Shown here: piece after piece, positions 1 through 64,000 of the stretch | Layout of the letters: each line of letters begins with the position of its first letter | Position numbering within the stretch: the first letter of the stretch is position 1 | Notes under the pieces: model-generated | Databases searched by the model: none | Told to the model about the DNA's origin: nothing | The model's input: the letters and a program-made list of their open reading frames with translations, nothing else | Translations under genes and position numbers: made by a program | From: Macrostomum lignano | Lineage: Eukaryota | Reading direction: 5' to 3' | Length of the DNA stretch: 64,000 nucleotides | NCBI GenBank assembly: GCA_002269645.1 | Contig: NIVC01000291.1 | Location: 310,001-374,000, forward strand

Positions 1-654
1 ATCGCCAGGCCCATCTGCGACCCGGGCAAATAGACTCAGTGGTGATAGACAGATCCAGCGCTGATCCATGTCCTTGATTACCTGTCTGATTGCTATAGCT
101 GCAGGATTTGATTTCATATCGATCGATAATTAACCAATTTTACTGTAGCAAACTTCAATTGATATTGCTTGCACTTTTCACGCGGGATGTTTATTATGCT
201 ACTAATAGTAAGCATTGCGGACTGTAATAATATTATGCGCGTCTGGTAATTTATTGTTATTGTAGCCACGCCGACTCCATCCATTTATATGCTGCGTGGT
301 ATGCAGTGTCTTCATGTTGACAACTGAAATTAGACTAATTAATAATAAATAACTACTTAAACTTCTGATTGCCTGTCCTGTCAGACTTGCCAAATCAAAC
401 CTGCGGTCAATGGTAACAAACAGCTAGCGGTATGCTTCAGCTTTATGACCATGTTATGAGCAAATGGACCATTTGCTCCTGGGCAGTGGGATCGAATGAG
501 ATGCCTCAGTGGAACTGGGGCGAGTTAAGGAACAGGAAGTCGAGACTATAATGTTTTGTTTTTAAGTCCTGTCTAATTAATAAAATAGCAGTGGCACAAC
601 TCTGACAACGCTAGTATATTTGAGTGCAGGCATTGCAGAGGAATGTACGAGTAG

Positions 655-2230
655 TCAGTCTCGACACTGGACTAGAGAATATCTTCCTGATTGAAGAAAA
701 CAGAAAACAAAGGATAATTTACAGGCACTACAGAGCGCAGAGTCCCTAAGCACTGGAAAACGAGTTCCGCAGAGCCTCCCCAGCCAGCGGGGCGGCACCT
801 GGCCTTCCAGGTTGAGCACGCGGTCGAAGTAGGCGAGGGCGTGCAGCCGGCCGGCGGTGACAGCACCGCTGAGCTGCAGAATTTTGGCGCGGCGCACCGG
901 GCAGGGGCAGGCGAGCGCCAGCGCCAAGATGTGGCGCCGCTGCAAGGTGTCGATTCGATCGGGGTCGGCATAGCCTGCGGAGCAGCCAGTCTCCAGGAAG
1001 ATGATGGCGCGCAGCTGCAGCAGCTCAGCGTGGCGAAGGTCCAGCAGGCTCAGGCGCTGCGCCAGCACACGGGTGTGCCGGCTAATCGCGGGCACCTGGC
1101 GGATCAGCGGCTCCTGCCGCTCGTGCAGGCTGAAGCCGGAGCAGAAGTTCAGCCAGCCAGTGTAGGGGTGCGAGTTCCAGGCCACCTGCTCATAGCCAAG
1201 TGGGTCCAGGTGTGATGAGTATAGTATTATATATAGCAAGCTGGAGTACAGAACCCACTACGGCCAGCGGACTCCGCACCTGCAGGACGATGACATCCAG
1301 CCAGTGCTGCTGCAGCAGGGCCACCCGATCATCCAGGATGCCATCAAAGCCGGGCAGTCGCTTTGCCCAGCGCACCAGCGCGCCCAGGTATGACTCGACC
1401 AGCAACCAGATGCCTCTGGACATCAGCTCGGTCATGTCTGGGCCGTCCTGACCGGCGGGCCCGCCGCTCAGATCGACCTGCACCGCCTCCAAGTCCGGGG
1501 TGTCGTCCGCGTTTCCTGTCTCCGCCTGCGGCTGGTCTCGGACAGGCTGGTCGGCCGGAATTCCCGAGCCCGATGGCTTTGGCAGCAGGCGTTGATGGAA
1601 GCCTTGTTGAGGTGGCAGCGGTGGTTGCTGAACTCCGGCCACAGGAGTTTGGCAGGCGTGCCCGATCCTGTCAATTCGTATTATTTAAGCTGCTCAGTCA
1701 CTGAATTAGCTTCCGTCACTTCGAACTAGGCTGAGTCACTTTGAACTAGCCTCAGTCACTCTGAACTAGCCTCAGTCATTCTGAACTAAGCTCGGTCACT
1801 CTGAACAAGCCTCAGTCACCTAGAACTAGGCTCAGTCACTCTGAACTAGCCTCGGTCATTCTGAACCAGCCTCAGTCACCCAGAACTAGGCTCAGTCACT
1901 CTGAACTAGCCCAGAATTATTCGGGCACTGATTCTCTCAGCCACTGAGGTTCCAATCAGTCACTAACCCCGTATCCGGGGCAAGCGATCGCACCAGAGCT
2001 GGCCGCATTCCAACTTCAAGGCATTTTTTGAACCGGCAGAAGCCGCAAGATCGGCTGCGCTCAGAGCTGAGCGAGCAGTGGCGCGGCCTCCGCATGCAGT
2101 TGTAGGACAGCGAGAGCTGCACCGTCCGCTTGAAGAAAGACTTGCAGGCGTGGCAGGTCACGGCACCGTAGTGATTGCCGGCCGGGAACGGGCACTGGCA
2201 CACCGAGCAGCGGCTGCCCTCGGCTGTCAT
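655..2230 (-). CDS. Divergent nuclear hormone receptor (C4 zinc-finger DBD + ligand-binding domain), 3 exons
   Basis: DBD CSVC..HYGAVTCHACKSFFKRTVQ..C..C..CGFCRFKKCLEVGM. The LBD signature is WAKRLPGF..DDRVALLQQHWLDVIVLQ|VAWNS. Phase-consistent exons are 2230-1968, 1667-1280 and 1185-655 (donors GTTAGT and GTGCGG; acceptors TTGACAG and GAGCAG). The start could be further upstream, and the last-exon end is less certain. Confidence 0.88.
1715..1915. repeat. ~20-bp tandem repeat (ctcagtcactctgaactagc) in nuclear receptor intron 1
   Basis: About 10 degenerate copies are visible. Confidence 0.85.
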
Positions 2231-2454
2231 TGCGCTCTGCTGGCTGCGATCTAAACGGTTTTGGAAGCTTATTTGAGGCCCGTGGGCTTTGCCCGGCCCA
2301 CCAATTAAGTCTGCACGTCTAACGGCCCAGGTGCTTGTCTTCAGTTCATCCAAGGCGCTTGCCTGGGAACTGGAAAATTATGCCCAACACAGGCCTGTGC
2401 CTTCTGTCAAACACCTGAGCTATTATCCAAAATGCCATGCTTATCTGTAGCTTG

Positions 2455-3965
2455 CACCTGCTCACATCTGGCCCTCACCCTGCTCACTTCTGGCCCTCAC
2501 CCTGCTCACATCTGGCCCTCACCCTGCTCACTTCTGCACCTCACCCTGCTCACTTCTGGCCCTCACCCTGCTCACATCTGGCCTTCACCCTGCTCACTTC
2601 TGCACCTCACCCTGCTCACTTCTGACTCACACCTGCTCACATCTGGCCCTCACCCTGCTCACATCTGGCCCTCACCCGCTCACATCTGGCCCTCACCCTG
2701 CTCACTTCTGCACCTCACCCTGCTCACTTCTGGCCCTCACCCTGCTCACATCTGGCCCTCACCCGCTCACATCTGGCCCTCACCCTGCTCACTTCTGCAC
2801 CTCACCCTGCTCACTTCTGGCCCTCACCCTGCTCACATCTGGCCCTCACCCGCTCACATCTGGCCCTCACCCTGCTCACTTCTGGCCCTCACCCTGCTCA
2901 CATCTGGCCCTCACCCTGCTCACTTCTGCACCTCACCCTGCTCACTTCTGACTCACACCTGCTCACATCTGGCCCTCACCCTGCTCACATCTGGCCCTCA
3001 CCCGCTCACATCTGGCCCTCACCCTGCTCACTTCTGCACCTCACCCTGCTCACTTCTGGCCCTCACCCTGCTCACATCTGGCCCTCACCCGCTCACATCT
3101 GGCCCTCACCCTGCTCACTTCTGCACCTCACCCTGCTCACTTCTGGCCCTCACCCTGCTCACATCTGGCCCTCACCCGCTCACATCTGGCCCTCACCCTG
3201 CTCACTTCTGGCCCTCACCCTGCTCACATCTGGCCCTCACCCTGCTCACTTCTGCACCTCACCCTGCTCACTTCTGGCCCTCACCCTGCTCACATCTGGC
3301 CCTCACCCGCTCACATCTGGCCCTCACCCTGCTCACTTCTGCACCTCACCCTGCTCACTTCTGGCCCTCACCCTGCTCACATCTGGCCCTCACCCTGCTC
3401 ACTTCTGCACCTCACCCTGCTCACTTCTGACTCACATCTGCTCACATCTGGCCCTCACCCTGCTCACATCTGGCCCTCACCCGCTCACATCTGGCCCTCA
3501 CCCTGCTCACAACTGGCCCTCACCCTGCTCACATCTGGCCCTCACCCTGCTCACTTTTGCACCTCACCCTGCTCACTTCTGCTCACATCTGGCCCTCACC
3601 CTGCTCACATCTGGCCCTCACCCTGCTCACATCTGGCCCTCGCCCTGCTCACATCTGGCCCTCACCCTGCTCACATCTGGCCCTCACCCTGCTCACTTTT
3701 GCACCTCACCCTGCTCACTTCTGACTTACCCTGCTCACATCTGGCCCTCGCCCTGCTCACTACTGCACCTCACCCTGCTTACTTCTGACTCACACCTGCT
3801 CACATCTGGTCCTCACCCTGCTCACTACTGCACCTCACCCTGCTCACTTCTGACTCACACCTGCTCACCCTGCTCACTTCTGGCCCTCACCCTGCTCACT
3901 TCTGCCTCACACCTGCTCACTTCTGGCCCTCACCCTGCTCACTTCTGCCTCACACCCTGCTCACA
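2455..3965. repeat. Minisatellite, ~22-bp unit (ctcaccctgctcacatctggcc) with variant units
   Basis: Direct tandem copies over about 1.5 kb. The 332-aa ORF here is a repeat artefact. Confidence 0.95.
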
Positions 3966-4511
3966 CCTTGTCCATCAGGAAATGAATAAACACAATATAT
4001 GCACAACCAAAATGACTCAAACCGGGTATATATGACATTTACAAATGGATGGTAACACTATTGTAAAGCAGATATTACAGAGAGCATATTTAACTGCACT
4101 TAATCAGTGTTTTGTGGAACTTGCAAGGCTTAATCGTCACGCATGCAGATGCAGATATCAAGAGCGACAGTTTCACGATGTATATTGAAAATCCGGAGTA
4201 CCAACTTAGCAAATGACCAATGGAGCCACATATTGAGCAATGTGGGTTAGTGACAGCTGATCATGGCAAGCCTAGCAGCAGACACGCCTTGAGAATAGGA
4301 CAGAAAAACCAGGGCTGCGGCAGACAGTACAGAAAGCACTTTGCCAGCTCGGAAGTTTTCAGTCTCGAGATTTTGAAAACCTGGCTGCTATTGAACAGGA
4401 TTGGCATGCTCTGTACTGGTATTGAAATTTACTCAACATTTATTGAAATATATCCGAGTCTAAGGAAAGTTTATAGTTAAGCAGTGGCTCAAAAAACGAA
4501 TACATAGAATC

Positions 4512-4860
4512 AGGATCTGGGAGGGTGGCGGTGGCCCAGCAACTGAGGATCTGGTAGGGCGGTGGCCCAGCAACTGAGGATCTGGTAGGGAGATGGCCCA
4601 GCAATTGAGGATCTGGTAGGGCGGTGGCCCAGCAACTGAGGATCTGGGAGGGTGGTGGCCCAGCAACTGAGGATCTGGGAGGGTGGTGGCCCAGCAACTG
4701 AGGATCTGGGAGGGTGGTGGCCAAGCAACTGAGGATCTGGGAGGGTGGTGGCCCAGCAACTGAGGATCTGGGAGGGTGGTGGCCCAGCAACTGAGGATCT
4801 GGGAGGGTGGTGGCCCAGCAACTGAGGATCTTGGTAGGGCGGTGGCCCAGCAACTGAGGG
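4512..4860. repeat. 28-29-bp minisatellite (ggtggcccagcaactgaggatctgggag), same family as 20130-21025 and 21830-21965
   Basis: About 11 copies. The reverse complement matches the unit at 20450-21020. Confidence 0.92.
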
Positions 4861-4975
4861 TGAGAGGGCACTGCAAGTCTCCCAGTGGATCAGCATGATA
4901 ATCGCAGGTAGTGATCCTGATGATCCGGCAGTCCCAGCATCATTATGGCCGGAGTCGCAGACGGCAGGATGGCTA

Positions 4976-6533
4976 TTAGACTCTAACTGGCCCGGAGCCT
5001 CCGGCCGCATCGCCGGACTCCTGCGGCAGAACCTGCTGCAAGCGGCGCAGCTGCTCGCTGAAGGCGCGGTCCTTCAGTAGGCCTGTCATGGCGCCGATGT
5101 TGCAATCCGGCTGCCCGATGAGCGTCACCACCAGCGGCTGGCAGCTGAGCAGCACGATCTGGGTGGGATGGAGGGGGGGTAGAGGCAGAGCTGACATGGG
5201 TCTGGCAATGGCTGACAGTTGATGTGACGCACACGGATCTCAAAGTAACCGACAAGACTGACAATGACCGACACACAGATCTGACAGTGACTTAATTCTG
5301 ACACACGGAGCTGATGATAATGACTCACAAGTCTGACACACGGAGCTGATAATGACTCACAAGTCTGACACACGGAGCTGATTATGACTCACAAGTCTGA
5401 CACACGGAGATGATGATAATGACTCACAAGTCTGACACACGGAGCTGATGATAATGACTCACAAGTCTGACACACGGAGCTGTTGATAATGACTCACAAG
5501 TCTGACACACGGAGATGATGATAATGACTCACAAGTCTGACACACGGAGATGATGATAATGACTCACAAGTCTGACACACGGAGCTGATGATAATGACTC
5601 ACAAGTCTGACACACGGAGATGATGATAATGACTCACAAGTCTGACACACGGAGATGATGATAATGACTCACAAGTCTGACAGACGGAGATGATGATAAT
5701 GACTCACAAGTCTGACACACGGAGCTGTTGATAATGACTCACAAGTCTGAAACACGGAGATGATGATAATGACTCACAAGTCTGACACACGGAGCTGTTG
5801 ATAATGACTCACAAGTCTGACACACGGAGCTGTTGATAATGACTCACAAGTCTGAAACACGGAGATGATGATAATGACTCACAAGTCTGAAACACGGAGA
5901 TGATGATAATGACTCACAAGTCTGACACACGGAGATGATGATAATGACTCACAAGTCTGACACACGGAGATGATGATAATGACTCACAAGTCTGACACAC
6001 GGAGCTGATAATGACTCACAAGTCTGACACACGGAGCTGATGATAATGACTCACAAGTCTGACACACGGAGCTGATAATGACTCACAAGTCTGACACACG
6101 GAGCTGATGATAATGACTCACAAGTCTGACACAAGGGACTGACACTAGCTTACAAGTCTGCTGACCCAGATGCATCTAACAGTGGCAGACAAAACCTGAC
6201 ACATGCATATTGACAGTAGCTGACAAGCCTAACAAATAGCTGACAACACGGAAATGACAAGCAGTCGGAAATTAGCCCCAAGACTCTTACCGTCATTTGG
6301 CCATAGTTGGTGACGAAGGCGCTGGCCGGGCCGACCCCCAGCTTGCCGGCCTGCTCGGCCGCCTGGCAGAAGCCGGGCACCAGGCCGCGCTTCACGACAG
6401 CCTCCACGGCCCACTGGCACTCGGGCTGGGCGGCGCTCATCAGACCAACGCCGTCTCGGTCCGACAGCAAAATGGCAGACAGGCCGTCCACCTGGGACAG
6501 GTAGCTCTCTAGGAAGCGCCTGAGTGAGTCCAT
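4976..6533 (-). CDS. LAMTOR3: Ragulator complex subunit LAMTOR3 (MP1), 2 exons, 141 aa
   Basis: MDSLRRFLESYLSQVDGLSAILLSDRDGV...QAGKLG...|IVLLSCQPLVVTLIG..CNIGAM parallels recalled LAMTOR3 (LKRFL..VEGLHAIVVSDRDGV..QGSKLG..PLVVSFIA). Exons are 6533-6291 and 5158-4976 (donor GTAAGA, acceptor CACCCAG, phase 0). A minus-strand AATAAA lies at 4444-4439. Confidence 0.92.
5300..6140. repeat. ~35-bp minisatellite (gactcacaagtctgacacacggagctgatgataat) in the LAMTOR3 intron
   Basis: About 24 tandem copies. Confidence 0.95.
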
Positions 6534-6589
6534 TGCGCGGTTCTCTATCGGGCTGTGGCTGCTGGCTGGAAGCAGTGGGCAAGGAGGGT

Positions 6590-7750
6590 GTTGACTGATG
6601 GGCATGGCTGACACAATGGGGCCAAACTGATGGGCATGGCTGACACAATGGGGTCAGACTGATGGGCACCGCTGACACAATGGGGTCAGACTGATGGGCA
6701 CGGCTGACACAATGGGGTCAGACTGATGGGCACCGCTGACACAATGGGGTCAGAATGATGGGCATGGCTGACACAATGGGGTCAGACTGATGGGCATGGC
6801 TGACACAATGGGGTCAGACTGATGGGCATGGCTGACACAATGGGGTCAGAATGATGGGCATGGCTGACACAATGGGGTCAGACTGATGGGCATGGCTGAC
6901 ACAATGGGGTCAGAATGATGGGCATGGCTGACACAATGGGGTCAGACTGATGGGCACCGCTGACACAATGGGGTCAGACTGATGGGCACCGCTGACACAA
7001 TGGGGTCAGACTGATGGGCATGGCTGACACAATGGGGTCAGAATGATGGGCATGGCTGACACAATGGGGTCAGACTGATGGGCACCGCTGACACAATGGG
7101 GTCAGACTGATGGGCACCGCTGACACAATGGGGTCAGACTGATGGGCATGGCTGACACAATGGGGTCAGAATGATGGGCATGGCTGACACAATGGGGTCA
7201 GACTGATGGGCACCGCTGACACAATGGGGTCAGACTGATGGGCACCGCTGACACAATGGGGTCAGACTGATGGGCATGGCTGACACAATGGGGTCAGAAT
7301 GATGGGCATGGCTGACACAATGGGGTCAGACTGATGGGCATGGCTGACACAATGGGGTGACTGGGGTCAGACTGATGGGCATGGCTGACACAATGGGGTC
7401 AGACTGATGGGCATGGCTGACACAATGGGGTCAGACTGATGGGCATGGCTGACACAATGGGGTCAGAATGATGGGCATGGCTGACACAATGGGGTCAGAC
7501 TGATGGGCATGGCTGACACAATGGGGTCAGACTGATGGGCATGGCTGACACAATGGGGTCAGAATGATGGGCATGGCTGACACAATGGGGTCAGACTGAT
7601 GGGCATGGCTGACACAATGGGGTCAGAATGATGGGCATGGCTGACACAATGGGGTCAGACTGATGGGCATGGCTGACACAATGGGGTCAGACTGATGGGC
7701 ATGGCTGACACAATGGGGTCAGACTGATGGGCATGGCTGACACAATGGGG
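6590..7750. repeat. 32-bp minisatellite (gctgacacaatggggtcagactgatgggcatg)
   Basis: About 36 tandem copies immediately 5' of LAMTOR3. Confidence 0.95.
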
Positions 7751-7789
7751 CTAGCCAACAGTGGCACATCATATATGACACGTGGAATG

Positions 7790-8440
7790 CCACACCTGAC
7801 CTGACACACTGGCCCTGGGGGCAGGCAGTGGCACACCTGACCTGACACACTGGCCCTGGGGGGGGGCAGACAGCGGCACACCTGACCTGACACATTGGCC
7901 CCGGAGGGCAGACAGTGGCACACCTGACCTGACACACTGGCCCTGGGGGCAGACAGCGGCACACCTGACCTGACACACTGGCCCTGGGGGCAGACAGTGG
8001 CACACCTGACCTGACACACTGGCCCTGGGGGGCAGACAGTGGCACACCTGACCTGACACACTGGCCCTGGGGGGCAGACAGCCGCACACCTGACCTGACA
8101 CACTGGCCCTGGGGGGCAGACAGTGGCACACCTGACCTGACACACTGGCCCTGGGGGGGGGGAGGTAGACAGCGGCACACCTGACCTGACACACTGGCCC
8201 TGGGGGGGGGAGGTAGACAGCGGCACACCTGACCTGACACACTGGCCCTGGGGGCAGACAGCTGCACACCTGACCTGACACACTGGCCCTGGGGGCAGAC
8301 AGTCGCACACCTGACCTGACACACTGGCCCTGGGGGCAGACGGCGGCACACCTGACCTGACACACTGGCCCTGGGGGGCAGACAGCCGCACAACTGACCT
8401 GACACACTGGCCCTGGGGGGCAGACAGCCGCACACCTGAC
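7790..8440. repeat. ~41-45-bp minisatellite (gacacactggccctg(g)ncagacagtggcacacctgacct)
   Basis: About 15 copies with a variable G-run. Confidence 0.93.
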
Positions 8441-9217
8441 ACAGTAAGATAAATTAAGACAAAAAGCAGGCCACTTTGCCATTTCTAGAACAGAAAAAGT
8501 GCAAATAAACACAAAGAATATATTTGATGAGATCAGAAGCCGTGATACCATATTAAAAACTGCTAAAAATGTCTGTAAAAATTCCCCGGAGATGCAGCTA
8601 AGCAGGAAGCTGAACTTTTGTGAAAAAAAAAACTGTTGGAAAAAGCTGGAAATAATCAATAGAATAAAAACAATACTGACAATGAGAATAGGGCAGACTG
8701 ACAGAACTAATAGCACTGGATAATACTGGGCAGTAAGCACTTGATAAATGCTGTTACAACACCAATGGAATACAATAGATAAATTCAGATATTTTTCAGC
8801 CAGTTTTCAGGTTCACTTGATTGTCAATAAGTTTAAAAAGCCTCAGGCTGCGACATGACAATGCAATAAAATTAAGCCTCTCAAGCCATTACAGGCTGTG
8901 ATAAGCCATAAAAATAAATAATTAGTAAAATATTTGTGATTTGTGATTGGTGAAAATTAGTGATTTTACCGAAAAAGTTGTGGTGCGTTTTTCACGAAAT
9001 GAGATCCTTTGACCATTGTGGCCCCGACCCCAGAGGATGATGAAATTGCAAAGTTTTTAGAATTAGCTTGAAACGGGAAGATTTATGATTTTTGTTAAAA
9101 GCTAGCGCATTTTTTTCACTGATCTTGAAGCAAATTTTGATCCCCCAATGAGTCGTGGTATTTGCAGCGACATTCCCTAACCGCCGACGTCCCGGGAGTG
9201 TCTCAGCGACGCCAAAG

Positions 9218-10815
9218 TCAGCCCACGAACTCTCCGCTAGCGTCGAATTCCACCGCGGCAGCGGCGCCATCGGCCAGCAGCTGCTGGGAGTCGGCGACGG
9301 CGCCCCTCAACGACTGCGGCATGGGTGGCGGTGGCGGCCGCTCCAAGGCCGGGTCCAGGCTGAGCAGCAGGATGAGCACCGCGCAGCAGACCGCCAGCGC
9401 CACCAGCCACGTGGCCGTGGAGCGGGCCTTTGGAGTCGGCGACGCTTCCGGCGGGATCGGCGTGCCAGCGCCGCCTCTGCGACTGCCGACACCGGTACGA
9501 GTGGAGCTGGTGCCGCTGTGGGATTGGGAATTCGGGGGCTCTGTGGTGCCGCTGCGGGATTGGGAATTCGGGACTCTGTGGTGCCGCTGCGGGATTGGGA
9601 ATTCGGGGGCTCTGTGGTGCCGCTGCGGGATTGGGAATTCGGGGGCTCTGTGGTGCCGCTGCGGGATTGGGAATTCGGGGCTCTGTGGTGCCGCTGCGGG
9701 ATTGGGAATTCGGGGCTCTGTGGTGCCGCTGCGGGATTGGGAATTCGGGGGCTCTGTGGTGCCGCTGCGGGATTGGGAATTCGGGGGCTCTGTGGTGCCG
9801 CTGCGGGATTGGGAATTCGGGACTCTGTGGTGCCGCTGTGGGATTAGGAATTCGGGGGCTCTGTGGTGCTGCTGCGGGATTGGAGATTCGGGACCCTGTG
9901 GTGCCGCTGCGGGATTGGAGATTCGGGACCCTGTGGTGCCGCTGTGGGATTGGGAATTCGGGGGCTCTGTGGTGCCGCTGCGGGATTGGAGATTCGGGAC
10001 CCTGTGGTGCCGCTGTGGGATTGGGAATTCGGGGGCTCTGTGGTGCCGCTGCGGGATTGGGAATCCGGGGGCTCTGTGGTCCCGCTGCGGGATTGGGAAT
10101 TCGGGGGCTCTGTGGTGCCGCTGCGGGATTGGGAATTCGGGACTCTGTGGTGCCGCTGCGGGATTGGGAATTCGGGACTCTGTGGTGCCGCTGCGGGATT
10201 GGGAATTCGGGGCTCTGTGGTGCCGCTGCGGGATTGGGAATTCGGGGGCTCTGTGGTGCCGCTGCGGGATTGGGAATTCGGGGGCTCTGTGGTGCCGCTG
10301 CGGGATTGGGGATTCGGGACTCTGTGGTGCCGCTGTGGGATTGGGGATTCGGGACTCTGGTGCCGCTGTGGGATTGGGGATTCGGGACTCTGTGGTGCCG
10401 CTGTGGGATTGGGGATTCGGGACTCTGTGGTGCCGCTGTGGGATTGGGGATTCAGGACTCTGTGGTGCCGCTGTGGGATTGGGTATTCGGGACTCTGTGG
10501 TGCCGCTGTGGGATTGGGGATTCGGGACTCTGGTGCCGCTGTGGGATTGGGGATTCGGAACTCTGTGGTGCCGCTGCGGGATTGGGGATTCGAGACTTGG
10601 TGGTCCCGCAGCGGGATTCGGCCTGGAACTCACCAGCTAGCCAGGGAAACAGTGGATGAGTAAGGCACCTGGCCATCCAAGCACCTGGCCAATTTTCGCT
10701 CAATGAGCCGCCTGTTGAACCAGCTGACCGGAGGCACAGATTCCGGCACTAGAAATCCGCTCAGCTCGCGGTGAAGTTCCTCATCGCTAAGATTTTGAAT
10801 CCGAACTGAAGACAT
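9218..10815 (-). CDS. LEM-domain, single-pass inner-nuclear-membrane protein (emerin-like architecture), 2 exons, 156 aa
   Basis: N-terminal IQNLSDEELHRELSGFLVPESVPPVSWFNRRLIERKLARCL fits the LEM pattern. Exon 1 is 10815-10634 (donor TG|GTGAGT) and exon 2 is 9506-9218 (acceptor ACCAG); phase 2 matches. Exon 2 encodes the hydrophobic helix WLVALAVCCAVLILLLSL. Confidence 0.78.
9507..10625. repeat. ~30-32-bp minisatellite (ctgtggtgccgctgcgggattgggaattcggggg) filling the LEM-gene intron
   Basis: About 35 tandem copies running up to the acceptor. Confidence 0.95.
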
Positions 10816-11006
10816 TCGATGGCCAGATTTCCGCTGAATAAACAGCTCGACTGGAAGTTACAGATAATGTTAATTGTAAGAATATATTATAATGCATTAT
10901 ATCGTATGCCTAGAATTAAAGTAAAAAGTGCATCTGCATATTGAGTTATCGAATTTAGTTAGGATACCATTGTCGAAGGGGTTATACAAGGGGGGGGGGG
11001 TTACAA

Positions 11007-11300
11007 GGGGGCTGTAGCCTAATGGTTAGTTAGTGTTGGACTCACAACTTGAAGGCCAGGGGTCCAATTCTCAATCCCACTTGGACAATTTATGCCCTTG
11101 AGCAAGACACTTAACTCTGCATTGCTTCAGTTCACCCAGCTGTAAAATGGATGCCAGTAGTAGCTGGGGTAATTGAGGGTGTGTGGCAACTCCCAGTCCT
11201 TGGACTAAACAGCTATATATAGCCTTCAGATGCGCCACACAATAGCTGTGGCTGAGCTGTCAGATGCATATCTAGCCAAATTGGGGCAGGTGTAATCAAT
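11007..11300 (+). mobile_element. tRNA-derived SINE-like element (second family) with CORE-like central block
   Basis: A-box-like gctgtagcctaatggttag and a degenerate B-box gggtccaattctc are followed by cccttgagcaagacacttaac...ttcacccagctgtaaaatgg, which resembles conserved central SINE domains (recalled, not searched). Ends are approximate. Confidence 0.55.
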
Positions 11301-11570
11301 TATTAATTATCATTACAAGAACTAATAAAATACTTGTCATTCTACATACAAAAATTTCATCATCCTTTTTTGAATTTCTTAAGCTCATAACTTGGCAATA
11401 AACTGATAAATAAAAAACAATATCAGTTTATATAAATAGAAAGATTCAAACACAGTTTTATCCTATATGCACATTGTGCAATTAATGTAATAGGGAGTTA
11501 AGCTTAAGATTAATGCAGTCCTAGCCATTTATTTTTATATAATAAAAAGCACTTTGGGGGGGTTTTTACA

Positions 11571-11760
11571 AAAAAATATAACCTGGTTATTGGATATTGG
11601 TATGGTCAAAAAAATATAACCTGGTTATTGGATATTGGTCAATGGTCAAAAAATATAACCTGGTTATTGGATATTGGTTAATTAATATCCAATAACCAGG
11701 TTATATTTTTTTGAGGTTAACCAGATTCAATAACCAGGTTATTGGATGTTGGCCAAAATA
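11571..11760. repeat. Three direct copies plus one inverted copy of aaaaaatataacctggttattggatattgg (hairpin-capable)
   Basis: Direct copies start near 11571, 11610 and 11649. An inverted copy centred on ttaattaa ends near 11711. Confidence 0.85.
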
Positions 11761-11989
11761 TCAACTGACCTGTTAAGCCTAGGCCCTTAGCTTAGGACTA
11801 ACTCTTCTTTCTGACTAGACTAGGTAGGGACTAGGCTTTGTTCTTTTGACCTATTCTTGGACTTGAAGAATATAAGAAGGCAATGAAAGAGAAAATCCAA
11901 AAAGCAGAATAAAAAAGTTAATATAGGCCTAGGCCTATTACCAGTATTTTTGCACTAACAGGCTATGAGGCTAGGGGCCTATTAAATTA

Positions 11990-12771
11990 GGCAGTGACTA
12001 TTTGTCTGGTACCGGACAAATAAAAGTGAAGTTATTTGTCCAGTACTAGATAAATAAAAGTGAAGTTATTTGTCCAGTACTGGATAAAGTGAAGTTATTC
12101 GTCCGGCACAGTATAGACTTGGATATATAATAAAAACTTGTAAAATACAGGGAATACTCAAAAAAGTAGTATATAGTTCACTTTTTGGCTAGAAGCAGAA
12201 AATATTCGTTGTGATTAGATAGTGCTGTTTCTCAGAAATTCTAGAACTTTGGGCAAAAAATACTTGGGCATAGTCTACATGTCATTGCTCGATCCAGCAG
12301 TTTTGTACAATTTTTACCTTTATCATATTTCATTCTATACATATCGGTATGTTTTGGTTTAGTAGACAGTAGTCATAGTACAGTCAAAATTAATAACGAT
12401 ATTTGCTGTTGTATAGCACAAACGCCAAAGTAAGGACTTAAAGTTATAATTACAATAACACTTGGAGTTGTTACAATAAAAAAGTGGAGTCTTCACTACA
12501 GACTCGAACTCAGTGGTCAGTACTGACTAATCATCAGGAAGACACTCTAACATCACGCTAGTATACCTAGCTAGAAAAGATGCGCAGAGTGGCAATTCAC
12601 GCAGCTTAGCCGGTACCGGACGAATAACTTCACTGTTATTTATCCGGTACCGGACGAATAACTTCACTGTTATTTATCCGGTACCGGACGAATAACTTCA
12701 CTGTTATTTATCCGGTACCGGACGAATAAATTCACTTTTATTTATCCGGTACCGGACGAATAGTCACTGCC
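11990..12771. mobile_element. Non-autonomous foldback/MITE-type DNA transposon with arrayed palindromic subterminal units
   Basis: The left end ggcagtgactatttgtctggtaccggacaaataaaagtgaa is the near-perfect reverse complement of the right end ttcacttttatttatccggtaccggacgaatagtcactgcc. There are 3 left and 5 right copies of a ~33-bp unit. No clean TSD is visible. Confidence 0.8.
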
Positions 12772-12789
12772 ATTAAACTCTTCAAGAAG

Positions 12790-14101
12790 AAGTTAGAGTT
12801 AGTAGTAGTAGTAATTTGGCTCAGGCAAGAAGCCTGTTTGGCCAGTATATGTCAGTGTATTTAATATTAATATTATTTCGATAGAATGGGATTCTGTGCG
12901 GCGAGTAAGTAAGTAAGTAAGAGAATTTGGCTCAGGCAATTAGCCTGTTTGGCCAATATATTATAGAGCTATGTATTTGGAATTTTCGAATATAGAAGTT
13001 TATAAAGACGATTTGACGACGATTTGCTGAGTTATTGTAAAAGATAAAGTATTTGAAAGCGCGCCAGAATTTTTACGGTATTTTTAGACGAAAAGTGACG
13101 ACTAACAACTAACAACGAGTATAAATATTAATACAAAAATGAGTACAAATTACGAGGTATAGCTTTAATTGCGAGATTACTTTGGTAAGCGAGTTTGTAA
13201 AAAAAAAAAGATGTAGTATTTTTGAAGTTTACAATAATATAGTATTTGAAAGGGCGCCAATTTTTTTTTTTACGAAACTTCAAAAATCTTTAACGGCAAA
13301 CAAAGCAAAAAGTATTTAAGTAAGGAATTAAAAGACAAGTATGGTGTCACTTGAATTCGTAGGTGATAAAAATAAGTTTATATGTATTAATCAGACAAAA
13401 AAATCAGATGAAAGGATTGCTGGCAATTATTAGGCATTAAATATGAAGGGTATTTTTGAAGCAAATATGTAAGAAAGAAATAACCAAAAATAGAGTGCTT
13501 AAATAGAAATAAGGCGCGATTAGAAAAAGAAAATTTTTACATAAATAAACGTGTAATACGGGATAGATTGCACCGGTATTGTTTACTCGAAGAGGGGTAG
13601 GGACTTAATAGCAAGAGATGCATAGTAGCAAGAGGGAATAGCAAGTAAAGTATCAAGGTAACCAGGGATTCAATTGGTGTAAGACGGTCAGCAACAGCGT
13701 GGTACACATGGTGTTCTCTATAATTTTCATGTCGGTTAAGGAGGGAGATTTGCTATGAGTTTATAGATCTTCTCGATAGCTAGCAAATCTTTTTTATTTT
13801 TGTTTTCGTTTGTAGCATAGCCTAAACTGTAAAAGTGTCTTGTGCTCAGGTGGCTTTGGTTAAAGTATTTTTTCCTGACATCTAGTATACCGACACATTC
13901 AGTTGTATAGTGTAAGATATTATTGCCTGAATCTCTGCCACAAAGTTTGCATTTTTCTTGGGTGTATTTGCTTGGTAAGAACTCAGTTTTAAGCTTAAGC
14001 AGAATTTCTAGGAGTTTTTTATTTCTAAAAATACTGGGAAAGTAGTTTTTTAAGTTAGGCTTGAAAATATTCTTATAGATGAAGCAATTTTTGTAATGCA
14101 T
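12790..14101 (-). pseudogene. Non-LTR retrotransposon 3' remnants (C-terminal CCHC zinc knuckle and duplicated 3' tails)
   Basis: ORF 14101-13736 contains CKLC-x8-HYTTEC, typical of LINE ORF2 C-termini. Two copies of ggccaaacaggc..ttgcctgagccaaatt are each followed on the minus strand by (TAC)n or (TTAC)n tails at about 12800-12845 and 12905-12953. Confidence 0.55.
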
Positions 14102-14943
14102 GACTTTCGCGTGGTTTTCTATTTTTTGAAGAGTTCACGCTCCCAGGAGATGAGTAGTTGTGTGGTCATTGTTAAGAAGTTTCATTGCAAGTTTTAACTT
14201 TTAAATATTTTATTTAAACCAAAACTGTTTTAATTAACATTAAAGAATGATTTTAAAACAAATAAATTATTTAAAAACATATATTCTAGTAGCATTTATT
14301 CGTTGCTATGATCTATTGTAGTTTTTCTTTATTTCTTGTGTTCCAGAAAACATTTTTCCTAGAATCTAAAATTTATAAAAAGTTTAAAATCCCATTTGGG
14401 CACTAAATTTAATGCTAATGGTATATATTAAAGTGGCTTTTAGAGACATATATCAGGATAGATGTAGCATCATAGACCATGTGCACAAACAAAAATCGGT
14501 TGATAGGCCTATTGAATATTGATAGGTCCATAAGAAATAAAAAAATCATAAATCACACAATTCATGGAAAAATTCTACAAAATTCTGTTCTTAAAGTGTA
14601 TTGTTGTAGTTAATCCTAGTAAAGCTGCACTATTTTGAGAAGTTGCTAGTAGGCCTATGATAGCTAAGTTCTAGGGCCTACAAAGCTTTATGCTTTTCAA
14701 TTTCATAATTTTTATTTTCACATTTATATTTATGCTAGGCCCAAATCTGTTTTCTCTACATTTGATTAACTATTTTAGTTAGGCCCCTAGCCTAGGTAAA
14801 TAATATTTTCACAAAAATATATATATTTAAGTAAAACAGTTAATAGAGTTATTGATTTAGTTAAAAGTTATAATATTATGATGTATAGGCCCTATATCTT
14901 TTATATTAGGCCTATATCTATATCTTAGGGTCTATCTCATATC

Positions 14944-15520
14944 TAGGGATTGCAATCCCGGGATCCCAAAATCCCAGGATTGGGCCTAAATCCTGGGATT
15001 TCCAGTCTTGGGATTAGGGACCCCAAATCCCAGGACTAATTTTTGTTAATATTTTTACTAAAAGTGCTGTAATATAAACATAATTAGGCCCATAACTAGT
15101 TTATTATACTGCGCCAATTTCCATTAATTGCCTCACATCGTATGGCACCTTTTTAAACCTCGTATCACAGATTTAAATATGAAATTAATTCCAATTTAAA
15201 TTTTGATATGATTTGCTTCTTTACTACTAATTAGTACAATTATACTACTTACTTCAATAGGTCACAAGATAATGCTGTTTTTCATCTACAAATAGATCAT
15301 TATCTCTATAACAATCAAAAAAGTAAGCAAAAAGTGTTTAGTGCATATTAAAATTTTCTTAAAATTTTTTTCTTAAAATATCTTAAAATTTCAACCTAGA
15401 AGCATAAAAATCTATATTAGGCCTATTCTGATCCCGGGATTCAATCCTGGCATTGGCCAAATTCCAGGATTTAATCCCAGGATCCCGGGATCATAAAAAT
15501 CCAGGATTTTGCAATCCCTA
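14944..15520. mobile_element. hAT-type MITE (~577 bp)
   Basis: TIRs are tagggattgcaa ... ttgcaatcccta, with subterminal aatcccaggat/atcccgggat motifs. Flanking 8-mers ctcatatc and ttcatatc match 7/8, consistent with an 8-bp TSD. Confidence 0.8.
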
Positions 15521-16726
15521 TTCATATCTCTCCTAAATATTTAAATTCATTCAAATTAGGCATTAGGCCTAAATAGTTCCAAAAATATAACTGTTAATCA
15601 AGAAGGTAGCACAAAGTATATTGGTAAAAGAATTAATTTTTGCCATTTTGGGAGACAATCTATATATGCTATCTACTCTATACTATATCGTGCTATTTCT
15701 GTGGTCATATTTATTTATATATCTAATCTAATAAAATACCTAAGCAGTATTAATAATTATTAGGCCTATTATTGCCAAAAGGGCTTTCCTTGTCTTCAAA
15801 AGTTATAAAAAAGAGAAGTACATATATAAAAGTTAATATTTCTCTTTTAAAAAAATATCTTACTAATGCTTCCATAGTTGTACTAAGGTCTTAAGTTTGA
15901 TCTATCTTAAAAGATCCCATAAACTATCACCTAAGTTGTTAATAATGCTAATCCTTCTGCTATAATTTAGTCTTATTTTGTCTTAATATAGGCCCTAATT
16001 CTAGTAGAATCATTGCATACACATTGGGAAACCCAGTGCTAGAAAATACATTTTTCAGTTTTTTACTTAAATAATGGGTCTAAGAGCAACAAATTTAATA
16101 ATCTAAGCACTCATTTAGTCATTTCTAATGTGACTAGTTTCACATTTGAACATTATAACAGGGGAGACAAATCAATAAAGCACAAAAAGTTTGAGAACAA
16201 AAACAGAGCAAACTAAGTACTAAGCAAACTGAATTTATAGCTGATAGTAGAGTAAAAAATTAGCAAAAGCAAGTCAATGAAATATCATTCCAATTAGCTA
16301 ATTATTAGTAGTCTATAGAATTGCTTCACCAATGAAACAGAGCATGTGCCTAAACCGTCCACAGTTTGCATACAGTTTGCAGCTTCACCTTCATCCATTG
16401 TGAGATGTGGGCAGCTCTATCACCCCTTTCAATTGTACCCACAATCAATATGTACTTTTTGTTCCTCATCTTGTTGTAGGAGCCATGTGCTGCATGATCT
16501 TGTTCTTCCAGCACTTCATCTGCAGTGGCAAAGCTCCCCTTAAATTGCTTGCTTGTACTATCAAATGGCTTGCAAAAGGCTATAGTTTTTGTTTATAAAA
16601 TCATGTCTCAATTTTTTTAACTGTTGACTGTTAACTGTTAACTCATGCTGTGGAGGGCAAGCAGCTGGGGCCACGCAGCTCAAACCGCAGACTCGCAGCA
16701 TTTCGATCGCCTAGAGAAAGCCGGCC

Positions 16727-19700
16727 ATGCAGCAGCAGCAGCCGGAGACTGATGACCTGGCTGAGGAGGCCGATGGGGACGAGTTCGACTACGAGGATCT
16801 GGAAATTGTCGACATCGGTGAGGGCGAGAATGACGGCTGCCTCGGTGACGACAGCTTTGAAAGCGACGAGTCCGAGGGAGCTGAGCCGGTGCCGGTCCGC
16901 CAGCCACTGGAGGTCGCGCGCGACGACTCAGTAGCCACACTGAGCGGCCACGTGTCCAGCGTCTTCTGCCTGGCCGCCTCGCCCGACGGCCGCCTGCTGG
17001 CAAGCGGCGGCGAGGACGACCGCGCCCTGGTTTGGCGGGTTGGCGCCGATGGACCGCACGCTGCGGCCACTGCGGTCGACGCAAAACTTGTTGGGGTTTG
17101 CGGCGGCCACGACGACTCCGTGGTCTTCGTCTCCTTTAATAGGTGGGTAGCTAGGCGTTAGCTAGTCAATAGCAAGGCAGTAGCTAGGCGTTAGCTAGTC
17201 AATAGCAAGGCAGTAGCTAGGCGTTAGCTAGTCAATAGCAAGGCAGTAGCTAGGCGTTAGCTAGTCAATAGCAAGGCAGTAGCTAGGCGTTAGCTAGTCA
17301 ATAGCAAGGCAGTAGCTAGGCGTTAGCTAGTCAATAGCAAGGCAGTAGCTAGGCGTTAGCTAGTCAATAGCAAGGCAGTAGCTAGGCGTTAGCTAGTCAA
17401 TAGCAAGGCAGTAGCTAGGCGTTAGCTAGTCAATAGCAAGGCAGTAGCTAGGCGTTAGCTAGTCAATAGCAAGGCAGTAGCTAGGCTTTAGCTAGTCAAT
17501 AGCAAGGCAGTAGCTAGGCGTTAGCTAAACAATAGCAAGGCAGTAGCTAGGCGTTAGCTAAACAATAGCAAGGCAGTAGCTAGACGTTAGCTAAACAATA
17601 GCAAGGCAGTAGCTAAGCGTTAGCTAGTCAATAGCAAGGCAGTAGCTAGGCGTTAGCTAAACAATAGCAAGGCAGTAGCTAGGCGTTAGCTAGTCAATAG
17701 CAAGGCAGTAGCTAGGCGTTAGCTAAACAATAGCAAGGCAGTAGCTAGGCGTTAGCTAAACAATAGCAAGGCAGTAGCTAAGCGTTAGCTAGACGCAACT
17801 CACTACAGCGACTCCAGCACGCCTTTGATACGACTCTATGGGTCCAGAGTCATTATAAATTTAGAGACGCCCAAGAGTCACAGACACTAAAACGCCTCAA
17901 ATTAACTCTTAGGCGACTATTAAATCTCGTCGCTTTGAAGTCGTCTAGAGTCACTTCTTTCTTTTTTTACCTGTGTTACGTACGAGTCTGGAGCGACGCT
18001 TCTTGGCCTGGGTATCTAGGCATGTGTCACTAAGTTGCTACTTTTGCTAGGCATTAGCCGTGTGTCTGAATTTAGCGAATCAATAGAAGAGCATTAATTA
18101 GCCTGTAACCAAGCATTATCCAGTAGCAGCTAGTCGCCTATGCCCGCAACCCGCAGGACAGGCACCCTGCTAGCCACGGGTGATTTATCCGGCCAGGTGA
18201 ACGTCTGGGAGACCAGCCAGTTTGGCCAGGAAGTTTCCGCGAACCCCGCCAACAGCTCCTCGTCTGCGGAGGCGCAGCCAATGTGGTCTGGGGAGGCCGC
18301 CGAGCTGCGCTGGGGCTGCTGGCATCCGCTGGTGGCCTCTGCGTTGCTGGTTGGCACCGGCGACGGCAGCTGCTGGCTGTGGCAGGTGAGCTGCCCGTTG
18401 CCTTCCGATTCGTTGAGTTCTGAGTCTGTGAAAACAGGCTATCCTGACTCATGCAGCTTTCTAGAGAATTTATTGCAACAAAGCACATAACCCACTATTA
18501 AAATCAGCCTTATCCTACTTTCTTAGAAACAACCGTAACCCGCTTTCTAAGATTCAGCCCAAACCTAGACAGAATTAGCTCTAAACCGCTTTCGTAAAAT
18601 AAGCCTAACAAAATTTCTTAGGATCATCTCTGAAATGCTTTCTCATCATCGCATGTATCAATAACCAACTTTCTCATAACTGCCTACATCACTTTTCACC
18701 CGGCTCTCAATCTCGCATCATCGACTCTTCGGCCCTGGCTATGCAGATTCCCTCTGGCCAGTGCAAGGTGATCGCAGGCGGCCAAGTAGACAGCGAGACC
18801 ACCTGCGGCCTGGTGCTTCCCAACGACCCTGGCCACGCCCTGGCTGCTCACGATAACGGCCGAGTCCGCCTGCTCGACCTCCGTGCCGGCCAGGCCGTGG
18901 CCACCTCGACCGGCTCTCTCGAATGTGACTCCTCGGTGCTGGCCATCGATGCCGCGCCCAGCTCGGGTCTGGCCGCCTGCGGCACCGAGACAGGCGATGT
19001 TGTCTGCTTCAGGGCCGCCGCGCCACGAGTGCCTCTGGCCGTGTGCAGCTTGCCGCAGGTGAGTTGTTGGTCGGTCAGCCGCAATGTACATTTGGTAAGA
19101 GAGTGGAGCGAGGCGGGTGAGCCGCAATGTACATTTGGTAAGAGAGTGGAGCGAGGCGGGTGAGCCGCAATGTACATTTGGTAAGAGAGTGGAGCGAGGC
19201 GGGTGAGCCGCAATGTACATTTGGTAAGAGAGTGGAGCGAGGCGGGTGAGCCGCAATGTACATTTGGTAAGAGACTGGAGCGAGGCGGGTGAGCCGCAAT
19301 GTACATTTGGTAAGAGAGTGGAGCGAGGCGGGTGAGCCGCAATGTACATTTGGTAAGAGAGTGGAGCGAGGCGGGTGAGCCGCAATGTACATTTGGTAAG
19401 AGAGTGGAGCGAGGCGGGTGAGCCGCAATGTACATTTGGTAAGAGAGTGGAGCGAGGCGGGTGAGCCGCAATATACATTTAATCTCTATTTAACGGCGAT
19501 CTTCAGGTATCGGCTGAGGCCACCACCACGGTGCAGGCCTCAGCCTCAGAGGCCACTCCAGACGCCAGCAACTGGTCGGTGGAGTCGGTGCAATTCTGCC
19601 CGCAGCAGGAGTCACTGCTGGCCGCCGGCTGCCTAGCCGGATTCGCTTTCGTATTCGACCTGCAGGCTGCCGGCAGCCTCCGGGTTCGCCTGCGCTGCAG

Positions 19701-19950
19701 CGTCGGTGCCGGCGTCGTCCGCGTCCTCTGGCTGCCGCGGCCGGCCACCACCGGACCGCTCCGATTGGCCACGGCGGACGTGGCCGGCCGGGCGCGGATC
19801 TGGGACGGCCTGTCCGGCCAGCCACTGCTGGAGTTGCTTGGTCACCGGGACGGCCTGCTGGACGCCTGTTGGCTGTCCGGTCCGCTGCCGCTGCTGGCCA
19901 CCTGCGCTGACAAGTGCGACTGCAGTGTTAAATTGTACCGCATCGACTGA
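16727..19950 (+). CDS. AAMP: AAMP/Sqt1-like WD40 protein (uL16/Rpl10 chaperone family), 4 exons
   Basis: An acidic N-terminus is followed by DDSVATLSGHVSSVFCL..LLASGGEDDRALVW..GHDDSV..LLATGDLSGQVNVW..WHP..LLVGTGDGSCWLWQIPSGQCK, closely paralleling recalled AAMP. Exons are 16727-17142, 18156-18385, 18747-19058 and 19507-19950, with canonical sites and matching phases. Confidence 0.9.
17146..17792. repeat. 33-bp minisatellite (gtagctaggcgttagctagtcaatagcaaggca) in AAMP intron 1
   Basis: About 19 copies starting 3 nt after the donor. Confidence 0.95.
19077..19475. repeat. 43-bp minisatellite (gagccgcaatgtacatttggtaagagagtggagcgaggcgggt) in AAMP intron 3
   Basis: About 9 near-identical copies. 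Confidence 0.95.
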
Positions 19951-20129
19951 GCCCTGCTGTGCGGCTATGAGGCCTGCGTTTGCTAGCGGATTTTTCTGTT
20001 GTTGGTGATTTTTCACTCTGCTAGTTTTGTGCTGTTGATCTTTGTGGAATATCAGCAGTGCTCAGTGCGATGCGGGCCTGAGCGCTTAATTAACTTGCTG
20101 GTTTCGGTGCTTTGAAATGAAAATGGGCC

Positions 20130-21025
20130 CTGCCCTCCCAGATCCTCAGCTGCTGATCTGCCCTCCCAGATCCTCAGCTGCTGATCTGCCCTCCCAGAAC
20201 CTCAGCTGCTGATCTGCCCTCCCAGATCCTCAGCTGCTGATCTGCCCTCCCAGATCCTCAGCTGCTGGTCTGCCCTCCCAGATCCTCAGCTGCTGATCTG
20301 CCCTCCCAGATCCTCAGCTGCTGGTCTGCCCTCCCAGATCCTCAGCTGCTGGTCTGCCCTCCCAGATCCTCAGCTGCTGGTCTGCCCTCCCAGATCCTCA
20401 GCTGCTGGTCTGCCCTCCCAGATCCTCAGCTGCTGGTCTGCCCTCCCAGACCCTCAGTTGCTGGGCCAGCCTCCCAGATCCTCAGTTGCTGGGCCACCTA
20501 CCCAGATCCTCAGCTGCTGGTCTGCCCTCCCAGATCCTCAGTTGCTGGGCCAGCCTGCCAGAGTGTCAGTTGCTGGGCCAGCCTCCCAGATCCTCAGTTG
20601 CTGGGCCAGCCTCCCAGACCCTCAGTTGCTGGGCCAGCCTCCCAGATCCTCAGTTGCTGGGCCAGCCTCCCAAATCCTCCGTTGCTGGGCCAGCCTCCCA
20701 GATCCTCAGTTGCTAGGCCAGCCTCCCAGATCCTCAGTTGCACGGCCAGCCTCCCAGATCATCAGTTGCTAGGCCAGCCTCCCAGATCCTCAGTTGCTAG
20801 GCCAGCCTCCCAGATCCTCAGTTGCTAGGCCAGCCTCCCAGATCCTCAGTTGCACGGCCAGCCTCCCAGATCATCAGTTGCTGGGCCAGCCTCCCAGAGT
20901 GTCAGTTGCTGGGCCAGCCTCCCAGATCCTCAGTTGCTGGGCAAGCCTCCCAGATCCTCAGTTGCTGGGCCAGCCTCCCAGATCCTCAGTTGCTAGGCCA
21001 GCCTCCCAGATCCCCAGTTGCTGAG
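20130..21025. repeat. 28-bp minisatellite (ctcccagatcctcagttgctgggccagc) with polar 5'-3' variant gradient
   Basis: About 31 copies. The first ~12 are the ctgctg(a/g)tctgcc variant and the later ones are ttgctgggccagcc. Confidence 0.95.
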
Positions 21026-21453
21026 CGGCCATTTTCCCTTACTATCAACGTTCTGTACACACCACTGCCAAAGCAGACGCATGCCCATGCTTAAAAAATC
21101 AGTGTCTTGCATCGGCCGCAGCAGTTAACTCGCTAGTCTTTGTTTTGCCTTGTCTGCTCTTCCATTTGCGCGCTTGGCTGGCTGAAGGCAGTTTGCTGCA
21201 CTGTGTCGCCCCGGGTTCCATGCTAAGCTGCCGGAACTGCATTCACATTGCCGACTGCCCACTGCTGTAGACAGTTTTTGAACTTTATTTCTTGCTTGAT
21301 GAGAAATATATCTGTTATTTTTTGCATTGACTTTGGACACAAGTTTTAGCTCGTTCCTGAGTTATTTTTTAGCGTTTAAAAATATTTTATATATTATACA
21401 TGTTAGTCGGCTGTTTGAGTCTCACGTGGCTTCTAAGTACGAACTAATTATAT

Positions 21454-21802
21454 ATGACCTGTTTACAATCTAGCGTCCAGTCTGACGCCGACTCTGACAT
21501 GTCAGAGCCGCGTCAGCAGCCAGACAGTCTTGGCAGTTCTCTGTCCGACTTTGTCCTGGTTCAGTCCGCTGTTGAAGCTGCCGCAGCGGTTGCGACTCCT
21601 GCCTTACATGTAGTTGCAAGCCAGCAAGCTGGCGGTCAGGATCGATTTGAGGGCGGCAAAGTGCCCTGCACGCAGGACTTGCTAGCCAGCAGCTCCGGAG
21701 CGCCCTGCTCGCTAGAGTTCCACTGCTGCAAGAGCGGTGAAGCTCAATTCGACTTTTGCTGCTCCTCGGTGCCTGCGGCCTGCTGCCCTCTGCAGTCAGA
21801 TG
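21454..21802 (+). CDS. Possible orphan coding exon (Ser/Ala-rich, Cys cluster)
   Basis: GC-rich open frame with a phase-1 donor (GATG|GTGACT) at 21802/21803. No recognisable family. Confidence 0.3.
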
Positions 21803-21829
21803 GTGACTCTCGGACAACTGACACTCTGG

Positions 21830-21965
21830 GAGGCTGGCCCAGCAACAGGGGATCTGGGAGGCTGGCCCAGAAACAGGGGATCTGGGAGGCTGGCCCAGAA
21901 ACAGGGGATCTGGGAGGCTGGCCCAGAAACAGGATCTGGGAGGGCGGAACAGCAACTGGGGATCT
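21830..21965. repeat. Inverted copy of the 28-bp minisatellite family
   Basis: About 4-5 copies of gggatctgggaggctggcccagaaacag, the reverse complement of the 20130-21025 unit. Confidence 0.85.
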
Positions 21966-22612
21966 GTACACACGCTAGCCACAACCTCTCCCCAGCCACA
22001 ATGTACACACGCTAGCCACAACCCCACCCCAGTCACAATGTACACACGCTAGCCACAACCCCACCCCAGCCACAATGTACACACGCTAGCCACAACCCCA
22101 CTCCAGCCGCAATGTACACACGCTAGTCACAACCCCACTCCAGCCACTATGTACACACGCTAGCCACAACCCCACCCCAGCCGCAATGTACACACGCTAG
22201 TCACAACCCCACTCCAGCCACTATGTACACACGCTAGCCACAACCCCACTCCAATCACTATGTACACACGCTAGCCACAACCTCACCCCAGCCACAATGT
22301 ACACACGCTAGCCACAACCTCACCCCAGCCACAATGTACACATGCTAGCCGCAACCCCATTCCAACCACAATGTACACACGCTAGCCACAACCTCACCCC
22401 AGCCACAATGTACACACGCTAGCCACAACCCCACTCCAATCACTATGTACACACGCTAGCCACAACCTCACCCCAGCCACAATGTACACACGCTAGCCAC
22501 AACCCCACTCCAGTCACAACGTACACACGCTAGCCACAACCTCGCCCCAGCCGCAATGTACACACGCTAGCCAAAACCCCACCCCAACCGCAGAAATGTA
22601 CACACGCTAGCC
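21965..22612. repeat. ~37-bp minisatellite (atgtacacacgctagccacaaccccactccagccaca)
   Basis: About 17 copies. Confidence 0.93.
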
Positions 22613-23140
22613 CTCTAGATAAGAGAATCCAAAGAATCGAGACTTCAGCACTTGGCGGCTAGCCTCGCAATTGACAATCGTAGCAGACAACAAAATCAAA
22701 AGGGCACGTGCAGTCTAGTCTTGCTACCTGGTAGGTATACTTATTCTCAATTTAATAAGTGGAAGGCGGGGTTGACACAGGCTTTAGCGAGGGGTTGTAA
22801 ATGTGCATGAATTACTATGTACTCGTACGTTAACCAATCAGAATGGGGGGAAAGGTGGCGTGAGGCGCGGAGGGGGGGGGCAGGTAAAATAGGCAAATGA
22901 TGAGTAATAGTACAGACGTACAATGAAATAAGCAAAACCTTTACTCTTCAATCCAAATCTTGTGAGTGTAGCCAGTAAGAGCTTTGTAGCTTAGTACTAA
23001 TCTTATGTAGCGTAGCCTGTAAGAGCTTTGTAGCTTATATAGTGCCTTGGTAGAATGCATGTGAATTACTAAAACAAATATTCTGCGATGCAAGCACTAT
23101 TCGGACAGGTGCGGATGCACTGACCATTTTAATCCCCCAG

Positions 23141-23531
23141 CCTCCATGCTGACCGCCGAGGCCATCAGCTGCTACACCTGCACGGGGTGCAGCGTGAGTT
23201 TCATGAGCAGCGAAGTGACCACAGTGAGCGGCTGCAACTACTGCGCAGTGAGTCATCGTTCCCTGTTTGATCAGCTCTGATAAGCAGCATTTCCACATTA
23301 ATTAACAGCTGCACTCGTGACGCAAAACTCCAATTGCAGAAGACCGTGTACCCCGGTTTGGCCATCCGTTCGTGCCTTCCCTCGTGCAGTCAGGCCTCGG
23401 ACTCGTTCGGCAACGTTCCGTACTGCTGCGACGGAAACCTGTGCAACTCCGGTGAGCGCCTGCGCGGCCTCTCCTGGCTGCTGCTGCTGCTTCCAGCTGC
23501 CGCTCTGGCCGCCATCAGCTGCAGGCAGTAG
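23141..23531 (+). CDS. Ly6/uPAR (three-finger) GPI-anchored protein, last two exons; signal-peptide exon not located
   Basis: Spliced product: AEAISCYTCTGC..SGCNYCA|KTV..IRSCLPSC..YCCDGNLCNS. This gives 10 Cys in the three-finger pattern with terminal CCxxxxCN, followed by a hydrophobic GPI-type tail (GLSWLLLLLPAAALAA). Exons are 23141-23247 and 23340-23531. Confidence 0.8.
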
Positions 23532-23789
23532 GAGCTGCCGACTTGACCTGATGCGAGACACAAATACAAATCTACAGGTGCATATGCTTCCCGAGATGCC
23601 GCTTAGCCAACTGTGCATGCAAATTGTACTCAATCCCCAACGATCCATTTCTCTCGCCCCAAATATACTCAAGCAGCTTTGGAAATATAGAATATAATAA
23701 AGCACAGAAATTCTAGATTTAGTAGTGAGCTCTTCAACGTTCTTGAAAAGCCACATTTTGCTTGGAAGTCAATAAAATAAGATTTCAAG

Positions 23790-23910
23790 GTAATGGCAAT
23801 GTCATGGCGATGGTAAGTCGCAATGTCATGGCGATGGTAAGTCGCAATGTCATGGCGATGGTAAGTCGCAATGTCATGGCGATGGTAAGTCGCAATGTCA
23901 TGGTGATGGA
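23790..23910. repeat. 24-bp tandem repeat (gcaatgtcatggcgatggtaagtc)
   Basis: About 5 copies. Confidence 0.85.
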
Positions 23911-24009
23911 GGACAGGGGCGTTGCGAACTGAGCTGGGGAAAATGATGGCGATCCTTGCACAGGTTTGGGGCTTCCGTTTACATTTTAGTAGGTGACCAA
24001 CAACTGCTT

Positions 24010-24145
24010 TGGCGCCCCTTAATGCTGGCGCCTCTTAATACTGGCGCCTCTTAATGCTGGCGCCTCTTAATGCTGGGTCCTCTTAATGCTGGCGCCTCTT
24101 GATACTGGCGCCTCTTGATGCTGGCGCCTCTTGATGCTGGCGCCA
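24010..24145. repeat. 16-bp tandem repeat (tgctggcgcctcttaa)
   Basis: About 8 copies. Confidence 0.85.
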
Positions 24146-24431
24146 AGTGTCGTTGTTGCTTCACCTCTATAGCCGTCAAATATTCAACAACAAAGTCACG
24201 AAAAAAATATGCGGAAGAAACAGTGTGCCAAGGCCTTCATAACTCGGATGTTAAAGAGCGCCAAAAGGATTCGAACCCCTGCCGTTCGCGGCCGCCGAAT
24301 ATGGGTTGGGATAATTCCAAAATGCTCAGCCTGCAGGAGGATAAGAATTTCTACAAGAAAAAAATTCCTGCAGACCCCATGCAGGCCCCCTTTGATCGAG
24401 CTGTCTTGTTCGGGAGAAGGTCGCTGCCTTT

Positions 24432-24736
24432 TTTTTATTAGAGGCAGGGGGTTGTGTGCACCCTGGCGCACTTTAAGCGACATAGACACACAACCGGCGA
24501 GAGGCATTACTGCCCATTCCGCCGACTCCCCTGAGCAGGCATACAAGCGCGCGGATACGTACGCAGGCACACACTCACACAGGAGTGTACAGCGGCCCTA
24601 ACTTTATATTATCGTTAGGCATGTACACTTCACTGCGCCTTGGGGGGTTGGCTCTCAAGGCCGTTACTGCACTTGGAATCGAGCCTGGGTCGCTGGCACA
24701 CCAGAGCAGCTGCGCTACCGCTGGGCTACGGCCCCC
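24432..24736 (-). mobile_element. Full-length tRNA-derived SINE (family A), short variant
   Basis: The minus strand reads ggggccgtagcccagcggtagcg (A box)...ggctcgattcc (B box)...ctctaataaaaaa (tail). It is flanked by a perfect 14-bp TSD aggtcgctgccttt (24418-24431 and 24737-24750) and is near-identical to 53167-53535. Confidence 0.92.
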
Positions 24737-26157
24737 TAGGTCGCTGCCTTTGTTGAAGGCAAGCTGTGTTGTGAGCTCCAAAATCAATTTTTATGTAGGA
24801 ACATTTTTTGACGAGCAATGGTAGCAGTAGACTTTGACAGTTTTGCAAAATTATCTGAAAATTCTGATTGAATTGTGGCTCAGTTTCGACAGCAATTCCA
24901 TGAATACGTACCAATCTGGTCACTGATCAACTCAGTGTCCGCAATGCCTATTTATCAGTACCAGGCTGTTGTCTGGAATCTCTGAGTGAAAATGCATTAG
25001 CGATTTGTCAGCCAAACTGCGGTCTCAATGAGCTCAGGTGCAAAAACTACCCATCACCTGGTTGCTTTTCCAGTGCTTTTAAGGTGCTTTTCCGGTGCCT
25101 TAAAAAGGTCCACACAGTAGTATAAAAGGGCGTAAAACCCAGAGATATGTAAGTTTTAGAGGCTAATTTCTTGGAGAAAAATACACCGATAAGACAGGAG
25201 GAAACAAAACCGATTATTGCATTTGATTTTGGCAGTGAATATAACACCACTTTTGATTTAGCATGCACAGCATGTTACTCCGTTTTTTGTTTTAGTTTTC
25301 ATATTGTTTCTTATTTTATAAGCCTAAAGTTTTGACTACTCACGCACATTAGCCGAACTTTTTGTTTTGTTCCTTCGTGAATCAAGGACCTGAAACTCAA
25401 TCTTATGTTGAGCAATATTCTTTACTTTATTCGTTTTTTTCGTACCAGACAGACTACTACCTATAAAAGTAGTGTCGGCTGCTAGTTTAAGCTTTACAGT
25501 GAATTGCATGTCTCTACAATCCGTGGAACTGATATTACAGCTGTCTGCACTCTGCAGGCTCACCTGGACAGAATCTGCGGTCCCTGAACAGAAATTTAAA
25601 CTGCAAAACTCGCGGGCCTGCGCGGTTCATTGCAAGAAATTGCATCAGCAGGCTTATTGGCCCCGCTCTGGTCACAAAGCCGGCTACACTGCACCCGGAT
25701 GCAGCTGCTTAGGTGGGATAGCGGGGCGGCTGTCTAATGCAGGCGATATCAAACAGACTGCTGGGCAGGGCGCCACTGCATGCTCTCACTTGACTCTGCC
25801 GTGCCCCCAGCCTGCAATTCAGTTTTATCCCTGACTGCTCCTCTGTCTCAGGCGTCTCTGTGGCGGTAAAGTTGGCCTGGCGCGTGATGGTTGCTATCAG
25901 GCCGTTGCCATGGCCACTTGGCTGCAGCGCTGGGACAGGCCGTGGGTGAATTGGGATGAGGCTCATGAGGTGGGGGATTTTTCTCCCTCTCATTACAGCG
26001 CAGCGCAATAAAACGGCGTTGACGCACCTGAGTGGGATAAAAGTGTTGATTCCCAAACTCGGGTAGTCCCAGGTGTAACTCCTCTCATCTCGGCTACTCC
26101 AGTGCTTTTAGACCTGCTTTTAGTTCAGCCAAGACGCGTTAAAAAAACTCGGACACA

Positions 26158-27279
26158 ATGGCCGCGACTGTCCGTCAGATCCAGCTGGACCACCCGAGTC
26201 AGCCCGCCGCAAAATCTGGAAGCTGCATCAGAGGGGTGAAGCTGCCAGTAAGCAGATTTTGCACTGCAAACACCTGCTGCATTTGTTGGGGGCAGTCAGT
26301 CAGTCAGTCAGTCAGTCAGCCAGTCAGCCAGTCAGTCAGTCAGTCAGTCAGTCAGTCAGTCAGCCAGTCAGCCAGTCAGTCAGTCAGTCAGTCAGTCAGC
26401 CAGTCAGTCAGTCAGTCAGCCAGTCAGTCAGTCAGTCAGTCAGTCAGCCAGTCAGTCAGCTAGTCAGTCAGTCAGTCAGTCAGTCAGTCAGTCAGCTAGT
26501 CAGCCAGTCAGTCAGTCAGTCAGTCAGTCAGTCAGTCAGTCAGTCAATCAGTCAGTCAGCCAGTCAGTCAGCTAGTCAGTCAGTCAGTCAGTCAGTCAGT
26601 CAGTCAGTCAGTCAGTCAGCTAGTCAGCCAGTCAGTCAGTCAGTCAGTCAGTCAGTCAATCAGTCAGTCAGCCAGTCAGTCAGCTAGTCAGTCAGTCAGT
26701 CAGTCAGTCAGTCACTCAGTCAGTCAGTCACTCAGTCAGTCAGTCAGTTAGTCAGTCAGTCACTCAGTCAGTCAGTCAGGCAGTCAGATGTCAGATGTCA
26801 GACTCAAACTTCGAACCTTCACCTCGCAGCAGCTTCTACAGTCGAGCAGCGACCGGCCGTCGGCCTCGCCGCAGCCTCAGCCGCGGGCTCGCGGCACCCC
26901 CAGCCTGCACAGCCGGCACCCGGACCCCCTGCTGCGCAGTTGGCAGCTCCTGGAGCACCTGCGCCTGCACCAGCTGGGCCTGAGCAGCCAGCTCAGCCGC
27001 CGCTACAACGTCAGCCGCGAGCCCGGCTTCGTGCCCGTCGGACCGCCACAGTCGCCTTCGCCGCCGCCAGCGCCCGCCGCCGTCCGCCTCTCCCTGCCGC
27101 CTCTGGCCTCGTGGCAGGCAGCTGGCGGTCGCAACGAGGTGTCGCCGTTTGTCACCTGGCAGAAGCCCACCTGCGGCTGTCATTTCTCGCGCGACACGGA
27201 CAACAGGAGAGTCAGGGCCGGGCTGCGGCCCGCCAACCTGTCGCTGTGGAGACCGCGGATCGGGCGGGACAGAGAGTGA
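26158..27279 (+). CDS. Putative two-exon orphan protein (~179 aa)
   Basis: Exon 26158-26247 (MAATVRQ..VKLP, donor GTAAGC) joins in phase 0 to exon 26830-27279 (acceptor CCTCGCAG). The intron is occupied by (GTCA)n. GC-rich codon usage; no family recognised. Confidence 0.5.
26293..26787. repeat. (GTCA)n microsatellite
   Basis: Direct observation. Confidence 0.97.
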
Positions 27280-27855
27280 TGAGCTGATGGCTGCCTGAGC
27301 GGTATAATGTACTAAAATTTATGAAAGTACATCGAGCACTTTCTCCACTATTGAGTTATCTACTGAAGCCGTTTAAAGTACAAGTTTAAGTGTACAACAT
27401 TAAAAAGTCAATAAAGAATCTGTTAAAAGCTCAAGGCCTAATGCACATCACTGGCTACTGAGTTCCCGCAGTAGCCGCATTCGTTTTCTGTAGTGAAAGA
27501 AAGTTTTATTTTTACAAGCTTTCTGAATTGTTCAAATATACAGTTTAGATAAACAAAAGCTTTACTTGAGTTGCTTCAAAGCTTGAAATGCTTTGAAGAC
27601 AATTTTTTTAGATTTTTTGTCCTGCAAACCGGTGAAAAAGCAGAAATTCAGACAGTTCGAGCAAGAAATTGGCAGCATTGATCACACAGCAGCTTCATGC
27701 AAAATATTGAGCAGATAAGCAAACTGCAGGTGCAGTTTCTGTTAATTAAACCGCCAACTGCCCCTGCAGCTCAGTAATTTGGGCAGGTTTTTACAGAGGG
27801 CCGATGATGGAGATCTCCAATCTCAGATCTCAATTAGAGAAGACTCGAGTAGAAC

Positions 27856-28386
27856 TCAGGACTGCTCATCTTTGTCAACCTGATCGAACTCTTCGCTGCT
27901 GCCCGCAACGGCATCGACTGTGAACTGAAAGCGTCCGCTGTCCTTGACGTCCTCGGAGCTCGGCTGCCCAGCCACCGATGACTCAAGCGCCGCCGCAGGC
28001 AGCGGCCTCGGCTGCAGGATGGTCTTCTCAGCCTCCTCGGCCGGGCGGCCGGGCGGGGTGAGCGGCATTGCCTGGATCGGCCGGAAGGTCAGCAGCTCCG
28101 GCCCGATGCTGTCCGTCGAGTCCGAGCGGAGGCACGGTGGGTGGCCGGCCCCTGTTGCCATGGCAACCGAGCCGCACAGGCCCGCGCTGTCCTGGCGCCG
28201 AAGGATTCTGGGAGCTGCCAGGTGCGTCAGGCTGTCGAGCTCCTCCTCGTCCTGGTCGTCGATGTCGTTGCCAGCCGACGACTTGCTGTTGAGACGCCTC
28301 AGCCAGATCGGCTCCTGCGGCGGCGGCGGCTGCTGCTGAGTCGCCTCAGCGTCGACCACCGGCTCGTCCTGCCGCTCGCCCTGCAT
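27856..28386 (-). CDS. Single-exon orphan acidic/Pro-rich, probably disordered protein (176 aa)
   Basis: Uninterrupted ATG-to-stop GC-rich ORF with natural-looking composition. No family recognised. Confidence 0.55.
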   Translation of the reverse strand: MQGERQDEPVVDAEATQQQPPPPQEPIWLRRLNSKSSAGNDIDDQDEEELDSLTHLAAPRILRRQDSAGLCGSVAMATGAGHPPCLRSDSTDSIGPELLTFRPIQAMPLTPPGRPAEEAEKTILQPRPLPAAALESSVAGQPSSEDVKDSGRFQFTVDAVAGSSEEFDQVDKDEQS

Positions 28387-29218
28387 GCTCTGGGCCGGGC
28401 CGGCCTTAGTGCTGGTCTTTCACCTGCCTGCCCGTTGCGAGCTTGAGACTGGGGAGGGGGGGCTGTAGCTGACAGCCGCGCTCTCTCGAGTCCCGCTCTT
28501 GCCTGGCCTCAGTTTGCATTCAGTTTTTAAAGGGCTGCTCAGCTCAGCTCTCTCTCCCTGGCCAACTGCGAACTCAATAGCGCGAGAGGGTGAGGGCTGG
28601 ACTGACTCATTTCTCTGGCTGCAGACCCATCAACTGGGTCACCTGACCCGAGCTAATAGCGAGCCTCAGTCTGGGTCAGCGCCAGCTCGAGGCCAGCCAA
28701 TTCTTAAGGTTGCGCCTAAACTACTGGCTGGTGTGCGAATATTAAAATAATTCTGGCACGAACGCAAATCGACTAAACTAAGAGCGCATGTATACATGAA
28801 GCTTACGTGCATTCTGGCGGAATGTTAATTCCGCGTACTTTCGTAAACCTGGATGCAAACGAAACTTACCTTCCTTATTACGGGGAACATGATCTGATGC
28901 ATCCAACAGTCACGGCTGAGACAGCCAAGACAGGGAGACATGATCTGATACATCCAACAGTCACGGCTGAGACACCCATTCATTCTCAGAAGCCACCTCT
29001 GATTCACGCGAAACTGTCTGTTTCCGATCGTTAGCTTTGAGTTTTCCGCTGCACTCTTCTAGTGAGTCACGAGTTCTCTATTGACTGAGCGGGTCCCATG
29101 ATGTGCAGTCATGTGATTCTTGCGCCACAATTCCATTCTCTTTCCAGCCCACCCCAACTCCTCAGACTTGGCCTGCTGCTAATGTACACGGGGTTTGGGG
29201 TGCTGCAATGTCTGTTGA

Positions 29219-30478
29219 ATGGAGGCGCACAGAACAAGGTACTACCAGGAGAGAAAAGCCGCGGCAAAGCCCTCGCTACCCCAGCCCAAAGCTCTAAAAA
29301 ATAGAAGCAGGAAGAAGTTGGACTACGGCAGAAGACGCAGCGCACCGCAGATGACGGCAGCGAGGAGGCACGATTCGTCAGACTACTTGAGCGCCGCGAG
29401 GCCGCGCTCGCCCCAGTCGGCGGGAGCTTCACCGCAGTCTACTTGGTCGGGGCAGCAGCCGCTGGAGCAGCTCGGCGGCAGGAGGCCGCATCAGGCTCGG
29501 AGCACCGGCGGCAGCTGCCTCAGCCTGCGCAGCAACCGCAGGACGCCGGCCATCGGACTGACCTCGCCGAGTGTTCCGGAGAACGCAGCGCCAGAGGCGG
29601 GTTCGGCTCCCGAACGAAGTTTCGAAGAATCCCAACGTGTTTCAGGTGGACTGGAGAGCGGGCATGGTTCGTCCATGTCCAGCCATGGTTCTCTGGATTC
29701 TGGACTGATGCCTGAGAATGGAGATGAGTCGGATGACTCTTCTAGTTTCGGATCTTCGCGAGGATTCTGCAACCGAGATGAGCCAACTGGGAATGCAGCA
29801 GCTGGAGCTGGTGGTGAAGAACTTCAGGTCGACAGCCTCGAGCATTCACCAGACGCCGCTGCTACCGGACATCTCGATGCCCAGATCCAAGCTGAGTCTC
29901 CTGGTGCCGCTGCTACCGGACATCTTGATGCCGAGATCCGAGCTGAGTCTCCTGGTGCCGCTGCTACCGGACATCTCGATGCCCAGATCCGAGCTGAGTC
30001 TCCTGGTGCGGCTGCTACCGGACATCTCGATGCCCAGATCCGAGCTGCTGAGTCACCTGGTGCCGCTGCTACCGGACATCTCGATGCCCAGATCCGAGCT
30101 GAGTCTCATGGTGCCGCTGCTACCGGACATCTCGATGCCCAGATCCGAGCTGCTGAGTCACCTGGTGCGGCTGCTACCCGACAGCTCAACGTCCAGAGCG
30201 GAGCCTCGCAACATGGCCAGCGCGGACGCTTCAGAAAGTTCTTACAGCAGCTGAACTGCTTCAAAGCAGCCGGAAGTGACGCTGACAGCGGCTATAGCTC
30301 TTTGTTTAGTTCAAGGATCTCCTTAGCGTCGAGGGTTTCCAACTCGACCAATCCGCCAAACCCAGCAGCCGACTGCGAACACTTGCCGCTGGTTGTCAGC
30401 AGCGATGCTGGCTCTGCGCTTGGCGGTACCAGTGGCGCTATTGAGGCTATGCCTACTCGTATGGAATCAACTGTTTGA
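29219..30478 (+). CDS. Single-exon orphan Ser/Ala-rich protein (419 aa) with 17-18-aa internal repeats
   Basis: Long ATG-initiated ORF, mostly non-repetitive. It has six copies of SPGAAATGHLDAQIRA(A)E, and the length variants are whole codons. Confidence 0.6.
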   Translation: MEAHRTRYYQERKAAAKPSLPQPKALKNRSRKKLDYGRRRSAPQMTAARRHDSSDYLSAARPRSPQSAGASPQSTWSGQQPLEQLGGRRPHQARSTGGSCLSLRSNRRTPAIGLTSPSVPENAAPEAGSAPERSFEESQRVSGGLESGHGSSMSSHGSLDSGLMPENGDESDDSSSFGSSRGFCNRDEPTGNAAAGAGGEELQVDSLEHSPDAAATGHLDAQIQAESPGAAATGHLDAEIRAESPGAAATGHLDAQIRAESPGAAATGHLDAQIRAAESPGAAATGHLDAQIRAESHGAAATGHLDAQIRAAESPGAAATRQLNVQSGASQHGQRGRFRKFLQQLNCFKAAGSDADSGYSSLFSSRISLASRVSNSTNPPNPAADCEHLPLVVSSDAGSALGGTSGAIEAMPTRMESTV

Positions 30479-31024
30479 CTGCTTGAAGTCGGTCGCACAG
30501 CAGCTCTGCAGAATCTCCAGCAGCGATTTCCGTGACTGATTCCAGATTAACCGATTCGAACCATGACCTTAGATTTTCTATCAGGAAGCCCTTGATCTCG
30601 CGCTCTTTTTCTAATGTATGCAACCCGTGCAAAGCTTGTATATCTCATTTTATATTATTGATTGTCACTTTTAATCTGCGCTCAGAATTTCACTTTAGTC
30701 TATGGTCGCATTCGGCTGCTTCGTGTAAATAAGTCATCACCAAGAACCATTCGTTTCGCTGCAATTTTATAACCTCATTCTAACTCGGTGTTGTTCGCAT
30801 TTCTAACTTTTAAACATAAGGGCATCGACGACTTCGGATTTAATGCCTGTTCAAAGCTTAGAATTTCCTTTTATAACAAGATTTTCTTATTGCGCTACTC
30901 ATCTCCATAAATGTAAGTAGAATACAATGAACACGATGTCAGACGGTGATCATTTTTCTGTGACTAACAGAGGTTTGTCTCGTGAATATAAGCAAATTTG
31001 TCTTTTTTGAGTAACCGATATAAC

Positions 31025-32275
31025 ACTCTGTCTTCCTGACACCCACTCTGTCCTCCTGACATTCACCCTGTCCTGTCCTCCTGACACTCACCCTGTCCTG
31101 TCCTCCTGACACTCACCCTGTCCTGTCCTCCTGACACTCACCCTGTCCTGTCCTCCTGACACTCACCCTGTCCTGTCCTCCTGACACTCACCCTGTCCTC
31201 CTGACACCCACCCTGTCCTCCTGACACCCACCCTGTCTTCCTGACACCCACTCTATCCTCCTGACACCCACCTGTCCTCCTGACACCCACCCTGTCTTCC
31301 TGACACCCACTCTGTCCTCCTGACACCCACCCTGTCTTCCTGACACCCACCCTGTCTTCCTGACACCCACTCTATCCTCCTGACACCCACCTGTCCTCCT
31401 GACACTCACCCTGTCCTCCTGACACCCACCCTGTCCTCCTGACACCCACCCTGTCTTCCTGACACCCACTCTATCCTCCTGACACCCACCTGTCCTCCTG
31501 ACACCCACCCTGTCTTCCTGACACCCACTCTGTCCTCCTGACACCCACCCTGTCTTCCTGACACCCACCCTGTCTTCCTGACACCCACTCTATCCTCCTG
31601 ACACCCACCTGTCCTCCTGACACCCACCCTGTCTTCCTGACACCCACTCTGTCCTCCTGACACCCACCCTGTCTTCCTGACACCCACCCTGTTCTCCTGA
31701 CACCCACTCTGTCCTCCTGACACCCACCCTGTCCTCCTGACACCCACCCTGTCCTCCTGACACCCACTCTGTCCTCCTGACACCCACTCTGTCCTCCTGA
31801 CACCCACCCTGTCCTCCTGACACCCACCCTGTCTTCCTGACACCCACTCTGTCCTCCTGACACCCACCCTGTCCTCCTGACACCCACTCTGTCCTCCTGA
31901 CACCCACCGTGTCCTCCTGACACCCACCCTGTTCTCCTGACACCCACTCTGTCCTCCTGACACCCACTCTGTCCTCCTGACACCCACCCTGTCCTCCTGA
32001 CACCCACCCTGTTCTCCTGACACCCACCCTGTCTTCCTGACACCCACCCTGTTCTCCTGACACCCACTCTGACCTCCTGACACCCACTCTGTCCTCCTGA
32101 CACCCACCCTGTCCTCCTGACACCCACTCTGTCCTCCTGACACCCAGTCTGTCCTTCTGACACCCACCCTGTCCTCCTGATACCCACCCTGTCTTCCTGA
32201 CACCCACCCTATCCTCCTGACACCCACCCTGTCCTTCTGATACCCACCCTGTCCTTCTGACACCCACCCTGTCCT
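31025..32275. repeat. 20-bp minisatellite (ctgacacccaccctgtcctc)
   Basis: About 60 copies. Confidence 0.96.
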
Positions 32276-32485
32276 GAAAGTGTGCGCTTTGATCGAGTTT
32301 TCTGTGGCCCCAGCTGTTCTGCAACCGATTTCGCACCTCAATGGCACTGTCGGAGTGACTCTCGGGTTGGCCCAGCAGGCAGTGGGTTAAAGCGACTCCT
32401 CGTATTTTTCATCTTAGCTAACCACCAACCAAGGGCAGGGATTCGCGTTCAGCATCCCCTCTGCCTCATCAGCCCGAGCTCATGC

Positions 32486-32535
32486 TATATAAAATGAGTT
32501 GCCAGAACGGTTGCTAAGCCACTCACAGAGTCAGT
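32486..32535 (+). promoter_or_regulatory. TATA box (TATATAAAA) and Inr-like TCAGT upstream of the ATG|GT first exon
   Basis: TATATAAAA at 32486-32494, agtcagt about 40 nt downstream, and ATG|GTGAGT at 32631. Confidence 0.45.
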
Positions 32536-32630
32536 GCGGTTAAAACTGGGGACAAAAAATTTACATTGCGATTTCTTAGAAACTTGTGCATCTGGGCTCG
32601 GACAGCGCGCCTGTCTGACCTGCCGAGACA

Positions 32631-33164
32631 ATGGTGAGTCCCGGATGTGGGATCTGTTTGCCCCGGGGTGGCTGTAGGCTGTAGGTTTTACTGTTCTGAG
32701 TTTCGATTTTTAGTATTAACCGCCCTCCTCTAACCTGCTGAGCAGTGCTCAGTCAGTTTGCTGGGACAGCCGCCGAGAAGACCACCAAAAAGGCAAAAGA
32801 AAATGCTCAAAATGATGGGTAGGATGGTAATGAAGGAGAGAAGTGTGAGTGAGAGTAAGGGAGAGAGTGAGAGATGAGAATGAGGAGAGTAAGGGAGAGA
32901 GTGAGAGATGAGAATGAGGAGAGTAAGGGAGAGAGTGAGAGATGAGAATGAGGAGAGTAAGGGAGAGAGTGAGAGATGAGAATGAGGAGAGTGAGGGTGA
33001 GAGTGAGAGATGAGAATGAGGAGAGTGAGGGTGAGAGTGAGGGTGAGAGTGAGGGGTGAGAGTGAGGGGTGAGAGTGAGGGTGAGAGTGAGGGGTGAGAG
33101 TGAGGGTGAGAGTGAGGGTGAGAGTGAGGGTGAGAGTGAGGGTGAGAGTGAGGGTGAGAGTGAG

Positions 33165-33198
<34 letters not shown>

Positions 33199-33430
33199 AG
33201 GGTGAGAGTGAGGGGTGAGAGTGAGAGGTGAGAGTGAGGGGTGAGAGTGAGGGTGAGAGTGAGGTTGAGAGTGAGAGTGAGAGTGAGGGTGAGAGTGAGA
33301 GTGAGAGTGAGGGGTGAGAGTGAGGGGTGAGAGTGAGGGGTGAGAGTGAGGGGTGAGAGTGAGGGTGAGAGTGAGGGTGAGAGTAAGGGTGAGAGTGAGG
33401 GTGAGAGTGAGAGTGAGGGGTGAGAGTGAG

Positions 33431-33464
<34 letters not shown>

Positions 33465-33870
33465 AGGGTGAGAGTGAGGGGTGAGAGTGAGAGGTGAGAG
33501 TGAGGGGTGAGAGTGAGGGTGAGAGTGAGGTTGAGAGTGAGAGTGAGAGTGAGGGTGAGAGTGAGAGTGAGAGTGAGGGGTGAGAGTGAGGGGTGAGAGT
33601 GAGGGGTGAGAGTGAGGGGTGAGAGTGAGGGTGAGAGTGAGGGTGAGAGTAAGGGTGAGAGTGAGGGTGAGAGTGAGAGTGAGGGGTGAGAGTGAGGGGT
33701 GAGAGTGAGGGGTGAGAGTGAGGGGTGAGAGTGAGGGTGAGAGTGAGGGTCAGAGTGAGGGTCAGAGTGAGGTTGAGAGTGAGGGTGAGAGTGAGGGTGA
33801 GAGTGAGGGTGAGAGTGAGGGTGAGAGTGAGGGTGAGAGTGAGGGGTGAGAGAGAGGGGTGAGACTGAGG

Positions 33871-33908
<38 letters not shown>

Positions 33909-34275
33909 TGAGAGTGAGAGGTGAGAGTGAGAGTGAGAGTGAGGGTGAGAGTGAGGGTGAGAGTGAGAGGTGAGAGTGAGGGTCAGACTGAGGGTGAGAC
34001 TGAGGGTGAGAGTGAGAGTGAGGTTGAGAGCGAGGGTGAGAGTGAGGGTCAGAGTGAGGGTGAGACTGAGGGTGAGAGTGAGAGTGAGGTTGAGAGTGAG
34101 GGTCAGAGTGAGGGTCAGAGTGAGGTTGAGAGTGAGGGTGAGAGTGAGGGTCAGACTGAGGGTGAGACTGAGGGTGAGAGTGAGAGTGAGGTTTAGAGTG
34201 AGGGTCAGAGTGAGGGTCAGAGTGAGGTTGAGAGTGAGGGTGAGAGTGAGGGTGAGACTGAGGGTGAGACTGAGG

Positions 34276-34306
<31 letters not shown>

Positions 34307-37300
34307 CACCAGCCCGTGATCCAGTTTAAATCAGTTCGAGCCTGCAATATAGTCAGTGCTCAGCCCGCAAGCTTGCCGGGTCCGACCAGGCCAGGCGAAC
34401 CCCCTGAGGAGTTGAGCTCTTGGATGCTGATCTGCTCAGAATATTTGATGCAGGAGAGCGCGGGGCTGCTCGGGGAGGGCTGCAAGCTGCATTCTTGCAG
34501 ATTAATCCGCAGGCATTGTCATAAAAGCTCGATTTCGCCATTATGGGGGCGAGGGAGTTGGCGAAGCAGCTTGCCGCTGCACTTTTGCTGCGCGCTGCGA
34601 GGCCCAGTGAGACAAAAGATTGGTGTGGGAACGCGGCCATGTTCACTTGCGCCCTGCTGATGTCAGCGCGGGTAGAAATGCTTGCTGAGACTGAGCACTC
34701 GCATGCAGCCTCATTCACCCACACGTGCCTAATAATGATCCTTTCTATTGTGCCATTTGCAGGGTCTAAGGCGGGATCCCAACCAAGGGGGAATTCCTAC
34801 CAAGAGGAAATTCCTATCAAGAGGAAATTCCTGTCAAGAGTGAATCCCTACCAAGAAGGAATCCCCTCCAAGAGGGAATGCCTTCCAAGAGGGAAGTCCT
34901 ACCAAGATAGAATCCCACGAAGAGGGAATCCCTATCAGGAGGGAATCTCTACCAAACCAAGAGGGAATTCCTACCAAGAAGGAATCCCTTCCAAGCGGGA
35001 ATGCCTTCCAAGAGGGAATACCTATCAACAGTGAATCCCTACCCTAGGAAATCCAGTTTATCGGAATACCTCTTAGAGAATTCCTGCTAAAGGGGAATCC
35101 GTATCAGGAGGATATCTCTACCAAACCAAGAGGGAATTCCTACCAAGAAGGTATCCCTTTCAAGTGGGAATCCCCTCCAAGAGGAAATCCCTTCCAAGAG
35201 GGAATGCCTTCCAGGAGGGAATCCCTACCTCGAGGGAATCCCTACCTAGAGGGAATCCCTACCTAGAGGGAATCCCTACCTAGAGGGAATCCCTACCTAG
35301 AGGGAATCCCTACCTCGAGGGAATCCCTACCTAGAGGGAATCCCTACCTAGAGGGAATCCCTACCTAGAGGGAATCCCTACCTAGAGGGAATCCCTATCA
35401 AGAGTGAATCCTTTCGAAGAGTTAATCCCTACCCTAGGAAATCCAGTCCATCGGAATACCTATCTTAGAGAATTCCTACTAAAGGGGAATCCCTACACGG
35501 AAGTATTATCTTATCTGGAAGATTCTTACCAAGGAAATCCTCAAGGGAAACATTTGGTTTTACAATTGCTACAACTGATGGGAATAGCTACCTGTCTCAA
35601 CGTTGGCCTCGATCCCAGTGACTCGCGAAAGTGCGGAATGAAGTATCGGCATTTTCAGGCGAAGCCAAATAGAGCAGGAAGCGCTGGAGCTTTTCAGCAG
35701 CGCATTTAACAAAGAAGTCAAAGAAGCGACTGATGCCATCCAGAACTTTCTATGAAGCAAGTTTCAAAGCCATTAAGCAAGCTGACGCGCATGACACAAG
35801 CCGACCTCGTTAATTAAGCTATTACGTGATCGCTGCTTTGTTTCCTGTAATAAACTTTCTTTTAAGCTTCATCAACCACGACACGCTATCTCATTCCAGG
35901 CATCCGCAAAATCTCTCAATGAATCGCAGCTTGCTGGTGAGTCAAAACTGATACTTTTTAGAGCTGAGATATCCGTGATTAGATCTGATACTCGTACACC
36001 TGTGATTAGATCTGATACACCTGTGATTAGATCTTATACACCTGTGATTAGATCTGATACACCTGTGATTAGATCTGATACACCTCTAATTAGATCTGAT
36101 ACACCTGTAATTAGATCTGATACACCTGTGATTAGATCTGATACACCTGTAATTAGATCTGATACACTTGTAATTAGATCTGATACACCTGTGATTAGAT
36201 CTGATACACCTGTGATTAGATCTGAAAACCCGTGATTAGAGCTGATGAACCCGTGATTAGAGCTGATGAACCTGTGATTAGAGCTGATGAACCCGTAATT
36301 AGAGCTGATGAACCTGTGATTAGATCTGATACACCTGTAATTAGATCTGATAACCCGTGATTAGAGCTGATGAACCTGTGATTAGAGCTGATGAACCTGT
36401 GATTAGATCTGATACACCTGTGATTAGAGCTGATGAACCTGTGATTAGAGCTGATGAACCTGTGATTAGAGCTGATGAACCTGTGATTAGAGCTGATGAA
36501 CCTGTGATTAGATCTGATACACCTGTGATTAGAGCTGATGAACCTGTGATTAGAGCTGATGAACCTGTGATTAGAGCTGATGAACCTGTGATTAGAGCTG
36601 ATGAACCCGTGGTTTGAGCTGATGAACCCGTGGTTTGAGCTAAGCCAGACTCCCTCCACCACATCGCAGACCTCCGAGAAGCTTTCAGCCTGTTCGACAA
36701 GAACGGAGACGGCAACGTGAGCTCGGATGAGCTTGGCGAGGTGATGAAGGCGCTGGGCCAGCGGCCGAGCGAGGCCGAGCTGCGGGACATGATGAAGCAG
36801 GTGGACGAGGACGGTGAGTCACGGTTTGTGTGAGATGTGTGTATGACCTCACTCATTATTTTGGGAATGAGTGTATTCTGTGTGATCACTGAATGATCTA
36901 TTCGGATTCGTATGGCGCCAAAATGATCAGTTTGGATCCGTATGACCTCAAGATGATCAGTTTGGATCTGTATGACCCCCCAGAATGATCAGTTTGGATC
37001 TGTATGACCCCCCAGAATGATCAGTTTGGATCTGTATGACCCCCCAGAATGATCAGTTTGGATCTGTATGACCCCCCAGAATGATCAGTTTGGATCCGTA
37101 TGACCTCAAGATGATCAGTTTGGATCTGTATGACCCCCCAGAATGATCAGTTTGGATCTGTATGACCCCCCAGAATGATCAGTTTGGATCCGTATGACCT
37201 CAAGATGATCAGTTTGGATCTGTATGACCCCCCAGAATGATCAGTTTGGATCTGTATGACCCCCCAGAATGATCAGTTTGGATCCGTATGACCCCCCCCA

Positions 37301-40070
37301 GAATGATCAGTTTGGATCCGTATGACCCCCCAGAATGATCAGTTTGGATCCGTATGACCCCCCCCCCAGAATGATCAGTTTGGATCTGTATGACCCCCCA
37401 GAATGATCAGTTTGGATCCGTATGACCCCCAGAATGATCAGTTTGGATCCGTATGACCCCCCCCCCAGAATGATCAGTTTGGATCAGTATGACCCCCTAG
37501 AATGATCAGTTTGGATCCGTATGACCCCCCAGAATGATCAGTTTGGATCCGTATGACCCCCAGAATGATCAGTTTGGATCCGTATGACCCCCAGAATGAT
37601 CAGTTTGGATCCGTATGACCCGCCTGATCGCTGATTCGAGACGAGAAATTCTGAAAACCCACTGACACATTCAAGTTTACACAGCAGTCTCGGCCAAAGG
37701 GGGGCGAATTGATGAGGCGCGGAAGCTGCAGAGGCGGTGGACATCAGGCCTAAGTTAATAATGCCCTGATTGGAAAGTCATACTTTGTCCCTCAGTCACT
37801 GAGCCTTGCCAGCAGTTTATGCAAGCGCTCATGCACAGGGCTCGCATTGGATTTTGAGTAGAAATTTGATTTCACTTACCGAATCGGGTGCTGAGCGAAT
37901 GGGCTTATGGGGTGCTTCAATGTGCTGCTCCGCCTCGGTAACTGGGGAAAACTGAGTTTATATCCCATCCACTCTATCCCCTCCACTCTATCCACTCCGC
38001 TCTATCCCCTCCACTCTATCCCCTCCACTCTATCCCCTCCACTCTATCCCCTCCACTCTATCCCCTCCACTCTATCCCCTCCACTCTATCCCCTCCACTC
38101 TATCCCCTCCACTCTATCCCCTCCACTCTATCCCCTCCACTCTATCCCCTCCACTCTATCCCCTCCACTCTATCCCCTCCACTCTATCCCCTCCACTCTA
38201 TCCCCTCCACTCTATCCCCTCCACTCTATCCCCTCCACTCTATCCCCTCCACTCTATCCCCTCCACTCTATCCCCTCCACTCTATCCCCTCCACTCTATC
38301 CCCTCCACTCTATCCCCTCCACTCTATCCCCTCCACTCTATCCCCTCCACTCTATCCCCTCCACTCTATCCACTCCATTCTATCCCCTCCACTCTATCCC
38401 CTCCACTCTATCCACTCCATTCTATCCCCTCTACTCTATTTGCATCCACTTTATTCCCTCCATTCTATCCCCTCCACTCCATCCCCTCAACTCTATTCTC
38501 TCCTGTCTACCCCCTCCACTCTATCCCCTCCACTCTATCCACTTCAATCTTTCCACTCCAGTCTATCCCCTCCAACCTATCCCTCCCCAGGTGACGGCAA
38601 CATAGACTTTGATGAGTTCGTTAAGATGATGTCGGACAGGCTGATCACCGAGGCGGAAGTGCAGCGCAAGCGGCAGTCGCGTATGCGGAAGGCCTTTGCG
38701 GTTCGTTGCTGGGGAAGCCAGGACTGCGGCTGCGTCTTACGTGTTTGAATAAAACATGGATTATTTCGCCTACTGCAAGTAGTGTACTGTAGCTATGATT
38801 TTCAGTTCGAAGAGTTTGTCTGCAATGTTTTGTGGTCTGAGCAGTGTGTCTGCAATGGGTGAGCAGTGTGTCTGCAATGGGTGAGCAGTGTGTCTGCAAT
38901 GGGTGAGCAGTGTGTCTGCAATAAGGTGAGCAGTGTGCTGCAATGGGTGAGCAGTGTGTCTGCAATGGGTGAGCAGTGTGTCTGCAATGGGTGAGCAGTG
39001 TGTCTGCAATGGGTGAGCAGTGTGTCTGCAATGGGTGAGCAGTGTGTCTGCAATAAGGTGAGCAGTGTGTCTGCAATAAGGTGAGCAGTGTGTCTGCAAT
39101 GGGTGAGCAGTGTGTCTGCAATGGGTGAGCAGTGTGTCTGCAATGGGTGAGCAGTGTGTCTGCAATAAGGTGAGCAGTGTGTCTGCAATGGGGGAGCAGT
39201 GTGTCTGCAATAAGGTGAGCAGTGTGCTGCAATGGGTGAGCAGTGTGTCTGCAATGGGTGAGCAGTGTGTCTGCAATGGGTGAGCAGTGTGTCTGCAATA
39301 AGGTGAGCAGTGTGTCTGCAATAAGGTGAGCAGTGTGCTGCAATGGGTGAGCAGTGTGTCTGCAATAAGGTGAGCAGTGTGTCTGCAATAAGGTGAGCAG
39401 TGTGTCTGCAATGGGTGAGCAGTGTGTCTGCAATAAGGTGAGCAGTGTGTCTGCAATAAGGTGAGCAGTGTGTCTGCAATAAGGTGAGCAGTGTGTCTGC
39501 AATGGGTGAGCAGTGTGTCTGCAATGGGTGAGCAGTGTGTCTGCAATGGGTGAGCAGTGTGTCTGCAATAAGGTGAGCAGTGTGTCTGCAATAAGGTGAG
39601 CAGTGTGTCTGCAATAAGGTGAGCAGTGTGTCTGCAATAAGGTGAGCAGTGTGTCTGCAATAAGGTGAGCAGTGTGTCTGCAATGGGTGAGCAGTGTGTA
39701 GACCTGCAATGGCTGATTTACCCAACGCAGGTATTCGACTCGGACGGGAACGGGCTGATCGACTCAGCGGAGCTGAAGCGGCTGATGCTCAGCCTGGGGG
39801 AGCAGCTCACCGATGAGGAAGTGGAGCTGATGATGAAGGAGGCCGACCGGAACGAGGACGGCTTTGTAGACTTTGACGGTAAGATGGTTGTCGGGGACTT
39901 ACGAGCGTAAGAGGATAAAAAAGCTAAAAATTAAATTTTAACCCCTATAAGATAATCGCATCACATTCTTTGTTTGCTACTCATCAGTAGGCAATCACGA
40001 CTGCCTTAATTGTCTTTTAGAGTTTGCGGCCGTGCTGACCGAGGGCCCCGCGGCGCCTGACAGTTTCTGA
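32631..40070 (+). CDS. Calmodulin-like 4-EF-hand protein, 6 exons
   Basis: Exons are 32631-32633 (ATG only, as in calmodulin genes), 35900-35936 ([12 protein letters not shown]), 36670-36813, 38591-38700, 39731-39878 and 40021-40070; phases are consistent. EF loops are [36 protein letters not shown] and [12 protein letters not shown]. The exon 1 assignment is less certain than the rest. Confidence 0.85.
32825..34303. repeat. Purine-rich (GAGAGT/GAGGGT)n satellite
   Basis: Direct observation. The 532-aa HS/LT ORF is an artefact. Confidence 0.96.
34770..35540. repeat. Degenerate 17-bp repeat (gggaatccctacctaga) with higher-order duplication
   Basis: A pure array at about 35215-35400 is flanked by duplicated degenerate blocks. 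Confidence 0.85.
35975..36640. repeat. 21-bp minisatellite (tgattagatctgatacacctg / tgattagagctgatgaacctg)
   Basis: About 30 copies of two interleaved variants. Confidence 0.94.
36920..37622. repeat. ~32-bp minisatellite (gaatgatcagtttggatccgtatgacccccca)
   Basis: About 22 copies with a variable C-run. Confidence 0.94.
37962..38585. repeat. 14-bp minisatellite (ctctatcccctcca) running into the exon-4 acceptor
   Basis: More than 30 copies. The terminal units form the polypyrimidine tract. Confidence 0.95.
38835..39700. repeat. 22-bp minisatellite (gagcagtgtgtctgcaatgggt)
   Basis: About 39 copies. Confidence 0.95.
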
Positions 40071-40094
40071 GAGCGGCGGCTGCTCAGAGCTCAG

Positions 40095-40705
40095 CAGCGA
40101 ACTGACATTTTCCCCATGTTTGATGCTTGGGGCTCCCATTTTCCCCATATTTGATGCTCGGGGCTCACATTTTCCCCATGTTTGATGCTCGGGGCTCCCA
40201 TTTTCCCCATGTTTGATGCTCGGGGCTCCCATTTTCCCCATATTTGATGCTCGGGGCTCACATTTTCCCCATGTTTGATGCTCGGGGCTCCCATTTTCCC
40301 CATGTTTGATGCTCGGGGCTCCCATTTTCCCCATATTTGATGCTCGGGGCTCCCATTTTCCCCATGTTTGATGCTCGGGGCTCGATAGAGGGATAGAGGG
40401 AGAGACATAGCGAGAGAGGCGGGGAGACACAGGGAGAGACATAGGGGGAGACACAAGGGGAGACACAGGGAGAGACACAGGGAGAGACACAGGGGGAGAC
40501 ACAGGGAGAGACACAGGGAGAGACACAGGGAGGGACACAGGGAGAGCCTCACGGAGAGACACAGGGAGAGACACAGCGAGAGCCGCAGCGAGAGAGGCGG
40601 GGAGACACAGGGAGAGACACAGGGAGAGACACAGCGAGAGCCGCAGCGAGAGAGGCGGGGAGACACAGGGGGAGACACAGGGAGAGACACAGGGAGAGAG
40701 GTTAG
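40095..40705. repeat. 31-bp minisatellite (ttttccccatgtttgatgctcggggctccca) followed by a 12-bp gggagagacaca array
   Basis: Two adjacent arrays downstream of the calmodulin-like stop. Confidence 0.9.
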
Positions 40706-41611
40706 CAGCACAAACAGCTGATGAACGGCATATGAAGGACAAGTGCCTCGTTACAAAGAGGCTGATAAATAAATTCCAATTCTAAATAAACTGCGAACTT
40801 CCATGGCTCAGAGCGGCCAGCCACTGATATTGTGCACTTATAAAATGAATATTTGACTCTCTGAGAAAAACTTGGCAACCTAAGTTAAGTTTGCCCTGCT
40901 GCAGAGATCAGCGCTTGTGAGGCAGCCGGTTCCTTCTGCCTGATCCCGCCGCCTACAAGCAGGCAGTCCCCCTGCTGAGGATCTCCCGGCCTGGCCCAAT
41001 GGGTTGGGGGGAATTTTCCCACCGCTACCCCCTGGCCGTAGCACAGCGCAGCGATCAATACACGGCGCAGCGCTTGCGCCAATGGAGAAGGGGAGGGACG
41101 AATTGGTTCAGTGAAAAACTTCAGCGACAGCTGGCGCGTAGCTCAGGGACTGCTAAGTTAAATCCAGTCTGGACTGGAGGTGCGGGCTCAGTTCTTCAGT
41201 TTAGACAGGAGCCCGCTTTCGCAGACAAAGTATTGTAATTTCGCCGCAGGCGCGAGTTGAAGCCCGCAATGTGCTTCTAAAATTTGAATTGTCGTAGTTT
41301 ATTTTCTATTATTTATTAGCTACAAGTTGTTCCTCTGACATAGCAATCACGTGATGTACAGATGCTCGCCGATAAAGGACTGCGGGAGGCTCTATCAGTG
41401 CAGTTTTTGCATTTCTGTTCAGCTATGAGACCTGCTCATCGATTCTGCTCAGTTCACTTAGCCGGCTTCCAGTCCAGACGCTCTCTAATTTAGTAGTCCA
41501 TGCGCGCGGGACTGCAAAGGACTGCACACTGCGCGACGCTTATTAGCTGGCATTAGCACGAGGCAGGGCAGACGGGGAGAGACAGAGGGACTCGACCTTC
41601 AGTGCGCTGCC

Positions 41612-50894
<9,283 letters not shown>

Positions 50895-52880
50895 ATCCAA
50901 TAAATAGAAACAGCAGCTATACAGAGTGTACTATATTTACATAGTCAGTATTGAAAGCCTGAAACTCCTTGCCTTAAGATGCACTGCACGACTAGCTAAA
51001 ACCTTAGACATGTAGGTTTAGAATTTGCGAGTTTCTACAATGGCAGAAAGTTGAATCCGCGCACATGCATGGAATCAAAATCTCTATATTCATCTCGATG
51101 ACAATATTTGTGACTGGCTAAGTATGAAGGTTACCACTGCGTTCTAGGACCCACATGTAAGTCTATTTCTCATTCCTAGGCCTATTCCGAGAACGACGGA
51201 GATTGTACGGACCAAGTCACCTGTTTTGAGTTCCAAATACAAGACAAGCTTCTTATCGTCATTTATTTTCATTCTTCCGTTTTTGTGCTAAACTGTTTTA
51301 ATTATTTGCCAAATGAGAAACATTGTCTGGTGATTTTTTGAAGTCCTAGCTGCAGTAATCAAATGAAATAATGTTAAACTTTTTCGTACGAAATATACTG
51401 TATACACTGAGAAAAAATCCCGAGATTGTGATTTTTTATTCTTATATTTCGTGTACTCATTTCTGTCATAAAATATTTTCAAAAATTATGGTAAAGGCTT
51501 TTAATGAACTTGGTACGAAAAAAAATTATCCGTAAAGTATTACTCAACAACAGTTATAACAAAAGGCAAGACAGAAATCTAATTGCTTTGCGGAGTAAGC
51601 TTTAAAAAGCTTTTTTAATTGCACAAAAAAAATTTATGTTTTGATTTATTTTTTTAACATACTTTCGTTGTTGTATTAACAGTATATGTAACAACAGATT
51701 TTATTTTAAACAGGCTCGCTATTTAGATTTTAATATGTAATCTGTATTCTTTAAAGAGATTATATTTAGATAGAAGATCAGGCCGCTAAAGGGCAAGGGA
51801 AAGAGTTGGATTAAAAACAGCTCATTAATCAGCTTGATTACTATAGAAATTTTTTTATTGTTTATTTCTATAAGGAAGTTAATAGTCATTTATTTTAATA
51901 AAATAAAAATGCGCAAAAGCGAAAAATTATTAGGAACATACAAGTATTCCATCAAATTATTAATATATCTACTTTCTAGATCTTGATGCTCAATTAGATG
52001 TGTAATAAATGTGTGAATTAGATGTTAAATGACTTTACCTAACTAAAATTAAAATTAAAGGCAGTATTTGATAGCATTCATATCTGATGGGATAATGTAA
52101 AAATAAACCACTATAGATGCAACAAGATGAAATACTTGGTTTTAGTAAATCATAAAATCCTGTTAATTATCCAATCAAAAGTTTCAAAGAAAATTTGCAT
52201 ATAGGTTAGCTGTGTTAAATTATTTTATAATTTACAATAATATAGTAATATTATTACTGCAATAATATAATAATATAATAATAAATAATAATAATAAATA
52301 TTAATGAGATGGGATAGTTGGCAGCTACTGAAAGAGGGGGGTTAGAATGAGCTAACCTTTTTTCGTTCCTCCCACTTATTTCAGTATCGAAAAAATACTG
52401 AAGTCTAAGGATTTTGACAAGCAAAAGAACAATGACTTGACAATGCTATTTTTATTAACTCATTTCTACAATGTAAAACTTTAAAAGTAAGAGCCCTAAT
52501 TTATTTTGCTGATCATCAAGAAAAAGCAGCAATCTAAATGGCACCATAAGTCAGAAATTTTTCAGCAGTAAAAACGAATATGTTGTGGACCATGGTATTA
52601 TTGTGAAACATAGTGATATACATAGTGAAAAGATATTAAAAAAAACGAGCATTGAGTAATGCTCGTTTTTTTAATTACTTAAATTTAAATTAAGTAATTA
52701 AAATTAATTTATTTAAATTTAAATAGTTAATTTAAATTACTCAATACTCTGCACTGAGTAATTTATATTAAAAATTTCTATCATAATAAAAAAACTGATC
52801 TAAACCTCAAATATCACTATTGCAGCTTAGTGAAATTCTCCCAGCTGAACAAAAAACTTCAAAGCAGTTAATTTGAAGAC

Positions 52881-55476
52881 ATGCCGGGCAAAGGCAAAGG
52901 CGGGAAGCGACGCAAAGGCGGCTCCACGCGGAGCGGCGGAGGCAAGGGCCGGCTCGGGAACATGACGGAGGAGGAGCGGATGATCTACCTGGAGCAGCAG
53001 CGGCTGGCCGAGGAGGAGTACCGCAAGCAGCGCGAGGACTTCCTGAGCGCGTATCTGCAAGTGAGCTGAGTTGTGCATGCGATATCCTATTGATTAGCTA
53101 GGTTAGACATCCCTGTAGTATTATTCTATTCCCTCCTGCACACACCTACCAGTACTCAGGTAAGAAAGGGGGTCCGTAGCCCAGCGGTAGCGCAGATGCT
53201 CTGGTGTGCCAGCGACCCAGGCTCGATTCCAAGTGCAGTCACATTAATTTGGGGCTGAATTGGAATCTCGGCTTGGCTCTGCTCGCGCAATTAACGGCCT
53301 TGAGAGCCAACCCCCCAAGGCGCAGTGAAGTGTACATGCCTAACGATAATATAAAGTTAGGGCCGCTGTACACTCCTGTGTGAGTGTGTGCCTGCGTACG
53401 TATCCGCACGCTTGTATGCCTGCTCAGGGGAGTCGGCGGAATGGGCAATAATGCCTCTCGCCGGTTGTGTGTTGATGTCCCTTAAAGTGCGCCAGGGTGC
53501 ACACAACCCCCTGCCTCTAATAAAAAAATAATAAATACTCAGGTAAGAAGCCAGTGAATCACACTATCTCTCACTGCAGGGAAAAATTACAAACGAGGAG
53601 AAATTCTCGAGGCTCAACCTGCACAAGCTGAACCACCAGTGGCGCAACATCATGCGCGAGGCGAAGTCTCGCGAACTGCGGAAGGACATCGAGATCCTCA
53701 GCCAGACTTTCGAGCGGGTCGTCGACCGCAAGGAGAGCGTCCTGCGGTCGCTGGCCCGCGACATTGAGGAGGCCGACGGCCAGATGAATCTGGCGGTGCG
53801 GGCGCACCTGCAGAACGTGGACCGCCTGGTGGACATCCAGGCTCAGCGGATGCACCGGCTTGGCGAGGAGTACCGAGCCGAGCTGGAGACGGTCCGCGAA
53901 GAGTTCGACTCCGAGGCCGCCTGGGTGGCGGAGCGGCACGCAGCGGAGATGAAGGACCTGCAGGACGTGATGTTCGGCATGAAGGAGAACTTCACCGAGA
54001 AGGAGGTTGACGCCAGGACCGAATTTCACAGCATGCGCGATGAAATCAAGAACCGGGTGGGTACCGGCAGATTTTGAGCTTGTAGACCTGTAGACCCCAG
54101 GAATTTGCAGTGCTCAGTATGCAAATCATTTGCACACACTATAAGAGATTCTCCCAGATTCAGCTGCATATTTCACCCGCTTTGAGTGTACCCTCGCTCT
54201 CAATGACTTTTTTGCCTTCCCAGAACAACGAGGAAAAGCACGCACTGCGCGTCCTGCTCGAGGTGAAAGTTGACGAGTATTGGCGCCAATTCAACGAGGC
54301 CAAGAAGGCCTACAACGAGGCCACCAGAGAGAAGAAGCTCAACTTCGAGAATCTGAAGGCGAAGGACGAGGCCTCAGCCAAGGAGATCGACCGGCAGATG
54401 CGCCGGCTGCAGAAGATTGGCGCGGAGATGAGTAGCCTGAAGCAGCGGATGGCGAGCAACAGCCGCCTGTACGAGGAGCGCAACCGGATGCTGAAGGAGG
54501 AGCGAGAGAAGATGGTGCTGCACTTCCAGCAGCTGAAGGCGCAGATGGCCCGCATCAAGGATCAGCAGCGGCAGCGGCTCACGAAGATGACGCTGGAGAG
54601 CAACGAGGCGCTCAAGGGACTGCGCGCGCAGAACGACAAGGCCGATCGGATTTTGAAGAGCGGTGAGTGAGAACTGGCAATGTTCATGCAGCTGCAGATA
54701 CAGCTTCCGATTGAAGATGGCCGTTCTGATAAAATTTTAAGTCCGGTTTTCTACTGGCATCCGAGCCCCATGGCTGTGGTGGGGCATCTGCCTCTTGTTG
54801 CACCTTGCCCTAAACAAGTGGTAACTTTCTGGCCCAGAACTGCGTTGGTAGATACGGCAAGTTTCGGAATTGCTTCTGCCTTTTTGGAGGCAGTTTAACA
54901 TGAAGCACATCGCACCGTCCGCAACCCCTCCCGCTCATACAGCCGAGATGTGCCGCCGCCTGGAGACGGAGGAGGAGAAGGTGCTGCCGTTCCCAGCGTC
55001 CTCCCTGACCCCGGAGGAGCAGGAGGACCTCAGCGCGGCTGTCCAGGAGGAGCCGCTGGAGCCGCTGGCCAGGGCGGCGAGCAAGTACCGGGGCCTGGAG
55101 GAGTTCTGGCGCCGCTACAACCGCGGCCTGCTGGACAAGCTGGCCCTGGAGAAGGAGCGCTCCGCCCTGCAGGTGGAGAACGGTCAGCTGCGCTCGCTGC
55201 TCAAACAGTACCTGGACGGCGTGTCCGTAAACGAGGAGGTTCTCGCGGCGGCGAACCCGCTGCTCGTCATCAACGGTCGGTCCAACACGGGCGGGTGAGT
55301 CGCCGCGGGCCTGCATTTTTTGCACACGTTTTCAGGTACTTTTGGCTGACATGCGCAATCAGACCGGCCAAATTTGCCTCTCCAGCCTGCAGCCGGCAGC
55401 AGCCGATCCGCGGGTCCGGGCCGCCCCCACGGTGACTGTGGAGGCCGGCAACGAAGTTCGGAACAGGAAGGCCTGA
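52881..55476 (+). CDS. CCDC65: Dynein regulatory complex subunit 2 (CCDC65/DRC2), 5 exons
   Basis: [62 protein letters not shown] and [17 protein letters not shown] parallel recalled CCDC65. Exons are 52881-53060, 53580-54056, 54224-54662, 54943-55294 and 55386-55476. AATAAA lies at about 55535. Confidence 0.93.
53167..53535 (+). mobile_element. Full-length tRNA-derived SINE (family A), long variant, in CCDC65 intron 1
   Basis: A and B boxes and an A-rich tail are present. A perfect 14-bp TSD tactcaggtaagaa lies at 53153-53166 and 53536-53549. A 53-bp segment (53240-53292) is absent from the 24432 copy. Confidence 0.92.
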
Positions 55477-56681
55477 CGGACCGCGGCAGCTGTTTAAAGT
55501 GCGACCTTGTGCAATGTTTTAACTATTACTGTGCAATAAATACTTCATGTTTTACTTAAAGTAAGCTTACAAAATATTTTTTTATTCAACACCGCAATTA
55601 CTCTTTGCTTATATTTGTGAGACACTTTTCATTTCTCAACAACTGAAACAGCTGTTAGCTGAGAAACTCGTTTTATCCTTTTATTCCTGCAAATACAAAA
55701 AATCAAGGCCAGCGGGAAAGGCTCGATTTCTTTACCGAGTTTAAAGCCAGCAAATTCGTGTAGATGTGCTGATTTGACGGCTCTTTTAACAGCACCGAAC
55801 CAGAGACAAGAGTCTCCTGACTACCTGGTGAGCCAAATTTGGTTTTTGATGAGGCTGGAGTCATACCTGGTGAGGTAGTATTTGATGAGGCAAGAGTCAC
55901 ACCTAGTGAGGTGGGGTGCTTGATAAGGCTACTCGTAAAGTCACACCTGGTGAGCCACGTGTAGTGTTTGATGAGGCGACTTCACACTGCACATGCAGAA
56001 AATGTCTACAATTTTCAGTTCACCTGACTATAAGACTCAGGAGAGAAAGAATGAAATGATCATTGAGTAATTTGAGTAATGTCTCATAGCTAAGCTTTTA
56101 ATCGGTATAGTGCCAGTGTTTTGAAGCTAGCATATTTGTCATAAACAATACCAGCAGGATTAAACTGGTCAGGCTAGCGTATTTGTCAAAAACAATACCA
56201 AGATTCAGCTGCCGTTATTTTTGTGAATTCATGCGCATAAATAGGAGCACAGCAGCAATTTTAAAACCAACGGATTTTCCAGCAGCCGGCTTCAGGCGGT
56301 TGAAAGCGTAGAACTCAGCGTGTAGAGCCAGAACCTTGGATCCTGCAGCACCGCTCAGCGTGCGACCCTGCCATGAGCTGGACAGGCTATCTGCGCACAG
56401 CGGCTTATCAGGGGCAGGCCGCGCTGCCCAGCCCTCCGCCCGTCACACCTTGCTCGAGGATTAGCTGGAGCAAGTCGCTCATAGGCGGCCCGCAAAAGTA
56501 CCAATTGAAGGAACACACAGAGCAGGTCGCAGAAACAGTTTTCCTAGCAAAACAAAACGCGGCACAATTGCTTTTGTTTTTCTCCAGAGGACCAAAATAT
56601 TTTCAACCACTTTATCCGCTTTAAAAGGCCGCATGGGGAGCGCCGGGCTAGTGAAATCAAGCTCAAGCTGCTTGATCAGCC

Positions 56682-57949
56682 ATGCGATTCAAGCAGCCAG
56701 TCATCATCATCACCGTTCTGTCCCTCGGCTGCGTGGCGGCCGTCACCTGGCTGCTGAGCAACATCCAGGGCCAGGCCTCGGTGCAAGTCATTCTAAAGCG
56801 CTTCCTGGTTCGGATGAACTCGTCCATGCTTCCTAGAGAAGTCGAGCGGCTGAAGACATTCACAAAATATTTGAAGTCGACGGAAGTGAGAAGGCTGGAC
56901 GGCGCCTTGCAGAATCAGAAGAAACAGCAGAGCGTCGACCAGCTGAGCGCTCTGCTGGCGGATCAGGCCAACCCGATCCCCGCGCACGCCAAGGCCTGTC
57001 CCGGCTACTGGGAGCTCCGGGACATCAACTTCCAGCACCCCGCACTCGCCCAGCGACTTTGCAAGAATCGGGCCGCCTACAAAATGGTTGACAACAATTG
57101 TTCCCACCGTGCGAGATCAGAGACGACCTGCCAAAGAAGCTTTTGCAGAAGCTGAACAAGACAGCGATGAGAACCTACATCAAAAGTGTCGTGACGAACA
57201 GGCCGGTAACCATTTACACCTACCCTGCTGGAGACATTGTGTCAGGCAGCATTATCACATCGCACGGCTGGGAAGGAGGCCAAGTGTCCCTGACTTTGTC
57301 GATCGCGAAAAAGTTCCCTCTGGGCTCCGTCACATTCATGGACATCGGCTGCAACATCGGTGTCTACTGCCTGCAGGCCAGGGACGCCGGCATCCCCACG
57401 GTGGCCGTGGACGCGAACCTCAGGAACCTGGTCAGAATTCGAATGTCCGCCAGTGACATGGGCTGGATGGCCGACTCGAAGCTGAAGCTGCTGTGGATGT
57501 TCTTCCACGCATCCGTGTCGCTGCAGTACCTCAACTTCGGCACCGGCTGGTGCAACGTAGGCGGAGCAACGTCAAACAGGGACAGCATGACGGACACGAT
57601 TCCAGTGATGACCGGCCAGGCCGATGACCTCTTGAGCAGCGTCCACACGGAGCTGGTGGTGATGAAGATTGACATCGAGACCAGCGAGAACATCTTCTTC
57701 TCCACTGGCGTGCGGCTGTTCAAAGAGAAGAAGATCGTCGCCGTGCAGATGGAGTTCTGGCGGCCCAACCCCGCGCAGCTCGCGTCGCTCTCGCCGAACT
57801 TCCGCAAGATTGTCGAGTTCTTCACCAAGCTGAACTACTCATTGTTCTCAATGAGCAACATCAGCCAGGTACTGAATCTGACCACCTTCCGCGACTGGGA
57901 CGGCATCTGGATCAGGAATGACTATCTGAGTACCGTTCGCGGTAAATGA
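56682..57949 (+). CDS. Type II membrane FkbM-like (Methyltransf_21-type) SAM-dependent methyltransferase, intronless, one -1 frameshift near 57098
   Basis: N-terminal TM (VIIITVLSLGCVAAVTWLL). The downstream frame has FMDIGCNIGVY (motif I), VAVDA and VMKIDIE. Frames 56682-57155 and 57098-57949 overlap; adding one T to aattg gives ..VDNN-LFPPCE... Confidence 0.78.
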
Positions 57950-58279
57950 TGAAATGAGCAGGCAGAACTCAATGCAAAAACTGAATCGACTGTCCCGAGA
58001 CCGCGCGAACATTCACAATTGGTATCTGGTGATTTTTTACAAGTTCATGCCTTTGTGTATATACTTGTCTCATTCAAACATTTTATGCTTTCATTTTCAT
58101 GCCCTGTACCGTAGTTCCATGGCATTGGTGAAATTGATGCTTTGCTATCAAACTCCACCAAAACAGCCAAACTCAAGCTAAGGCCGCTTTAGCAGGTGTC
58201 AACCCACCTCGCCTCTCATTGGCTGGCGCGCGCGCGCCACAGGCGCGTGGCGCCAAGCGCCATTCAGGCGCCCATGCCA

Positions 58280-58910
58280 CAGGCGCACCCTCCCGATATG
58301 TACACCCTCCCGATATGTACACCCTCCCGATATGTACACCCTCCCGATATGTACACCCTCCCGATATGTACACCCTCCCGATATGTACACCCTCCCGATA
58401 TGTACACCCTCCCGATATGTACACCCTCCCGATATGTACACCCTCCCGATATGTACACCCTCCCGATATGTACACCCTCCCGATATGTACACCCTCCCGA
58501 TATGTACACCCTCCCGATATGTATGCAGCAGGCGCACCCTCCCGACATGTATACCGCAGGCAACCCTCCCGACATGTACCTCGACATGTAAGTCGTAGGC
58601 GCCCCCCCCTCTCCCGAGCCAAAGGTACACTCTCCCGATATGAGTGTACACTCTCCCGATATGTGTACACTCTCCCGATATGGGTGTACACTCTCCCGAT
58701 ATGAGTGTACACTCTCCCGATATGTGTGTACACTCTCCCGATATGTGTGTACACTCTCCCGATATGGGTGTACACTCTCCCGATATGTGTGTACACTCTC
58801 CCGATATGAGTGTACACTCTCCCGATATGTGTGTACACTCTCCCGATATGTGTGTACACTCTCTCGATATGGGTGTACACTCTCCCGATATGTGTGTACA
58901 CCAATATGTA
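58280..58910. repeat. Composite array: 17-bp (accctcccgatatgtac)n, spacer, 19-21-bp (actctcccgatatgtgtgtac)n
   Basis: About 13 copies of the 17-mer and about 13 of the 21-mer. A homologous block in the same orientation lies at 61915-62190. Confidence 0.93.
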
Positions 58911-58932
58911 GACTGGGGCGGACCACACTAAG

Positions 58933-59522
58933 ATGGAGGTGAAGCTAACCGGAATCGAGCTGTATTTGGAAGTCATTGAGCCAAAGACTGCACTAAAAGC
59001 GGATTATCTCAAGGCAATAGAGAAGGACATTGATGTTGCATACACGGCCTACATGTGTCGAGATGAGCGAAACGAAACTAGAACAAACATCTGCATTAAA
59101 GAGGGATCATGAAGCAATCCAAGGTATATCATTATTAACATGAGAAACCCAAATAGCATTATACACTACATGCATGGAGACGTGCGGTCCATTCAGCATG
59201 AAATAAGTGATAATCTTACCCTGCACTGCCACAAAATGGAGATTTCAGTCAGAACAAGATTAGCAAATTTTATAGCGAGTTAGTCGACTTGGCTGTGAAA
59301 GAGAACAATGGAATTGCTATCACTGCTCTTCAATATGGAACTCTATATCCGATGTTTGGCGCTGATGTGTCTGCCAGACAAATGCCTACTGATAACAGCC
59401 CTGTGAATATCGTGACTAACATCGAGAGGACTGTCGCAACACCCGTGGACTTGTACATTATCTATGCATTTGAGAGGAAGGTGAAGCTTAACATGATCAA
59501 CAATTCATCCAGTAAAGTTTAA
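58933..59522 (+). pseudogene. C-terminal fragment of Polinton/adintovirus-like major capsid (hexon, double jelly roll), disrupted
   Basis: VKLTGIELYLEVIEP..KADYLKAIEKDIDVAYTAYMC, then an in-frame TGA at 59110-59112, then SNPRYIII, a frameshift near 59210, and YP..DFSQNKISKFYSEL..YGTLYPMFGADVS..SPVNI..LYIIYAFERKVKL. These match my recollection of adintovirus/Polinton MCP C-terminal motifs (not searched). Confidence 0.65.
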
Positions 59523-59544
59523 ATATTTTTTATGGGTGAAAAAA

Positions 59545-60402
59545 ATGGAAGCTATAGCCGAAAGACTAAACAACATTGTTTCACACTCCAAGGAGAGCAT
59601 TCCTATTACAATAACTGGGCGAATTAATGACTCAAACGGGATATTTGTTGACAAATTAGAGCAGGCGCTTCGCCTGGATCCAGGTGCTAATTACCATGTC
59701 TATCTTAACGACTTCACTGGTTGGTCAAACGTTCCCAATGTGATGGCAGCAAATAATAAGTTTTATTACAAATGGAAAGGTGCAGCAGCAGAACCTGTGG
59801 TATTCCCTGTGAGCACGCAAAGTGTGGATACCTACAATTATTTTCTAGAAAACGTCTTTACTAAAAGAGGCCATTTCGAGACACCTAATCCGATTAAGCC
59901 AGAACTGTTCCCTGTCAAACTAGCCTATGATCTCACTGAAATGAGAGTGGTCATGCAAGTTCACAAAGATGCGGAGGTTGAGTTTAAAGATGACACTTGG
60001 TATAGGGAATTAGGATTCGAGAAGAAAGTTTATAAGGCAGAATCCGCGGCGCGGACCACCACTGAAGCGTCGGGGGCCGTTAGCATGGCCCGGGAAAGTG
60101 TAAGCGGTTTGTTCTTAGCACCCAATATTGCAGACATTGTAAAGGGTTTGAATATTCTAATCAGAAGTAATCTCAGTCTTGATTGGGTATTTAAGGGAAA
60201 GCGAACGAATATTTTGTACAAAATCTCCAACTCTGTTGCTGGAGGACAGATGGTGGTAGAGAAACCAAATCCAGTGAAAAGAGTTGTATTGAGTAATAAG
60301 GAGATTCACGAGATTGTGCTACAGTTTGAGACTGAAGATGGGGTAGGTGTTGATTTCAACGGTGAAGAGTTTGTATTGACGTTGATCATTGAGAGAATGT
60401 AA
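59545..60402 (+). CDS. Polinton/adintovirus-like minor capsid protein (penton), uninterrupted 285-288 aa
   Basis: Intronless, AT-rich ORF with the typical penton motif order: LEQALRL..YHVYL..NVMAANNKFYY..ELGF..DIVKGLNILIRSNL..GKRTNILY..GQMVVEKP..IHEIVLQFETEDG..VDFNGEEFVLTLII. It lies directly downstream of the hexon-like fragment. Start is ATG 59545 or GTG 59536. Confidence 0.75.
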   Translation: MEAIAERLNNIVSHSKESIPITITGRINDSNGIFVDKLEQALRLDPGANYHVYLNDFTGWSNVPNVMAANNKFYYKWKGAAAEPVVFPVSTQSVDTYNYFLENVFTKRGHFETPNPIKPELFPVKLAYDLTEMRVVMQVHKDAEVEFKDDTWYRELGFEKKVYKAESAARTTTEASGAVSMARESVSGLFLAPNIADIVKGLNILIRSNLSLDWVFKGKRTNILYKISNSVAGGQMVVEKPNPVKRVVLSNKEIHEIVLQFETEDGVGVDFNGEEFVLTLIIERM

Positions 60403-60406
60403 GAAA

Positions 60407-60646
60407 TCACAATTGCTTAATGATTTCTGCAAAGTTATAGTAGCTGTCGTAATCTTTTACGTAGGTTACTCCATACTTAAGAAACCAGTGTCTTTGGAGA
60501 GCTAGATTAATATTAGGGACATTGATATCAACGCCGGGCCAATATTTTCTCATGTACTCGCTGCATTCTAGTTTGCATCGGTACTTACTCTTGTAATTAG
60601 GCTCGTGCGCTTTGTAATAAGAACCTGGAGAGACAACTGGAAACAT
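60407..60646 (-). CDS. Small orphan ORF (79 aa, Tyr/Lys-rich) convergent with the penton-like gene
   Basis: ATG is preceded by an A-rich context and the stop lies 4 bp from the penton stop. The tight packing resembles a viral genome. Confidence 0.45.
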   Translation of the reverse strand: MFPVVSPGSYYKAHEPNYKSKYRCKLECSEYMRKYWPGVDINVPNINLALQRHWFLKYGVTYVKDYDSYYNFAEIIKQL

Positions 60647-61914
60647 TTTTATTGAGAATTTAATTTTTTCAAAGGGTAAGGACCCTGTGCTGATGATTTA
60701 AAGTCTTAGGGATCTGGTTTCGCGTTGCGAATTGAATGTGGGGAGAAGAATGCAGATTCTTTTCTGATTGTTTCGAAGATGTTATGGGTGGATGTCAGTG
60801 GATTATGTAGGACACCTGTTATGCTCTGATTCTGTCGGGGATAATATGGATGGATTTAATGGGATTATGGAGGACGTTAAAAATTTTGTCCCAGAAGCCC
60901 CCTCATGCATTCTACTGCTGTGTGTACGCATCCTCATCATCCCATAAGCCCACGCTCCCTGATCCAGACTCACTCTTCCAAACCCTCCTGTATTGCCGTG
61001 TGTAAGGAAAATATAGTGTAAAAATACAGATGTTAACCGTTAGACCGCTGAAATCAGGGCACACTAGAGAGGGGTTTCGGGGGGTCTGCATGCTCTATGT
61101 AAGCTGCTTGAGGAGGTTCCAGGGGTGTTGGGAGGGTTTCCATTATGTTTTGAAAAAAACTAGGGGCTTAAATACAACGTTTTATTCAAAAAGTAGGTTA
61201 TTTTAATGAAATAGCTAACACAATCATTGTCGAGAGTAGAAATTTTATAAGAAACCAGGTGAATAAAAGTCAGACATTTTCAATTATAAACGGCAAGTAT
61301 TTTAATAGAAAAGTAAGCAAACAAGGCACAAAACCAGCAAATTTTACCTTTTTTATTTTAATGTTACTGATAAGGTAGAGAGTAGAAACTTGTGAGCTGT
61401 ACGGAGTTAGAAAGTATTAACCAATATGTATCGTATGAATTATTAGTTCAGTACCAGCCATTGGTCATGCGAGCATTTATTAAGTTATTACGAGTGATGA
61501 AGGGATAGAGAGCTATATACAGGAAGACAGTATCCTTCTAAACCACCACGAACAGATTGCTAATAGAGATAAGCTTTGTTTGTGTGCAGTATGAGTAAGC
61601 GAAGGCGGGGCAAATACTTTTCCACATGCCAGACAGACAGTATTGTGCTAGGATTTCTCTCGAAATCTCGATAGGTTATTAGTTTTTATCACACCATCCA
61701 GATGCGCCAACTAGTCAGCAGTAGTCATTTATATGTTATTAGACCTTACAAACCCAGGTCAGGTAAATATTACAAAGAGTATATTACGTACACACGCCAA
61801 CCCCGAATACCAAGCCATACTAGTCTACTTGCAGTGCTCCCGGAGGGAAGGGATGGTCAGGAGTTACACACCAAGAATGCATTCACAAAAAGAGTACACC
61901 ACTCGAGCCCCGTC

Positions 61915-62190
61915 CAGGCGCCCCGATATGTATGATGCAGGCAACCCTCCCGACATGTATGCCGCAGGCGACCCACCCGACATGTACCCCGACATGTACA
62001 CCCTACCATATGGCGCGCGAGCCACAGGTGCCAAGCGCCGTCCGGGCCCCCCAAAATGGATGCCGCAGGCGCCCTCCCGAGCCGATGGTACACTCTCCTG
62101 ATATAAGTGTACACTCTCCCAATATGAGTGTACACTCTCCCGATATGAGTGTACACTCTCCCGATATGTTTGTACACCCATATGTAGTCA
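61915..62190. repeat. Shorter, diverged direct copy of the 58280-58910 composite array
   Basis: It shares gcaggcaaccctcccgacatgta, ctcccgagcc..ggtacactctcc and (actctcccgatatgagtgtac)n in the same order and orientation, and ends in the same atatgtag. Confidence 0.88.
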
Positions 62191-63367
62191 ACGATACGTA
62201 TTAACACAAAATTAGGCTAGTGAAAACTACTTATAGTAGGTGAAATTGCGTATATTTACATAAAAAAGTAGGCAAAACACATATTAAACATATCAGTAGG
62301 TGTAAATATCGGTGCATAATGCATATTACGAAACATATAGGTGTACGGACATATAGAATTAAGCATATGGGCAGCAAAAAACACACAATGTAGGTGCATT
62401 TTATCGATATATTGGCAGAAAAGTAGGTGAAATAGACAAAATAGTAGGTATAATATACAGCGTCTACTTATTAGTAGTAGGCGCTTGTAGATGCTAGTAT
62501 AATGCAGTGATGTAACCACGCTCTGGTCGCGGGATAGGGCATGGGAACTTTTTCGAAAGTGCCTCCTATCCCGTGCACCCTCTGCACAGAGCTGTCGAGA
62601 CTCGGCCAGGTCTCCGACCGGGCCTGGAGACTCCCGCTCTGCTGCGCCCCTCCTGCTGCCTTGGTCCCGTCTCTCCTGCCGCCACACCTGCCTTTCCGGA
62701 GCCCCCTACCCCTTTTTGTACCTCCCCCTCTACCCTATCTCTTCCGTTTCCGCCCCATTCTTCCTGTACTTTCTCTATCTCCTCTCTTTTTTTTGTCTCC
62801 CTCTGCACTCTTTTCCTGCGCTGTCCCCTCCTTCTCTGTGTCTACTTACAGTATTTTGTGTGCTCACCGTCTCCCCATCCCCTCCCAAACTCCCAAACGG
62901 TGACGCAAGTCGTGTGACCCCTTCTTCCCCCCGATGACTCATCGATGACTCATCCCTCTCTCTTGCGCAACCTTTTCTCACGCCATTGTTCTCCTCCCCA
63001 AATTTCTCATGCGACACCCACCCCACCTCCGCTTCTATTGTTCTCGTTTTTGCTTCTTTTGTTCTCTCGACCCCCACCAATTATCACATTTTCTCCGATT
63101 TTCTCTTTCTTTTGTTCTCGTTTTCGCACCTAATTATCACCTTTTCTCCAATGTTTACTTTTCCATTGTTCTCAGTTTTCCCCAATTATCCCCGATTTCC
63201 AATTCCTTTGTTCTCGACCCCAGCCCTATTGTTCTCAATGTTTGCTTGCGCAACACTTTCGCGACCACCCGCTGCGCCAATTATCCCCCACCCCACCTCC
63301 GGATTGCGCAATTTCCCGATTTCTCATGTTGCTATGCCGGTCTCATGCTTCTCATCATGACTCATTC

Positions 63368-63449
63368 TGACGTCATTCTGCCGGCAGCCAATCAGAGAGA
63401 GGGAGCCATGGTAACGACCTTGAGGAGGCGGCTGTGAGGTCTATAAAAG
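63368..63449 (+). promoter_or_regulatory. Candidate Pol II core promoter: CRE (TGACGTCA), CCAAT and TATA (TATAAAAG)
   Basis: TGACGTCA at 63368-63375, CCAAT at 63388-63392 and TATAAAAG at 63442-63449. A consensus donor CCG|GTAAGT at 63769/63770 suggests a first exon whose gene continues beyond the window. Confidence 0.5.
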
Positions 63450-64000
63450 GAAGCGATTTCGGCATGAGAATCCTCAACTCTTCCTCTCCTCGTCCTTCTT
63501 TGGACTTGCTGTCAGATTGAGTTCTGACCCATTCGTCTATAAGACGAATCCCTGCCGGTCCGCGGTCTGTTACCGCCAAGTTATCCTTAGCTCCCCAAGT
63601 GAGCTCGCCTATCGGCCAGCGGTCTGATACCGCCCAGCATCATCAGCATCGCCTGATCTACATCAGCGCCTCGTCGCTCCAGCGCATCGCCGCTTCACCG
63701 TCTGCCTGACTGCAGCCTACAGCCGCCCTCGGTCACTCCGCCTCTCTCTCTCTCTCTGTGCAGCTGCCGGTAAGTTCCTGTTACTAATTTGTGCTCTAAT
63801 TGCCTTTGCTTATCCGGGGTTTGCCTATTTTCCTTTGTCTGATTAGAGAGCTGAGCCAATTGTGATACCGTATCTTTTGCTGTATTTTACTCAATAGTGA
63901 AGCCGCCTGATTGCCTGATTATTCGCCTAAGGGCCTAATTATTAACTATTAACTAACTTCATCATTATTCAATCTTTCACCATCATTTCACTCATGGCTT

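Follow-up and report, generated by a model that had tools for sequence, protein, structure and literature searches.

The 64,000-nucleotide window analysed here (Macrostomum lignano, contig NIVC01000291.1, positions 310,001–374,000; coordinates without a prefix refer to the window) contains a short block of capsid-like ORFs that the preliminary description interpreted as a Polinton/adintovirus-like module, a hexon fragment followed by a penton, left behind by a divergent virus lineage. Is this block the lone trace of such a virus or a piece of something larger, and is any part of it still maintained? The answer that best fits the data, to which we assign a probability of roughly 93%, is that the plus-strand segment 58907–60916 is a likely dead right-hand remnant of a high-copy Polinton/Maverick family, consisting of a broken major capsid gene, an open predicted penton gene and a complete terminal repeat. 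The similarity to Polinton copies spans the entire 2.0 kb from 58907 to 60916, with 93–96% DNA identity to the right end of 15–16 kb copies on other contigs. The block is thus wider than the 58933–60402 interval delineated originally, which overlooked a terminal repeat of about 510 bp. The copy is likely to be dead because some 13 kb on its left are lost, its capsid gene is broken and it is located inside another repeat; furthermore, it cannot copy itself because, as was already noticed from the sequence, polymerase, integrase, ATPase and protease are all missing.

The first of the two genes (58907–59522, plus strand) is the 3' half of a hexon-type major capsid gene, as judged by a tblastn comparison with a natural unbroken copy of 428 amino acids, to which it aligns over residues 226–428. 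The ATG at 58933, where the preliminary description has the block begin, encodes an internal methionine and is not a start. Two frames are needed to read the piece, which contains a premature stop (59110–59112) and a one-base frameshift (near 59215); compared with four other copies, its DNA is 97% identical, the alignment having a single gap. Fold and domain tests were run on the natural unbroken copy, which is encoded elsewhere in the same genome. This protein matches the double-jelly-roll family PF21738 below the cut-off (E = 3.1e-05); the same domain is carried by all nine of its database relatives. Although the structural model is weak (pLDDT 55), Foldseek retrieves the iridovirus major capsid protein (E = 7.5e-10) and VIA the faustovirus one (Z = 16.3, rmsd 5.0, 325 residues aligned); the top structural matches comprise the iridovirus, PBCV-1, Sputnik, mavirus, faustovirus and PRD1 capsids, and each of the 15 best VIA rows is a viral capsid or scaffold protein of the double-jelly-roll (DJR) type. 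The window piece is accordingly predicted, from these models, to encode the C-terminal half of a double-jelly-roll major capsid protein. Sequence searches of the PDB returned nothing useful for the window capsid pieces, Pfam gave no capsid match for the three of them, and a scan of the major capsid alignment over viral and metagenome contigs yielded no confirmed relative.

The second gene (59545–60402, plus strand) begins 22 bases after the capsid stop and is an open frame of 285 codons; both ORFs lie where initially reported, on the plus strand, and show no sign of introns. Its model, built from an 18-sequence alignment, is of better quality (pLDDT 79) and hits in Foldseek the mavirus penton (E = 4.3e-09), followed by adenovirus penton bases and the Sputnik minor capsid protein. 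In VIA, the mavirus penton is aligned over 234 residues (Z = 12.5, rmsd 10.8) and a PBCV-1 capsid chain over 129 (Z = 12.6, rmsd 3.2). Thus, by structure prediction, this ORF folds like the pentons of mavirus, Sputnik and adenovirus and is a predicted single-jelly-roll (SJR) minor capsid protein. Sequence searches with the penton against Pfam and the PDB gave no match; a profile search recovered 3122 relatives at E ≤ 0.001, and a penton-type Pfam family is absent from the 20 distant relatives inspected. The structural check proposed for the original assignment came out in its favour, for the window penton and for the unbroken natural copy of the major capsid protein, and, together with the copies of the family, supports the order hexon-type then penton-type in a Polinton/adintovirus-like element integrated in the host genome.

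The segment ends with the right terminal inverted repeat (60409–60916, plus strand), whose last base is present (ending CTACT). This repeat was compared with five two-ended copies and matches, in reverse orientation, the left end of each; over its last 92 bases the identity is 95–99% in four of these, and the fifth matches at 74% over 180 bases. The end motif is the same as in copies with target duplications.

The flanks on both sides are not Polinton. On the left (58195–58906) stand tandem arrays of 17-bp and 21-bp units, with an inverted partner about 7.5 kb away, outside the window; arrays related to these stand at the ends of copies of a foldback-type repeat, and the stretch is likely the end region of such a separate repeat. 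On the right (60918–62504) lies an arm of the same foldback-type repeat, which is high-copy, with 47 matches among 698 candidates, many of them inverted pairs. The immediate neighbours are therefore other repeats rather than the host genes suggested by the phrase ‘animal gene neighbourhood’. The abrupt switch to AT-rich sequence holds on the left only, where the GC content drops from 0.55–0.57 just upstream to 0.42 in the capsid block (0.51 for the window), because the right-hand repeat arm has a GC content of 0.415 as well.

Some features of these surroundings deserve mention in their own right. The foldback-type repeat is separate from the Polinton, occupies 58195–64000 of the window and continues to about C291:375776 (other copies are at L066–L072). 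Its arms are 3.7–4.4 kb long, 99.9% alike in two other copies and 98.7% in a third; the 17-bp and 21-bp arrays stand close to its ends, and it lacks a clear long ORF. One arm carries a 2.2-kb insert (62508–64000, ending at C291:374716), likely a solo LTR: its ends are TG...CA, its terminal inverted repeats measure 10 bp, and it shows a duplication of 4 bp. Further upstream, a spliced gene (53547–55298) encodes NYD-SP28 (E = 5.5e-23) and NYD-SP28_assoc (E = 3.9e-09) domains; we take it to be of the ciliary dynein-regulatory-complex type. At 56676–57949, overlapping ORFs of 159 and 285 amino acids match FkbM-type methyltransferases weakly (E = 0.08–0.09) and include a likely membrane anchor; they are read as one gene that a frameshift or a short intron divides. 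Minisatellites are very densely arrayed in the first 50,000 nucleotides (1–50000); for the window as a whole, the arrays make up 80 rows, with periods of 3–346.

The window copy belongs to an abundant family. The penton has 136 scored matches among 614 candidates in its own genome, the integrase 117 among 1593, and a 13-base terminal motif 365 exact matches compared with 22 for a control, all these numbers being lower bounds rather than copy numbers. The other 135 pentons are 92–95% identical to that in the window and are found at E ≤ 4e-171, so the capsid block is not a chance assemblage. Beyond the window, 39 loci were examined, 30 by going down the ranked penton list where the flanks allowed and 9 fetched earlier, three of the latter chosen for paired matches. 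Both ends are seen in 20 of the 39, and of these 20 copies, 15 are flanked by a perfect 6-bp target duplication, one by a duplication with a single mismatch and four by none. The standard layout is found in 14 of the 20, with a length of 14.8–16.6 kb and one copy of 22.6 kb with insertions. It starts with the terminal repeat, followed by PLA2, integrase (undetected in one copy), a protein-X-like gene, polymerase and protease; then, on the other strand, come two genes of unknown function, the ATPase and two further unknown genes, and finally the major capsid gene, the penton gene and the terminal repeat. The linked copies score above the Pfam cut-offs for DNA_pol_B_2 (PF03175, E = 1.9e-15), rve integrase (PF00665, E = 1.6e-09), the packaging ATPase Pox_A32 (PF04665, E = 2.9e-06), the adenain-type protease Peptidase_C5 (PF00770, E = 9.9e-05), PLA2 (E = 5.2e-14) and Adeno_PX (E = 4.7e-07). 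Hence the genome search for full-length copies recovered, in other copies of the same genome, the four genes missing here. Terminal inverted repeats are present in all 18 two-ended copies compared and measure about 0.25–0.9 kb in normal copies.

The idea of a lone footprint of a divergent lineage accordingly gives way to one truncated copy of a high-copy Polinton family with standard architecture; ‘undescribed’ may be true at the level of the family, whose best capsid relatives (77% and 64% identity) are unnamed. Some copies carry near the left end an extra ORF of 226 amino acids with no Pfam match (L098:3118-3795 (C716) and C142), and the ATPase region comes in divergent types, which may point to subfamilies or recombination. 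Beside another copy lie genes for a Frizzled receptor with an Fz domain and a polycystin channel (L034:4917-6581, L031:8583-9875), which agree with an animal host, as do the named relatives of the polymerase.

Most copies of the family are broken somewhere, and part of these breaks may be assembly errors. The middle piece of the polymerase is full length in one frame in only 5 of 27 loci; the major capsid gene was found in 53 of 54 loci, 37 of which have it at full length in a single frame and 34 free of stops. Nevertheless, the mean pairwise dN/dS is 0.12 for the major capsid gene (32 unique copies), 0.20 for the penton gene (43) and 0.14 for the integrase gene (12), pairwise values that are non-independent and come from copies drawn from the best-scoring penton matches, so that the sample is biased toward open frames and low dN/dS. 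The ATPase was dropped from this analysis (dS undefined), and the polymerase piece left 3 usable copies only. In the major capsid gene, the ratio is 0.08 for variants shared between copies compared with 0.37 for single-copy variants (p = 2e-05), whereas the corresponding difference in the penton gene is non-significant (p = 0.13). By these substitution patterns, the capsid genes of the family are under purifying selection, and the contrast between shared and single-copy variants fits selection during spread and drift after insertion. In the available part of PMC8097293, purifying selection on capsid genes is taken as evidence of particles; from the genes of this family and the selection on them, which are what was read here, we infer particles in the same manner.

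Could the open penton nevertheless be kept by the host or by the foldback repeat, through domestication or as composite-element cargo, serving for instance as a dominant-negative capsid protein or as a source of small RNAs directed at the family? Its frame is open next to a broken capsid gene, and the remnant lies inside another repeat with paired ends. However, an open penton is the norm in the family, with 49 of the 54 loci stop-free, and the private changes of the window penton are 7 non-synonymous to 1 synonymous, compared with 30 to 47 among family-shared changes (Fisher p = 0.019, a small count), as expected from drift. Moreover, the composite of foldback repeat and remnant has not spread because the sequence patterns at both junctions (58906/58907 and 60916/60917) are each matched once in the genome, for which reason the composite-transposon idea was rejected. 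Active retention of this copy therefore appears very improbable.

There is a similarly slim chance that the remnant is not there at all, that is, that a similar Polinton end was joined by misassembly to a repeat-rich spot or that a contaminant virus was included in the assembly. Many family copies are located at contig ends, so the assembler evidently struggles with this family, and short-read contigs from four runs include none that bridges the window junctions among the matches listed. Against this, the remnant ends on the right precisely at the terminal base and is joined on the left through short shared bases, as in a true insertion followed by a deletion; the window penton differs by 3.4% from its closest sampled copy. 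A contaminant was rejected on the grounds that all 20 public runs with the stretch come from one organism in seven studies and that the family is integrated with the target duplications described above. Among the runs listed as holding the stretch, none is an RNA run; family sequence is present as contigs in two runs with a guessed RNA label, which is uninformative on expression, strand or locus.

A single endogenisation of a jelly-roll virus other than a Polinton (a Polinton-like virus, virophage or adenovirus) is scarcely credible: the best solved-structure matches are indeed virophage and adenovirus pentons, but the full-length copies already largely refute the idea, with a linked protein-primed polymerase and rve integrase, the pair that defines Polintons, and with named polymerase relatives that are animal sequences and an adintovirus PolB.

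For the dead Polinton remnant, a simple sequence of insertion, deletion and decay can be proposed. An element of 15–16 kb would have used its retroviral-type integrase to insert into a foldback-type repeat arm: the Polinton's right end abuts this arm exactly, and three empty-site copies continue through this point without a Polinton. The insertion presumably generated a 6-bp duplication, as known from other copies (the window copy has no left end). A later deletion, to judge from the empty-site comparison, would have removed about 13 kb of the element along with some 1.3 kb of the arm, so that the 21-bp array of the arm came to adjoin mid-gene capsid sequence, with a few bases shared at the join. 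The parent family itself likely spread through protein-primed replication, packaging into putative jelly-roll capsids and re-integration. The remnant alone is of little weight; the parent family weighs more, and a host with far more than 100 young copies, many open capsid frames, purifying selection on both capsid genes and data from at least seven studies is a good system in which to seek particles and free linear DNA.

At four insertion sites, on five contigs, the capsid arm with its terminal repeat is present, inverted, at both ends of the element. These mirror copies (C633:134497-147606, C1584:127375-135893, C2140:107247-122715, and C1652:28604-39932 together with C276 (L143–L144)) have arms of 1.8–6.2 kb, which here constitute the terminal repeat and are 99.3–99.9% alike; none has an integrase, at most a scrap of polymerase is left, and each is flanked by a perfect 6-bp target duplication. 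Three of them were picked for paired matches; C1652 and C276, which arose in the 30-locus sample, represent a single site assembled on two contigs, the middle being inverted with respect to the flanks.

A tentative and rather doubtful interpretation is that the family is a still-active, particle-making animal polintovirus and that the mirror copies are copy-back defective genomes, produced by strand-displacement replication and integrated by the integrase of a helper. Several observations argue against it. The breakpoints differ from site to site, and the unrelated foldback repeat has equally well matched arms. In the C2140 copy, the same retroelement of about 4.4 kb, with reverse transcriptase and tyrosine-recombinase matches (presumably DIRS-like), is found near the penton in both arms (L083:6123-10000), which suggests that copying or homogenisation of the arms took place in the chromosome once this retroelement had inserted. 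Finally, there is a precedent in the Galileo/Foldback-type elements of Drosophila, where, according to the portion of PMC3573991 at hand, internal sequence of one end is copied in inverted orientation to the other end, lengthening the terminal repeat of non-autonomous copies. The precedent is partial: Galileo is a P-superfamily transposon and the reported gain is hundreds of bases, compared with up to 6.2 kb here, where a second capsid arm replaces the replication arm. Chromosomal conversion is the more likely origin of the mirror copies, and an assembly artefact is a possible one. No report of mirror or copy-back Polintons was found among the literature listings searched, which does not prove that there is none. 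If copy-back were true, these loci would be a genomic record of the defective particles of a Maverick. The mirror copies indicate that the terminal repeat of a Polinton can expand until it takes in an entire arm. Repeats of this kind could be missed or truncated in a survey restricting repeat length to 2.5 kb, as in PMC11131425.

How does the family compare with known systems? With the mavirus and Sputnik capsid proteins and the adenovirus penton base, it has in common the predicted folds: these proteins give the best structural matches to the penton and some of the best to the major capsid protein, at a sequence identity of about 10% that reflects a shared fold rather than family membership. 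From Polinton-like viruses, the family differs in combining a protein-primed polymerase with an rve integrase, the pair that, as summarised in excerpts of PMC5499653, defines Polintons and is missing from most Polinton-like viruses.

A further comparison is with the Alpha adintoviruses. Among 5814 polymerase relatives at E ≤ 1e-30 (of 8000 scored), the nearest virus-named match is the PolB of a Corynactis coral adintovirus (39%, E = 5.4e-106), which is included in the Alpha panel of PMC8502044 (Fig. S2, within the part of that article available); several of the named host genera of the polymerase relatives are also represented in this panel, with an identity of only 39–47%. The family shares PLA2 and protein-X-like domains with the Alpha virion module outlined there; unlike in the Alpha PLA2X fusion, each domain has an ORF of its own in the copies read, the two lying on opposite strands and flanking the integrase. 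A 519-residue N-terminal polymerase piece aligns to the N-terminal part of the Corynactis PolB at 28%, gives no Pfam match, to an OTU domain or otherwise, and has unnamed Atlas matches; among the 9 major capsid and 17 penton relatives, there is no named adintovirus capsid. Because PLA2 and protein X are separate and OTU is undetected, the family is best regarded, by gene content, as Alpha-adintovirus-like rather than placed as a member of that group.

The full correspondence is with the animal Polintons or Mavericks, for which a capsid and a penton have been described (PMC4028283, in the section seen). The window copy differs in being a 2-kb end only. The family shares with them the protein-primed PolB, rve integrase, A32/FtsK-type ATPase, adenain-type protease, DJR capsid and SJR penton, the length of 15–16.5 kb, inverted repeats at the termini and target duplications of 6 bp, as well as, going by excerpts of PMC4028283 and PMC8097293, the predominance of broken copies and purifying selection on the capsid genes. 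The portion of PMC8097293 consulted describes vertebrate copies as mostly degraded and animal Maverick particles as unobserved at the time of that paper. With at least 136 pentons, the family far exceeds the median copy number of eight given there for vertebrates and lies within the range of corals, which carry hundreds to thousands of Polintons by the account in part of PMC11131425; an excerpt of a recent preprint likewise mentions many such regions in invertebrate assemblies (bioRxiv 10.1101/2025.04.19.649669). All the Polinton features that were tested are found in the family.
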